A stretch of 63,900 bases of DNA, filler included, from an uncultured bacterium (GCA_964543655.1; 8 parts of 8 records of this genome joined end to end with filler, not necessarily neighbours in it); one strand, 5' to 3'. Positions 1-63,900 are shown, counted from the whole stretch's first letter. Made by a program: numbers and translations. Notes: generated from the letters alone by a model not told the origin.

Positions 1-2
1 TA

Positions 3-434
3 ATTGATGAAAATGTATTTAATAAATGTAGAGAAAATAAATGTGGCAATTATAATAAACATTATATGTGCCCTCCTTTGAATAAAAAGGTTGATTTTAA
101 TAATTTTAAATTAGGTATTATTTTGCAAAATAGTTATAGAATTAGTATTTGGAGGGAAGCAAAAATAGATTTTCATAAAAAAATTTTGGACATTGAAAAG
201 GAAATTTTTAATAATTTTAGTCCAATTTCTTTTTCATCATTTATAGGTGGTAGCTGTGAATTGTGTAATCCATGCATGGCTGTATTAAATAGATCGTGTA
301 AATTCCCAAAAGATGCAAGGCCATCTTTAGAATCTTGCGGAATAAACGTAATTGATTTGCTTAAAAGTCTAAATTTACCATATGAATTTAGCAATGAGTA
401 TGTAACTTGGACAGGTGCAATATTATTAAGTTAG
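3..434 (+). CDS. DUF2284-family Cys-rich metal-binding protein, 5' truncated
   Basis: Frame is open from base 3 (IDENVFNKCRENKCGNYNKHYMCPP). Contains GGSCELCNPC and C..P..ARPSLESCGINV motifs typical of DUF2284. Confidence 0.8.
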   Translation: MDENVFNKCRENKCGNYNKHYMCPPLNKKVDFNNFKLGIILQNSYRISIWREAKIDFHKKILDIEKEIFNNFSPISFSSFIGGSCELCNPCMAVLNRSCKFPKDARPSLESCGINVIDLLKSLNLPYEFSNEYVTWTGAILLS

Positions 435-1271
435 AAAAAAATTGTAATCTTTTTCAGATTCAGGATACTTTTTTATCATAAAATTCATATAAAAGTCTGA
501 ATGATTTTCAAATTCTAATAAATCATCTCTTTTCCTTATAACTCTATTTTCAAAATCTTCTTTATACCATAGATAATGTTTATTCAAAATATCTATATTG
601 GAAGCATCAATATTTTTATTTCTAAATTTTTTTGGTATTCCTCTGTAGATTTTTCTTTTAGCTTGCCTCAGAGATCTATATGGAAAGTGTTTTATAAAAA
701 AAATATTTTCTTGAGTTTTATATGATAGCTCATTATTATCTTTATCAAAGTAATAAGGCATATCTACATAAGTTTGCAAAAATTCGTTTTTTCTGAAAAT
801 AGTTTTCTTCCAATTTTTTTCAAAAATACAATATTTAAAATCAGTTATGGAATTAATCCCTTTTTTAAGCTCATGGATATTTGTTAAATAAAACTCAAAT
901 TTTGAAACAACAAAAGCATCTACATTAAACACTTCAAAAGCTTTTGGGACAAAATCAATTAATTTAAATTTAGTATTAAATGGACAAGTTATTTCATCTG
1001 CATCAGCCCAGATAAAATATTGTTCTTTCTCATTTTTCAAAACAAGATTTAAAAGAATAGTATTTAATTTTATTATATCATAATAATCTGTTTTTAATCT
1101 TTCTATCCATCTAATCCCTTTTCCTTCATATTCTTTTAAAATCTCATAGGTTCCATCTTTAGAATAATTATCAAGAACAACTGTTTCGACTCCTTGAGAA
1201 ATATAGTACTGGATATTTTCTCTTATAATATCACTTTCATTATAAACTGTTAATAATCTTAAAACGCTCAT
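426..1271 (-). CDS. GT-A fold glycosyltransferase (family 2-like)
   Basis: VYNESDII, LDNYSKDGT, WADADE (DxD) and KHFPYRS motifs. Confidence 0.8.
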   Translation of the reverse strand: MSVLRLLTVYNESDIIRENIQYYISQGVETVVLDNYSKDGTYEILKEYEGKGIRWIERLKTDYYDIIKLNTILLNLVLKNEKEQYFIWADADEITCPFNTKFKLIDFVPKAFEVFNVDAFVVSKFEFYLTNIHELKKGINSITDFKYCIFEKNWKKTIFRKNEFLQTYVDMPYYFDKDNNELSYKTQENIFFIKHFPYRSLRQAKRKIYRGIPKKFRNKNIDASNIDILNKHYLWYKEDFENRVIRKRDDLLEFENHSDFYMNFMIKKYPESEKDYNFFLT

Positions 1272-1283
1272 AATATGCTCATA

Positions 1284-2726
1284 TTAAAAATAACATTCTG
1301 CTAATGGATTATAATAGCTAAACTTACCAATTTCATTTATTTTTGATGTAAAATCTAATATTGTTAAGAATTCATCTAAGTTTTCATTAAATCCATCAAT
1401 TTTTATAAAGTCTTTTCTATATATAAATAGAATATGTGAATATAACATTTTTAATTTTTCTATATTGTTATATTCTAATTTATGTATTTCATCAATATGA
1501 AAAACTTTTATTATATTTTTAAATTTTTTGGGAAAAGAAAAAGATTGATTTGAACATGTTTTACCACCTATTATACCGCAATCTTTATATTGTTCATAGA
1601 ATCGAACCATTGATGTCAGCCATGAAAATCCAGGAATAGCACTAATAATAAAAGCCAAAAAATCACCATTTGCTTTATTTACACCAGCATTTAATAGGGA
1701 ACCTAATGGTAAATTTTCTTTAAAAAAAAGAAAATCAAAATCACATTTTAACAAAAATAACTTTGATTCATTTAACAGATTTTTTAAATCTTCAGCAAAT
1801 TCTTTAGTAGTAGAAGAATTTACCAATATAAGTTCTTTTTCATAATATAAAGTTTTATTTGCAATGCTTTCAAATAATTTTTTTAAAAAAGTAATATTAT
1901 TCCTGCAAGGGACTATTATTGAAACTTTTTTTAACTTTTCTTTTTTATTCAATTTTTCAATAAGATAAATGGAATTTTCAAATTCATCATAAGCTTTTTT
2001 TCTTTTGCAGTATAGTTTTGGTTTATTATTTTTATCAACAGGATTTTTATCGTATAGTAATATTTGATTTTTATACATATCTATATGTTGTTGTGATAAG
2101 GATTTATCAACTCTTCTAACTTCACAAGTGTATTCTGGAATACATAAAAATTCATATTTATCTATTAATCTCAACCATAGGTCATAATCTTCTAAATGTC
2201 TTAAATTTTCATTAAACCAAAATCCTTCCTGTATAAAAATTTCTTTTTTAATTAAAAATGCATTAATGGGAATATAGTTTTCTATTAAAAAATGGTCCTT
2301 TGAAAAAAAATAATTATAAGGGGTTTGCTCTATTTTTTTGTTATTTTTTTCCACAAATACTTTAGCCCATGAATATGCTATTTTATATTCTGGATTATTT
2401 TTTAAACCATGGAGCAATGTTTCAAAATGATTAGGGTAATAAATATCATCATCATCAAGAAAAGCTATATATTCCCCTTTTGCTTCTTTTATTCCTGTAT
2501 TCCTTGTAGCGGCAAGTCCTTTATTTTTTTCATGACGAATATATCTTATATTCACTTCATAATTTTTCCTTGTTTCATCAACTATAAATTTTGTATCAAC
2601 ACCACAATCATTAACTACAATTATTTCATAATTTTTATGATTTTGATTGCAAACACTTAAAATTGCATCTTTTAATGTGTGAGTACGATTATATGATGGA
2701 ATTATTACTGAAATCATGTTATCCAT
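1284..2726 (-). CDS. Two-domain GT2 glycosyltransferase
   Basis: SVIIPSYNR, NKGLAATRN, FLDDDD, EDYDLW. Second, degenerate GT2 domain begins VSIIVPCRN and lacks a DxD motif. Confidence 0.9.
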   Translation of the reverse strand: MDNMISVIIPSYNRTHTLKDAILSVCNQNHKNYEIIVVNDCGVDTKFIVDETRKNYEVNIRYIRHEKNKGLAATRNTGIKEAKGEYIAFLDDDDIYYPNHFETLLHGLKNNPEYKIAYSWAKVFVEKNNKKIEQTPYNYFFSKDHFLIENYIPINAFLIKKEIFIQEGFWFNENLRHLEDYDLWLRLIDKYEFLCIPEYTCEVRRVDKSLSQQHIDMYKNQILLYDKNPVDKNNKPKLYCKRKKAYDEFENSIYLIEKLNKKEKLKKVSIIVPCRNNITFLKKLFESIANKTLYYEKELILVNSSTTKEFAEDLKNLLNESKLFLLKCDFDFLFFKENLPLGSLLNAGVNKANGDFLAFIISAIPGFSWLTSMVRFYEQYKDCGIIGGKTCSNQSFSFPKKFKNIIKVFHIDEIHKLEYNNIEKLKMLYSHILFIYRKDFIKIDGFNENLDEFLTILDFTSKINEIGKFSYYNPLAECYF

Positions 2727-5325
2727 TACATATTTCCTCTAATGCTTTAATGCATCTTTCAACATTATTTTTATCAATGCCAATACAATGCTCATTCAAA
2801 AATTTCAGTTTAACTTCTTTATCTGTCCCTTTTCTATAAATAATATTTTTGATTGCATCAATAAGTTCTTCTTTATTTTTAGCTTTAAAAATTGCCCCAG
2901 AATTATCTTCATTAAATATTTTAAACGGTTCTCCGTGAGGGTTGTAATAGATAACATCCCTTCCCATATAAAGTGCTTCATAAATTAAAGTTGAAAAACG
3001 TGTAATTAAAATAGAGCACATTTTTAATTGTTCTTTTACTTTAAAAGCATCAGAATCTATTACTTTAAAGTGAGGAAAATTTCCTTTATCTCTTGGATGT
3101 TTTGAAATAAAATAGTCAATCTCACAATCAACACATGCAGATACTGCATCATTAACCCAGCTATCTCTCACATCTTCATATACTCCATAGGTAAAATTTG
3201 AATTTATCATAACAACAGGTTTATCAGGTAAAGGCTCTTCATTTATAAAATCATACTTTGGATTTCCTGTAATAAAAAGATTATCTCTATTAAGATATTT
3301 TTTCATAACAGGCCCCTGAATAAAAGCAAAATCGCAGTTCTTCATTCTATTCATAGATATATCTTCAAAAAATAACGGACCTTCCTGAATGCATACTGTT
3401 TTTATGTTGTATTTTTTGGCTTCTGTTATAATTTGTCTTTCAAGAGGTCCCCAATCATTTCCCAGAATTAATACATCTGGTCTAATTTCATTAAAAATTT
3501 GTAATTTAAATGTATAATATTTTATTTTATTTTTGTACAAGTAATATCTGGCATTCTCTTTCTCCAAAGGATGTAGTAGAAAAGTTGCTGATTCTACTTT
3601 ATTATAAACAGGAAGCATCCAGTTAACATGTGTATCATTAGATGGGACAAACATATATTTTATTTTTTTTACTTTTTTTAATAAAACAGCACCTGGTTTA
3701 TATTTAAAAACAACAAATCCATTTTTTAATAAAAAAGGTACAGCAGTTTTTCCTTTTCCTTGCCAATCATTATATTCATCGAGCCAAGTATCGTCAAAAC
3801 AAATATATCCTCCTTCAACTATTTTTTCATATACATTTTTTGTTGCATCAAGATGCATTTTATAAGCATTTTCATTGGTCAGTTCGATATTTCTTTTTTT
3901 ATATGATTCTATTGTTTTCTTTTTATGAGGCCAGAAAGTAACAATATCAAATGCATCAAGGTAGAGAGCAATAATATTTTTTTTGTTCCACTTTTGTAAA
4001 AATAATTCTCCTTCTTTACATACTGCTTCAAAATCAGGATTGATTTTTTTTACCATTTTTTTAGCACTTGAATATACATTTTCTTCGGGATCAACAGTAA
4101 TAAATTTAATACCAAATTCATTGCACATTTTTGCAAGTTCCAGTGTTGAACCTGCATCTCTTTGAGAGCCAATTTCAATTATTACAGAATCATCAATTTC
4201 TTTTGCAAGCTTTTTTATTCTATTTTTATTTTGTAGTAGAAGAGTATGACCATGAGTAGTATTAATATGGAAAGTTTCAATTCTGTCCAATTTTTGCAAA
4301 TTATCTAAAGAATATTTATTTTGGGGAATAATTTCAGAAAAAATTCTTTCCCATGTAATGTAATAATTGTATTCATTTTTTATTCTTTTTAAAACTTTTT
4401 CAATATACGGCTTTTGTTTTTCAACATTGTTTAAAAAATATATGGATTTTTCAATATACTCTTCTGGATTGGTCTCACATACAACTTCATCTTCATTAAA
4501 AAAATAGTAAATTCCTTCTGAATCAACGACCCCAAATCTTCCAGAGGTAAATACTGTCCAGAATCTATCCTGAACACCTTTTTCTATTCTCCAGCTTGCT
4601 GCATTAATTATAGGGCAAAGTTTACTCTTTTTCAGAATATATTTATGTGTTTTATCATCAACAGGACCTAATTGAGTGCCCTGGCCACCAAGCGCACATT
4701 TTCTGTGTTTAATTATTGGCAATAAAAAATCTTCAACAGTTTCAATATTTCCTCTTCCTTTTATCCCCCATATAGAGCCTACAAAACCAATGTCAAATTC
4801 AAAATTATTCATTATTGGTCTTGCTCTCTGGATTTCTTCCCATGAATATAAACTTGAACCCCATGGAATCCAGAAAATTCTATCTTTTAATTTATCACAT
4901 ATTCTCTTTTTTTCAGGAAATGGTTCAGGGTCCGTTTTACAACCAAATGCATAAATACTGTAACCAGCATCAAATATTCTTTCAACCATTCTGTATAATG
5001 GCCAGTGCCAGTTTTTAAAGAATTCATATGGATTATCTCCCCAATTTATTGTATCACAACCTTTTCCAAGAGATGTTAATTTCTGTAATAAAACATCATG
5101 TTCCTGATATTTATTACTATGAATAAGTTCAAGAGAAGTTGGAGCATTCCAGCAAATAAATAATCTCCTCTTATTTTTTTTTATTTCAAGATTTTCAAGT
5201 TCTATCCACTCTGTTTCATATCCAAGTTCATTGAACACTTCATAAAATTTTTTCCAGGGATACCAGTTTGTATGCCCGGGATCTGTGTAACCCATTAATG
5301 TAATTATCCAGTTTTTTACTTTCAT
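2719..5325 (-). CDS. Multidomain glycosyltransferase / class I methyltransferase / GT-B-like fusion
   Basis: N-terminal CgeB-like region (DIGFVGS...DRFW..TSG). Central EIGSQRDAGST, LYLDAFD, FDDTW..GKG. C-terminal ITGNPKYD, KHPRD, STLIYEALYMG. Confidence 0.7.
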   Translation of the reverse strand: MKVKNWIITLMGYTDPGHTNWYPWKKFYEVFNELGYETEWIELENLEIKKNKRRLFICWNAPTSLELIHSNKYQEHDVLLQKLTSLGKGCDTINWGDNPYEFFKNWHWPLYRMVERIFDAGYSIYAFGCKTDPEPFPEKKRICDKLKDRIFWIPWGSSLYSWEEIQRARPIMNNFEFDIGFVGSIWGIKGRGNIETVEDFLLPIIKHRKCALGGQGTQLGPVDDKTHKYILKKSKLCPIINAASWRIEKGVQDRFWTVFTSGRFGVVDSEGIYYFFNEDEVVCETNPEEYIEKSIYFLNNVEKQKPYIEKVLKRIKNEYNYYITWERIFSEIIPQNKYSLDNLQKLDRIETFHINTTHGHTLLLQNKNRIKKLAKEIDDSVIIEIGSQRDAGSTLELAKMCNEFGIKFITVDPEENVYSSAKKMVKKINPDFEAVCKEGELFLQKWNKKNIIALYLDAFDIVTFWPHKKKTIESYKKRNIELTNENAYKMHLDATKNVYEKIVEGGYICFDDTWLDEYNDWQGKGKTAVPFLLKNGFVVFKYKPGAVLLKKVKKIKYMFVPSNDTHVNWMLPVYNKVESATFLLHPLEKENARYYLYKNKIKYYTFKLQIFNEIRPDVLILGNDWGPLERQIITEAKKYNIKTVCIQEGPLFFEDISMNRMKNCDFAFIQGPVMKKYLNRDNLFITGNPKYDFINEEPLPDKPVVMINSNFTYGVYEDVRDSWVNDAVSACVDCEIDYFISKHPRDKGNFPHFKVIDSDAFKVKEQLKMCSILITRFSTLIYEALYMGRDVIYYNPHGEPFKIFNEDNSGAIFKAKNKEELIDAIKNIIYRKGTDKEVKLKFLNEHCIGIDKNNVERCIKALEEICNG

Positions 5326-5327
5326 TT

Positions 5328-6044
5328 TTACACCTCAAAATTTTCTGATGATAACTGTGCTGTTGCACCACCATCGATTATGAAATTTTGTCCTGTAACA
5401 GTTATATTCTCTTTAGCAAGAAAATAACATAATTTTGCAATTTCAACAGGTTCAACTATCTTTTTTAATGGAATTCTTTTAGAAATGTCATATCCTTTTC
5501 CAGCCCTTTTTAAACCTTGCTTTAACATCTCAGTGTTAACTGCACCTGGAGATATTGAATTAACCTTTATTCCCAATGGTGCAAGTTCAAGAGCAAAAGC
5601 TTTAGTCAATGCTAATACAGCACCTTTTGTAGCTACATAACTTGATAAATTAGGTGAAGTTGCTATTGAATGAACAGAGCAGATATTAATAATTGATGAA
5701 CCTCGATTTAGTTTCTCTTGTAATATCTGGGTAAGTTCAAAAATAGCAATGCAGTTAACCTTAAAAGAATTGTTTAAATCTTCAAGCTTATATTCAAAAA
5801 TAGATTTTGCAATTTGAATTGCTGCATTGTTTATTAATAGATCAACTATATTTACATTTAATAATTTTTTTAAAATTAAATTTTTATCAATAGGTTTTGC
5901 AAGATCACAATGAATAAAAATATCTGTAAATTCAGTGTCTTTAATTTTATCAAGCCCAATTACATACCATTTTTTCTTTTTAAAAAATTTTGCAATTTCT
6001 TTTCCTATACCCTGAGAAGTCCCTGTTATAAAAACTGTTTTCAT
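5328..6044 (-). CDS. SDR family oxidoreductase
   Basis: TGTSQGIG, NNAA, catalytic YVATK, VNSISPG. Confidence 0.92.
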   Translation of the reverse strand: MKTVFITGTSQGIGKEIAKFFKKKKWYVIGLDKIKDTEFTDIFIHCDLAKPIDKNLILKKLLNVNIVDLLINNAAIQIAKSIFEYKLEDLNNSFKVNCIAIFELTQILQEKLNRGSSIINICSVHSIATSPNLSSYVATKGAVLALTKAFALELAPLGIKVNSISPGAVNTEMLKQGLKRAGKGYDISKRIPLKKIVEPVEIAKLCYFLAKENITVTGQNFIIDGGATAQLSSENFEV

Positions 6045-6958
6045 AATCCCAGTCCTTTATAAAGCATATTTAAAGAATTTCTGTGAACTCTATTCCAAAA
6101 AAAACTACTTGAATTTGAATTATGTGGAGACAAAATAACATTATTCATTTTTCTTAATGGAGAATCTTCTGGCAATGGTTCAAATTCAAAAACATCCAAC
6201 CCTGCACCTGCTATTATTTTATTTTTTAAAGCAAGGATTAAATCTTCTTCTTTAATGATAGGTCCTCTTGCAGTATTTATAATAATTGCATCTTTTTTCA
6301 TAAGTTTAAGCTTTTCCATATTTATTAAATGATGGGAAGTTTCATTTAAATCACAATTAATTGATACAAAATCTGACTGTTTTAATAATTCATTTAAAGA
6401 AACCATTTTGCATGGAGGATCTTCTATTTTTCTTATATCATTTCCAACGATTTTCATTCCAAAAACTTTTGCCTTTTCTGCAACTCTTCTTCCAATATTT
6501 CCAACCCCAATTATTCCAAGAGTTTTTTCCTGCAATGTAAAGCCTTTTATCTTTTCCCATTTTCCCTGTTTCATCATTTTATCACTAACTAAGATATTTC
6601 TTGCAAAGCATAACATAAATCCAATCACTGTATCAGAAACAGGTTCTGTAAAGGCATTGGGAGTGTTAAATACTTTTATTCCTCTTGACTCTGCATATTT
6701 TTTATTAATAGAATCAATACCTGTTCCCCATTTTACAATAACTTTTAATTTTTTTGCTTTATCTATTACTTTTTCTGTTATTCTATCATCGCCACAGATA
6801 ATTCCATGAACATCTTCAATTATTTTCAATAGATCATCTTCTTCTAATCTTTCTTTTACTTCAGGTAAAAAAATATCAATATTTTTATCTTTTAATTCTT
6901 GTTCAAACCTATCAATCTCTTTTTGCATATATGGAGCAGAAATAATAACTTTATACAT
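6041..6958 (-). CDS. D-2-hydroxyacid dehydrogenase (phosphoglycerate dehydrogenase-like, no ACT domain)
   Basis: GIIGVGNIG, INTARG, GAGLDVFEFEP, LSPH. Confidence 0.9.
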   Translation of the reverse strand: MYKVIISAPYMQKEIDRFEQELKDKNIDIFLPEVKERLEEDDLLKIIEDVHGIICGDDRITEKVIDKAKKLKVIVKWGTGIDSINKKYAESRGIKVFNTPNAFTEPVSDTVIGFMLCFARNILVSDKMMKQGKWEKIKGFTLQEKTLGIIGVGNIGRRVAEKAKVFGMKIVGNDIRKIEDPPCKMVSLNELLKQSDFVSINCDLNETSHHLINMEKLKLMKKDAIIINTARGPIIKEEDLILALKNKIIAGAGLDVFEFEPLPEDSPLRKMNNVILSPHNSNSSSFFWNRVHRNSLNMLYKGLGL

Positions 6959-6959
6959 T

Positions 6960-7556
6960 TTATTCCTCCAATAAAACTGCTCTCACAGGAGATGCTTCTG
7001 CATTTTCTATTAACAAAGGAAAAGCCATTAAAGTATAAATACCCGGGGATATATTTTTCAAATTAAGTCCTTCAAGAATTATAATATCATTTGAAAGTAA
7101 AATCTCATGAGTTTCAAAATTTTCATTATTAAAAATTTCAATTGAAAGATAATCTATTCCAACAAGATTAATTTTTTTTTCTACAAGAAACATAGCACCG
7201 TCTGAATTTAAAGCAACATAATCTTCGGTAAAATCTGAATTTAAAATCTCAGAATTTTTTGTTTTTAAAAGAATATTATCTGCTCTCAGCTCAATATTTT
7301 TAAATGATTGAGAAGATATAACATCATCCATTATTTCAACAACCTGACATTTCCCAAAGAATCTTCTGAGCTCTACATTATCTATACTTTTACCATCTTT
7401 AATAAAATGCTTTGGAGCATCAACATGAGTTCCTGTATGAAGATCCATTTTTATAAAAGAAGTGTTTTCATTATAGAAAATATGAGAAAACCTAACAGAT
7501 CCTGGCCATTGAACTATATCTTTATTTAGTTTCATTGAAATATCATAAAATTTCAT
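6960..7556 (-). CDS. Cyclase family metal-dependent hydrolase (kynurenine formamidase-like)
   Basis: HTGTHVDAP signature, VGIDYLS, ILEGL, SPVRAV. Confidence 0.9.
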   Translation of the reverse strand: MKFYDISMKLNKDIVQWPGSVRFSHIFYNENTSFIKMDLHTGTHVDAPKHFIKDGKSIDNVELRRFFGKCQVVEIMDDVISSQSFKNIELRADNILLKTKNSEILNSDFTEDYVALNSDGAMFLVEKKINLVGIDYLSIEIFNNENFETHEILLSNDIIILEGLNLKNISPGIYTLMAFPLLIENAEASPVRAVLLEE

Positions 7557-8202
7557 GAATTTTCTCCGCTAAAATAAAATCATCTTCAGTATCAATATCA
7601 ATTGCTTCAAGTTTGTTAATTTCAAATAGATAAGGATTTTGGCCTATCCTTGATTTTTTTTTAAAAAAACTGTTCCTTGTAAATATGTATAAACATGAAT
7701 TTTCCTCATAAACTGGCGGTAAATCCTGAGTTCTAATTAACTCATCAGGATTGTGATTAATTGGATTAAAATCTTTATCATATAGCCTTGCCTGAATTTT
7801 TGTAACTGTGAATAGAGAGTCATAATCATTTTGATTCTTAAAAATTTTTATTGCTTTTTCAATGGATTCTTTTTTTAAACATGGATTTGTAACATGAGTT
7901 TGAACAAAAAAATCTGTATCATTAAAGTTAATTAAAATATTTTCGATTATTTTATTCATTGAAACAAAATCTCCATGAAGATGTTCAGGTCTGAAGTTAA
8001 TTGTAATATCAGGAAAATATTTTAAAACAAACTCAGAAATTTTATCTGAATCTGTATCAAGGATTATTTTTTCAATATTTTCAACCTTTTTCAATGTATT
8101 GATTATCCAATAAAATAGAGGCTTGCCATTGAAACTCCTAATATTTTTATCAGGTACTCTTTCTGAATGTTCTTTTGCTGGGACAATTGCATAAAATCTC
8201 AT
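7543..8202 (-). CDS. Acylneuraminate cytidylyltransferase family (NeuA/KdsB-like)
   Basis: SERVPDKNIR..GKPL, TDS, RTQDL, DIDTEDDF. Confidence 0.88.
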   Translation of the reverse strand: MRFYAIVPAKEHSERVPDKNIRSFNGKPLFYWIINTLKKVENIEKIILDTDSDKISEFVLKYFPDITINFRPEHLHGDFVSMNKIIENILINFNDTDFFVQTHVTNPCLKKESIEKAIKIFKNQNDYDSLFTVTKIQARLYDKDFNPINHNPDELIRTQDLPPVYEENSCLYIFTRNSFFKKKSRIGQNPYLFEINKLEAIDIDTEDDFILAEKIHEIL

Positions 8203-9140
8203 TTTAACTCCTCAACATGTTGTAATTTAAATGTAGATGAAATTTCATTTCTACCTTTTTCAGGAGGATAGTAAAATCTCTCTCTTAGTTTTTCTGTTAA
8301 ACAGTTATATCTGTATCTGTACCCCATATATGTTCCCCAAAATTGCATAAATCTAAAAAGAGGAATTTCAAAAATATTTCTGAAAAATTTTTTCTCATTT
8401 TTTGCGCTAATATAATCATTAACAATATTTGATATAAAAAACTTAAGAAAATCTATGAAAGTAAAATTCATTTCAGGAAAAATTCTTTTTAATGCAATTG
8501 CCTCTCTTTTGTATCTATTGAAAATTTGAGAATATCTTTCTTCATGAATATGGTAAACTGTAGCATTAGAATTATAATACAATTTATATCCTTTATCTAA
8601 AATATCTTTTGCCCATTTTACATCTTCAAGTCCAGTTAAAGTTTCATCAAATTTTATCTTTTTCCACACAGATTTTCTGATCGCAGAATTTGCATTGTTG
8701 GCAAAAGGATAGCTCTGATTCTCAATTAAATTTTCTGGAAACCATTTTTTAAAGATTTGATGTTCTGAAAACTTTGTCAAATTTCTGTCACCAATCTGGC
8801 GACCATAAACCATTCCTACGTCTATATTGTTAAAAGGTTTAACTATCTCAGAGAGCCAATAATTATTAGCTGGAATGCAATGAGCACTAATAAAAACACA
8901 GATTTTACCATTAGAACTTTCAATACCTTTGTTTAAAGAATATCCAAAAGAAAATTTTTCCTTGGGAATTTTTACAAGTTTTACAGGATATTTTAATGCT
9001 ATTGAGACTGTGTTATCTGTTGAGCCTGAATCAACTAAAATTACTTCAAATTTTTCATCAATAATCTGAGTGTAAATTTTTTGTAAAAGTTTTCCAATAA
9101 ATTTTTGTTCGTTGTAAGCTCTAATAATTATTGAAATCAT
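8199..9140 (-). CDS. GT2 glycosyltransferase
   Basis: SIIIRAYNE, VDSGSTD, FDETLTGLED. Confidence 0.88.
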   Translation of the reverse strand: MISIIIRAYNEQKFIGKLLQKIYTQIIDEKFEVILVDSGSTDNTVSIALKYPVKLVKIPKEKFSFGYSLNKGIESSNGKICVFISAHCIPANNYWLSEIVKPFNNIDVGMVYGRQIGDRNLTKFSEHQIFKKWFPENLIENQSYPFANNANSAIRKSVWKKIKFDETLTGLEDVKWAKDILDKGYKLYYNSNATVYHIHEERYSQIFNRYKREAIALKRIFPEMNFTFIDFLKFFISNIVNDYISAKNEKKFFRNIFEIPLFRFMQFWGTYMGYRYRYNCLTEKLRERFYYPPEKGRNEISSTFKLQHVEELK

Positions 9141-9184
9141 ATAATTTTACCTATATTGAAATATTTTCATTTTGGAAGAAGTAT

Positions 9185-9200
9185 AGCAGAATTAATGCCA
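9185..9200 (-). promoter_or_regulatory. sigma54 (-24/-12) promoter for the 9140->426 gene block
   Basis: Minus strand TGGCATTAATTCTGCT with the correct GG-N10-GC spacing, 45 nt upstream of the ATG. Confidence 0.7.
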
Positions 9201-9290
9201 GAAAATTTGGAAAATTTTTTGCTTATTAAAACTAAAAATGAAAAATATTCAATATAATACAATGAAAATATTAATTATTAAATTAACCAT

Positions 9291-10475
9291 TTACAAATTT
9301 GAATAATTTTCCAAAAGTTTTTTCTTAATTTCATTTCTCAATTTTTTTAAAGAGTTATTCTCAATAAATACCTGCATTTGGACTGAAAAAGAAGGAAATT
9401 TTTTTAAAAGTTTGATACTATTTTCATCAATTAATCTATTTTTTTCCTTTTTTGGGAAAGAACCACCATGTTTATGGTAAACAAATAGATTAGTTACATG
9501 AATATTTTTATAACCACTTTCAATAGCACGCTGGCACCAATCATTTTCTTCTCCATATCCCTTTCCAAAAGTTTCATCAAAAAAGCCTATTTTATCAACC
9601 ACATTTTTATTTATAGCCATGCAAAATCCTACACCTGTTGGCATTTCAATATAAGTTTTTTGAAAATTTACTAATTTAAAAATATTGTCAATTTGTTCCA
9701 CATTTAAATTTTCAGGTAGAGGATTGTCTTTTAAATACTCAGGAAAACTACAAAATAATCCTGAGTTTGTAAAAGGAGTTGCAGATGCAACTTTCTCCAT
9801 ATGAACAATAGGAAAAATTAATCTTTCAAGCCAATTAGATGGTACTTCAGTATCTGTATTTAAAATAACAAAATGATTGTTTGTTAAATTTACAAGTTTA
9901 TTAACAGTTTTAATAAAACCTAAATTTTTTCTGTTTTGAAAGATTTCTAAATTAATATTTTTATGAATTTTTTGAAAATTTTTTAAAAATGGTAAAATTT
10001 CTCTATTAGGACTATTATCATCTGCAATTAGCAGTCTATATGGGATATATGTGTTTTTTATTATACTGTGAAGTAATGTTTTTAAAAAATTTAATCCATT
10101 GTAAACTGGTATTAAAATGTCAATAGGGTTGGAAGTTTTTATTTCAGGGATACAAGGTTTTTCATGAAAAAAACTTCTCTCTTCTGTTTCAGGGGCTATA
10201 TTTTTTACACACTTTCTACCTTCTTTTTTGCCATGAAGAATAAAGTGGAGTAATGGGTTTATTCCACTATTTTTTACATCAGGGTAAGTAGAAAGATAAA
10301 ATTTCGTGTCAAACAGGTTTGAAGGATTCCTTCCCTCCTTCCAACCAAACAGTAAAAAATGAATTAGAGGCTCAATTCCAGCAATTTTTACATCAGGATA
10401 TTTTTCAATGTAGAATAGAAGGTCGAAATATCCTGAAAATTTAATTATTTTATAATCTTCAATATTGAAATCCAT
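9291..10475 (-). CDS. GT2 glycosyltransferase with two N-terminal FD..FY...YPDV..G..PL.HF...G..EGR repeats
   Basis: Repeats visible at about aa 14-89. GT2 motifs DILIPVYNG, NLGF, LNTDT, GYGEENDWC. Confidence 0.88.
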   Translation of the reverse strand: MDFNIEDYKIIKFSGYFDLLFYIEKYPDVKIAGIEPLIHFLLFGWKEGRNPSNLFDTKFYLSTYPDVKNSGINPLLHFILHGKKEGRKCVKNIAPETEERSFFHEKPCIPEIKTSNPIDILIPVYNGLNFLKTLLHSIIKNTYIPYRLLIADDNSPNREILPFLKNFQKIHKNINLEIFQNRKNLGFIKTVNKLVNLTNNHFVILNTDTEVPSNWLERLIFPIVHMEKVASATPFTNSGLFCSFPEYLKDNPLPENLNVEQIDNIFKLVNFQKTYIEMPTGVGFCMAINKNVVDKIGFFDETFGKGYGEENDWCQRAIESGYKNIHVTNLFVYHKHGGSFPKKEKNRLIDENSIKLLKKFPSFSVQMQVFIENNSLKKLRNEIKKKLLENYSNL

Positions 10476-10481
10476 TTGTTA

Positions 10482-11555
10482 TTAAAAATCAACTATTCCC
10501 TTTTTAAAAAGATAATTTTGATAATCAAAAATTTCCTGCATAATTCTTTCTAAAGAATATTTAAAATCCCAATTAGGATAATGTCTTTTAAACTTTGAAA
10601 CATCTGAGATATACCATATATGATCCCCTCTACGATTTTGCTCCTGATATTCATAATCAAGTTTTTTACCTGAAAGTTTCTCACATATTTCTATTGCTTC
10701 AAGTATTGAACAATTTGAAAATCTTCCTCCTCCAGCATTGTAAACCTCACCCTCTCTTGGTGCGTTATAAAAATGCCAGAACATATTTACAAGGTCAAAA
10801 GAATGAATATTATCCCTAACCTGCTTACCTTTGTATCCATAGATATAATACTTTCTACCACAAATACAACATCTCATTAAATATGATAAAAATCCGTGCA
10901 ATCTTGTACCTGAATGAGCTGGGCCTGTGAGACATCCACCTCTGAAACAAGCTGTTTTAAGGTGAAAATATTTGCCATATTCCTGCACAAGTATATCTGC
11001 TGCAACTTTGCTAGCGCCAAATAATGAATGAAGTGAGTGATCAATACTCATTGTTTCATCAATACCATTAAAATATTTATGCTCTTTTTCTATTTCATAC
11101 CTTTTTTCAAGCTCAACAAGAGGAAGTTTGTTTGGTGTATCACCATAAACTTTGTTGGTAGATGTAAAAATAAAAACAGCTTCTGGACAATATTTTCTAA
11201 AGTTTTCAAGTAAAACAAGAGTGCCATTGGCATTTACTGTGAAATCAGTAAAAGGCTCCTTTGCTGCCCAATCGTGAGAAGGTTGAGCTGCTGTGTGAAT
11301 AATAAGCTCAAACTTAAATTTTTTAAAAAGTTTTTCTATCTCATTTTCATCTCTAATATCTATGTCAAAGTGATAGTAATTTTTAAATTCTTTTGTTAAA
11401 AAATCTCTATTCCATTTAGTAGAAGCATCTTTGCCAAAAAAGTATTCCCTTAAATTATTGTCAATTCCTACAATATCAAACCCTTTTTCTATTAAAAATT
11501 TCACAGATTCTGAACCAATTAAACCAGCAGAACCTGTTACAAGAGCAACACTCAT
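10482..11555 (-). CDS. NAD-dependent NDP-sugar epimerase (CDP-paratose/tyvelose 2-epimerase, RfbE-like)
   Basis: [34 protein letters not shown]. Confidence 0.8.
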
Positions 11556-11557
11556 TA

Positions 11558-14494
11558 TTATTTCTCCGTTTTTTTCTTTTTAAATTCTTTCCATCTTCTA
11601 CAAGCATCAGCAACTGCCTGTTCAAGTTCACTCTTTGTAAGATTCTCTCCTCTTATCACAGTAAATCTTGCTCCATCAAATTTATCCCACTCTTCTGTTA
11701 ATAGAAGTCCTTTTTTTTTGATTATTTCAAAATATTTTGTACCTGGAAAAGGAGTTGTAAGGGAAAATTGACAGGTATCAGGAGCAAGTTCCATTGCATA
11801 TTGAATTGTTTTTTCTATTGTTTCCTTTGTTTCTCCTGGTAGCCCGAAGGTAAAGGTTAGATGAAACTGAATTCCCAGCTCTTTACACCATTTAACAGTC
11901 TGTTCAACTTTTCTAAGATCAAGTCCTTTTCCACAAGCATCAATAAGCTGCTGTGATGCTGATTCTACTCCAAACTTTATTGAAATAAGTCCTGCATCTT
12001 TCATTGCTTTTAATGTTTCAAAATCTGAAGTGTCAGCTCTTGCCATTACTGCCCACGGAATTTTATTGAGCCCCCTTTTTTTAATCTCCTCACATATTTT
12101 TAAAATTCTAACTTTACCAATGTTAAAAGTATCATCATCAAAATAAAATGAGCGGTATCCATAGAAATTAACCATTTCTTCAATTTCATCAACAACTTTT
12201 ACAGGATCCCTTGTCCTATAGCTTCTGCTCTGGTACAATACTTGAGGCCATACACAGTAAATACAACCATATGGACAGCCTCTGCTTGCATGTATCTGTA
12301 GTGAAGGAAATTCCATTCCTGCAAAAAGATCCTCATAATTGTAAACAGGCAAAGTCAGCCGTTCTGGATAAGGTAAATTGTCTATATTAACAAGGTCTGT
12401 TCTTTCAGAGTTGCCAGAAATTTCTCCATCTTTGTTGAAATATAAAAATCCTTTCTGATTTATATTATCAAAGGTTTTATTTTTTTCAAAATATTTTACT
12501 ATATTTAAAAAAACTTCTTCAACTTCTCCTATTATTATTCCATCAACACATGGATAATCTAATAAAAAGCTTTCTTTAAAATGGCTAACATGAGTGCCTG
12601 AAAGAATTATTTTACAATCAGGAATTAAACTTTTTAATTTTCTCACATAATTGATATCATTGAAAATAGAAGCTGTTGCTGTTTCCATCAAAATTAAATC
12701 AGGGTTAAAACCTTTAATTCTTTGAAAAAATTCTTCATCAAGCAAACCCTCAGCTATAGCATCAACAAATATTGTATTAAATCCATGTTCTTTTAACAGA
12801 GATGTAGTATAACCAAGAAAAAAAGGATAAGGAATATAATTAGGTGGAATATCACAATTTTTTTCCCTAAGTTCAATTGTGAATGGCCACCGAGAACCAG
12901 CTCTTACTCCATATCTTGTACCAGTTCTCCATGGCGGATTTAAAATCATTATTTTAGGACTTTTATTTATAAATTTTTTTTCATAAAATTCTTCATATGC
13001 TATTCTTTCCCTGCTAACCCTGAGCATATTAAATATTATTGGCTCTAATGACAAAATATTTACAATTGTTTCAGAAATTTTAGATGCATATTCTAAATTT
13101 GCATCAGGATAAATATTTTTTAATTTCAAAATTAAGTTATTTTCATTAAGGTTTCTAACAATTGACTCTACTTTTTTTGAAATTCCGCAAAGATTAGTTA
13201 TGGATTCAATATCTTTTAAAATAAATTTTTTGAGCTTATAAGGTATAAATTCAACTTTGTTCATAAAAAACAGATAGATAGAGCATAATAGATAAATAGT
13301 GTCTACTTTTTCATTTTCATTAATTTTTACTTGAAGAATATCTTTTATAGGCCAGAGAAATACACTTAAAAATAGAGGATATAATAGATGAAATCTTTTT
13401 TTCTGTATAAACTCTTCAAAACATTTAACAATAATTGGAAAGGAGTGGTTAACAATTCTTTTTTTACTAACTTCAAGATTAAAAAAGTTTGGTTTAAATG
13501 CAGCAGAAACCCAATTATACCATGTGATTAATAATGTTTTTAATGTATCCTGTCTTTGATGGTTAGCTATTGCATTTGGTAAATATAAAAGTTTATAACC
13601 CGAATTTTTAATTTTATTTGATATGTCACAATCCTCAAAGTTTGTTTTATAGATTGGGTTAAAACCCCCTATTTCCTTTAATACTGAAAGCCTAAATACT
13701 GATGTGCTTCCAAATAAAAATTGTGGCTCTACTTTTTCATCCCCATAGTGTTGGCGCATTAAAACTTCACGACACCGGTCAACTGTATAGATAGAATGTT
13801 GTTCAAGTAATTTCCCTCCAATTCCTCCAATTTTTTCTGAATTGTCCTTTAAAAATTCCATCATAATTATTTCTAAAAATGTTTCATCTGGAATTGCATC
13901 TGTATTAACAGTTGCAAGAAAATCACCCTTAGCATTTTCAATTGCTGTGTTTCTAACTGCTGCCAGCCCTTTATTTTCTTTATGATGAATTATTTTTATT
14001 AAATCAGGATATTTTTTTCTAAATTGCTCAGCTATTGCTATAGAGTTATCAGGTGTAGCATCATTAATAATGAGAATTTCATATATAGGATAAGTTTGCC
14101 TTAAAATATTTTCAATACATGATTTTATATATTTTTCAACATTGTATACAGGTATGTAAAATGTAACTTTTTCAGGAATATACTTATCTTCAAGATCGGA
14201 TAATTTTTTTTGTAAATCCTCAAATTGTGAAATATCACTATATTTTAAAACTTTTATTGCTGAAAAAGGTAAGTTGTTTTTTAAATATAAATCTATTAAA
14301 TCATTAATTGCTTTTTTGTAATTTTTTTTTATCTTTATAGCTTTTTGAATGTACTTTTTTCCATATTGCAATCCATATTCATTGGATAAATATAATCCAT
14401 AATAGTGTAATAATTCAGGAGCAAGAGGATTTTTTCTTAAAAATGATTCTATATTAGATGGTTTTACATTATTATTAAAAAAGTTTTTTTTCAT
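11558..14494 (-). CDS. TPR-like + GT2 + cobalamin-binding radical SAM fusion protein
   Basis: GT2 region ([22 protein letters not shown]), B12-binding region (LNPPW...SGTHVS...GEVE), radical [31 protein letters not shown]. Confidence 0.85.
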
Positions 14495-14543
14495 TAAAGC
14501 TATATACCTATTACTATTTTATTTTTTTATAAACAAATTAAAA

Positions 14544-15707
14544 TCAACAATTTTTTAACCACTCTTCGTAATATCTTGATACTTTAAAATTACCCTGTTT
14601 TACTAAATAGTCAAAAATATATTTTATTCTATTCTTTATTAAAATTTTTTGTTCCTCAAAATTTTTAATAATTTCATCTATACTATTTAAGCGATTTATA
14701 TCATTTTGAAAACCTATAATTTTTTTTAAAATTTTAAAATTATCAATAATCGGCTCAAACATTATTAATCTATTGGCGATAATTTCAGCATTTTTATAAT
14801 CCTTTTTTTCTAATAACTGGCTTATTAACTTTTTATAACCATCAAAATATAATGGTTCAATTAGTATAGAATTTAACAACTCTACACCTTCAATGTGTTG
14901 AAAATTTTTTTTAATTAAATAGAATTCCCCTAAGCAATTTAATTTAAAATCATAACCTTCATCTAATAAGAAAAAATCTGGTGATGCTTTTATTATCCAT
15001 CTTTTTGACAATAATTCAGAATTTTTTTTATCATTTTCAGTTTTAAATTTTTTTCTTGTTTTCTCTTCAAGATGAATTAAAAATATATTAGGATTATAAA
15101 TTATTTTATAGCCAAGCTCTCTAATTTTAAAGCAGAGATCAATGTCTTCAAATCCATTGATAAAATTTTCATCAAACATATTCACTTTGAAAAATAGCTC
15201 TTTTCTAATTGCCAAACATGCACCAGTTACTGCTTGAAGCTCTCTGATTTTATTTGCATCAGGATAATTTGAAGGGAAATTTTTGAAAAGATGTCCCAAA
15301 TGTTTATCTGGATAAATTAATACTCCAGCATGTTGAATGGTATTATCATTGTATAATAGCTTTGCACCTAAAATAGCAGCATCTTTATATTTTGTAAATG
15401 ATTCTATAATTATTTTTATAAAATTATTCTTTATAAGGGTATCATTATTTAGAAATAGTAGATAATCTCCTTCGGCTACTTCTGCTCCTCTGTTACAAGT
15501 ATATGCGAATCCTCTATTATACTTATTTCTGATATATCTTACCTCATCTTGCAACTTAAAAAATTCACTTGTATCATCTGTTGAACAATCATCTACAACA
15601 ATAATTTCATAATTATTATCCATGCAATGTTTTTTTATTGAGTTTATGCACATTAATGTTAATTCAAAGTTGTTATAAACAGGAATAATTATAGAAACTT
15701 TACTCAT
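14544..15707 (-). CDS. GT2 glycosyltransferase with helical C-terminal extension
   Basis: SIIIPVYN, NRGFA..CN, FLNNDT, QHAG, VTGAC, EDIDLC. Confidence 0.9.
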   Translation of the reverse strand: MSKVSIIIPVYNNFELTLMCINSIKKHCMDNNYEIIVVDDCSTDDTSEFFKLQDEVRYIRNKYNRGFAYTCNRGAEVAEGDYLLFLNNDTLIKNNFIKIIIESFTKYKDAAILGAKLLYNDNTIQHAGVLIYPDKHLGHLFKNFPSNYPDANKIRELQAVTGACLAIRKELFFKVNMFDENFINGFEDIDLCFKIRELGYKIIYNPNIFLIHLEEKTRKKFKTENDKKNSELLSKRWIIKASPDFFLLDEGYDFKLNCLGEFYLIKKNFQHIEGVELLNSILIEPLYFDGYKKLISQLLEKKDYKNAEIIANRLIMFEPIIDNFKILKKIIGFQNDINRLNSIDEIIKNFEEQKILIKNRIKYIFDYLVKQGNFKVSRYYEEWLKNC

Positions 15708-15714
15708 CTCTTTG

Positions 15715-16308
15715 CTATTCTGTTTTTTTTATAATTTCATCTAATTTATTTTCTTTTATATATTTATACACAGCATTTGGAACTAAATGTGACCATTTTT
15801 GATTATTCTTTATTCTTTCTCTAACCTCAGTACCTGTTGTAAATCTGGAGTTTAAATCTCTTTCCCATAATATTTCTACATTGAAACCAATTTTTTTAAA
15901 TAATTCTATTTTTTTTCTTCCCCAGCTATCATAAATTGTAGCAAAAATTACAGCATTTAATGGTATATAATATTTTATAAATTCAATTTTATGAATTGGA
16001 AATGGAACAATATCAAACTCATTTGCATTAATTCCTGTATCAATTAGGGAAGATTTTATCATTTTAAGTCTATCATAATATGTAAAAGGGAAAACAGGAT
16101 TATCTATTCTTCTAAAAGGTTTTAATAAATAATTTTTATCAAAAGTTTTTAATGTTTCATTATAATTAAAATATGCTCTTTCTGTATCACAATCTGTAAT
16201 ACCAATAATTAAAAAGTCACACTTTTCTTTCGCTTTTAAAAGATATTCCATGTGGCCCCAATGTATAATATGAAATCTTCCTTGAGCTATGGCTATTTTG
16301 TTTCTCAT
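15715..16308 (-). CDS. HxGH nucleotidyltransferase (cytidylyltransferase/NMN adenylyltransferase-like)
   Basis: GRFHIIHWGH, PFTYYDR, TGTEVR, LVPNAV. Confidence 0.8.
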   Translation of the reverse strand: MRNKIAIAQGRFHIIHWGHMEYLLKAKEKCDFLIIGITDCDTERAYFNYNETLKTFDKNYLLKPFRRIDNPVFPFTYYDRLKMIKSSLIDTGINANEFDIVPFPIHKIEFIKYYIPLNAVIFATIYDSWGRKKIELFKKIGFNVEILWERDLNSRFTTGTEVRERIKNNQKWSHLVPNAVYKYIKENKLDEIIKKTE

Positions 16309-16330
16309 TTTTCTCCTATAAAAATTGTTA

Positions 16331-16622
16331 ATTAATTACTTTCTTCCATACACTGTTGCAAATTTACATTTCTTATTGATAAACCTGAATTTTTTTTTTA
16401 CAAATTATTAAGAAAGCAATTTTTCAAAATCATGTTTTTTTCAGTATTATCTTTTAAATTAATAGAAATCAAGATATTATTTTATGTAACTGCAAACCTG
16501 TTATTAAAGTATTTTTGCAATTCTCACAATAACAATAATTAGATTTTATACAAAAAAACTTAAATTACGATTTCTCAGGCTAAAGCCTTTAACATTGCAT
16601 TTTTTTAGCAAATATAAACCAT
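16331..16622 (-). pseudogene. Possible degraded small Cys-rich (zinc-ribbon-like) gene
   Basis: Joining frames gives MVYIC/KKCNVKGFSLRN...YCYCENCKNTLITG, interrupted by frameshifts and stops. Confidence 0.3.
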
Positions 16623-16674
16623 TTAAAAAACTACTTTATTATTTTTAAGAAAAAACTTCTTTTTAACTGATTCC

Positions 16675-16690
16675 TGCAAAATTAGTGCCG
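16675..16690 (-). promoter_or_regulatory. sigma54 (-24/-12) promoter
   Basis: Minus strand CGGCACTAATTTTGCA, a close consensus match, intergenic and upstream of the 16308->9291 block. Confidence 0.72.
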
Positions 16691-16728
16691 TGAGGATAAA
16701 TTTATTGTAGATAATTTTGTAAAGAGGG

Positions 16729-17805
16729 TTAAGAGAGGATGTTTTTTATAATATTGTCTATATTAACTTCCATTTTACCAAAAACTTCTCTGGATCTATC
16801 TTCAAATCTCTTACCTAAATATTTTTCTGTTAATTTTATCAGTTCTTCTTTGCAGTTTGCCCAATACATCAATCCATTGTCTATTTGAAATTTATCATAG
16901 TGACAAATAAAGCTTCTTGTGGAAATTGTAGGAGTACCAAAAAAACAGCTTTCAGTATTCATTGTTCCACCACCACCAATGAACAGATCTGCGTAAGCAA
17001 GTAGGTGTTGAATGATTATTTTTTCCTCCAGTACAGCTGCAAATGGAAATTCTTTTTTCAAATATTCACTTTCATATCTTGGCACAATTACTATATTTGT
17101 ATTAAATTTTTTAAAAATTTCTGGCAATGCTTCATATAAAAAATGATATTTTTTTTGAACATAACTTGCTTTATACTCTTCTTCTCTTACAACAATTAAT
17201 GGCTTCGTAAAATCTACTTTATATTTTGATAAAACTTTCTTTATATAATCAAAATCTGGTTTAAAGTCTTTCAACCATATTAATGGATCAATAAATTTAT
17301 ACTCAAAAATTTGATCTTTTTCTAATGAAAATCTCAAAAAAATTTCATCTGGAACCACAAAAGGTTTAAATACCTTAGATGATAATGGAAGTGTCAGCCG
17401 AGCCTGAGGCAAAGCTTTTTTAAAATTTGTTCTGTGATCTGATAAAGGGATGTCATAAAAATTAATTATTGGAATGCCAAGTCCAAAAGCAACTCTATTA
17501 GCATCAACACTACAAAGACAAACAAGACATTTTACGTTATACAATGAAATAAATTCCATTAAAGCTTTCTGTCTTTCAAGTGAAGCTCTTAATTTGTCGT
17601 ATAGTTTTGTACCCCCAAACTCTCCTCTATTGATGAAGTCTATTTTATAAAGCTGTAATAACTGAATAACTTCTTTATAATCAACACCCTCTCTTGCAGT
17701 AATAATTAGTTTTATCCCTTGTTCTTTTAATTTTTTAATAATAGGTTTAAAAAAAAGAACAGATTTTGGAGTAATTAAATCAAACCATATCATTTTATCT
17801 CTCAA
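16729..17805 (-). CDS. DUF354-family GT-B-like protein
   Basis: IWFDLITPK..LFF, VVREE..KASY, DLFIGGGGTMNTES..GTPTIS. Confidence 0.8.
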   Translation of the reverse strand: MRDKMIWFDLITPKSVLFFKPIIKKLKEQGIKLIITAREGVDYKEVIQLLQLYKIDFINRGEFGGTKLYDKLRASLERQKALMEFISLYNVKCLVCLCSVDANRVAFGLGIPIINFYDIPLSDHRTNFKKALPQARLTLPLSSKVFKPFVVPDEIFLRFSLEKDQIFEYKFIDPLIWLKDFKPDFDYIKKVLSKYKVDFTKPLIVVREEEYKASYVQKKYHFLYEALPEIFKKFNTNIVIVPRYESEYLKKEFPFAAVLEEKIIIQHLLAYADLFIGGGGTMNTESCFFGTPTISTRSFICHYDKFQIDNGLMYWANCKEELIKLTEKYLGKRFEDRSREVFGKMEVNIDNIIKNILS

Positions 17806-19411
17806 GAGTTACAACACAGCCTTCTGGCCTTAATTTTAAATATTCTTTTACAACTTCTCCACTCCAATTTGGAAAAGTATTTAAATATACGTCAATAACA
17901 AAAGCATAAATTTTAGGATCGACCCAACCTTCAAAATAAAACCTATTAGCTATTCCTAATTTTTCTATTTTTTCTTTAATCCCATTTGTTTCACCTGGTC
18001 CACAAGCTAAATAAACAGTATCTGGATTTTGCTTTAAAATTTCCGCAACAGTTTTCAGGTAATCCCAATTATCCACTTTAACCATTCTGCCAATTGCCCC
18101 AAGAATAATTGTCCCTTCTGGAAATCTTTTTCTGATTCCTTCAGCCTCTTTTTTCCATCTTTCTTTTTCACCTTCAAAAAAGATAGAATCCAATTCTATA
18201 TCAAATAATTCAAAATCTTTTTCACACTCTTTTGGAGGAGGAAAGTGAATAATTTTTTTATCTATTCCTTTAAAATCTACTACAGTATTCATATGAGCCC
18301 AGTAAATCTGTTTTGGGGCAACTCTTGAAATAAATAAAAATTCTCCTACTGAATAAAAGTGATCAGAGTAAATTACAATATCAATATTATCTCGTATTAA
18401 TTTTTCTCTAAATTCTAATACTTTTTTTGCATAATCACAATAGTGAACAAATCTTTTATAGTGGCTAACAGGAGAACGTACTTTAATATTTAGTTGTTTT
18501 AAAAAATTAATACATATCTTTTCTGTTTTTTCTCCTCCTAAATCTTCCATATTCATTGTATAAAAATAAACTTCGTGTTTTTCTGAAAAAGTTTTATCTT
18601 CAAGAAGTTTTTTTATAAAAGAATATTCTAATTTAAATGGACTCCAAAAAGTTATTACTGGCCTAATAAATGCTAATTTAATTTTTCCTTGTTTTGTAAT
18701 CTCTTTTTTACATGGAGGTAATTTATTACGTTCTATCCATTCTAAATAATAATTCTGGCATGGTTTACAAATTTCTCTTTCCAGTTTAATAAAATCATTA
18801 TACATATCCTCAACACTATGTATAAACATGGAATAAACCATCATCTCTGTAAATAGAACATCAGACAACCGGTCTTTTTTTATCAAATATTTTAAAATTA
18901 TTTTTAATTCTTCAAAAACTAAATCTATTTTTTGTTTTTCTGGAATTTTTAAAATATTGAAAATTTGCCATATCCAGTTTAAACAATTTCTAAAATCGTA
19001 AAAAGATAATCGCTCAATTTCCTTTAAATTTAGAATGTTATTAAAAAAAGATTTCAAAAATGTTGAATTGAATCCATTAAAAAAATTTTTAAAAAATTCA
19101 ATATAGTTCAATTCAATTAAATAAGTTACATCCATTATAGGAAAAATTCTTCTAAAATACTGAACTAAACCATTTAATACATTTCCATTTAATATATCAA
19201 TCATAAAAATCTTATCATTTTCAAACAAATACTCCTTTGAATTTTTATTAATTGTTGATATTCTTTTCTCTAAAAATTTTTTTAAATTTTCAAGTTCTTC
19301 AATTTTCTCAAAATGATTTGGAAATTTTAAAACCTCATAAGCTAATTTTAGATATTCTCTGTCTATTATTCGGTCACTTAATAATTGCTCTAAAAGAATA
19401 TCTATTTTCAT
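17795..19411 (-). CDS. Putative glycosyltransferase with GT41/O-GlcNAc-transferase-like C-terminal domain
   Basis: RVAPKQIYWAH, GAIGRMVKV, RFYFEGWVD, DVYLNTFP motifs. Confidence 0.6.
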   Translation of the reverse strand: MKIDILLEQLLSDRIIDREYLKLAYEVLKFPNHFEKIEELENLKKFLEKRISTINKNSKEYLFENDKIFMIDILNGNVLNGLVQYFRRIFPIMDVTYLIELNYIEFFKNFFNGFNSTFLKSFFNNILNLKEIERLSFYDFRNCLNWIWQIFNILKIPEKQKIDLVFEELKIILKYLIKKDRLSDVLFTEMMVYSMFIHSVEDMYNDFIKLEREICKPCQNYYLEWIERNKLPPCKKEITKQGKIKLAFIRPVITFWSPFKLEYSFIKKLLEDKTFSEKHEVYFYTMNMEDLGGEKTEKICINFLKQLNIKVRSPVSHYKRFVHYCDYAKKVLEFREKLIRDNIDIVIYSDHFYSVGEFLFISRVAPKQIYWAHMNTVVDFKGIDKKIIHFPPPKECEKDFELFDIELDSIFFEGEKERWKKEAEGIRKRFPEGTIILGAIGRMVKVDNWDYLKTVAEILKQNPDTVYLACGPGETNGIKEKIEKLGIANRFYFEGWVDPKIYAFVIDVYLNTFPNWSGEVVKEYLKLRPEGCVVTLER

Positions 19412-20472
19412 TAAATTATACCTTTTAGTTTATATTCTTCATACCACCAAGGTTTTATTGGAATAACATCATTTTTTGAAAAAATAAAGCCATATTTCCC
19501 ACCAGAATATTTTAATAAACCAACAGCTTTTACATTGGGCTCTATTATTTCGCATTTATTTGCACAGGTATAGAGACAATCCTTATGGCATTCTTTGTTT
19601 TTTATTTTCTCAAGTATTTTTACGCCACTTTCAAGAACTTTATCTAAAGAGCCTGATTCTCTTATATTGCCCATTTTTAAGTATGGAAGCCATAAAAGGC
19701 ATGGATAAACATTGCCATATGGGTCAATATCAATGTTTCTAAACCCCATATAACAATTGAAGTCTATTTTTTTATTTTCAAAAACAGCTTTTTGTAAAAT
19801 ATATTTACTTGCATATCTTGATTTATGATAGCCAATAGCCTTTAATTGTCTATCTATTTCATTAAGCTCATCTTTTGAAAAAATAAAGTCTTCTTTTTTT
19901 AAAGGTTTATTAGTTAGATTATCAACTTCATTTTTAAATCTCTCTGGATTAAATCTTCCATATCCTATGTAAAGCCCCACTCCAAGTTTTTTAGCAAAAT
20001 TATATACCCATTCAATTAAATGCAAATTTTCTTTGTAAATTGTAAATTGTAACCTTATTACCATTCCTTTAAGCTCTTTTAATTTTTCAACTGTTTTAAG
20101 AGCTTTTTCATAACCATTTTTATGCAGCCTAATTTTGGGGTAAGTTTCCTCATCACCATCAAAAGAAATATCAAGCCTATAAATAGGGCATTTTTTTAAA
20201 ACATATTTTGCTATATCAACATGCCTATCAGGATACCATCCTGTAATTGGAGTATCAATTACAATATCTTTGTGAAATTTATACAAAGAATCAACTGCTT
20301 TAATATAAGTATCAGATAGATGAGGTTCTCCTCCTGTAATATGAACCTTTTTCAAATCAAGATATTTTGAAGAAAATATTGAATCAAGCTCTTTTTCTAT
20401 TAATTCTTCACTTTTTTTATCAGGTAATTTCCATATTGAACAATACCTACAAGGTCCTGGACAATACTCTGT
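19411..20472 (-). CDS. Radical SAM/SPASM (twitch) protein, 5' truncated by contig end
   Basis: Frame extends upstream of the ORF call to TEYCPGPCRYCSIW (CxxxCxxC). Also TGGEP, SFDG and C..G..IDPYGNVYPC...GNI..CHKDCLYTC. Confidence 0.88.
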   Translation of the reverse strand, partial: TEYCPGPCRYCSIWKLPDKKSEELIEKELDSIFSSKYLDLKKVHITGGEPHLSDTYIKAVDSLYKFHKDIVIDTPITGWYPDRHVDIAKYVLKKCPIYRLDISFDGDEETYPKIRLHKNGYEKALKTVEKLKELKGMVIRLQFTIYKENLHLIEWVYNFAKKLGVGLYIGYGRFNPERFKNEVDNLTNKPLKKEDFIFSKDELNEIDRQLKAIGYHKSRYASKYILQKAVFENKKIDFNCYMGFRNIDIDPYGNVYPCLLWLPYLKMGNIRESGSLDKVLESGVKILEKIKNKECHKDCLYTCANKCEIIEPNVKAVGLLKYSGGKYGFIFSKNDVIPIKPWWYEEYKLKGII

Positions 20473-20473
20473 A

Positions 20474-20573
20474 NNNNNNNNNNNNNNNNNNNNNNNNNNN
20501 NNNNNNNNNNNNNNNNNTTAATTAATTAANNNNNNNNNNNNNNNNNNNNNNNNNNNNNNNNNNNNNNNNNNNN
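20474..20573. other. Artificial contig linker
   Basis: N44-TTAATTAATTAA-N44, with stops in all six frames. Confidence 0.98.
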
Positions 20574-21010
20574 TCAACTTTTCCTTCAAGAACATAGATA
20601 AATTCTTCTCCTTCATGAGCATAAGGCTTCTCATTTTTAATTGTTTCTGGCTCAAGTGTCACTATAAAAGGCTCTAACTTTCTGTTCTTTTTTCCCATTC
20701 CAAGAGATTTATAGTTGTATCCATACCTTGTAATTCCATCTTTTGAAGCAAATCTTGCAACTTTTTCACCTTCTCCTTTTTTTGTAATGCAGAAGGAATC
20801 TTTCCCTTCAACACCAAAAAATACACCAATATCCACACCAAGTCCCTTTGCTATTTTAAAAAGTGTGCCCAATGATGGAGATTCAAGATGATTTTCTATT
20901 TGTGATAAAATAGCAGATGAGTACCCTGTTATTTTACTAAGCTCCTGCAAACTTAATCCTTTTTCCTCTCTAATGCTCTTTATTTTTTCAGCTATATTGA
21001 CTTTTTCCAT
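20574..21010 (-). CDS. XRE-family HTH + cupin transcriptional regulator, 3' truncated
   Basis: IKSIREEKGLSLQELS..LSQIEN..PSL.TL HTH and HEGEEFIYVLEG cupin. Confidence 0.9.
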
Positions 21011-21027
21011 TTTTCACCTCGCAAATA

Positions 21028-21570
21028 TTATTTAACATAATTAAAGCCAAAATCAATTGCTTTAATATTGTCAGGAATATATTTTTGATTCCTTTCTGAA
21101 ATAACGTTATTTAAAGATTGTTTTAAAATATCAAGCTCAACAACTTTTGTGAGCTTAACAAAAGCACCAATAGCTATCATATTTGCAAGACGAGGTGAGC
21201 CACTTATATCCATAGATAATTCATTCATTGGAAGATTAATTACCTGAATATCATCTCTATTAACTTCACCATCTTCAATTAATGAAGAATTAAAAATTAG
21301 CAATCCATCCTTTTCCAATCTTGGTTGAAATTTATCAAGAGAAGGCTTATTCATAATAATAAGTGATTTGGGATTGCCAACTATAGGACTTCCAATCTCC
21401 TCATCTGAAATAACCACTGTGCAATTTGCAGTGCCACCTCTCATTTCAACTCCATATGATGGGAAAAAAGAAACATTTTTACCAGAATTCATAGCAGCAT
21501 AAGCTAATAAATTGCCAATTAGCATAACTCCTTGACCACCAAAACCAGCCATTACAACATCAAAATACAT
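21028..21570 (-). CDS. 2-oxoacid:ferredoxin oxidoreductase gamma subunit
   Basis: [21 protein letters not shown]. Confidence 0.92.
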
Positions 21571-21588
21571 AAGTAACCTCCAGATTAT

Positions 21589-22341
21589 TTATAATTCATC
21601 AATTACATTTTTTTCTTTAAAGATTCCCAATGGATAGTAAGGAATCATCTCTTCTTCTATCTTTTTATTTGCTTCAAGTGGAGAAACTCCCCAGTTAGTT
21701 GGGCATGATGACAATATTTCAACAAATGAGAATCCAACCTTTTTATTTTGTATTTCAAAAGCTTTTAAAATAGCTTTTCTTGCTTTTCTTAAATTAGCAA
21801 TTTTATCAACAGCAAATCTTCCTGAAAAAGCAACTCCTTCAAGGGTTGCAAGCATTTCTGCCATTTTAATAGGATACCCATCTCTCATAAAATCTCTACC
21901 ATATGGAGAAGTTGTACTTTTCTGACCAAGTAGAGTTGTGGGAGCCATCTGACCACCTGTCATCCCATATATTGCATTATTTACAAAAATAACAGTAAAA
22001 TGCTCTCCTCTATTAGCAGCATGAATTATCTCAGCAGTACCAATAGCAGCAAGGTCACCATCTCCCTGATAAGTAAAAACAAATTTATCAGGCTGTGCTC
22101 TTTTAACTCCTGTTGCAACAGCAGCAGCTCTTCCATGTGGCGACTCCACAACATCAACATTAAAATAATCATAAAGAAAAACACTGCAACCAACAGAAGC
22201 TACACCTATTGTTTTCTCTCTTAAATCATAATAATCAATAGCCTCTGCAATTAATTTATGTATTATCCCATGATGACAACCAGGACAAAAGTGAAAAGGT
22301 TTATCTTTTAAACTTTTTGGTTTTGTATAAACAGCTTTCAT
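21589..22341 (-). CDS. 2-oxoacid:ferredoxin oxidoreductase beta (TPP-binding) subunit, Vor type
   Basis: [29 protein letters not shown]. Start placed after a GGAGG SD. Confidence 0.92.
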
Positions 22342-22355
22342 ATTATCCTCCATAA

Positions 22356-23408
22356 TTATTGTGCAATAATTTCTTTAAGCAATTCTTCTGGATTCACTAT
22401 TGTGCCGCCAGGTCTTGCATAAAGTTTTACCTTAACCCCCTCTGATACTGACAATTTTACATCTTCTACCATTTGGCCAGTATTTGTTTCAAAAACAAGA
22501 ACATTTTTTATTTTCTCAGTTAGTTTTTTTATAATCTCTTCAGGAAAAGGGAAAAGTGTAATAGGCCTAAGTAGAGTTACCTTTTTACCCATATCCCTTG
22601 CTTTAAAAAGAGCTGTCTTTGCAATTCTTGCGCAGCTTCCTGCAGCAATCAGTAAAAGTTCTGCATCTTCTCCACCATTTAACTCATACATACAATCATT
22701 CTTTTTTAACTTTTCATACTTTTCCCAGAGATGCTTAATATGTCTCTCCATTTCACCATCTCCAAGAAAAAGAGATTTAATACACTTACCATCTCTACCT
22801 TTAGCACCTGTTAATGCCCACGATTTGTCATATTCGTTAATAGGCTCAGGTGGAATTCTGTAAAGAGGCTCTTTTATCTGTCCCAGTATAGCATCAGCAA
22901 GTATAATTACCACCATTCTATATTTATCAGCAAGGTTAAAAGCTTTAAAAGTGAGATTATAAAGCTCCTGAACAGAATGTGGAGACAAAACTATATTTCT
23001 GTAATCACCATGTCCTCCACCTTTAACAGCCTGAAAATAATCTCCCTGAGTTGCATTAATCCCACCAAGACCTGGACCAGTTCTTGTCATATTTATTATT
23101 ACAGCTGGAAGTTCATCACCTGCAAGGTATGATATACCTTCCTGCATTAAAGAAATACCTGGACTTGATGAAGATGTCATAACTCTAACACCAGTTGCAG
23201 CAGCACCAATTAGCATGTTAACAGAAGCTATTTCACTTTCTGCCTGGAGAAAATAACCATCAACTTTTGGAAAATGCTCAGCAAGATATTCTGGAATCTC
23301 ATTTTGCGGAGTAATTGGATAGCCAAAATAGTGTCTGCAACCTGCATCAATTGCTGCCATAGCAATAGCTTCTGTGCCTTTTGCTAAAATTTTATTTTTC
23401 TCTGACAT
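22356..23408 (-). CDS. vorB: 2-oxoacid (ketoisovalerate):ferredoxin oxidoreductase alpha subunit
   Basis: GYPITPQ, QAESE, TSSSSPG, GPGLG, GGGHGDY. Confidence 0.85.
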
Positions 23409-23420
23409 TAAATCCTCCTT

Positions 23421-23624
23421 TTATTTCCAAACTTCAATTGCAACATCAGGACAAATGTTAGCGCACATGCCACAGCCAATACATTTGTCTCGGTCAGTTA
23501 TTTCAATATATTGATAACCTTTTATATTTATACTTTTTCCTAATGATAAAATCTCCTTAGGACAGACAGTTGTGCATAACTCGCAACCTTTGCATAAATC
23601 AATATGAATTTTAATTTCAGCCAT
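23421..23624 (-). CDS. 2[4Fe-4S] ferredoxin (delta subunit)
   Basis: CKGCELCTTVCP and CIGCGMCANICP. Confidence 0.92.
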   Translation of the reverse strand: MAEIKIHIDLCKGCELCTTVCPKEILSLGKSINIKGYQYIEITDRDKCIGCGMCANICPDVAIEVWK

Positions 23625-25485
23625 TTAACACTCCTTTTATCACTGATTTAATATTTTCTGAATTAAGACCATACTTTTCCCTTAAATAATTCTGGGTGCC
23701 ATGCTCTACAAACTTATCCTCTATACCCAAAATTTTAAAATTTTTAAATTGAAAAATATTATTATCTGCTGCAAACTCTAAAATAGCGCTTCCAGCACCA
23801 CCTGCTTTAACATTTTCCTCCACTACAATAACATTTTCAAATCTTTTTAATTTATCAATTAAAATTTTATCTAACGGCTTAATAAATCTCAAATTTATCA
23901 ATTCTACATCATTCCCAAAAGATTCAACAGCACTTAAAACCTCATTAAACAGATGACCAACTGAGATAACAAGAACTTTGCTTCCCTCCTGAATTACTTC
24001 ACATCTGCCAATATCAATAACTTTAAATTCAGTATCAAGATTAACACCGGCACCTGTACCCCTTGGATATCTTATTGCAACAGGTTGGTTTAACTTGGTT
24101 GCAGTAAAAAGCATATGCTGTAACTCATTTTCATCTTTTGGTGCCATTAATATCATATTCGGGATATGCCTTAAATATGATATATCAAAAAGGCCATGAT
24201 GTGTTGGGCCATCTTCACCAACTATCCCTGCCCTATCAAGAGCAAATATAACATGAAGATTTTGCAAAGCAACATCATGCACAATCATATCGTATGCTCT
24301 CTGGAGAAAAGTTGAGTAAATTGCAACCACAGGGATAAATCCTTGAGTTGCAAGGCCTGCTGCAAATGTAACTCCATGCTGCTCTGAAATACCCACATCA
24401 AAGCATCTATCTGGAAACTCCTTTGCAAATTTTTCAAGGCCTGTACCTGATGGCATTGCCGCAGTAATTGCAACAATTTTTTCATTACTCTTTGCTATTT
24501 TACTGATTGTATGTGAAAAAATTTCAGTATAAGTTGGAACAGAGGATTTTTTCTTGCTGACTCCTGTCTCTATTTTAAATGCACCAATACCATGAAATTT
24601 AGTAGGCGAATTTTCAGCAAATTCATAACCTTTTCCTTTGGTGGTGTAAACATGCACAAGTACTGGTTTATTGAGAAATCTAACATTATCAAATGTTTCA
24701 AGAAGTAAATCTATGTTATGTCCATCAACAGGTCCAACATACTGATAACCTAATTCCTCAAATATTATTCCAGGTGGGATAACAAAACCTTTAACACTTG
24801 TTTCTGCATGCTTAATAAATTTTCGCAAAGATTCACCAACACCACCAGGAATTAATTGTAAAGTTCTCTTTATATCATCTCTTATCTTTGTAATAACTTT
24901 CCCTGTCATAATCCTGTTAAGATAAGATGCAAGGCCACCAACATTTTTGGAAATTGACATTTCATTGTCATTTAAAACCACTATAAAATCTCTATCAACT
25001 GCCCCAGAATAGTTTAGTGCCTCAAGAGCAATACCAGCTGTTAATGAGCCATCTCCAATTACTGATACCACCTTAAAACCTTCATTTAAAAGGTCTCTTC
25101 CTGTGGCAATGCCTATCCCTGCTGAAATAGACGTGCTGCTATGGCCAGTGCCAAATACATCGTATATACTTTCTTCCCTTTTTGGAAAACCACTAATACC
25201 ATTAATCTGTCTAATTGTGGGAAATTTATCTTTTCTATCAGTGAGTATTTTATGAATATAACTTTGATGACCAACATCCCATATTATTTTATCATAAGGT
25301 AAGTTAAACGTGTATAGCAGCGCTATTGCAAGCTCAACAATTCCTAAGTTGCTTGCAAGATGTCCACCATTTTTGGAAATTACATTTATAACAAATTTTC
25401 TAAGCTCATCTGCTAATTCTGGTAATTCTTTTATATCAAGCTTTTTAAAATCATTATATGTGGAAATTTTACTTAAAATGTCCAT
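23617..25485 (-). CDS. dxs: 1-deoxy-D-xylulose-5-phosphate synthase
   Basis: GGHLASNLG, WDVGHQ, GDGSLT, DRAGIVGEDGPTH. Confidence 0.97.
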   Translation of the reverse strand: MDILSKISTYNDFKKLDIKELPELADELRKFVINVISKNGGHLASNLGIVELAIALLYTFNLPYDKIIWDVGHQSYIHKILTDRKDKFPTIRQINGISGFPKREESIYDVFGTGHSSTSISAGIGIATGRDLLNEGFKVVSVIGDGSLTAGIALEALNYSGAVDRDFIVVLNDNEMSISKNVGGLASYLNRIMTGKVITKIRDDIKRTLQLIPGGVGESLRKFIKHAETSVKGFVIPPGIIFEELGYQYVGPVDGHNIDLLLETFDNVRFLNKPVLVHVYTTKGKGYEFAENSPTKFHGIGAFKIETGVSKKKSSVPTYTEIFSHTISKIAKSNEKIVAITAAMPSGTGLEKFAKEFPDRCFDVGISEQHGVTFAAGLATQGFIPVVAIYSTFLQRAYDMIVHDVALQNLHVIFALDRAGIVGEDGPTHHGLFDISYLRHIPNMILMAPKDENELQHMLFTATKLNQPVAIRYPRGTGAGVNLDTEFKVIDIGRCEVIQEGSKVLVISVGHLFNEVLSAVESFGNDVELINLRFIKPLDKILIDKLKRFENVIVVEENVKAGGAGSAILEFAADNNIFQFKNFKILGIEDKFVEHGTQNYLREKYGLNSENIKSVIKGVLNG

Positions 25486-26387
25486 TAACTCATTCTCTCC
25501 TGGATAAAATCAGATAGATGATTTAAAATATCTCCCTTTTCTTTTAAAAATGAAATTTCTTTTTTAGCATTATATATTAAATCTCCTGCAATTTCCTTTG
25601 ATTTATCTATACCAAAAATAGATGGATATGTAGATTTGTTTTTTTTCTCATCACTTTTGCTACTTTTACCCAGTTGCTCAAGGTTGCCTGTAATATCAAG
25701 AATATCATCTACTATTTGAAATGCAAGACCAACTTTATATCCAAAATTAATAAACTTTTTTATTATTTCATCTCTATCTGTTGAAATTCTTGCACCTGAA
25801 TAAATTGATGCTGTAATTAATTTAGCTGTTTTATTAATATGAATCTCCTTAACAACATATTCATCAGCATCAATATTTTCATACAACAGGTCAAGAGCTT
25901 GACCACCTACCATACCAGAGGCACCACTGCATTTTGCAATAAAATTTGCAATATCCAACATTGTAACACAATCAATATTAATAAACAATTCTCTATTTGT
26001 TAAAATATTAAAAGCCTCTGTTAACAGCCCGTCACCAGCAAGGATTGCCATTCCTTCACCAAATTTTTTATGATTGGTAAGTTTTCCCCGCCTATAATCA
26101 TCATCATCCATAGCAGGCAAATCATCATGGATTAATGAATAGGTATGGATAAATTCTATAGCACACCCAACAGTAAGTGCATCTTTAAGATTGCCATTGA
26201 GGCTTTCTGCTACAGCATAGGTAAGAATTGGCCTTAATCTTTTACCACCTGCAAACAGGCTGTAGAGCATTGCTTCTTTTAGTTTTTCAGGTGTATCTTG
26301 CAAAATTATCTCTGCAATCTCTTTAAGTCGCTGCTCAACTATACTTTGCTTATCTTTTAGATATTTAACAAAATTATTCATTTTCAA
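25485..26387 (-). CDS. ispA: Farnesyl diphosphate synthase
   Basis: GGKRLRP, HDDLPAMDDDDYRRG, FQIVDD. Confidence 0.93.
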   Translation of the reverse strand: MKMNNFVKYLKDKQSIVEQRLKEIAEIILQDTPEKLKEAMLYSLFAGGKRLRPILTYAVAESLNGNLKDALTVGCAIEFIHTYSLIHDDLPAMDDDDYRRGKLTNHKKFGEGMAILAGDGLLTEAFNILTNRELFINIDCVTMLDIANFIAKCSGASGMVGGQALDLLYENIDADEYVVKEIHINKTAKLITASIYSGARISTDRDEIIKKFINFGYKVGLAFQIVDDILDITGNLEQLGKSSKSDEKKNKSTYPSIFGIDKSKEIAGDLIYNAKKEISFLKEKGDILNHLSDFIQERMS

Positions 26388-26598
26388 ATGTAATATCTTT
26401 AAAATCTTTTATCTCATCTCCAAGTATTACTTTAACTTTTTCTTCTATTTTACTTAATTTCTCATTGCACTTTTTAGAAAGTTTTAATCCTTCTTCAAAA
26501 AGCTTTAAAGATTCTTCTAAAGGTATTTCGCCTCTTTCCAATATTTCAACTATTTCTTCCAATCTTTTTAATGAATTTTCAAAAGTTGCACCTTTCAT
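26374..26598 (-). CDS. xseB: Exodeoxyribonuclease VII small subunit
   Basis: FENSLKRLEEIV..LE.GE.PLEESL..FEEG. Classic xseB-ispA-dxs synteny. Start follows an AGGAG SD. Confidence 0.93.
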   Translation of the reverse strand: MKGATFENSLKRLEEIVEILERGEIPLEESLKLFEEGLKLSKKCNEKLSKIEEKVKVILGDEIKDFKDITFENE

Positions 26599-26619
26599 AT
26601 TAACTCCTGATTGCAAATT

Positions 26620-27348
26620 TCAAACAAAAGGATATCCAACTGGTGATAAATATAAACAGCTTTCATTAATACCATCAAGGTCAAATATCTCATTTAACTC
26701 ATCATCAAAAAAAGCACCTATCTGACATGAGCCAAGTTCAAGGTAAACTGCTGAGAGAGCAAGATTTTCTGCTATATGCCCAACATCAATAAATATATAT
26801 CTGTAAGCTCTCTCCTTATACTTCCACTTTGACCTGAAAAAAATAGCACTCCACACAAAAATAACAGAAGCTTTTCTGCAAAAATATTGATTAAGTGCTG
26901 CAAAAGATAGTGCAGCAGAAAAATCTCCAACTTTTAACAATTCCAATGAATGTTTCCTGATATTGTAATGATAAATTCCTTGTTTTAAATCAACAACATT
27001 ATTTACAACAAGATAGGTTTCTATGGGATATAAAGCTCCAGCTGAAGGAGCTGTCCTAAAAAGGTAACCTGCTTCTTCCCGTTGAATCCCTGTTGAGCAC
27101 CAGAGGAGAAAGGATAATTTTTCCAGCTCAAGTGGCTTAAAAAGATACTTTCTAACACTCTTTCTCTTTTTTAATAAATCTTTTAATGAAATATTATTTT
27201 CAAAGGAAAATGAAGGTAATTCTACTAATGGTGCTTCACTATACTCTTTATATAGTTCAGGTTTACTTTCCCAGTCAAGAGTTCCACCTGAGAGAGTATC
27301 CCTGTGATACTTTGTTTCTAAAAAATATTTATCTCCTATTTCATTCAT
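26620..27348 (-). CDS. SagB/ThcOx-family nitroreductase-like dehydrogenase
   Basis: RKSVRKY, RTAPSAGALYP, GHIAEN, GAFFDD. Confidence 0.88.
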   Translation of the reverse strand: MNEIGDKYFLETKYHRDTLSGGTLDWESKPELYKEYSEAPLVELPSFSFENNISLKDLLKKRKSVRKYLFKPLELEKLSFLLWCSTGIQREEAGYLFRTAPSAGALYPIETYLVVNNVVDLKQGIYHYNIRKHSLELLKVGDFSAALSFAALNQYFCRKASVIFVWSAIFFRSKWKYKERAYRYIFIDVGHIAENLALSAVYLELGSCQIGAFFDDELNEIFDLDGINESCLYLSPVGYPFV

Positions 27349-27431
27349 TAGTTCTTTTTATCATTAAATAATCTAAAAATCAAATGCTAAAAAATATTGC
27401 TTCATTTTTTTTTATATGGTATTAAATAAAT

Positions 27432-27527
27432 ATGGAAGCATTAATCATAGTAGATATGACAAGAGATAATCTTACAGGATTAATGGGTGAGCGTGCAGAA
27501 AAAATCATTCCAGTAATTAACAGATTA
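27432..27527 (+). CDS. Isochorismatase/cysteine hydrolase family, N-terminal fragment
   Basis: MEALIIVDMTRD...AEKIIPVINRL, cut by the linker. Confidence 0.65.
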
Positions 27528-27627
27528 NNNNNNNNNNNNNNNNNNNNNNNNNNNNNNNNNNNNNNNNNNNNTTAATTAATTAANNNNNNNNNNNNNNNNN
27601 NNNNNNNNNNNNNNNNNNNNNNNNNNN
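27528..27627. other. Artificial contig linker
   Basis: N44-TTAATTAATTAA-N44. Confidence 0.98.
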
Positions 27628-27747
27628 AATTTTGAAGTTAAAAAACCTTTAATTTTTTCAGGGGAATGAAAAATTTGCTGTATTCAACATAACGAATAGT
27701 AATTGTAGAAAAATTATTATGAGCTTTTATTTTCAAAAGGAGGATTT

Positions 27748-28173
27748 ATGAATGATGAGAAAGTAGAAAAAAGGTTTGTTCTCAGGTTTTCAAAAACAAA
27801 TTGGGATAAACCAGTGGTTTACAAGTTAATAAAAGATTATAACCTAATTTTAAATATTCTAATTGCTAACGTTCTACCAAGACAGGAAAGTTATATGATT
27901 ACAGATATTTCTGGTAATAGGAAAGATTTTGAGCAGGGGCTTAAATATCTGGAAAAAGTAGGTGTTAGAATAGCATCTATAGAGCAATCAGTTGTTAGAA
28001 ATGAGGATAAATGTGTTCATTGCGGTTTCTGCACAGCGGTTTGCCCCACCAAAGCACTTTCTGTTGATAAAGAGACGAGGAAAATTATTTTTAAGCAGGA
28101 TAAATGTAGTGCTTGTGGCTGGTGTGTGAAAGTATGTCCTTATATAGCAATGGAAATGTTTTTAATGGATTAA
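27748..28173 (+). CDS. NIL domain + 2[4Fe-4S] ferredoxin
   Basis: N-terminal L.F....KPVVY.L..DYNL..NIL.A, then CVHCGFCTAVCP and CSACGWCVKVCP. Confidence 0.88.
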   Translation: MNDEKVEKRFVLRFSKTNWDKPVVYKLIKDYNLILNILIANVLPRQESYMITDISGNRKDFEQGLKYLEKVGVRIASIEQSVVRNEDKCVHCGFCTAVCPTKALSVDKETRKIIFKQDKCSACGWCVKVCPYIAMEMFLMD

Positions 28174-28175
28174 TA

Positions 28176-28781
28176 ATGAAAGTAGCTTGCCTGATTATAG
28201 CTGCTGGTGAAGCAAAAAGATTTGGTTTCCCCAAGCAGATCCTTCCGTGGAAAAATAGCACTATTTTAGGTACAGTTATTGAAGAAGCTTTAAATGCTGA
28301 TTTTTCTAATATTTTTGTTGTATTGGGTGCGCATTTTGAGAAAATTTATAGAGAACTCAGGACGCTTTTGGAAAAAACTCATGTTGTAAAAAATAATTAC
28401 TGGCAAGAAGGAATGTTTTCTTCAATAAAATGCGGATTAAAAGAGATTGAAAAATTTGAAGTGGATTATATTTTAATGCAGCTTGGTGATATGCCATTTA
28501 TTAATTCAGAGATTTTTAATAAATTTATTCAAGTTGCTGGAGAAAAAGATTTTATAGTTGCAGTTGAAAATAATAGACCAGCTCACCCATACATGTTTTC
28601 AAAAAAATTTATTCATTATATACTATCTGCTAATTTTAATAATGGAATGAGAGATTTTGTAATGGAAAAATTTGAAGATTCATTAAAGATTCCCATTAAT
28701 AGAAATATAGGAAGACAGGATATTGATACATGGGAAATTTATAAAAAATTAAAAAAATGTAAAAATTATATTGACAAATAA
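28176..28781 (+). CDS. MocA/MobA-like nucleotidyltransferase
   Basis: IAAGEAKRFG.PKQIL, GMFSSIK.G, LGDMP, DIDT. Start corrected to 28176. Confidence 0.85.
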   Translation: MKVACLIIAAGEAKRFGFPKQILPWKNSTILGTVIEEALNADFSNIFVVLGAHFEKIYRELRTLLEKTHVVKNNYWQEGMFSSIKCGLKEIEKFEVDYILMQLGDMPFINSEIFNKFIQVAGEKDFIVAVENNRPAHPYMFSKKFIHYILSANFNNGMRDFVMEKFEDSLKIPINRNIGRQDIDTWEIYKKLKKCKNYIDK

Positions 28782-28797
28782 AAGAAAGTGGTATAAA
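28771..28797 (+). promoter_or_regulatory. Likely sigma70 promoter of the str operon
   Basis: TTGACA, 15-nt spacer (short) ending in an extended -10 TGn, then TATAAA. Confidence 0.45.
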
Positions 28798-28910
28798 GGC
28801 ACATTCCTCTATTTTGAGGTTTTGATTTTTGCAAAATAGTAACGCAAATTAACCAGAGAAAGTAAACTATACTTAATTTTTAATATTTTTTAAATGAGGA
28901 TGGGGGTGCT

Positions 28911-29285
28911 ATGCCTACAATTAATCAATTAGTTAGAATAGGAAGAAAGAAAATCACTAAGAAGAGCAATGTTCCTGCTTTAAAAGCATGTCCTCAAAAG
29001 AGAGGCGTTTGTACCAGAGTTTATACTACTACACCAAAGAAACCAAATTCTGCATTAAGGAAAGTTGCAAGGGTTAGACTTACTAATGGAATAGAAGTTA
29101 CAAGTTATATACCTGGTATTGGACACAACCTGCAGGAGCACTCTGTTGTTTTAATCAGAGGTGGAAGGGTTAAAGATTTACCAGGTGTTAGGTATCACAT
29201 TATTCGAGGGACGTTGGATTGTGCAGGTGTTAGTGATAGAAAAAATGGTAGGTCAAAATATGGTACAAAAAGACCTAAAAAGTAA
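28911..29285 (+). CDS. rpsL: 30S ribosomal protein S12
   Basis: [32 protein letters not shown]. Confidence 0.99.
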
Positions 29286-29302
29286 TAAAAAGGGGTAAAT
29301 AA

Positions 29303-29773
<471 letters not shown>

Positions 29774-29790
29774 AATAGGAGGTTAAAGAG

Positions 29791-31863
29791 TTGCCAAGAC
29801 AGGTTCCACTTGAGAAATGTAGAAATATAGGTATTATGGCGCATATTGATGCTGGTAAAACTACAACTACAGAGAGAATTCTCTACTATACTGGTATTAA
29901 TTATAAAATAGGTGAGGTACATGATGGTGCTGCTACAATGGATTGGATGGTTCAAGAGCAGGAGCGAGGTATTACTATTACCTCAGCAGCAACCACATGT
30001 TTTTGGAATAATTATAGAATTAACATAATAGACACACCAGGTCACGTTGACTTTACAATAGAAGTTGAAAGAGCTTTAAGAGTGCTTGATGGAGCAGTTG
30101 CTGTTTTTTGTGCTGTTGGTGGAGTGGAGCCACAGTCTGAGACAGTTTGGCGTCAGGCAGATAAATATAGAGTTCCAAGAATTGCGTTTGTTAATAAGAT
30201 GGATAGAACTGGTGCTGACTTTTTTAATGTTGTAGAAATGATGAAGAAGAGGTTAAATGCGAATCCATTACCACTTCAACTTCCAATTGGAAAAGAGGAA
30301 AACTTTGAAGGGATTGTTGACCTTTTGAAGATGAAAGCTCTCTACTTTGATGAAAATACCAAAGGCTTGAAGGTAATAGAAAAAGATATTCCTTCAGAGC
30401 TTGTAGGTAAAGCAGAGGAGATGAGAGAAGTAATACTTGAGTCTTTATCTGATCTTGATGATGAATTTGCCGAAAAGTATCTTGAAGGTGAAGAATTATC
30501 ATTAGATGAAATTAAAAAGTTGATTAGAAAATTAACAATAGATATTAAAATAATCCCAGTTTTTTGTGGTTCAGCTTTTAAAAATAAAGGAGTTCAGCCT
30601 TTATTGGATGCTGTTGTTGATTATATGCCGTCTCCAATTGATATTGCAGCAATAGAAGGCACTGATCTTGATGGTAATCCTATAGTGAGAAAAACAGATG
30701 ATAATGAACCGTTTTCAGCTTTAGCATTTAAAATTATGACTGACCCATATGTTGGTCAGCTTACATTTCTGAGAGTTTATTCAGGATGTCTTCAGAGCGG
30801 CACATCAGTTCTCAATTCTGCAAAATCAAAAACAGAGAGAATTGGTAGATTGTTGAAGATGCATGCTAATAAAAGAGAGGAAATCAAGGAAGTATACGCT
30901 GGTGATATTTGTGCTGCTGTTGGATTGAAATATACAAGTACAGGTGATACACTTTGTGATGATAAAGCACCTATTATTTTAGAGGCAATGGAATTTCCAG
31001 ATCCAGTTATCTCCATTGCAATTGAAGCAAAAACCAAAAATGACCAAGAAAAGCTTTCAATGGCTTTAAATAAATTGGCTATGGAAGATCCATCTTTTCA
31101 GGTTAGAACTGATGAAGAAACTGGTCAGACTATTATTTCTGGTATGGGTGAGTTGCATTTAGAGATTATTGTTGATAGATTAAGAAGAGAATTTAAGGTT
31201 GATTGCAATGTTGGTCAGCCTCAGGTTGCCTATAAAGAGACTATTACAAAATCTACAAGAATAGAGGGTAAATATGTAAGGCAATCTGGTGGTAGAGGTC
31301 AATATGGGCATGTATGGTTAGAACTTGAGCCGTTAGAAGCTGGTACAGGTTTTGAGTTTGTTGATAAAATAGTAGGTGGAGTGATTCCAAAAGAATATAT
31401 TCCTGCAGTTGAGGCAGGTGTGAAGGAAGCTATGGAACGAGGGATTCTTGCAGGTTATCCAGTTGTTGATGTTAAAGTAACTTTATTTGATGGATCTTAT
31501 CATGAGGTTGATTCTTCAGAAATGGCTTTTAAAATTGCTGGGTCCCAGGCATTTCAGGCAGGGGCTAAAAAGTGCTCACCAATTATTTTAGAGCCAATTA
31601 TGGATGTTGAAGTTACTGTACCAGAAGAATATATGGGTGATGTTATTGGAGATATTAACAGTAGACGAGGTAAAGTTCAGGGTATGGAATCAAGATTGAA
31701 TTTGCAAATTATTAAAGCTTTTATCCCGCTTTCTGAAATGTTTGGTTATTCTACTGTTTTAAGAAGTTTGACTCAGGGTAGAGCAACATATAGTATGCAA
31801 TTTTCACATTATGACCCAGTACCACAAAATATTTCAGAAGAATTAATAAAAAATAAACTATAA
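29791..31863 (+). CDS. fusA: Elongation factor G (TTG start)
   Basis: [26 protein letters not shown]. Confidence 0.99.
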
Positions 31864-31884
31864 TTATATTTTAGGAGGAATAAA

Positions 31885-32006
31885 ATGAGTAAAGAAAAGT
31901 ATGAAAGGAAGAAGCCCCATGTAAACATAGGAACAATAGGGCACGTAGACCATGGGAAGACCACATTGACAGCAGCGATAACCAAGGTATTGAAGACCAA
32001 GGGATT
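31885..32006 (+). CDS. tuf: Elongation factor Tu, 5' fragment
   Basis: [36 protein letters not shown], cut by the linker. Confidence 0.97.
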
Positions 32007-32106
32007 NNNNNNNNNNNNNNNNNNNNNNNNNNNNNNNNNNNNNNNNNNNNTTAATTAATTAANNNNNNNNNNNNNNNNNNNNNNNNNNNNNNNNNNNNNN
32101 NNNNNN
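32007..32106. other. Artificial contig linker
   Basis: N44-TTAATTAATTAA-N44. Confidence 0.98.
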
Positions 32107-32259
32107 ATAATTTTTGTAATTATCAGATTGATATATAATCAATCAACTATCTGTGTTGTTTTGTGTAGTAGGGGAAAATTTTCCCCTCTGATTTGGTAAT
32201 AAATAAACAGAAAGAGTTTCTGTTTATTTATTGCTAAAAAATTGTAAGGAGTTGAGAAA

Positions 32260-33297
32260 ATGGGCAAAATATTTAAAGCATTGTGGAAATTTAAGTTTGT
32301 AATTTATGTGCTTCTTCTGCTTTTAATAGGATTTAGTGTTGGCGCAATAGAGAGCACAATGGCACCTCAATTTTGTGGTTCATGTCATGAAATGGACCAT
32401 GTGTATAATGCCTGGGAAAAATCTTCCCATGCAACATACTGGAATGAACATAAAAGGGCTGGATGTATGGATTGCCATGCAAAGCCAGGTATAGTTGGAT
32501 TACTTGAAGCAAAGTTTGGTAATGGCTCAAAATCTGCATATTATCATGTTATTTATATGTTCAATAAAGATAAAGAAAAAATTTATCAGAAAATAATCAG
32601 AGCCCATGCTGATGCTCCATATCAGGCATGTTTGAAATGCCATAAAGATTTTCAGGATAGTGATAGAGCTAAAGCTATTTCTTTTCCTCACCATTCTTCT
32701 GACTGTGATTTTAGGAATGAAATGTGTGACAAATGTCATCAATTTGTAGTTCATAGTTATAAAAATGTTCCTTATGAGCCACCTCATAAAACAATATGTT
32801 ATAATTGTCATAAAAAAGAGGATGTTGAGATAGATGATTGTACTACCTGTCATGCAGGTCAATCAGAAATGAGAAATGGTAAGGGAGCAGAAGGAGTTGT
32901 TGGTAAAAAAGATGTTATGTATGATGATGTTGCATGTACAGATTGCCACTCTAATTCAGATAAAATGGATTTCAAACCAGTTGTTCAATCTTGTATAGAT
33001 TGCCATGATGGTGATGAAGATTATGGTATGCCAAAGATAAAAGAGATGCAGAAAGAAGTAAAAGAGAAATTACCAGAAATTAAAAAAGAGATAAATGAAC
33101 TTAGAGAGGCAATTAAGCTTGCAAGAAGAGAAGGGAAAGATGTTAAAAAAGCAGAAAAGCTCTTTAATCAGATAGTTTTCAACTATAATTTTATAAAAGA
33201 TGATGGTAGTAAAGGTGTTCATAATCACAGATATGTTATGCTAATTCTGCAAAATATTAATAGTGATATAGCTAAAATTAAATCAATAACAAAATAA
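32260..33297 (+). CDS. Membrane-anchored octaheme c-type cytochrome with NapC/NirT-like N-terminus
   Basis: N-terminal TM helix, eight CxxCH motifs, C-terminal helices with DGSKGVHN. Confidence 0.88.
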   Translation: MGKIFKALWKFKFVIYVLLLLLIGFSVGAIESTMAPQFCGSCHEMDHVYNAWEKSSHATYWNEHKRAGCMDCHAKPGIVGLLEAKFGNGSKSAYYHVIYMFNKDKEKIYQKIIRAHADAPYQACLKCHKDFQDSDRAKAISFPHHSSDCDFRNEMCDKCHQFVVHSYKNVPYEPPHKTICYNCHKKEDVEIDDCTTCHAGQSEMRNGKGAEGVVGKKDVMYDDVACTDCHSNSDKMDFKPVVQSCIDCHDGDEDYGMPKIKEMQKEVKEKLPEIKKEINELREAIKLARREGKDVKKAEKLFNQIVFNYNFIKDDGSKGVHNHRYVMLILQNINSDIAKIKSITK

Positions 33298-33320
33298 AAG
33301 GGGATAATTCCCCTTTTTTT
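33296..33320 (+). terminator. Rho-independent terminator
   Basis: AAAAGGGGA-TAAT-TCCCCTTTT stem ending in a T7 tract. Confidence 0.8.
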
Positions 33321-33349
33321 GCAAAGCAGTAGAATAAGGAGATTGAACC

Positions 33350-34027
33350 ATGCAAAAGAAGAAAGAATATTATTTTTCTAAAATTCCAGAAGCTACCATT
33401 AAAAGGTTATCTATCTATATTAGATGCCTTAGAAAGCTTGAAGAACAGGGAACTCAGGTTGTTTCTTCCAATGACCTTGGTGATGTTTGTTGCATTAATT
33501 CAGCTCAAATTAGAAAAGACCTATCATATTTTGGAGAGTTTGGAGTTCGTGGAGTTGGTTATGATATTAAAAAATTACAGGATGATATTAAAGAGGTACT
33601 TGGTTTAAATAGAACCTGGAAGTCAATTCTTGTTGGTGTTGGTAATCTTGGTAGAGCACTTTTACATTACCCCTCTTTTGAAGAGGATGGTTATAAATGG
33701 GTAGGTGCTTTTGACGTAGATAAAAGTATTATTGGAGAAAAAGTAAGTGAAAATATTGAGGTATCAGATTTTAATGAGATAAACAAAGATGTTATAGAGA
33801 GGTTATCCCCTGATTTTGCAGTGATTACAACTCCTGCTGATGTTGCACAAGAAGTTGTTGATAAACTTATTGAGTTAGGTATTTCTGCATTTTTAAATTT
33901 TGCACCAGTAAAAATAAAAGTAGATGAAAATAAGATTATTCTGAAAAATGTTTTTATAATTTCAGAATTTGACAATATGGCTTTTTATCTTTCCAAAAGA
34001 AATATGGAGCAGAAATTAGGATTTTAA
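33350..34027 (+). CDS. rex: Redox-sensing transcriptional repressor Rex
   Basis: IPEATIKRLSIY, QIRKDLSYFGEFG.RGVGY, GVGNLG, LNFAP. Confidence 0.95.
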   Translation: MQKKKEYYFSKIPEATIKRLSIYIRCLRKLEEQGTQVVSSNDLGDVCCINSAQIRKDLSYFGEFGVRGVGYDIKKLQDDIKEVLGLNRTWKSILVGVGNLGRALLHYPSFEEDGYKWVGAFDVDKSIIGEKVSENIEVSDFNEINKDVIERLSPDFAVITTPADVAQEVVDKLIELGISAFLNFAPVKIKVDENKIILKNVFIISEFDNMAFYLSKRNMEQKLGF

Positions 34028-34530
34028 AAAGATAATTTCTTAAGTTTTAAAATAACCTTATTTGAAATAAAGCCAACAAATGTGCCTGTAAAAAGGGATA
34101 TTAACAGTAGTAAAGGTGTAATTGAAAAGATTGTTTTATCTTTTATTAAAAAAAGGTAGACAAAAATTAATTGTGTAAAAATATGCACTTCTGCTCCAAC
34201 TATAGAAATTCCAACAGGGGATAGAAATTTCCTGCAAATTTTAAAAACCACATACATTGCTAAAACAGCCATCATTCCGCCAGACAATGATAGAAAAAAT
34301 GTTGGAGTAAAAAGAGTTGCAGTTATAAGTGCTCCTGTAAAAACTCTTAGCATGATTAGTTTTAGCAAAAATTTTAAATCAAAAAAGTATAGTGCTATTA
34401 TGGTAATGATATTTGCAAGTCCAAGCTTCATCCAGGGAAAGGGCTTGGGAATAGCCCCTTCTATAAGATAAAGTAAAGCTGATAATGTTACAAAAAGCGC
34501 AAGGTAGTTTTCTGAACTATCATTTTCCAT
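34024..34530 (-). CDS. Gx transporter family membrane protein
   Basis: E..IP.P.P..KLGLANI, FFLSLSGG, GISIVGA..H...Q. Confidence 0.8.
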   Translation of the reverse strand: MENDSSENYLALFVTLSALLYLIEGAIPKPFPWMKLGLANIITIIALYFFDLKFLLKLIMLRVFTGALITATLFTPTFFLSLSGGMMAVLAMYVVFKICRKFLSPVGISIVGAEVHIFTQLIFVYLFLIKDKTIFSITPLLLLISLFTGTFVGFISNKVILKLKKLSF

Positions 34531-35809
34531 TTTTTCCAACAACACTTATTACCATTCTGTTAAAGTCAAATAATTTTTTAACAAGGTGATCTATCTCTCT
34601 TTTATTTACTTTTTCTATATGCTTTATATCATCATCCCATGGTGGTAAATTTTTGTTTAAAAAAATAGCCTGAGAGTAATAGTTAGCAATACTTAACAGA
34701 GATTGTAATGATATTGGAATTTTGCCAGAAAAAAAATTTTTGGCAAATTTAATTTTATTTTCTGATATACCATGTTTTTTCAATGATTTTAAAATATTTA
34801 AAGTGGTTTTTATTGCCATTTCTCTGGTGCTATTTTCAGTTTGCATTCCAATAACAAAAAAGCCACCATTTACATATGGATAGTTAAAGCTATAAACAGA
34901 GTATGCAAGACCAAGCTCTTTTCTTATTTTTTCTGCAAGTATTGAGGTAAGATTGCCACCAAGAATAAAACCAAGAATTTTTAAAGAATAAAAATCTTTT
35001 CCTTTTAAACCAGAAGATGGAAATAAAAAGTAGATATAAGACTGTTTTAAATTCTTCTCTTTAAATAGATTAGCTTTTTTATTGAAATATACAGGAAATA
35101 TTTCTTTGATTTTTTTATGTGATGATTTTTTAAAATTTTTATTAATAAATGAATTAATCAAATTTTTATCAAGATTACCAGCAAAAGTAATAATCATATT
35201 AGATGGGATAAAATATTTTTTATAAAAATTTTTCTCATCATTAATTGTCAAATTTTTAACTGTATTAATTTCTCCAAAAGATGAATGTGCATAAGCTCTA
35301 TTTTTAAATAGGTGAATTGCTCCCTGATGCAATGCAAGATAGTCATTATTATTCTGGTATGATGTTATTAGACCTATAACTTCTCTTTTTATATTGTCAA
35401 ACTCTTTTTTATTAAAAGATGGATAAAATAATACCTGCTCCAAAATTTCAAAAGCACGTTTTTCCTCTGATTTTATAAATTTAAGATTTATATTAATAAA
35501 ATCTTTTCCACAGGATGAATATAGTTCTATACCAGTAGCATCAAGGATATTTAACAGCTTATCGGTACTATACTTTTCTGTACCACCTTTTTTTAATAGA
35601 TTAGCAAGAATAAAAGCTGTGCCATCTTTCCCTTGTTCATCAAATATGCTTCCTGCTCTAACAAGAACATTAATTGCACCAATCCTGCTACCTTTATCCT
35701 GATAAAAGTAGTATCTTAAACCATTGTGAGTTTGAACTTTTGAAAAAGCTAATGCTGAAAGTGAAAGAAAAATTATTAAAATTAGAAGAAAAAACTTAAT
35801 TTTTTTCAT
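34520..35809 (-). CDS. M16 (pitrilysin) family protein, non-catalytic subunit
   Basis: VRAGS..D..GKDGTA, IRKELGLAYSV. HxxEH is absent (FILAN). Signal peptide present. Confidence 0.85.
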   Translation of the reverse strand: MKKIKFFLLILIIFLSLSALAFSKVQTHNGLRYYFYQDKGSRIGAINVLVRAGSIFDEQGKDGTAFILANLLKKGGTEKYSTDKLLNILDATGIELYSSCGKDFININLKFIKSEEKRAFEILEQVLFYPSFNKKEFDNIKREVIGLITSYQNNNDYLALHQGAIHLFKNRAYAHSSFGEINTVKNLTINDEKNFYKKYFIPSNMIITFAGNLDKNLINSFINKNFKKSSHKKIKEIFPVYFNKKANLFKEKNLKQSYIYFLFPSSGLKGKDFYSLKILGFILGGNLTSILAEKIRKELGLAYSVYSFNYPYVNGGFFVIGMQTENSTREMAIKTTLNILKSLKKHGISENKIKFAKNFFSGKIPISLQSLLSIANYYSQAIFLNKNLPPWDDDIKHIEKVNKREIDHLVKKLFDFNRMVISVVGKNGK

Positions 35810-36344
35810 TTAACATCCCTTCCTTTTTTATTTCATTTTTATAATTTTCTCTAATATTTTTTAAAAATTTTCTAATTTCATCAGATGCATAATCTGGATA
35901 TGTCCAGGGTAATTTGTTAAATTTTCTGTTTTCATAAATAAGTGTAAGATCAGCAAAAATACCTTTTTCAAGGTAAATTCTATGAGTGTAATTTTTAGTG
36001 GTAAATAGAATAAAATTTTCAAGTGTTATATAGCCAGGGTCTAAATTCACCTGCCTTTTTCCTGAAATAGTAAAAGATTCCTCAATTTTATTTGTATCAA
36101 TTTTAACCTGTGCAAGATTATCTCTCTGAAAAACTCCTTTAAAAATTATAAATTTTCTAAAAAGATTTTTCCCCATTTCATTTTCATAATAATTTGTATG
36201 ATTAAAAATAAAGTGCTCACTAACAAACTCTATTGAGCCAATGTTATTTTCAAGTTTTTTAAAAACTAATGGTAAAATAGATTCTTTTTGGTAAATTATA
36301 CTACAAATAAGCTTAACAGGTTTAGTTCTGGTAATTTTTCCCAT
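35796..36344 (-). CDS. DUF4416 family protein
   Basis: HTNYYENEMG, R.VNLDPGY, TKNYTHRIYL..GIFA, PWTYPDY. Confidence 0.85.
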   Translation of the reverse strand: MGKITRTKPVKLICSIIYQKESILPLVFKKLENNIGSIEFVSEHFIFNHTNYYENEMGKNLFRKFIIFKGVFQRDNLAQVKIDTNKIEESFTISGKRQVNLDPGYITLENFILFTTKNYTHRIYLEKGIFADLTLIYENRKFNKLPWTYPDYASDEIRKFLKNIRENYKNEIKKEGMLNEKN

Positions 36345-36425
36345 AGGTATAAGAATAAAACATTAATTACTCTAAATCAAGATTTTTTTCTTTTAAATTC
36401 AAAAATTTTATGATAAAATTTTAAA

Positions 36426-38960
36426 ATGAAAAATAAGATTGAACAGATAAAAAATAATTTTTTGCAAAAAAAAATTACAAATATAGAAGCTCAAAAAGAG
36501 CTTTACAAAATTTTTAAAAATTTTCTAATTGAATCATGCAAAAATATCACTTCTCATAAAAAGTTTTTTATCCTTGCCACTGGTAGTTTTTCAAGGAAAG
36601 AGTTATGTTTTTATTCTGATTTTGATATTTTGATTCTAACAGAAGAAAAAGATGAAGATCTATACAATAAAATAGTTAACTCTGTTATTTATCCTTTATG
36701 GAATGAGAAGATAGAAATAGGTTACAGTATAAGAACAAATAATGAATTTATTGATTATTGCACCAATGATATTATTGAATGGACAAAGATTTTTGACTCA
36801 AGGCTAATAGTTGGAGATGAAGAGTTTTATAAAGATTTTCTTGGAATTTGTCGGAAATATTTAATGACCAATACAATTCTTCTAAAAAATATAAAAGAGC
36901 TTTTTGTTTTAAATGATAACCGTAGAGAAAAAATGGGTAGATTAACATATGGCCTTGAGCCTGATATTAAAAATAGTCCAGGATGCCTGAGAGATATTAG
37001 TTTAATTAACTGGATTTTAAAAGTAGGGAATAATTTAGAGAATCTTATAAGTAAAAGTGAAATTTCTGCTTTTAAAAGAAGTAAAGCATTTTTTTTGCAT
37101 ATTAGAAACTTGTTGCATGCTGTTAATAATAAGAAAGTTGATACCTTAAATTTTGAGAATCAGGAGAAAATTTCAAAATTTTTCTATCCAAATAGAACAA
37201 ACAGCCAGCAATATTTAATGAAAAAGTTTTATATCTACACAGAAATTGTTGATTACCTTTATGAATATTTTAGGGAGAAGTTTTATTCAAATTATCTCTT
37301 TAATATTGCATTTAATAAAAAGATAGATAAAAATTTTTATATAAAAAATTATAAGTTAAATGTAAAAGATAGCAATGTTTTCAGGGATAACCCTAAATAT
37401 ATTTTAAAAGCATTTTATTATTCTCAAAAATATAAAGTATTTTTATCGTATAAACTAATAAAATCATTGAAATCATATATTATTAAAGTAAAGCCTACTT
37501 TTTTAAAAGACAGAGGTATGAAAGCCCTATTTTTCAATATTTTGGAAAAGGGGCATGGTTTGGCAACCACTCTACGAGTTATGAATCAGTTAAATTTTTT
37601 AAGTTATGTTATTCCTGAATTTAAAAAAATAAAATATAAGATAACTTACGATTTTTATCATAAATTTACAATTGATATTCATAGTATTCTTGTGGTTCAG
37701 GAGTTGAGAAATCTTTTTGCAGGGAAATATATTGTTGAGTATCCGTTTATTTCAGCTTTATCCCTGAATATTCCCAATAAAAAAACTTTGCTCTTTGCAG
37801 CATTAATTCATGATATTGGCAAAGGTGTGGAAGGTGAGGAATCTCATTTAATCAAAGGTGAAATTGTAGCTAAAAAAATTTGCAAACGAATTAATTTATC
37901 TCAGAAAGATACAGATATTATAACATTTCTTGTTAGAAATCATACATTAATGACAAATACAGCATTAAGAAGAGATTTGAAAAATGAAGAGGAAATTTTG
38001 AATTTTGCCAAGCTTGTAAAAAATGTAGATAAATTAAATTACCTTTTCTTAATCTCTTTTGCTGATTTAAAAGGTGTTTCTCCTGAATCTCTTGATAAAT
38101 GGAAATATTCTCTGTTGCAAGAGTTGTATATAAAAGCCTTTTCAATAATTTCTCATAAAAAGTTTGAGATAGAAACATTGCAGGAGAAAATTGCCCAGAT
38201 AAAAGGTTATGCTATAGAAATATTGCCTAAAAATGAAGAGATTAAGTTTAACAAATTCCTATCTCAGCTTTCAAGAAGGTTAATTCAAAATTTTAGTGAA
38301 GAGGAGATTTTAAAAATTTATAATTTAATTAAAGAGAATAAATCATTACCATTTATTGATGTTGAATATAAGCAGGAGAGCAATACATACAAATTTTTGG
38401 AAATTTATTATAATTATCCAGCGATTTTTAATAAAATAGTAGCAGTATTTACTTTGAACAACTTAAACATTATCAGTGCTGAGATATATACAAATCTTGA
38501 TGGCACAATCATAGATTTTTTTGAAGCCACTCCTGTTTATTATGATGATTATTTTTATGAAAAGTTACCTAAAATAAAAGATGATTTGCATAAATATTTA
38601 TCTACTAAAGGTGATGATAAAAATTTTTTTAAAATGGTTGAAGATAAGATTTTTAGCAATATTAAAAAGGTTAAATCATACAATATAATTCCAATTATAA
38701 AATTTAACAATGATGATAATGAATTTTTTACAATTTTAGAGATTATTGCTCAAGACTTCACAGGATTTCTCTATTTAATTACAAAGATTTTATCAAAAAG
38801 AGGGGTAGAAATACAATCTTCCAAAATTTCAACACAAGGGATTAAAGCAATTGATACATTTTATATTACTGATATGAATGGGAATAAAATTATAGATAGA
38901 CAATTTCAGGAAAAGATAAAAAATGAAATAATTGATATTTTAAATCAGTTTAACCAGTAA
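36426..38960 (+). CDS. glnD: PII uridylyltransferase/uridylyl-removing enzyme
   Basis: NTase (GSFSRKEL..YSDFD), EPDIK.SPG.LRD, HD domain (LIHDIGKG), two ACT domains (ISTQG..AIDTFY). Confidence 0.9.
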   Translation: MKNKIEQIKNNFLQKKITNIEAQKELYKIFKNFLIESCKNITSHKKFFILATGSFSRKELCFYSDFDILILTEEKDEDLYNKIVNSVIYPLWNEKIEIGYSIRTNNEFIDYCTNDIIEWTKIFDSRLIVGDEEFYKDFLGICRKYLMTNTILLKNIKELFVLNDNRREKMGRLTYGLEPDIKNSPGCLRDISLINWILKVGNNLENLISKSEISAFKRSKAFFLHIRNLLHAVNNKKVDTLNFENQEKISKFFYPNRTNSQQYLMKKFYIYTEIVDYLYEYFREKFYSNYLFNIAFNKKIDKNFYIKNYKLNVKDSNVFRDNPKYILKAFYYSQKYKVFLSYKLIKSLKSYIIKVKPTFLKDRGMKALFFNILEKGHGLATTLRVMNQLNFLSYVIPEFKKIKYKITYDFYHKFTIDIHSILVVQELRNLFAGKYIVEYPFISALSLNIPNKKTLLFAALIHDIGKGVEGEESHLIKGEIVAKKICKRINLSQKDTDIITFLVRNHTLMTNTALRRDLKNEEEILNFAKLVKNVDKLNYLFLISFADLKGVSPESLDKWKYSLLQELYIKAFSIISHKKFEIETLQEKIAQIKGYAIEILPKNEEIKFNKFLSQLSRRLIQNFSEEEILKIYNLIKENKSLPFIDVEYKQESNTYKFLEIYYNYPAIFNKIVAVFTLNNLNIISAEIYTNLDGTIIDFFEATPVYYDDYFYEKLPKIKDDLHKYLSTKGDDKNFFKMVEDKIFSNIKKVKSYNIIPIIKFNNDDNEFFTILEIIAQDFTGFLYLITKILSKRGVEIQSSKISTQGIKAIDTFYITDMNGNKIIDRQFQEKIKNEIIDILNQFNQ

Positions 38961-38961
38961 T

Positions 38962-39061
38962 NNNNNNNNNNNNNNNNNNNNNNNNNNNNNNNNNNNNNNN
39001 NNNNNTTAATTAATTAANNNNNNNNNNNNNNNNNNNNNNNNNNNNNNNNNNNNNNNNNNNN
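38962..39061. other. Artificial contig linker
   Basis: N44-TTAATTAATTAA-N44. Confidence 0.98.
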
Positions 39062-39094
39062 TACCAGCTACCAACTAAACTCAGGGGGATAAAT

Positions 39095-39841
39095 ATTAGA
39101 GGGAAACTCTATCTTATTGGCTGTGGTCCTGGTAAGAGAAATCTTATAACTATAGCAGGTGAGGAGTGCCTAAAAAAATCAGAAGTTATATTTTATTTTC
39201 CACCTTATGAAAAGATTTTCAACGATATAGTTGCAAAAAAAGAAAAATATTTTTTCTTCAACCATTCTTTTAATAAAATCAGAGAAATAGTAGAACAAAA
39301 TTTAACTCAAAATAAAAATGTAGCCTTTATGGTACCTGGAGATCTATCTATTTTTTCCCCTTTTTCTGGGTTTATGAAAATATTTGAAAAAGATATTGAA
39401 GTGGTGCCAGGTGTTGGCACTTACAGCTATCTCTCTGCTAAACTTAAAAGAATCTTAAATGCCTGTGGTAAAATCTATTCCATCTCCATTTTAAGTACAA
39501 GAATGTTACTTGAGAGAAAGGGAAATGCTGATTTTACCAGATATACAAATAGAGAATCTACCCTTATTATTTATATGAACATTTTATCAGCTAAAATGCT
39601 TCAAAAACAACTAAAATCTGTTTACAATGAAAACACACCTGTTATTGTGGGATATAATCTTACTTCAGATAAAGAAGCTATAATTAAAACCACTGTGAAA
39701 AACATGCATACTGATTTAGAAAGAATTAAAATTGAAAATGAAAAACTTGTTACTATTATTGTGGGAAACATTCTTGAAATTTTAGATAATAGTAAATGGT
39801 GGGATTCAAAGGTAGAAAGTTATTCAAAAGAAGGATTATGA
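39095..39841 (+). CDS. Tetrapyrrole (precorrin) methyltransferase, CobM/CbiF-like
   Basis: Frame extends upstream of the ORF call to RGKLYLIGCGPG..NLIT. Also GDLSIFS and EVVPGV. Confidence 0.75.
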   Translation: MRGKLYLIGCGPGKRNLITIAGEECLKKSEVIFYFPPYEKIFNDIVAKKEKYFFFNHSFNKIREIVEQNLTQNKNVAFMVPGDLSIFSPFSGFMKIFEKDIEVVPGVGTYSYLSAKLKRILNACGKIYSISILSTRMLLERKGNADFTRYTNRESTLIIYMNILSAKMLQKQLKSVYNENTPVIVGYNLTSDKEAIIKTTVKNMHTDLERIKIENEKLVTIIVGNILEILDNSKWWDSKVESYSKEGL

Positions 39842-40644
39842 AAAAATTCTTTTTTTTTATATTCTTTTTTAAAATTTTAATTTTTCAAGCTTATTCACAA
39901 AACGCCTGCTTTTTATTAAGTAAAAAATTAAAGCCTTACATAGAGATGGTTAATGGTTTTTCTGAGAATTATCAGGGTAAAGTTAGAATTTACGATCTTT
40001 CTGAATCAGAATTTTTTACAAGTTCTTTAAAATCCTGTGATATTGCTATTTCTGCTGGTAACAAGGCTAATAATTTTTTAAAAAAAGCTGAAAAAATTAA
40101 TAAAAAAATTTTTACATTTCTCATTTATAAAAATGAAGCTGAAAATTTTATAAAAGATAATCAAAGTTTCGCAATATATCTCTATCCTCCTCCAGAAAAA
40201 TGGCTCCCTTTTTTTAAAAAAGAAAAAATAAATTATCTTATAGCACCATATTCAAACAAAAAAGTTAAAACCTATTTAAAAAAAGCTTCAGCTATTTTCA
40301 AAAATAAAAATATTAATCTTAAAATTATAAAAACAGACGTTTTTGACAAATTTGAAGCAATATTAAAAACAAATAAAAAAGCTGTGTTGTGGATGTTACC
40401 TGACAATCTCTACTCCTCTGTTGATATTATAAATTATCTCATAGAAAAAGCCACTTTTTTTAAAATGAGAACAATTGGCTTTAACACCTATTTTTACAAA
40501 GCTGGTGCTACATATTCAATTGTTATCAATTATAAAAAGATAGGTAATGTAATAAAAAATAGATTTTTAAAAAATATAGATTGCAAAGTGGTTAATGCAC
40601 CTTTTAATTTTTTAGGGATTAACAATGAGACTAAATCTAAATAA
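39838..40644 (+). CDS. Periplasmic ABC-type substrate-binding-like protein (orphan)
   Basis: Signal peptide, S....PY.E...GF, LWMLPD, GA...I..NY..IG. Confidence 0.65.
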   Translation: MKKFFFFIFFFKILIFQAYSQNACFLLSKKLKPYIEMVNGFSENYQGKVRIYDLSESEFFTSSLKSCDIAISAGNKANNFLKKAEKINKKIFTFLIYKNEAENFIKDNQSFAIYLYPPPEKWLPFFKKEKINYLIAPYSNKKVKTYLKKASAIFKNKNINLKIIKTDVFDKFEAILKTNKKAVLWMLPDNLYSSVDIINYLIEKATFFKMRTIGFNTYFYKAGATYSIVINYKKIGNVIKNRFLKNIDCKVVNAPFNFLGINNETKSK

Positions 40645-41965
40645 AAGAGTTTTTATTATAATATTTGTATCTGTAATGGTTACCTTTATTTCAGTTTTGT
40701 TTATTAATAATAAACTATTTTTAGGACTTTTTAAAGAAAAATTCCATGAGAAAATTAACATTTTGGGCACTGAATTTTCAAAAGTAGCAGCTCTTTCACT
40801 TCTGCTTCACAGAAGGGATATACTTATAAAAAGAGCAGATGATTTATTGAAAGATAGAGATATTATAGGTGTGAAAGTTATTTTAAAAAATAATAAAACT
40901 ACTTTTACAAAAGGAATCACAGAGGGCTACAGGATAATTTTCCCAATATTTACAAAACAATTTTCAGAAAATGATTTTTTCAACCTTGAAGAAAAGGTTG
41001 TCAAATTAGGGCGTGTAGAACTTTACTATTCACGTGAGAATATAAAAAGAGTTATGTACAAAGTTTTCTTTATTTCATTTTTTATATCTTTTGTAATTGC
41101 AATTACTGTTTTTATTTTTGCTTTTAAGATATTAAAGAAGAATTTTCTTGAACCTCTTGAATTCTGGCAGGGCAATTTAGAGAATCAAAAAAGTTTATCA
41201 AATTACTACACCAAAATCAAACAAAGTTGTCCTCCTGAAATAGATAAATTATTCAGAGCATATATAGATCTTATGAAAAAACTTGAAGATAACTATAAAA
41301 AACTTATACATCAAACAACTCTTGCAGAAGTGGGGAAATTTTCCTTAACTGTTGCCCATGAAATAAAAAATCCTCTTGGAATAATTAAAGGTGCATTTGA
41401 TATTATTAAAAAGGAAAGTATTGATACAACAACTAAACAGGAAATGATTCAATATATTGGAGAGGAAATTAACAGAATTGACAAATTAATAAAAGATTTC
41501 TTAATGATGGCAAAAAATTTTAAGTTAAATGAGAAAAATATAAATCTAACTGATTTTATTTACTCTGTTGCCAAAAAATGTCAAGTGAACTATCCTGAAA
41601 TCAATGTAAAAATTAAAATTTATAAAAATATTCAGGTGTTAATAGATGAAGAGGTTTTTACTCATATTATTATGAATCTTGTAAAAAATGCTGTTGAAGC
41701 AAATGCCACTGAAATAAAATTTATATTAAGTGTTAACAAAAAATCCTGGAACATAGTAATAAAAGATAATGGCAAAGGTATTTCTGATAAAGTAAAAGAG
41801 AAAATATTTGATCCATTTTTTACTACCAAGAAAGATGGTTCAGGAATAGGGCTTACCTTTGTTGTTAAAGCTGTGTACCAGCTTAATGGAAATATATCCT
41901 TTTACTCCAGAGAGGGTAAAGGAACTACATTTATAATTAGTTTTCACAAAAATAGAATAGTATAA
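40625..41965 (+). CDS. Membrane sensor histidine kinase
   Basis: Two TM helices, AHEIKNPL H-box, NLVKNA, DNGKG, PFFTTK.DGSGIGL. Confidence 0.93.
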   Translation: MRLNLNKRVFIIIFVSVMVTFISVLFINNKLFLGLFKEKFHEKINILGTEFSKVAALSLLLHRRDILIKRADDLLKDRDIIGVKVILKNNKTTFTKGITEGYRIIFPIFTKQFSENDFFNLEEKVVKLGRVELYYSRENIKRVMYKVFFISFFISFVIAITVFIFAFKILKKNFLEPLEFWQGNLENQKSLSNYYTKIKQSCPPEIDKLFRAYIDLMKKLEDNYKKLIHQTTLAEVGKFSLTVAHEIKNPLGIIKGAFDIIKKESIDTTTKQEMIQYIGEEINRIDKLIKDFLMMAKNFKLNEKNINLTDFIYSVAKKCQVNYPEINVKIKIYKNIQVLIDEEVFTHIIMNLVKNAVEANATEIKFILSVNKKSWNIVIKDNGKGISDKVKEKIFDPFFTTKKDGSGIGLTFVVKAVYQLNGNISFYSREGKGTTFIISFHKNRIV

Positions 41966-41976
41966 ATGGAGGAATT

Positions 41977-43332
41977 ATGGCTACTATCCTAATAGTGGAG
42001 GATGAAGACAAACTTCGAAGAATTCTTAAAATAATGTTAATGCAAAAAAATTATCATATTTTAGAAGCTGCCAATGGTAGGCAAGCTATTGAAACTTTAA
42101 AGGAAAATGATATAGATTTGGTTATTAGTGATATAAAAATGCCTGAAATGGATGGTTTTGAATTATTAGAATATATTCAAAAAGAAAATATCCCTGTACC
42201 TGTAATTTTTATAACTGCTTTTGCTACTATAGAATCAGCAGTGGAAGCTATGAAAAAGGGAGTTATTGATTATATTCAGAAACCATTTGAAGAGGAGAAA
42301 ATATTAATCACTGTTGAAAAAGCGCTTGGAATTTCAAAAATTTTACAGGAAAAGAATGAATTAAAAAAAGAGCTTGAAAACCTCAAATTACCTGTTGAGC
42401 TGATATTTGAATCTCAAAAAATGAGAGAGATAATTTTAATGTTAAAAAGGGCAATATCTTTAAACAGAACAACCTATCTTATTACAGGAGAATCAGGTGT
42501 TGGCAAAGAGGTGATTGCTCGTTTTATTCATAAAATGAGCAGTAGAAAAAACAATAGATTCATAGCATTAAATTGCAATGCCATACCAAGGGAACTTGTT
42601 GAATCTGAGCTTTTTGGTTATGAAAAAGGTGCATTTACTGGTGCTGCAAGAAGTAAAAAGGGTGCTTTTGAGCTTGCTGATGGAGGCACGCTTTTTCTTG
42701 ATGAAATTGGAGACCTACCATTTGACATTCAGGGAAAACTTTTAAGGGTTTTACAGGAAAAGAAATTTTATAAAGTTGGTGGCTCTACAGAAATATCAGT
42801 TGATGTTCAGATAATTGCAGCAACCAATAAAAATCTTCAACAGCTTGTTGAGGAGAAAAATTTTAGAGAAGACCTCTTTTACAGACTCAATGTGATTCCT
42901 GTTCATATTCCAGCATTGAGGGAGAGAAGAGAAGACATTTTACCACTATCAAATTTTTTTATTAAAGAGCTTTCTCAGGGAGATTATAATGAATTTTTTA
43001 CAGAAAATGCAAAAAAAATTATTCTCTCATACACCTATCCTGGAAATATTAGAGAATTAAAGAATATAATAGAACGAGCATGGATTCTTGCTGGAGGCAA
43101 ATTGCCAATAAATGCGGAGCATCTTAAATTTTTAAAATTGTCTGATTCACCAAAAAAATTAAATGGTAATATACTATTGCCAGATAATGGAATAAACCTT
43201 GAAGAGCTTGAAAAGGAATTAATAAAACAAGCTCTTGATAAAACAGGTGGTAATAAAAGTGCAGCAGCACGACTACTTGGCCTTACAAGGTCAAAGTTAA
43301 GAACCAGAGTAAAAATGTTAGAAGGGAAGTAG
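41977..43332 (+). CDS. NtrC-family sigma54-dependent response regulator
   Basis: Receiver domain, [27 protein letters not shown], Fis-type HTH. Confidence 0.95.
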
Positions 43333-45252
43333 ATGAAAAGAATAATTTTTGCTTATGTTGAAATTGTTTTTATATTTCTAATTATTCTCTCAATAAATCT
43401 TTCAGGTAAAAACATTAACGACACTCTATTTTTTGTTGGCGAAGATACTGATGTTATAACCATAGCTTCTGGCAGACCTGAAAATCCTGCTAAAGCACCT
43501 GCCTCTAATAAACTTATAAAAGATTTTTCAACATATACAAATTTTAAAGATGCTCTTACAAATATTCCTGGTTTTTATATAGATGACACTAATCAGAGAA
43601 CAAAACTTTACTTTAGAGGTATCCCGGATTCTCTACTGTTCTTATATGATGGCGTGCCAATTACCTCAGACCTCACAAGAAGTGTTGTGCCACTTAATAA
43701 TGACCTACCTTTAAAAAACCTTTCAAAAATAGAAGTTGTTTATGGAGCATCTTCAGTGCTCTGGGGACCGGATGCATTTGCTGGTGTTATGAACGCTGTA
43801 CTAAAAAAAGGTTCTGAAATTAATGGTATAAATATTTCTGCTTCAGGCAATAGCTTTAATAGAGAGAAAAATGTTTTCATTGAAGGGGGAAAATTATTTA
43901 ACAAATTCAATGCAATGTTTTCCCTCTATTATCAGAATCTTGAGAAAAAATTTAAAACAAAATATGCACACAAAAGTTATAATCTTGATTTTGCAACTAA
44001 ATTAATCTATAATAATGAATTAAACTTTACTCTTCGCCTTTCAAATAGTAAAAATAGATTTATTAATTCCTACAAAGAGTATTTCTGGAATTCTGAGAAT
44101 AACAAACCTTTTAATCTTGCCAAGCTTGAGTACAATAAAAAATTTATACACTCTTCCATTGATATAAAAACTTACTATCTTGATATGGACTTTACATCCA
44201 GAGAAAGCAATATTACAATACACCAGAGAAATAAAGTATATTACGCAGGTATACTATACAGTAGAGATCTGTTTGATAATACAGCGATGATAACATTAGG
44301 TTACAATTACAGAAAAAATAAAATAGATAATTCTGATGCTGTTGTTAGAAGTTTCATTCCAGATTATATTATCAATAACTCCACTTTTTATCCACTTATT
44401 GACAAAGTTTCTGTTAATACTTATTTAAACTCATACTTTGCTCAATTTAGGAAACATTTTAAAAATGTAGAAACATGGTTTGGATACAGGAAAGATTTTC
44501 ATTCCAAATATGATAATACTGACAGTTTTAACATTGGAACAGGATATTTTAAAAATAAATTTATATTTAAAATAAATTATGGGCTTTCATACAGAACACC
44601 TTTTCCAAAAGAATTTCTCCAAAGAAGTAAGGTTATTCCTGAAAAAGTTTACAACCTCAATATAGAAGGAAGATACAAAGGATATTCTTTAATGTTTTTC
44701 AGGAATAGAATAAAAAATTTAATTTTAGAAGATTCATATGCAGGTTATTCAAAAAAATTATCAGCAAATATTTACGGAATTCAAGCTGGTGTAAAAGGTA
44801 AGTTTAGCAAAAATATCTCTTACTACATTAATGGCACTTTTATTTTAAATAACAACCTTGAAAATGAGTATTACAAATTACTTGATTATATAATTGTAAC
44901 ACCTGATTTTCAAATAGAAAAATTTTACAAAACATTAAGCAAGCCTCTTGACATAGGAGCCAAAAGATTTGGAAATGCAGGTATAATTTATACCAAGAAA
45001 AACTTTAAATGCTACCTGACAATGAATTACACAGGAGATAGAGTTTACTACTTTTTACCAGAAGATAAAAAAATAAAAGTGGGCAATAAAGTAATTTTTA
45101 ATGCTGGTTTTAATGTTACTAACTTGAATAATTTTAATATTAAAATATTTGCTGAAAATATATTCAATACAAGATATATGCTTCCAGGGAATTATGAGCC
45201 TGAGAAAAACAGACCTTTCAATTTTATTATAAAAATAGGATACAAATTTTAA
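43333..45252 (+). CDS. TonB-dependent receptor
   Basis: Plug domain (FRG..LFLYDGVP, IEVVYGASSVLWGPDAFAGVMN) and beta-barrel ending ENIFN..Y...IGYKF. Confidence 0.9.
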   Translation: MKRIIFAYVEIVFIFLIILSINLSGKNINDTLFFVGEDTDVITIASGRPENPAKAPASNKLIKDFSTYTNFKDALTNIPGFYIDDTNQRTKLYFRGIPDSLLFLYDGVPITSDLTRSVVPLNNDLPLKNLSKIEVVYGASSVLWGPDAFAGVMNAVLKKGSEINGINISASGNSFNREKNVFIEGGKLFNKFNAMFSLYYQNLEKKFKTKYAHKSYNLDFATKLIYNNELNFTLRLSNSKNRFINSYKEYFWNSENNKPFNLAKLEYNKKFIHSSIDIKTYYLDMDFTSRESNITIHQRNKVYYAGILYSRDLFDNTAMITLGYNYRKNKIDNSDAVVRSFIPDYIINNSTFYPLIDKVSVNTYLNSYFAQFRKHFKNVETWFGYRKDFHSKYDNTDSFNIGTGYFKNKFIFKINYGLSYRTPFPKEFLQRSKVIPEKVYNLNIEGRYKGYSLMFFRNRIKNLILEDSYAGYSKKLSANIYGIQAGVKGKFSKNISYYINGTFILNNNLENEYYKLLDYIIVTPDFQIEKFYKTLSKPLDIGAKRFGNAGIIYTKKNFKCYLTMNYTGDRVYYFLPEDKKIKVGNKVIFNAGFNVTNLNNFNIKIFAENIFNTRYMLPGNYEPEKNRPFNFIIKIGYKF

Positions 45253-45257
45253 CAAAC

Positions 45258-45292
45258 TGGTCAAATTTAACCACCCTGGCTCAATATAGCCA
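45258..45292. promoter_or_regulatory. Tandem palindromic candidate enhancer sites for a sigma54 activator
   Basis: TGGTCAAATTTAACCA and TGGCTCAATATAGCCA (TGGY-N8-RCCA), 19 nt apart start to start. Confidence 0.5.
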
Positions 45293-45297
45293 ATAAA

Positions 45298-45325
45298 TTA
45301 GTCATTAGTCGTTAGTCAATAGTCC
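45298..45325 (+). repeat. Heptamer tandem repeat (TTAGTCA)x4
   Basis: ttagtca ttagtcg ttagtca atagtcc. Confidence 0.8.
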
Positions 45326-45427
45326 CTAATCTTTAAAAATAATATAAAACCAAATGCAAAACCCAATAGTAATTTTTTTATAACTGCTTCTATTTAGCAT
45401 AAAAGCAGTGATTTTGAGGGGGTTGGC

Positions 45428-45448
45428 CCGAAAAATCTCTTGATTTAA
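45428..45448 (+). repeat. Dispersed 21-nt repeat, identical copy at 63812-63832
   Basis: CCGAAAAATCTCTTGATTTAA occurs in both intergenic regions. Confidence 0.85.
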
Positions 45449-45459
45449 AGTTTTGTATA

Positions 45460-45484
45460 AGGGCAATTCATGAATTGCCCCTAC
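45460..45484. repeat. REP-like palindrome
   Basis: GGGCAATTCATGAATTGCCC perfect palindrome followed by CTAC (GTAG end on the minus strand), as in GTAG-family REPs. Confidence 0.7.
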
Positions 45485-45525
45485 TAAATCCTAATCCCTA
45501 AATCCCAAATCCTAAATCCTAACTA
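45484..45525 (+). repeat. Heptamer tandem repeat (CTAAATC)x~6
   Basis: ctaaatc ctaatcc ctaaatc ccaaatc ctaaatc ctaacta. Confidence 0.8.
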
Positions 45526-45667
45526 AAGCCCTCAGAGTTACAACAACGCTGTTATTCTAACCCTGAGCAAAGCGAAGGGGAAGAATCCATTATAATTGCC
45601 TGTTTTTACATATATATTTATTCTATAAAATTTTGTTATTTTTTACCGTGCAAGCTTTAAAAGTGTG

Positions 45668-45710
45668 TTTCAACGTTGAACTATGAACTTTGAACCGTGA
45701 ATCTGTATAA
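45668..45710 (+). repeat. TGAAC-core heptamer repeat element, related copies at 60815-60848 (reverse), 61398-61425 and ~63763-63795
   Basis: tttcaacgttgaactatgaactttgaaccgtgaatctgtataa versus tttcaacgttgaactttgaactgtataa. Confidence 0.75.
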
Positions 45711-45748
45711 TCAATAGGCTCTACATTTATTCTCCATCCCCTTCACAT

Positions 45749-45764
45749 TGGCACTTAATTTGCA
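45749..45764 (+). promoter_or_regulatory. sigma54 (-24/-12) promoter
   Basis: TGGCACTTAATTTGCA, near-perfect consensus. Confidence 0.82.
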
Positions 45765-45777
45765 TTATAAAAATACC

Positions 45778-46404
45778 ATGATGAGAAAATTTATCTTTTT
45801 TACACTATTTTTTATAATATTTTCAATTACTATCAATATTTTTCCAGCTAAGAGCGAGACTTTTAGCACAGTGGATATTGTTCCATATCCACAGATAGTG
45901 GATAAAATTAACCAGTTTAGAGAGAATCCTTTTGGTTATATTTATGTTCATAGAGAAAATTTTCCTGATATTAATGATACTGTTCGTAAGTCCTTATTTG
46001 ATTTATGGCGTGATAATAAGCCTAATTACATAACTGGCGGATTGCCAATATTACAATATGATAGCTGCCTTGAGGATATTGCTGAAAGCAATTTATACAG
46101 TATGTATGATTCCATGACAATATCACACATAAGCAGAGAAGAGATAAAGGAGAGGTGCAATGTTACCTTATCAGGAGAGACTGTTATTGCCATAGCTTTT
46201 CAAAATTACTTAACACCATCAGATTTTTATAAAAAGATAAGCTCATTGATAATTAGAAAAGCTATCACTCTATCAGACAATGAAACTGCACCTATTACAA
46301 TGCCATTTAACATAGCTGGCAGCGCACTTTTTAGTGGAGTTATGAAAGTAAATGGAGTAAGTTACAACATTTACATTCTTGATATTATTTATGGCTCTAA
46401 ATAA
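45778..46404 (+). CDS. Exported protein with degenerate CAP/SCP-like domain
   Basis: Signal peptide, INQFRENP, LPILQYD..LE.IA....SM...SH, GET. Start corrected because the TTG at 45748 lies inside the promoter. Confidence 0.55.
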   Translation: MMRKFIFFTLFFIIFSITINIFPAKSETFSTVDIVPYPQIVDKINQFRENPFGYIYVHRENFPDINDTVRKSLFDLWRDNKPNYITGGLPILQYDSCLEDIAESNLYSMYDSMTISHISREEIKERCNVTLSGETVIAIAFQNYLTPSDFYKKISSLIIRKAITLSDNETAPITMPFNIAGSALFSGVMKVNGVSYNIYILDIIYGSK

Positions 46405-46558
46405 AATTTTAACTTGAAATTTGTTTGTTTTTATGTTTTAATAGAGACAAAATCTTTAAAATTAAAAAAGAAAGGAGGTGGTTAAAGGATAACCGCAAGA
46501 GTTTATAGTTTCAATGTATAGTAGTATCAAAAAATTAATAAATTAAGGAGGAAATTAA

Positions 46559-46894
46559 ATGAAGAAAAGATTACTTGTAATTTTAGCTACTATTTTCATG
46601 ATGATGTTTAGTAGCAGTTTATTTGCAAAAACCACCACAGTTAGTGGGCAATTTATTCTTGATAAAACATCAATTGGAGCTACTGATTATTCCAGATATG
46701 TGCTACTTACTATTTTAGGTCTTAATAAAGATGGTCAAGTAGATAGGTATGCTGAGCAATATGGTGCTACTATTTATGCTGTGGTTACAACAAATATCGG
46801 TGAAATTGATAACGGTAGTAGTTCTGGTGCTAGTCCAACAGAAGGTAGTTTTTCAGCTGCTGGAACAGTTAGGTATATAAAACTTACAAATGGA
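46559..46894 (+). CDS. Exported protein (possible S-layer/surface protein), 3' truncated
   Basis: Sec signal peptide ending LFA, strong SD, S/T/G-rich sequence. Confidence 0.6.
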
Positions 46895-46994
46895 NNNNNN
46901 NNNNNNNNNNNNNNNNNNNNNNNNNNNNNNNNNNNNNNTTAATTAATTAANNNNNNNNNNNNNNNNNNNNNNNNNNNNNNNNNNNNNNNNNNNN
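46895..46994. other. Artificial contig linker
   Basis: N44-TTAATTAATTAA-N44. Confidence 0.98.
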
Positions 46995-49900
46995 ACATAA
47001 TAATCTGAGTTTACATATTCAAGGTTAATTTTATAAGGTTTAAAAGCTTTATACTGTATTGTCCCTCTCAGGTATGAAGCAGATACTGATTGACCAAAAT
47101 TAGAAGTAATTTTACTTACATTTCCTGTTACTGGATTATAAAAATACCACCCTGACTCAGGTTTCACCAGTGGTACTGTGTATGTTAATTTTAAATATTG
47201 TGTATTGTAACCATCAAGAACAGAAATATCTTTAAAATCTCCAAGAGTATCACTTTCGCCAACTTTTAGATAAATTTCAGCAATTATATCATCAACATTT
47301 TTATTTAAAATTTTATTTACATTAAATAGATAATTACAATCTGAGTATATTGAACTATCAAAAGTGGCAAGCGTGGTGCCAAGATTATCTTTAATTATAA
47401 TTTTGTCAATCCTTATTTTTGTTTTACCTTGAAATCCAGTAATACCAAGAGGAATTTCAGGTGTTACTGCAAAAGGTAATCCACCATAAGCATCATAAAT
47501 ATTTTGTGCTGTTTCTGGTAGGTCAATAATATCAAGTGGATCCCAGGTTGTCTCAACAGAATAGTAGTATGCACCGAGACCTTTAACTGAAAGTCCCATC
47601 TGTTTTAAGCTATAAATCTTATTATCTTGCTCTTCTCCAAGAAAACTTAAATTAATAGTGAATACACCAAACATTGTCTTTACTTTATATCCATCAGAAA
47701 TAGGTGTGGATGGCCATTCTGCTAAAATTGCATATGGAACAACTGCCACATTTTCTGACCTGTTGTATGATTTTAAATTAGAAGGAGTTGCTGCTTCAAG
47801 CTCAACATCCATTTCATTTAAAAGCCCAGCTTTAATGGTAAAATTCTTTTTGTAAGTTTTAAAATCTGAAGCAGTAATTTCCACAGAGTAAGTGCCTTTT
47901 TCCATACTGCCTGTATAAACTCCATTGGATATTGTTATTTCTGAGGTGGAATTGCTTTTGGTAAATTTTGCTGTAGCTGTTGTGGGGATATAGCCAGCAT
48001 TGGAACTTAATTTGATTTTTATATCACCTATGTCAGTTTTTTCAGTAATAAAATTCTTTTCTGAATTGCCACCTACAGAAATAGTCACATTATCCTCTAT
48101 TCTTTTATAATTTTCCTTTTCCAGTTTTAACCTGTAAGTGCCTGAAGGTAAATTTGAAATAATAGCAGGAGATGAGCTGATTTTTATATGTTTGTTCACT
48201 TTATTGCCTGTAATGTATAAATCAATGTTTGTAACTGGTTTTTCTTCATTATTTTCATCAATATAGCTTACTTCAACTGTTAAATTTCCCCAGGTGTTAA
48301 GATAAATAGGAACAGTAGAGTAGGGAGAAATATCTATTTTGTATGGATCATTACTATCTCTCTGAATTGATATTTCTTGTTCACCAATGTTGTAACCTGA
48401 TTTTTCACATTTAATAATATAAGATTTTCCAATTGGTACATTTAAAAACTTATTTGAAACAGCAGTTGATACAAATTCTCCACTACTTTTATCATACAAT
48501 TTACAAACTGCATCATTAATTCTTGGTAGGTAAAATTGGTGCTCCTCATCAAAACTTTCATCATATACCTTGATATAAACTGTGGTGTCAGTAGGTACAG
48601 GTCTTACATGTATTACTGGAGTTATTTTGTTATTAACATCTGAAAGTTCGTTGGTTACTCCCTGAACACTTAAAACCACATTAGGAAATTCAGGTGTATT
48701 AACATTATCAGGAGAATACTCAAATGTAAATTTTTTAGATTCAAATGGAGATAATGAGCCGATATTTTTAGATAAAATCTGGGTGCCATCTATTTTAACA
48801 TTTACATTCCCATCACTTGATTGATTATCTGAAATATTAAAAACCTCAAAAGAGCAGGAAATAGAATCTCCTACATTAACATTATTTGATGGTGTGCATG
48901 AAAACTGACCTTCAGATAAAACTATATCAGGCAGGTTTCTAAATAGATTGCTATGTGAAATTGTATTTGAATAATAAAGATAGTTGTTAGAGCCAAAATC
49001 TGTTGCTGCCATATGTAAATTTCCATTACTATCCTGACAATAACAATGATAATATAGGTCTTTATTTGTTATTTTCCCTGGTTCTTCAACAATTCTATCA
49101 AGAGCACTATTTACAAACATTTCGTAAGTATTATGGTTGTAATAGTAGTTAATTAAAAGGTTATCTCCTTTTTTAAATATATAAAAAGGCTCATTATCAA
49201 CACCACCTGTATTAATTTTAAATGGAGTTTTTAATAATTTACCATCTGTTGATAATTTTACAATTGAAATTGAAGGTGGATTAAGAGTGTTATCCTTGAA
49301 TCCTGCAAAAATAGAGTTATTATCAATTAAAACAGATATATGTGAGTAATTCTTCCCAATTTCTGTAATTATTCCAGTAAAAGAATTTCCATTTATAGGA
49401 TTGAATCTAAAATATTTCAAAAAATAATTTGTTTTTAGAGTAATATTTTTTTCATTCCAGAAAAGATGAACTATTCCTTGATTATCCACAGAAATAACAG
49501 GCAATTTTGTGTAAAGCTCATCACTTTCTTTAATTTTTTTCCCTTTATAATATTCCTTAACTTGCGCTGAAATAGCAGATGGCTGAAACAAAATATCACC
49601 ATCTGTAGTTACTGCACATAAAAAAATGCATCTGTAATAAACTGTTTTTTTATTATAATCATTTTCATCATAATCGGTGAGATAGGTAGCACTTCCTGTA
49701 AAATAGATTTTATCATTATAAACTGCAGCACTAAAATTTTTAGGAAAATATGTGTTCGTCCATTTATATATTAGTTTGTTAAACTCAATTTCTCCATTAT
49801 TTTTGATTTTAGATAAATATATCCCTCTTGTATTATGCCTTGAAAAGTATAGTATAAAAATATTGTCATTTTTATCAACAACAATAGCTGGTAAATAATC

Positions 49901-50569
49901 AGGAAACGAGTAAAATTCAAATGGTATTTTCATTGCAGCTGTAATTATATTACCACTTTTGTCAAATTTAAAATAATACACCTCATTGTTGCTTTTATAA
50001 GTAAAGAGATGTAAATAATTGGTACCTGCTATAAAAGCAAATGGTCTGTAATGATCTTTGTAAATCTTTTTCAAAGGATTCCATGTTAAAATAGAGTTTT
50101 CAGTAGTTGTGTTATCATTACTTGAGCCTGGAGAGGTGTTGTTATCCTCTATCTCTCCTGGTATGTTTAAAGTGTAAATATTACTCTCTATTTTTCCATA
50201 ACTATCTACAACAGCAGAGAGAATTTTATAACCTCCTGTTTTAAATATTGATAGATATGGAAAATTAAAAACAGGGTATTTATCCACTTTAATAATTTTT
50301 AAATTTCTAACTAAGGGAGAAATACCTTTAACAACACCTTTTAAAGTTATACTGTAATAATCATTATCAGGTGTTAAAAATACAATGTAAATATCTCCTT
50401 TAAGATTATCTTTGTTACTGCTTAAAGAGAAGAGTAGCTTCAAAGGCTCATTCTCTGTATATTTACTTTTTTCAGGTGATAGATTAAGGGAAACATTTAT
50501 ATCTGATGCAAAAGAGTTAAAACAGAGATAAAAGGAAAAAATCACTAATAAAATAAAAATTTTTCTCAT
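46995..50569 (-). CDS. Large exported multi-domain surface protein (Ig-like N-domain, beta-propeller-like region, CARDB, PEGA/carboxypeptidase-regulatory repeats), probably 3' truncated
   Basis: Signal peptide, DNNTSPGSSNDNTTT linker, IVVDKNDNIFI/ISVDNQGIVHLFW blades, LPDIVL...VFNI..NELSDVNN, NLPSGTYRLKLEKENY. Confidence 0.7.
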
Positions 50570-50729
50570 TGTCCCTCTCCTTAATTTTTTAATGTATAAG
50601 CATAGATAGATGTTAGTGGGGAAAAAATAATGGAGATAATCAATAAAATTTTAATCATTTTTTATCCAATCAAAAGCATATATTATAGAAATAGTATATT
50701 TTTTTTAATAGGTCAAGTATTTAGATTTT

Positions 50730-50837
50730 TTATAACAAGGTTCTTAGATAAACTATTTTATCCCTGAGCTCTGCTGCTTTTTCAAATTCCAATTTGTCTG
50801 CAAATTCTTTCATCTCTTTTTCAAGTTTTTTTATAAG
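50730..50837 (-). CDS. uvrB: UVR-domain C-terminus, probably excinuclease ABC subunit B
   Basis: LIKKLEKEMKEFADKLEFEKAAELRDKIVYLRTLL*, 5' part cut by the linker. Confidence 0.75.
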   Translation of the reverse strand, partial: LIKKLEKEMKEFADKLEFEKAAELRDKIVYLRTLL

Positions 50838-50838
50838 C

Positions 50839-50938
50839 NNNNNNNNNNNNNNNNNNNNNNNNNNNNNNNNNNNNNNNNNNNNTTAATTAATTAANNNNNN
50901 NNNNNNNNNNNNNNNNNNNNNNNNNNNNNNNNNNNNNN
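50839..50938. other. Artificial contig linker
   Basis: N44-TTAATTAATTAA-N44. Confidence 0.98.
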
Positions 50939-51008
50939 AGGTGAAAAGAATCTACATTGAAAAATAGCTAAAGATGTGATAATTTTTTTAAAAAACTTTG
51001 GAGGTATT

Positions 51009-51152
51009 ATGAGGATTTGTTGCAAAGAGTATTCTATGGAGATGGAGTTATTTGCTTTAAAAAAGAAGCTTGCTGAGAATAGAGTTTCTGAAAAAGAAAA
51101 AGAGATAATAAAAAAGAGAATTAAAGAAATAGAGAAAAAATTAAATATGTAA
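51009..51152 (+). CDS. Small 47-aa hypothetical protein (absent from the ORF track)
   Basis: GGAGG SD, MRICCKEYSMEMELFALKKKLAENRVSEKEKEIIKKRIKEIEKKLNM, stop 7 nt before the next gene. Confidence 0.7.
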   Translation: MRICCKEYSMEMELFALKKKLAENRVSEKEKEIIKKRIKEIEKKLNM

Positions 51153-51159
51153 AGAGAGG

Positions 51160-52056
51160 TTGAATTTGAAGTGTAAATTTTGCAATAATGAAGCTGTTGT
51201 TAAAAGAGATAGAAAAAATATTTGTAAAGAGCATTTTAACCAATATTATTATAATAGAGTGAAAAAATCTTTAAAAAATACGCCAGTAAGGGATAAAAAG
51301 CTTTTAATTGCTATCTCAGGTGGAAAAGATTCAGTTGCTATTTTACATGCTTTGAATTTTTTGAAAGAAAAATATAAATTTAACATAGAAGCAATTTTTA
51401 TTGACCTTGGAATTGATGATTTTAGTAAAGAAAGTTTAGAAATTTCTCAGAATTTATGTGAACAATTAAAAATTACTCTAAATATTTTTATTTTAAGCAG
51501 AGAATATAGATTTAAAATTCCTGAATTATCAAAAATTACAAAAAAAGTTTGCAGTTTATGTGGCACAGTTAAAAGATATATTTTAAATAAATTTGCCTGG
51601 GAAAATTCTTTTGATTTTATTATTACAGGCCACAATATGGATGATGAAATAATTTTTTTAAACCAGAATATTTTAAGTGGAAGTGTTGAATATGTGAAAA
51701 GATATTGCTATTATTATACTCCCACTCTAAAAGATAAAAAACTTGTTGGAAAGATAAAGCCACAATTTTTCATATCAGAAGATGATAATATAAATTATTG
51801 CAGGGTTAACAACATAGATTATGTGTCTTCTGCATGTCCATATTCAGAGAAATCACCTCATAAGGTATTGGAGCAGGGAATAGATTTTTTTAACAGCAAA
51901 ATGAATTATTCTTTAAGTTTTTTGCAGTTTTTTTTAAAAATTAATAAGTTTTTACCAGAAAAAGAGATAGATTTTAAATTTTGCAACCAATGTGGCTTTC
52001 CAACTACAAATTTCGAAACATGTAAATTTTGTAAAATTAGTATGGAGTTTCAGTAA
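51160..52056 (+). CDS. TtuA/TtcA-family tRNA thiolation PP-loop ATPase
   Basis: SGGKDS, CSLC, TGHNMDD, CPY, with N- and C-terminal zinc fingers (TtuA/Ncs6 architecture). Confidence 0.85.
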   Translation: MNLKCKFCNNEAVVKRDRKNICKEHFNQYYYNRVKKSLKNTPVRDKKLLIAISGGKDSVAILHALNFLKEKYKFNIEAIFIDLGIDDFSKESLEISQNLCEQLKITLNIFILSREYRFKIPELSKITKKVCSLCGTVKRYILNKFAWENSFDFIITGHNMDDEIIFLNQNILSGSVEYVKRYCYYYTPTLKDKKLVGKIKPQFFISEDDNINYCRVNNIDYVSSACPYSEKSPHKVLEQGIDFFNSKMNYSLSFLQFFLKINKFLPEKEIDFKFCNQCGFPTTNFETCKFCKISMEFQ

Positions 52057-52059
52057 TAT

Positions 52060-52797
52060 ATGAATAACTTTAAGCTGTTGATTGAATATGATGGCACCAA
52101 CTATTTTGGATGGCAAATACAGCCTCAACATATAACTGTTCAAGGAGTTATTAAAGAAAAGCTTGAAATAATTTTTCAGGAAAATATTAATTTACAGGGA
52201 GCAAGCAGAACAGATGCAAAAGTTCATGCAAGGGGACAGGTAGCTAATTTTTTTGCTACAAAAGATTTCTCATGTTCAAATTTAAAAATTAGATTGAACA
52301 AACTACTTCCTGATGATATTAGAATAATAGATATTGTAAAAGTTGGGGAAAATTTTAATGCAAGAAAGGATGCAATTAAAAAAACTTATAAATATTACAT
52401 TTACAATAGAGAAATAAACTCGCCATTTTACAGAAACTATTCGTGGCACATTAATAGGGAAATTGATATAGACATATTAAATCGTCTATCAAGTCAAATT
52501 ATTGGGGAGCATAATTTTCTTTCTTTTTCCGGTCAAAAGTGCAGTGCTGTAACTTTTGAGAGAATTGTTTTTGATGCAAAGTGGATTAAAAAGAAAGATT
52601 TTTTTATATTTACAATTATTGGAAATGGTTTTCTTAAAAATATGGTTAGAAAAATAGTAGGAGCAATAATAGCAGTTAATAATAAGCAGGAAGAGGAAAA
52701 TTATATTGCTGAATTGCTTGAAATTAGAGATAGAGCAAAAGCAAAATATTGCGCACCACCTCAAGGATTGTTTTTAGAAAGTATATTTTATCTGTAG
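52060..52797 (+). CDS. truA: tRNA pseudouridine(38-40) synthase
   Basis: YDGTNYFGWQIQ, ASRTDAKVHA, GNGFLKNMVR. Confidence 0.96.
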   Translation: MNNFKLLIEYDGTNYFGWQIQPQHITVQGVIKEKLEIIFQENINLQGASRTDAKVHARGQVANFFATKDFSCSNLKIRLNKLLPDDIRIIDIVKVGENFNARKDAIKKTYKYYIYNREINSPFYRNYSWHINREIDIDILNRLSSQIIGEHNFLSFSGQKCSAVTFERIVFDAKWIKKKDFFIFTIIGNGFLKNMVRKIVGAIIAVNNKQEEENYIAELLEIRDRAKAKYCAPPQGLFLESIFYL

Positions 52798-52805
52798 GAG
52801 GAAGT

Positions 52806-54047
52806 ATGATTAAAGCTGTTAAAGGTTTTAAGGATATATTACCAGAAGAAAATTTTTTAAGAAGTTTTATTTTATCAAAGGCAAAATCAATTTTTGAAGC
52901 AAATGGATTTAAAGAGATTACTCTACCTATCCTTGAAAAAACAGAATTATTTCTAAGAAGTATAGGTGAGGCAACAGATATTGTTCAAAAAGAGATGTAC
53001 ACTTTTGAAGATAAAGGTGGAGATATGCTTTCTCTCAGACCAGAGGGCACAGCATCAGTAGTAAGAGCTTTTATTGAAAATTCCCTATTTAATAGTGCAG
53101 GTCCTCATAAATATTACTATTATGGCCCAATGTTTAGAAGAGAAAGGCCACAAAAGGGTAGGTTAAGGCAGTTTTACCAGATTGGTTTGGAATTTTTTTC
53201 AATAGATACTCCACTTGCAGATGCTCACATTATATTTATCTTATATTCATTTTTACAATCAATTAACATAGATTTTACATTAGAGATTAATTCTGTTGGT
53301 TGCCCTCTATGCAGACCAGAGTATGAGAGAGCTCTGAAATTATACTATAAAGAAAAGCTTAATGAACTATGCAATGATTGTCAGAGCAGACTTGAGAAAA
53401 ATCCATTAAGAATTCTTGATTGTAAAAAAGAATCTTGTGGTGCTTTAAAAAAAGACGCACCAAAAATTATTGATTATCTATGTGAGGAGTGTAAAAATTT
53501 CCATATAAAAGTGAAACAATACCTTAATTATTTTAATGTGCCGTTTGTGGAGAATCATTTAATGGTGAGAGGTCTTGATTACTATACCAAAACTGTGTTT
53601 GAAGCAATTGCAGGTGGATTAGGTGCCCAGAATGCTGTTGGTGCTGGTGGGAGATACAATAATTTAGTTAAAGAAATAGGTGGGAAAGATATTCCTGGAA
53701 TAGGTTTTGCACTGGGAATGGAGAGGCTTGTTCTTTTACTTGATAAGTTGAAGTTTGAAATTAGACCAGATTTTTATCTAATAATTTTAGGAGAAAGCTC
53801 GTTGAAAAAAGGGCTTGAAATATTTAAAAACCTTGTAAACTCAGGTTTAAAAGGGGAGTTTGATTATCAAATTAGAGGTTTAAAGAATCAATTAAAAAAA
53901 GCCGATAAAGTTGGTGCAAAATTTGCATTAATCTTAGGAGAGGAAGAAATTAACAAGGATGAAGTTATTATAAGAAATATGGAAAATGGTGAGCAAAAGA
54001 GTATAGAGATAAAAAATATAGAAGGAGTTTTAAATGAAGCCTATTGA
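52806..54047 (+). CDS. hisS: Histidine--tRNA ligase
   Basis: LRPEGTA, FRRERPQKGRLRQF, RGLDYY, GGRY. Start corrected to the ATG after AGGAGG. Confidence 0.97.
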   Translation: MIKAVKGFKDILPEENFLRSFILSKAKSIFEANGFKEITLPILEKTELFLRSIGEATDIVQKEMYTFEDKGGDMLSLRPEGTASVVRAFIENSLFNSAGPHKYYYYGPMFRRERPQKGRLRQFYQIGLEFFSIDTPLADAHIIFILYSFLQSINIDFTLEINSVGCPLCRPEYERALKLYYKEKLNELCNDCQSRLEKNPLRILDCKKESCGALKKDAPKIIDYLCEECKNFHIKVKQYLNYFNVPFVENHLMVRGLDYYTKTVFEAIAGGLGAQNAVGAGGRYNNLVKEIGGKDIPGIGFALGMERLVLLLDKLKFEIRPDFYLIILGESSLKKGLEIFKNLVNSGLKGEFDYQIRGLKNQLKKADKVGAKFALILGEEEINKDEVIIRNMENGEQKSIEIKNIEGVLNEAY

Positions 54048-54486
54048 TTTTAATAGTATTGACAAAATCACAGGTAATCAGCAGATAGAGAGCAAAAACA
54101 AGCAGAAAGATAAAACTATTGGAAAATTTGGAGAAATTTTTGAAAAGGAAATTGAGGCTTTAAAAAATCAAAATACTTCCAAATCAGGAAATATCATGCA
54201 GACATCACAACTTTTAAACATTCAAAACCTGTCAAGTGACAATATTTTTGCAGAAAAAGGGTTGAAATTATGTTCTGAAATCAATAATCTCCTTGATAAA
54301 ATGGTTGCTGGACTTAAAGATAACTCCAATATTAAAGGTACTATTTCCAAACTTAATTCCTCTTTATCTGATTTATCAAAAATATCTGAGCATGTTGAGG
54401 ATAAAGATGTAAAAGATATTATTAACAGAACAATTTTTGTGTCAAATATAGAAATAGAGAAATATATTAGAGGAGATTATTCATAA
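54034..54486 (+). CDS. Hypothetical helical protein
   Basis: Overlaps the hisS stop, has a GAAGGAG SD, ends EKYIRGDY. No family recognised. Confidence 0.6.
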   Translation: MKPIDFNSIDKITGNQQIESKNKQKDKTIGKFGEIFEKEIEALKNQNTSKSGNIMQTSQLLNIQNLSSDNIFAEKGLKLCSEINNLLDKMVAGLKDNSNIKGTISKLNSSLSDLSKISEHVEDKDVKDIINRTIFVSNIEIEKYIRGDYS

Positions 54487-54888
54487 ATCAAAAACTATTT
54501 CTAATTGAATATTTTGTAAATTCCCTATCATTTTGAGATTATGATAGGTAGCTGCTTTTAGTTCGATTTTAAACTCTAAAAAATCATGCCTGCAAAATGA
54601 AAGCTCAAAGTTGTTAGAAGTTTTTTCCTCTATTTTCATAATTGTAAAATTTTTTTCACCAAAATAGATTATTTCATTTAAAATCTCAACAATAAAATAT
54701 GAAAGGTTTTCCTCATTGTTGATTAGATTTGTAGAGTAAATATCTACGCTGTCATTTTCAATTATATAAATTTCATTTTGAAAAAAAGAGACAATAGCTT
54801 TACAGAATTCATTTAAATTTTTTCCAAAAAATCTTACTTTAAAATCAGCAGTATGGCTTAGAATCTCATAATAAAACCATTTATGCAT
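54481..54888 (-). CDS. Archease
   Basis: HTAD near the N-terminus, KAATYHNL and terminal FDL. Confidence 0.85.
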   Translation of the reverse strand: MHKWFYYEILSHTADFKVRFFGKNLNEFCKAIVSFFQNEIYIIENDSVDIYSTNLINNEENLSYFIVEILNEIIYFGEKNFTIMKIEEKTSNNFELSFCRHDFLEFKIELKAATYHNLKMIGNLQNIQLEIVFDL

Positions 54889-57796
54889 TTATTTCTCTCA
54901 ACATTTTCTTTACTTCTTTAAATGTATAGGGTTTTGAGAGTGCATATTTAAAACCATAATCTCTATAATTTGCCATTACTAAATCATCTGAATAACCACT
55001 TGATACAACAGCATTGATATTTTCATCTATTTCTAAAAGTAATTTTATTGCTTCTTTTCCACCCATACCACCTTTAATAGTAAGATCCATGATTACAATG
55101 TCAAACTTTTCTCCTTTTTCAATGCTTTTTTTATACATTTCAATAGCTTCCTCACCATTTTTGGCTGTTGCTACCTTATGGCCTAAAAATGTAAATAGCT
55201 CTTTTGCTGATTCAAGAATATCTTCTGAATCATCCATTATTAAAATATTTAAAGGTGATGGGTCTGAGGAAATGGTTTCTTCTTTAATTTCATGCTTTGA
55301 TATTTTTTCTTTTTCAACAGCTGGCAAATATATAAAAAAAGAAGTACCTTTACCTTTTTCAGAGAAAACTTCTATATAACCATCATGATTTTTTATAATT
55401 GAATAACTTGTTGCAAGCCCAAGACCAGATCCCTTTTCTTTGGTTGTGAAAAATGGATTAAAAATATTTGGCAGAATCTCTTTATCAATTCCCTCTCCAT
55501 TATCTTCAAAAGTTATTTTCACATATTTACCTGGAGATAAAATCTCACCATGAAATTCTTTTATTTCTATATTTTCTAAAGTTATATTTAATTCTCCACC
55601 ATCTTTCATAGCATCTTTAGCATTAAGTGCAAGATTATTGAATACTTGACTTATCTGTACAGGATCAACATGAACTTTCCAGATTTTATCAGGAAAATGA
55701 TAATTTATTTTAATATTTGTCCCAATTAATGCAAAGTCTACACTTTCTTTGATAATAGATTCTATTGAAGATATTTCTTTAACAGGAGAGCCACCTTTTG
55801 CAAAAGTTAAAAGTTGTGTGGTTAATCCTTTAGCTTTGTCAAGAGATTTCTCTGCTTTATCAAGCAATTTAGACAGTTTTTCTTCATTATTTATGAATAA
55901 TTTAGCCAGTGAGATATTTCCATAAACACCAGTAAGTATATTGTTAAAATCGTGTGCTATTCCTGCTGCAAGCTGGCCAATTGTCTGCAATTTTTCTATT
56001 TTTTGAATCTCTTTTTCTGCTTTTAATTTTTCAGTAACATCTCTAAAAACAAGAACCACACCAAGTAAGTTTTTACTTTCATCAAAAATAGGTGCAGCGC
56101 TATCCTCTATATTGATTTTTTTACCATTTTTTGAAATTAAAAGTGCATGATTTGAAATAGTTACCACCTTTTTTTCAATTAAGACTTTCTCAACAGGGGA
56201 TGGTAATTTTTCACCACTTTTTTCATCTATAATTTTAAAAACATTGTTAATATTGTTACCTATAGCTTCTTCAACAGAAAAACCAGTTAATGTTAGAGCA
56301 ACTTTATTGATTAATGTAATTTCACCTTTATTATCAGTTACAATAACAGCATCGCCAATAGATTCAAGAGTTATTTTAAGTTTTTCCTTTTCCTGTTTGA
56401 TTTTGTCAAGGCTTTCAACAAGCTCTGTAATATCATAAAGATATATTAGATACTCTTTTTCTGAAAATTTAATAAAGCTCATATTTACAAATTTTCTTTT
56501 GCAATTTTTTCTAAAACCATATTTATTAATATCAATGTTTAAAAGGGTAATATTCTCTTCTTTCCCTATCATACAGTTTTCACAGGGACTGTTTCTCTTT
56601 GCAAAAACTTTGTAACATTTTTTATTAATAGCATCTTCTCTATTTATATTAACAAACTCAAGCTCTTTGCTGTTTATCATGGTAATGTTGTAGTCAAGAT
56701 CAACAACATATATACCATCATTAATAGAGTTAAAAAGTCTGTTAAGTTTATCTCTCTGAAATTTTATTGTATCTATATCTTTTTTGATAGTTTGAGCCAT
56801 TCTTTCTATATTATGACCTAAAATTCCAATTTCATTTTCAGGTAAATTTTGTAGATTTATATTAAAATTACCATTTGTTATTTTTTGTGAAGCTTCCTGT
56901 AATCTTTTTATTGGCACAACAATACTGTTAGCTATAAATATTGAAATTAACCACATTAAGATAATTAGCGCAATTGCTTCAAAAATAATATTATCTTTAA
57001 CTGCATCCATCTGAGCAAAAGCTTTATTAGCCAATATCTCCACACCAATGTAAAGTGGAATGGTGGAAGATACAGATTTTATAGTTATCAAATATAGCTC
57101 TTTTTTACCTGTTATAGGATTGAATAATTTTACGTCAATATGGAGGGGATATTTTTGAAATTCTTTTAATACATTTTTATAATTTTTACCTGCAATAACA
57201 TAATTGTAATTTGAATGAAAAATTAAATTTCCATTTTTGTCTAAAATGAAGTATTGATAATTATCACTTGTTTTATATGCAAATTCATTAAAAATATTTT
57301 TTAAAGAAACAGCAGCATAAACATAAGCTATATTATTGAATTCATAATTTTTAAATGTTACAGGTTCCATTATTATAAGCTGAACATCGTTTGAGGTATA
57401 TTTTATTGAAAATTTCACATACTTTTTTATATTTAAAGGAGGATGTAATAATATTGAATTGAACTTAGAAATACCATCTATAATTTTGAAATCTTTATTA
57501 AGCAGAAGAATCTCTGTAAAAATTTTGCTGTTGTAAAATATTTTTTTTATAATATCTTGATAGTGTGAAATATTACTATTTAATAGAGTTATAAGGTTTT
57601 TCAGGTCACTTTCCACAAAAGATAAAGTTTTGGCAATTGATTTTTGCTCAAAATCAAGTTTGGTTGATAAAATTTTCTCCACATTTTTTTCAACTGTTTC
57701 TTTTGAAATCTTATAAAAATAGAAATTTGTAATTATTACAGGGATAAATGTGATAATAAATAGTTTTAAAAAAATCTGTATAAAGAATTTTCTCAT
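54881..57796 (-). CDS. Hybrid sensor kinase (Cache-HAMP-PAS-PAS-HisKA-HATPase-REC)
   Basis: [33 protein letters not shown] receiver. Confidence 0.93.
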
Positions 57797-58773
57797 TTTA
57801 TTACCTTATCAGCATACAATAGATACTGTTTATTAAAATAGAATGTTAATCCTAATTTTTTTATTTCTCTATAATTTACAATTAGCTCTATATCTTTTGG
57901 TGATTCCACAGGAATATTCCCAGGAAAAACTCCTTTAAAAATTTGCTCAGCAATCAATGCACTCTGCTTTCCAACATTATAAAATGATGGAGCATAGCTT
58001 ATGCAACCACCTTTTTTCAAAAGATTAGTATCAATAACCATTAGAGGTAGTTTTTTATTTTTGGAAAATTTCAATATTAAATCAACATTTGCTAAAGCAT
58101 CTGCATCAGGAAACATTAAAATACCCATATCTTTTCTTACTTTAAAATGTGAAATTTGATTTATCATTTCTTTTCTGTTTTTACTACTTAGGGGATACAA
58201 TTTTATGTTTAATAAAGAAGATATTTTTTTAAGATTATTTAAAATATCCCCTTTTCTTATGTAGAAATTTGATTTTTCAGGATTGTAGAAAAAAATCAAT
58301 GAATTTAAAAAAGGAAATGCATCTTTAAATAGTTCTACTTTTTTGGGAAGGAGATCAAAAGCAAGATAATTAACACCAGTAAGGTAGCCACCAGGTTTTT
58401 TTATAGATTGCACAATACCAGATTTAACTGGTGCACCAACTTCATTAAAAATAACAGGGATTTTATATTTATTAATAAATTTTTTAACTGTTAATGTAAC
58501 AGGTGTTGTGGTGGTTAGAATAAGATCAACATTCTTTTTTTTAAATTCATTTAGTATGGATTTGATTAATTTTAGATTTGTTTTAATATCCTTAACATAA
58601 TAGATAATATTCCTATTCTCAATGTATCCCAATTCATTTAATCCATTACAGAATCCTTGAAAATCCTGGTAAAAAGCTTTGGAATATAGAATCACGCCAA
58701 CTTTTTTAAAATCGAGTGGAAAAAGAAATTGAGGAATTACAAAGAAAATTGAAATAAAAATAAGCTTTTTCAT
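57793..58773 (-). CDS. Orphan ABC-type substrate-binding protein
   Basis: GF..GL.ELGYIE.RNI, VDLILT.TTP, PGGYLTGV, G..PGNIPVE.P. Start at MKKLIF. Confidence 0.85.
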   Translation of the reverse strand: MKKLIFISIFFVIPQFLFPLDFKKVGVILYSKAFYQDFQGFCNGLNELGYIENRNIIYYVKDIKTNLKLIKSILNEFKKKNVDLILTTTTPVTLTVKKFINKYKIPVIFNEVGAPVKSGIVQSIKKPGGYLTGVNYLAFDLLPKKVELFKDAFPFLNSLIFFYNPEKSNFYIRKGDILNNLKKISSLLNIKLYPLSSKNRKEMINQISHFKVRKDMGILMFPDADALANVDLILKFSKNKKLPLMVIDTNLLKKGGCISYAPSFYNVGKQSALIAEQIFKGVFPGNIPVESPKDIELIVNYREIKKLGLTFYFNKQYLLYADKVIK

Positions 58774-59120
58774 AATTCTCCATAAAACAGCACTTTTATT
58801 TTGGAAGATAAGTGTAATAAACTTTAAACAAAAAATCAAGGTAAAGTTTTAACAAACCTTAACAGTAATGATTTTTGTTTAGTAAAATATTTTTTGATTT
58901 TTACGTAAAGTGGTAAATTAAAAATTATTTTATATGTAAGTATTTAAAATCACTTTTATCTAAAAAAATATAATTTATTTATTGACAAAAATAAAACATT
59001 ATATTAATAAATAAAATAGCTTTTTTATAACATTATTTTACCTGTTTAAATACAAAAGAAAGGAGGTGAGGAAAGTTAGAATTTATCTGTTTTATTAAAA
59101 TTTTTTAGGAGGAGGTTTTT

Positions 59121-59420
59121 ATGGAAAAGGAAAAAATGATAGACATTAGCTTTTTTAATCCTCAAAGAGAGCATGTTAAGCAAGAGGTAAAAGCTGCAAG
59201 AACAGTTATTATTTTATGGTTTTTTTGTACATTTTTAACTCCTATTATCATTGCGCTTACAGGTGGTCCAGACGGTACACAGAGTTTCTTATGCCACATG
59301 AAATTCCTTGGTTTCCCTTTTCATTATTGGCTTGTTGCTCAAGGTAGCACCATTGGTTACATTCTTTTATGTGCTTTATTTGTTAAACTCTGGAATACTT
59401 ATGTAAGGAAGGGGGAATAA
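59121..59420 (+). CDS. DUF4212 small membrane subunit of a solute symporter
   Basis: FLGFPFHYWLVAQGS motif, immediately upstream of the SSS gene. Confidence 0.8.
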   Translation: MEKEKMIDISFFNPQREHVKQEVKAARTVIILWFFCTFLTPIIIALTGGPDGTQSFLCHMKFLGFPFHYWLVAQGSTIGYILLCALFVKLWNTYVRKGE

Positions 59421-59421
59421 C

Positions 59422-60152
59422 ATGAATAAAAAACTCAAGCATATAATTTTATTTGTATTATTTATTCTTTTTTCCACAAGCACTCTTGTTTTTGCTGCCA
59501 AAGGTGGATACAAAGCTGGTGAAGAAATTTTTCAATTAAAGTTTGGATTTAAGCTTGTACCTGCTATTATTATGATTGCATTTATTCTTCTTTACTTTGT
59601 TGTTGGCTGGATGATGAGAGTTAAGACCACCGAAGGTTACTGGGTTGCAGAAAGGGGCATTGGCTCAGTTGGTAATGGTATGGCTATTGCCTCAGACTGG
59701 ATGAGTGCTGCATCATTTATGGGTGTTGCAGGTCTTCTTTATTTAAAAGGATGGTTTGGTCTTGCATATATTATTGGTTGGACTGGTGGTTACGTTCTCC
59801 TCCTATGCTTAATGGCATCCCAGATTAGAAGGTTTGGTAAATTCACTATTCCAGAATTTATTGGTGACAGATACAATTCTCACCCAGTGAGATTGATTGT
59901 TGCTCTTGTTACAGTAGTTATTGCTATTACATATTCAACAGCTCAATTTAAAGGTATTGCTCTTATTTCTGGATGGATTTTTGGAATGGGATATAAAGCA
60001 TCAGTTTTCTTTGCTGCTGGTATTGTTCTTGTATATATGCTTATGTCAGGTCAAAAAGGTGTTACTAAAAACCAGCAGATTCAATATATTGTTCTTATTA
60101 CAGGTTTCTTACTCCCATTATTCATAATGTTTAATAAATATGCAAAGACTCT
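59422..60152 (+). CDS. Sodium:solute symporter (ActP-like), 3' truncated
   Basis: NGMAIASDWMSAASFMG, GWTGGY, RRFGKFTIPEFIGDRY. Confidence 0.9.
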
Positions 60153-60252
60153 NNNNNNNNNNNNNNNNNNNNNNNNNNNNNNNNNNNNNNNNNNNNTTAA
60201 TTAATTAANNNNNNNNNNNNNNNNNNNNNNNNNNNNNNNNNNNNNNNNNNNN
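60153..60252. other. Artificial contig linker
   Basis: N44-TTAATTAATTAA-N44. Confidence 0.98.
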
Positions 60253-60435
60253 GCAGGAGATAATCCACATGATGTTGCTAAAAGACTTGGGCATACATCA
60301 CTACAAATGCTTTTCACCAAATATGCAAGGTTTTTGAAAGGAGAAGAAAAAGAATCTAAACTTGGTGATTTATTTAACCAAGCACATCAAAAACCTGTTA
60401 CAATTCCGTTACAAATCAAAAATGCGAATAGATAA
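60253..60435 (+). CDS. Tyrosine integrase, C-terminal fragment
   Basis: AGDNPHDVAKRLGHTSLQMLFTKYARF: box II LGH motif plus the catalytic Tyr. Confidence 0.85.
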   Translation, partial: AGDNPHDVAKRLGHTSLQMLFTKYARFLKGEEKESKLGDLFNQAHQKPVTIPLQIKNANR

Positions 60436-60490
60436 CATATTGATTTTATTGGTATAATAAAATGGAGGCGGTGGGAATCGAACCCACGTC
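60253..60490. mobile_element. End (att junction) of an integrative element/prophage inserted at the tmRNA 3' end
   Basis: Integrase converges on the ssrA 3' end. Arm-like repeats CTGTTACAAT/CCGTTACAAA at 60395-60415. IHF consensus AATCAATATGTTA on the minus strand at 60433-60445. Confidence 0.75.
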
Positions 60491-60812
60491 CGGAACCCTT
60501 GAAGTAAAAACTTCTACATGCTTAGCCTGTGTATTAAATTCCCTTAAAAACTCCCACAGGCAGGATTTTTTAAGGGTGACCTCCTGTAAAAATTTCGCCC
60601 TTGTTGCCAGGAGGAAACTAAAGGGCTATCCTGCTAATCGACGTGTTTCTACCTTAGCAGGAGTCAGGTAGAAACACGGGCTGCTTTTAATTAAGCAGCC
60701 AATGCAAATTCGTTGTCTGCACTTATGTTTAACCCTGTTGTTTTAAGAGGTAACAGGAACCTCTGCATGCAGTTTTTACTCCACTCGAGCCCCGTCGAAT
60801 CCATACGCCCCC
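60463..60812 (-). ncRNA. ssrA: tmRNA
   Basis: 5' GGGGGCGTATGGATTCGAC, 3' GTGGGTTCGATTCCCACCGCCTCCA (terminal CCA not encoded), tag ORF ADNEFALAA* at 60720-60691. Confidence 0.97.
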
Positions 60813-60859
60813 AAGTTCGTTCAAAGTTCAATGTTCATGGTTCAAAGTTAAAAGTAAAA

Positions 60860-61144
60860 CTAAATTATCTTTGGCACTTTAAAATAATCATCATCTCTAT
60901 CTGGAGCATTTGACAGAGATGCTTCTTTACCAGAGGGATTAACAACAATATCCTCTCTAAAAGCATTGCATACCTCAACAGCATGTGCCATTGGCTCAAT
61001 ATTTTCAGTATTAATTGAATTAAGTTTCTCTATATATACCAGTATATCACTAAGTTGTTGTGAAAATTTGTCTATTTCAGAATCATCCACATAAAGCCTT
61101 GCAAGATTCGCCACATATAGTACTTCATTTTTGGAAAGTTTCAT
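60860..61144 (-). CDS. gatC: Asp/Glu-tRNA amidotransferase subunit C
   Basis: V.YVANLARL, LSDIL.YIEKL, FRED, NAP....YFKVPKII. Confidence 0.95.
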   Translation of the reverse strand: MKLSKNEVLYVANLARLYVDDSEIDKFSQQLSDILVYIEKLNSINTENIEPMAHAVEVCNAFREDIVVNPSGKEASLSNAPDRDDDYFKVPKII

Positions 61145-61172
61145 TCTCCACTCCTCTTTTTTCTATCTATAA

Positions 61173-61201
61173 AATATACGATTAAACCATGAAAATGTCA
61201 A
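61173..61201 (-). promoter_or_regulatory. sigma70 promoter of gatC
   Basis: TTGACA-N17-TATATT on the minus strand. Confidence 0.65.
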
Positions 61202-61591
61202 GATATGAAATTTTATATTATAAGTTCTATGCTTAGTCGTTTTTTATAAGTGAGAAAAATATTCTTACGAATAGTAAAAAGTTATTGAAAATATTTCAGA
61301 ATTATATTACAAATATAAAAAAAGCAAAATACATGTAATACAACTATCTACTTGAAATGACACTTGTAACATTCTTAATTTGTTGTTATCAAAATTTTTT
61401 CAACGTTGAACTTTGAACTGTATAAGAGGATTTGATCACATAAAAATATAAAGAAACCTTAAGAATCAACTTTTTTATGGATAAAGTGGATAGATTAATA
61501 TATTGCTCAAAATAGATAAGCTAATTATGCAAATTTTATTAAAAAAATTTTTTTACAAAATTAAGAGCTTTATTTAAAAGAGGAGGAGAAG

Positions 61592-63475
61592 ATGAAAAAA
61601 ATTATTTTATTTATTATTTTTTTCATGTTTATATTAAATTACAAAATTTACAGTGACTCAAATATCCAAATAATAGAGATAATCGATAATAATTCAAATA
61701 TTCAATTAGCAGATTTGCAAGGAGTAATCAGTGGTCCAACTCCACCACCTGATAATCCTACTATACCTGATTTAACTAAAAATTTACAGGATATAGGTAT
61801 TACATCTATTAGAAACAATGGCTATTGGGACAATAGGCTTGATATAGCAGGAATATTCCAATGTCCTGATAATTCAACCTATCCTTCATGGGATTGTGAT
61901 GCAAATGATACTTCTAATTATCATTGGGAACTAAGTGATGACCTTGTGAATAAAATTGTAAATGGAGGCTTTGAGTTATTTTTAAGAATTGGTGACAATT
62001 CAAACAGTGCTATCAGGAATTTTGACTTTCGTGGACCTCAAAATGAAACTCAAGAAAATAACTGGATAATTGTGGGAAAAAAAATTATAGAGAGATATAA
62101 AAACTGGAATGGTATAAAGCCATTCCAATATATAGATATTATTACTGAATGGCCAAATAAAGATTTCTGGGACAGAAGCAATTCTGAATTTATAGAATTC
62201 TGGGCAAAAGCTTTTCAAGCTATAAAATTAGCTTATCCTGAATATAAAGTTGGTGGTCCTGGCATTTTAAAGCCAACAATTGATGTCATCAATGGAGTTG
62301 TTGAAAATAATAGTGCAATAGATTTCTTAACATACCTTTACAAGCATAATCTCAAACCAGACTGGCTTGGCTGGCATCTCTGGCAAAATGATCCTGAAAT
62401 GTATTTAAAAGCAGCAAGACAATATAGGAATTTACTTAATGGGGAAGGTGACTTTGCATCTGTTCCTTGGGCTGGTACAGGTTTTTTTAAAGACGTTGAA
62501 TTAATATGTGACGCATATGGTGTTTCTTATTTAAAAGAAACTACAAATGGGGAAATAGTCTATTATCCCAATGACTATATTTATAAAATTATGAATAAAA
62601 AAGAGGGGGCAGCTATTTTAACAGGGACATGGATTGCTTTGCAGTATGGAGGAATTAAAAGAGCTTTTTATTACAGGGCAGGTGATGAAAAATCAGACCC
62701 AAATAATACAGAAAATTTAAGGGAAATGGGTTGGAGTGGTCTATTTTATGGAGATGATAAGGCAAGTTACAAGCCAAAAGCATATGCTTTTAGGTTATGG
62801 TCAGTAATGTATAAAAATTATCCAAAACTTCTTTCAATTGATGTACCAATAACTATAGATAATGAAACAAAATTATGGATGCTTGCTGGAAAAGGTAATG
62901 ATGGATATGGAGTTTTAGTTACAAACTTAAACGATAAATCTGTTAGTTTTAAATTGAATATTGATGGTGAAGTTTTCCCTAATTCCAGTTATCATACAAA
63001 TATTTTACAGGTAGATGACGAAAATAATGGAAAATCTTCTATAGAGTTAAAAAATGATTATTTTACTGTGGCACCTTATACTGTTCAGCTTATTCAATTT
63101 ATCCCAATAAACAGTGAGAATAATATTGTTGATATAAAAGTAAATGGCTCTGACGGAGATATAACTCTTTATGAAAATGATGAATTAAATTTAACAATAT
63201 CCATTAACTCCAATGTTTTAAACGGTATTGTTGCAGATTGGAAAATCAGTATAATTACTGAAACTGGAGATATTTTTTCCTACGTATATCCAAATGGATG
63301 GCAACAGGGAGACGAAATAGCTTATACAGGAGAATTAGTAAATTTTGAAAATATCTCTTTGCTTCACCTTGATAATTTAAATGGAATTACTGGAGAATAT
63401 AAATTAATGTTTGAGGTTACTTTAACTAATGGACTAACTTTTAAAGACCAAGTAAATTTATCTATTATTAAATAG
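61592..63475 (+). CDS. Exported GH39-like (clan GH-A) protein with C-terminal Ig-like domain
   Basis: Signal peptide, GITSIR, D..NYHW..SD, AIK..YP..KVGGP, DWLGWH, GLF...PKAYAF. Confidence 0.75.
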   Translation: MKKIILFIIFFMFILNYKIYSDSNIQIIEIIDNNSNIQLADLQGVISGPTPPPDNPTIPDLTKNLQDIGITSIRNNGYWDNRLDIAGIFQCPDNSTYPSWDCDANDTSNYHWELSDDLVNKIVNGGFELFLRIGDNSNSAIRNFDFRGPQNETQENNWIIVGKKIIERYKNWNGIKPFQYIDIITEWPNKDFWDRSNSEFIEFWAKAFQAIKLAYPEYKVGGPGILKPTIDVINGVVENNSAIDFLTYLYKHNLKPDWLGWHLWQNDPEMYLKAARQYRNLLNGEGDFASVPWAGTGFFKDVELICDAYGVSYLKETTNGEIVYYPNDYIYKIMNKKEGAAILTGTWIALQYGGIKRAFYYRAGDEKSDPNNTENLREMGWSGLFYGDDKASYKPKAYAFRLWSVMYKNYPKLLSIDVPITIDNETKLWMLAGKGNDGYGVLVTNLNDKSVSFKLNIDGEVFPNSSYHTNILQVDDENNGKSSIELKNDYFTVAPYTVQLIQFIPINSENNIVDIKVNGSDGDITLYENDELNLTISINSNVLNGIVADWKISIITETGDIFSYVYPNGWQQGDEIAYTGELVNFENISLLHLDNLNGITGEYKLMFEVTLTNGLTFKDQVNLSIIK

Positions 63476-63479
63476 AAAA

Positions 63480-63725
63480 ACACAAATAGGATTAAATTTT
63501 ATTAGGTTTTATTTTGATGAAACAAATGAAAATTTTGCTCCTGATGTAATATTTAAAGATTTTTCCGGACTTGGGATTGATACATATAGAATGCTTGTTA
63601 GAGCAGGAGTTACTTGGAGTGATGTGGAACCTGGGAATGATCAATGGAATTTTGAAAAGTCTGATTATTTAATACAAAACCAAATGTAAAATCCAACAGC
63701 AATTTTTTTACAAATGTTATTATAA
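63480..63725 (+). pseudogene. Remnant of a second GH-A-like hydrolase gene
   Basis: QIGLNFIRFYF (frameshift) FAPDVIFKDFSGLGIDTYRMLVRAGVTWSDVEPGNDQWNFEKSD..* with no start and internal stops. Confidence 0.55.
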
Positions 63726-63900
63726 GCTTTTTAATTTGAAATAACATCTTATAATATTTCAAAAACTTTAAACTTTGAACCGATAACTGTAAACTATTTA
63801 AGGGCCTTAGTCCGAAAAATCTCTTGATTTAAGGTTGGTTTTGTGATCTTTACACAGCGTCTTTAGCAATATGGTAAATTGCTATTAATATTAAAAGGTT

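Follow-up and report, generated by a model that had tools for sequence, protein, structure and literature searches.

The gene considered here lies in a stretch of 63,900 nucleotides from an uncultured bacterium, referred to below as the window, and raises the question of why a GT2 glycosyltransferase and a radical SAM enzyme (rSAM) should be parts of one protein and what product the two might make together. The window is a scaffold joining separate contigs, and the gene falls fully within one of them (G000:C66, positions 1-20473) as a single uninterrupted frame of 978 amino acids. A preliminary description had read in this frame a GT2 domain, a B12-binding domain and a radical SAM domain with the motif CPYGCIYC, all of which the frame and Pfam confirm. 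It had also proposed that transfer of a sugar is coupled to radical remodelling, giving a C-methyl or carbocyclic sugar on a surface glycan. Pfam places the domains in the order GT2 (PF00535; residues 113-228, 101.8 bits against a cut-off of 23.3), B12-binding (residues 564-665, 44.1 bits against 32.1) and Radical_SAM (residues 737-899). An AlphaFold2 model of the full chain, built on a 64-row alignment, reaches a pLDDT of 94.1 and a pTM of 0.93. The features are collected in Table 1.

Table 1. Features of the fusion gene and its immediate neighbours, in coordinates of the window.
Feature	Position	Strand	Basis or remark
Whole ORF, 978 aa: TPR-like region, GT2, GT2 helical C-domain, HpnJ-like radical SAM module	11558..14494	-	Frame, Pfam, AlphaFold2
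Degenerate TPR-like helical hairpins, residues ~26-104	14183..14419	-	AlphaFold2 helices; match to TPR-bearing P0018
GT2 (GT-A) domain, residues 108-330, of a distinct subfamily: DxWRxxHMxQHWG, RTNxED, HxRxD	13505..14173	-	Pfam, alignment
DxD position, N197-T198-D199	13898..13906	-	Codon, alignments; D199 invariant, N197 private to the lineage
Helical domain, residues 331-508	12971..13504	-	Homologous to C-terminal domain of stand-alone long-form GT2s; AlphaFold2
Rossmann "B12-binding-like" domain, residues 512-730	12305..12961	-	Pfam, structure and profile comparison
Subfamily signature GVRAGSRWP, residues 529-537 (HpnJ: GGAGSRYQ)	12884..12910	-	Alignments
Glu604, where solved cobalamin enzymes have the Ser/Thr that binds the B12 base	12683..12685	-	Alignments
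CxxxCxxC cluster motif CPYGCIYC, residues 740-747	12254..12277	-	Three Cys invariant in 120/120 (best 120 matches)
Radical SAM core and C-terminal helix, residues 731-978	11558..12304	-	Pfam; protein stops where closest relatives run on
NAD-dependent epimerase, CDP-tyvelose 2-epimerase homologue	10482..11555	-	Starts 2 bases after the stop of the fusion; frequent, not obligate partner
Upstream GT2, NND at DxD position	14544..15707	-	Pfam, motif reading
Downstream GT2, NTD at DxD position	9291..10475	-	Pfam, motif reading

Some of the earlier labels have to be modified. The TPR-like N-terminus stands insofar as AlphaFold2 predicts helical hairpins and the segment resembles the N-terminus of P0018 (29% identity, E 3.8e-6), a protein that carries TPR_19, but Pfam finds no TPR in residues 1-108 at E 0.001. 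What had been called a helical linker corresponds by homology to the domain that ends the stand-alone members, about 430-445 amino acids long, of the same GT2 subfamily, and is better regarded as part of the glycosyltransferase. The Rossmann domain precedes the rSAM core, as it does in cobalamin-dependent radical SAM enzymes, and both the CxxxCxxC motif and a partial TIM barrel are present. The chain ends right behind the rSAM domain; the six closest relatives extend further, four of them into a GT4 domain and one into FkbM. No stretch of transmembrane grade occurs in the protein (the highest 19-residue hydropathy is 1.42). A second assembly (P0002, on a 15.8-kb contig from ENA) encodes the same 978 amino acids with three differences, and 91% of the gene's words are present in a sequencing run with the label hydrothermal vent metagenome. 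No RNA dataset is among the runs listed as carrying the gene.

Is the fusion a property of the organism or of the assembly? Homologues were sought with residues 100-978 and the best 120 matches taken, their named sources including Brocadia, Nitrospirota, Armatimonadota, Aureabacteria and Iainarchaeum. The GT2 alignment made from these (80 rows, once P0002, which is almost identical to the query, and rows lacking a long GT2 match had been set aside) contains 60 proteins with GT2 before rSAM, namely the query and 59 homologues, and 20 with the reverse order. An artefact, with the two genes always split in other organisms, can therefore be rejected: fused homologues align with the query, and P0002 encodes the same protein. 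In a quick tree of 73 rSAM domains (LG+G4, as in all trees of this study), GT2-rSAM proteins, rSAM-GT2 proteins of DxD type and rSAM-GT2 proteins of NND type form three separate clades, with SH-aLRT values of 97, 100 and 99, respectively, and with a few partial or unfused rows inside two of them. The alignments and the tree thus support a fusion that is conserved and that arose more than once. It looks like the joining of two neighbours, because the supposed linker is a GT2 C-terminal domain and because, in several Omnitrophota loci, long stand-alone genes of the GT2 subfamily lie directly upstream of an rSAM gene.

The surroundings of the gene bear out the surface-glycan setting that had been proposed for it. 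The gene belongs to a co-directional run of glycan genes that includes several GT2 and GT4-like genes, a cytidylyltransferase, SDRs, a DUF354 protein and a SPASM protein; an HpnK-like deacetylase is not among the glycan genes of the window. A genome scan found at least 474 relatives of the rSAM subfamily. Of these, 79 loci were kept among the matches listed, almost all of them belonging to uncultured Omnitrophota, to other candidate phyla or to archaea. As judged by tblastn, the neighbours in these 79 loci include SPASM rSAMs (28 loci), a Wzm-type permease (25), the GT2 subfamily of the fusion (15), two groups of GT4 (15 and 11) and the epimerase (6). A background of 80 generic GT2 loci, totalling 0.74 Mb as compared to 1.26 Mb for the rSAM loci, yielded no family rSAM and one epimerase; these loci come from a metagenome scan with the GT2 alignment that took up a pattern generic to GT2s and did not recover the subfamily. 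Judged by gene content, the pairing of GT2 and radical enzyme is a recurrent one, seen in gene clusters for cell-surface sugars across many bacteria and in some archaea.

The same association is seen at the level of whole genomes. Among 301 genomes of the Omnitrophota group, 51 contain the family rSAM and 20 the GT2 subfamily, after 12 genomes whose best rSAM match was weaker than 1e-130 had been dropped as paralogues, a judgement made by score alone; these large scans scored 8-16 candidates per genome. The rSAM is present in all 20 genomes with the GT2 subfamily (18/18 without the two seed genomes) as against 31 of the 281 without it, counts for which Fisher values overstate the association, related genomes not being independent. 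The two genes lie within 5 kb of one another in 10 of the 20 genomes, within 50 kb in 4, and on different contigs in 6. The dependence does not run the other way: 31 of the 51 rSAM-bearing genomes have no member of the GT2 subfamily, and most family rSAMs are neither fused to one nor near one. Among 301 genomes of the Desulfobacterota group there were two GT2-subfamily hits outside the seeds (291 and 228 bits), neither accompanied by a family rSAM, one genome being fragmented and the hit at 228 bits being borderline. The GT2 subfamily had no match in the 35-genome group around G042 and none in 150 further genomes of the Nitrospirota group.

What kind of radical enzyme is it? By its conserved residues, the rSAM half belongs to an unnamed and uncharacterised subfamily marked by GVRAGSRWP, more fully by NxPW...GVRAGSRWP, YxPxPF, [YF]FDDDTFN, MxRAD, K840, H878 and Q909. 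No NCBIfam model exceeds its cut-off. The best is HpnJ (TIGR03471), at 261 bits against a cut-off of 577.6 (an authentic HpnJ, used as control, scores 843), followed by BchE (TIGR02026) at 186.5 against 481; AprD4 (NF033070) reaches 108.9 against 500, and methylase family models at most 125. By these cut-offs the protein falls outside HpnJ, AprD4 and BchE alike, and it does not reach the cut-off of any characterised family with a role outside glycans. HpnJ is the closest named family. Identity to HpnJ is about 30%, and the residues shared by subfamily and HpnJ are R535, D613, W749-P750, D786-D788, H878 and Q909. The last two, which occur together in 12 of 13 rows of the HpnJ clade and in none of 24 rows outside it, are lacking in BchE and in the protein L100:7791-9299, which I take, from its neighbours, to be MoeK5-like, its record being unannotated.

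Trees place the subfamily near HpnJ with varying support. With 37 rows, the subfamily, HpnJ and Lawsonia-type proteins lie on one side of a branch supported at 97/96 and the MoeK5-like protein and BchE on the other. With 20 rows, the branch uniting HpnJ and the subfamily falls to 71/83. A grouping with the MoeK5-like methylase is rejected (p-AU 0.039), but one with BchE is not (p-AU 0.313). The link to HpnJ is accordingly probable rather than firm, given the weaker branch in the smaller tree and the surviving BchE grouping. A hopanoid role can be rejected for this genome, which at 94.3% completeness contains no match to SQHop_cyclase_N. Searches elsewhere added little: phage gave distant matches only, rSAMs of Brachyspira plasmids did not match the family, and a search of the ESM Atlas with the homologue P0157 gave only generically named clusters.

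The preliminary description had called the enzyme cobalamin-dependent, a label that rests on the name of the Pfam domain rather than on observation. PMC9204698 defines three motifs by which such domains bind cobalamin. The first, on beta3, is G-x-S/T, with a Ser that forms the bond to the base; the second is the pocket made by Gly-Gly on beta4, and the third is GE. In all 292 members of the subfamily the first is replaced by an aliphatic residue, any residue and Glu: position 604, occupied by Ser/Thr in TokK, CysS, OxsB and TsrM, is Glu throughout, and position 602 is a bulky residue or Ala, never Gly. The Gly-Gly pocket is found in 4 of the 292, in none of 13 HpnJ-clade rows (which also lack the base-binding Ser/Thr, 0/13) and in 20 of 24 rows outside that clade. 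The GE motif is retained (G656 and E657 each in 289/292), as is G633 (290/292). Binding of cobalamin by the subfamily thus appears doubtful, though not excluded, since GE is kept and since OxsB, a cobalamin binder, has a single Gly at the beta4 pocket, as does the subfamily; the enzyme of the window probably lacks the usual hold on vitamin B12. A census of B12-binding domains in five small genomes did not discriminate, most of them holding several such domains.

Structure leads to the same point by another route. The nearest solved fold over the whole module is AprD4 (PDB 6FD2), a paromamine 1,2-diol dehydratase acting on a sugar (Z 36.0, rmsd 2.8, 426 residues aligned; the next structure has Z 28.9), a rank that may mirror the library, HpnJ, BchE and MoeK5 being absent from the solved-structure matches. 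PMC12931638 reports that AprD4, despite its Rossmann-like domain, does not bind cobalamin. The resemblance has its limits: identity is 21%, AprD4 serves an aminoglycoside pathway, and its N-terminal domain is not matched by the domain profile of the subfamily.

The reading I lean towards, tentatively and a little short of calling it probable, is an HpnI/HpnJ-like contraction of a hexose to a five-membered carbocycle (a cyclitol ether) on a surface glycan other than a hopanoid, probably without cobalamin in its usual binding mode. The GT2 domain would attach a hexose to a glycan growing at the cytoplasmic face, or put the next sugar onto the edited residue. A 5'-deoxyadenosyl radical would take the hydrogen from C5 of the glycoside, and ring opening followed by C1-C5 closure would give the carbocycle, with the Rossmann domain, like that of AprD4, serving chiefly to give the active site its shape. 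Candidate acceptors are an O-polysaccharide, a protein glycan or a glycolipid. Ordinary glycosyl transfer requires a ring oxygen, which a carbocyclic NDP-sugar does not have, and for this reason the edit would come after the transfer. Both HpnJ and the calditol synthase Cds have been proposed, in PMC9092360 and PMC13459092, to act on a sugar already attached, by abstraction of the C5 hydrogen and C1-C5 closure to a cyclitol ether; the former source adds that the HpnJ reaction is known from knockouts, without biochemical confirmation.

In favour of ring contraction I count the HpnJ model as best match, the shared residues, the 97/96 branch, the rejected MoeK5-like grouping, the altered base pocket and the AprD4 fold, and, for coupling to a glycosyltransferase, the three GT2 fusions, the 15 of 79 loci with the GT2 subfamily and the 20 of 20 genomes. 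Against it stand the identity of only about 30% to HpnJ, a score less than half the cut-off, the 71/83 branch, the BchE grouping, the retained GE and G633, the Desulfobacterota GT2s without rSAM, the 31 of 51 genomes without GT2, the missing HpnK-like gene and four private changes in the GT2 domain considered below. Of the coupling originally proposed, then, transfer joined to radical remodelling is favoured by the fusion, the glycan loci and the nearness of HpnJ, with chemistry and acceptor conjectural. The C-methyl branch is weakened by the altered base pocket and the rejected grouping with the MoeK5-like protein.

Known systems resemble this reading to different degrees. HpnJ, which with HpnI and HpnK makes the cyclitol ether of bacteriohopanetetrol, shares with the fusion the AGSR loop, the W-P-Q that follows the cluster motif and DDDT; its base pocket is altered in the same manner, and it works beside a GT2, hpnJ and hpnI being adjacent. 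There, however, the proteins are separate, whereas here they are fused and lie in polysaccharide export and glycosyltransferase clusters, and the GT2 of the fusion is not HpnI (20% identity, E 6e-5). Cds (Saci_1489), likened here for its proposed reaction, would contract an attached hexose through a C5 radical (PMC13459092) but acts on archaeal tetraether lipids. In the pactamycin pathway, a glycosyltransferase (PtmJ) followed by a radical SAM enzyme (PtmC) has been proposed to lead to an aminocyclopentitol (PMC9092360); these are separate proteins working on a carrier-bound natural product, and the likeness is drawn from the description of the pathway.

Could the order of steps be reversed? 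It is possible, though less likely, that the rSAM acts first and without cobalamin on a nucleotide sugar, either dehydrating it in the manner of AprD4 or rearranging it by radical chemistry to a deoxy or branched sugar, with neighbouring NAD-dependent SDRs finishing the product and the GT2 transferring it. The nearest structure is, after all, a sugar 1,2-diol dehydratase, and the rSAM is paired with several unrelated types of glycosyltransferase (GT2 DxD, GT2 NND, GT4). That the GT2 subfamily depends on the rSAM (20/20) more than the reverse (20/51) is what one would look for in a transferase reserved for a rare donor. An SDR resembling tyvelose epimerase, often paired, stands beside the gene not only here but also in two close relatives and Azospirillum, and occurs in 28 of 51 rSAM genomes as against 49 of 250 others of the Omnitrophota group. 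Nonetheless, the AprD4 model scores 109 bits to the 261 of HpnJ, the structural rank is open to the bias of the library already mentioned, and the SDR appears in just 6 of 79 loci and in 7 of 20 GT2-subfamily genomes. It is therefore not an obligate partner. Nor is a canonical CDP-tyvelose pathway supported: the best match to the CDP-glucose pyrophosphorylase RfbF in this genome has 28.5 bits against a cut-off of 300, which was exceeded in one of five genomes.

A second doubt concerns the glycosyltransferase of this particular copy. The preliminary description correctly read NTD at the DxD position, with codon AAT (13906-13904) for residue 197 in the context V-N-T-D, and suggested a comparison of DxD and NxD among homologues. 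NTD proves not to be a signature of the family: all 59 GT2-rSAM homologues have DxD, so that NTD appears in one of 60 rows, the query itself, and besides the query in P0002 alone. It is not a sequencing error either, since the second assembly keeps N197 and no change at 13906 is found among the variant rows listed for two runs, one of which (X1) is possibly the source sample. D199 is invariant in all 80 aligned GT2 domains. It is conceivable, though I think it unlikely, that the GT2 of this copy is weakened or dead and the protein mainly a radical SAM enzyme tethered to glycan machinery, whatever its chemistry. Four private changes (D144N, S147T, D197N and W241C) fall at sites at least 85% conserved in 34 outgroup fusions and conserved in all six sibling proteins; moreover, the relatives have a C-terminal domain and a second SDR that are missing here. 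Nevertheless, D145, D199, E287-D288 and H312 are all intact, and the mean identity of the GT2 to the outgroup, 46.9%, lies within the range of the siblings (45.1-51.1%). Since NxD is present in 9 of 20 rSAM-GT2 fusions and also in two neighbouring GT2s of the window, the change need not signal loss of function.

More doubtful is the possibility that the enzyme is a cobalamin-dependent class B C-methyltransferase of the MoeK5/GenD1 kind that methylates a sugar carbon, Glu604 being an adaptation to another cobamide base. The two-domain architecture is that of the methylase MoeK5 and the other class B sugar C-methyltransferases, which act on sugars; W749 aligns with W215 of TokK, which lies between cluster and cobalamin, and one sequence similarity network groups HpnJ with Fom3 and MoeK5 (PMC9204698). 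To this may be added the Pfam B12-binding score, the conserved GE and G633, two other strong B12-binding domains in the genome and the fact that most characterised members of the class are methylases. Loss of both base-pocket motifs, G-x-S/T and Gly-Gly, weighs against it, as do the low scores of the methylase models and the MoeK5-like protein itself, which keeps G-x-S and Gly-Gly, lacks H878 and Q909, and is rejected as a partner in one clade.

It is improbable, finally, that the fusion does no more than hold together two enzymes that act at unrelated steps of a single glycan pathway. In its favour, members of the rSAM subfamily are joined elsewhere to GT4, methyltransferase or SPASM domains or to a second rSAM, the rSAM motif is found in only 9 of 54 single-domain GT2-subfamily representatives, and two genomes carry the GT2 without the rSAM. 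Against it, one GT2 subfamily is fused in both orders and in different rSAM clades, in 10 of the 20 Omnitrophota-group genomes that have it the rSAM is no more than 5 kb away, and the pTM of the full-length model points to a fixed packing of the predicted domains.

A broader possibility, which I regard as speculative, is that the GVRAGSRWP enzymes are a large, undescribed and cobalamin-independent family of ring-contracting enzymes, misannotated as B12-dependent, that make carbocyclic sugars of surface polysaccharides in Omnitrophota, DPANN archaea, vent bacteria and Azospirillum, with the fusion as a machine to attach and cyclise and with HpnJ likewise free of cobalamin. Radical ring contraction of sugars is known from genetics only (HpnJ, Cds, PtmC). 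The origin of carbocyclic sugars in LPS, for example caryose, is stated in PMC9092360 to be unknown. The titles and abstract openings listed by the literature searches, which cover few subscription journals, describe neither fusion nor subfamily, and passages of a recent preprint (bioRxiv 10.64898/2026.06.07.730766) hold nothing on the GVRAGSRWP rSAM family. With at least 474 relatives, and a presence in 51 of 301 Omnitrophota-group genomes, the subfamily is widespread. A soluble GT2-rSAM fusion may bring its own substrate-making domain and would ease a biochemistry that is hard with lipid substrates, and the altered base pocket gives a concrete way to ask whether an entire branch of radical SAM enzymes annotated as "B12-binding", HpnJ included, needs B12.

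The product may also be accessible by knockout in a cultured, plant-associated bacterium, Azospirillum brasilense Sp7. Its plasmid p5, on which no member of the GT2 subfamily was found, carries an unfused member of the rSAM subfamily (AMK58_RS29225, WP_059399847.1; 34% identity) with both GVRAGSRWP and Glu604. The gene lies directly behind two epimerases, one of them 63% identical to that of the window, and a GT4-like gene stands on each side.

The window consists of eight contigs joined by N spacers, and genes beyond position 20473 are not neighbors of the fusion gene. An apparent open reading frame at 20522-21010 has its start inside a spacer. Single-base differences seen in sequencing runs X1 and X2 are densely clustered at 13909-14046, directly upstream of the NTD codon, and include D191N and V196I; this patch is possibly a recombined segment.

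The glycan cluster that carries the fusion gene contains two other groups of genes (coordinates are collected in the table). The four-gene run resembles a route to an unusual acid or sugar in CMP-activated form, and no homologues of it were found at E 1e-10 in the 79 loci retained for the radical SAM family. The SPASM gene is followed by a GT4-like protein and DUF354. Elsewhere in the same genome, a second B12-like radical SAM protein is flanked by a flippase, a methyltransferase, a formyltransferase, and a PelF-like (DUF3492) GT4.

Locations of features in the window and in other loci
Feature	Location	Strand
Cytidylyltransferase, putative cyclase, 2-hydroxyacid dehydrogenase, SDR	window 5328-8202	-
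SPASM-domain radical SAM gene, truncated by contig end	window 19411-20473	-
B12-like radical SAM of different type	L184:8458-9903 (G000:C53)	
Small membrane protein between long-form GT2 and radical SAM gene, split loci	L057:9561-9995; L068:9522-9995; L022:2786-3562	
Eleftheria terrae plasmid operon: PIG-L deacetylase, WecB/TagA glycosyltransferase, close relative of family radical SAM	L096:7624-15300	
Second unnamed HpnJ-like subfamily (SREQRSP...YYP)	L098:7998-9461; also L085, L058, L158	
Recurrent tyvelose-epimerase-like SDR pair, AAQPSHDW and SAEPSV types	L095:7735-9934; L001:2204-4343; L002:5776-7876; L182:7135-9436	

The Eleftheria operon is a trio similar in make-up to HpnI/HpnK/HpnJ. 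The SREQRSP...YYP subfamily, which scores 376 bits against HpnJ, is housed in glycan loci, one on a Lawsonia plasmid, and adjoins the GVRAGSRWP enzyme in L026, L029, L037, and L058. The small membrane protein of the split loci gave no Pfam match. In five loci (L038, L056, L074, L077, and L019), the family enzyme is surrounded by an array of SPASM radical SAM matches, between five and twelve in number, and several of these arrays are preceded by a Wzm-type exporter. The paired SDRs belong to no named family; 77 of the 301 genomes in the Omnitrophota group carry the AAQPSHDW type, as do 23 plasmids.
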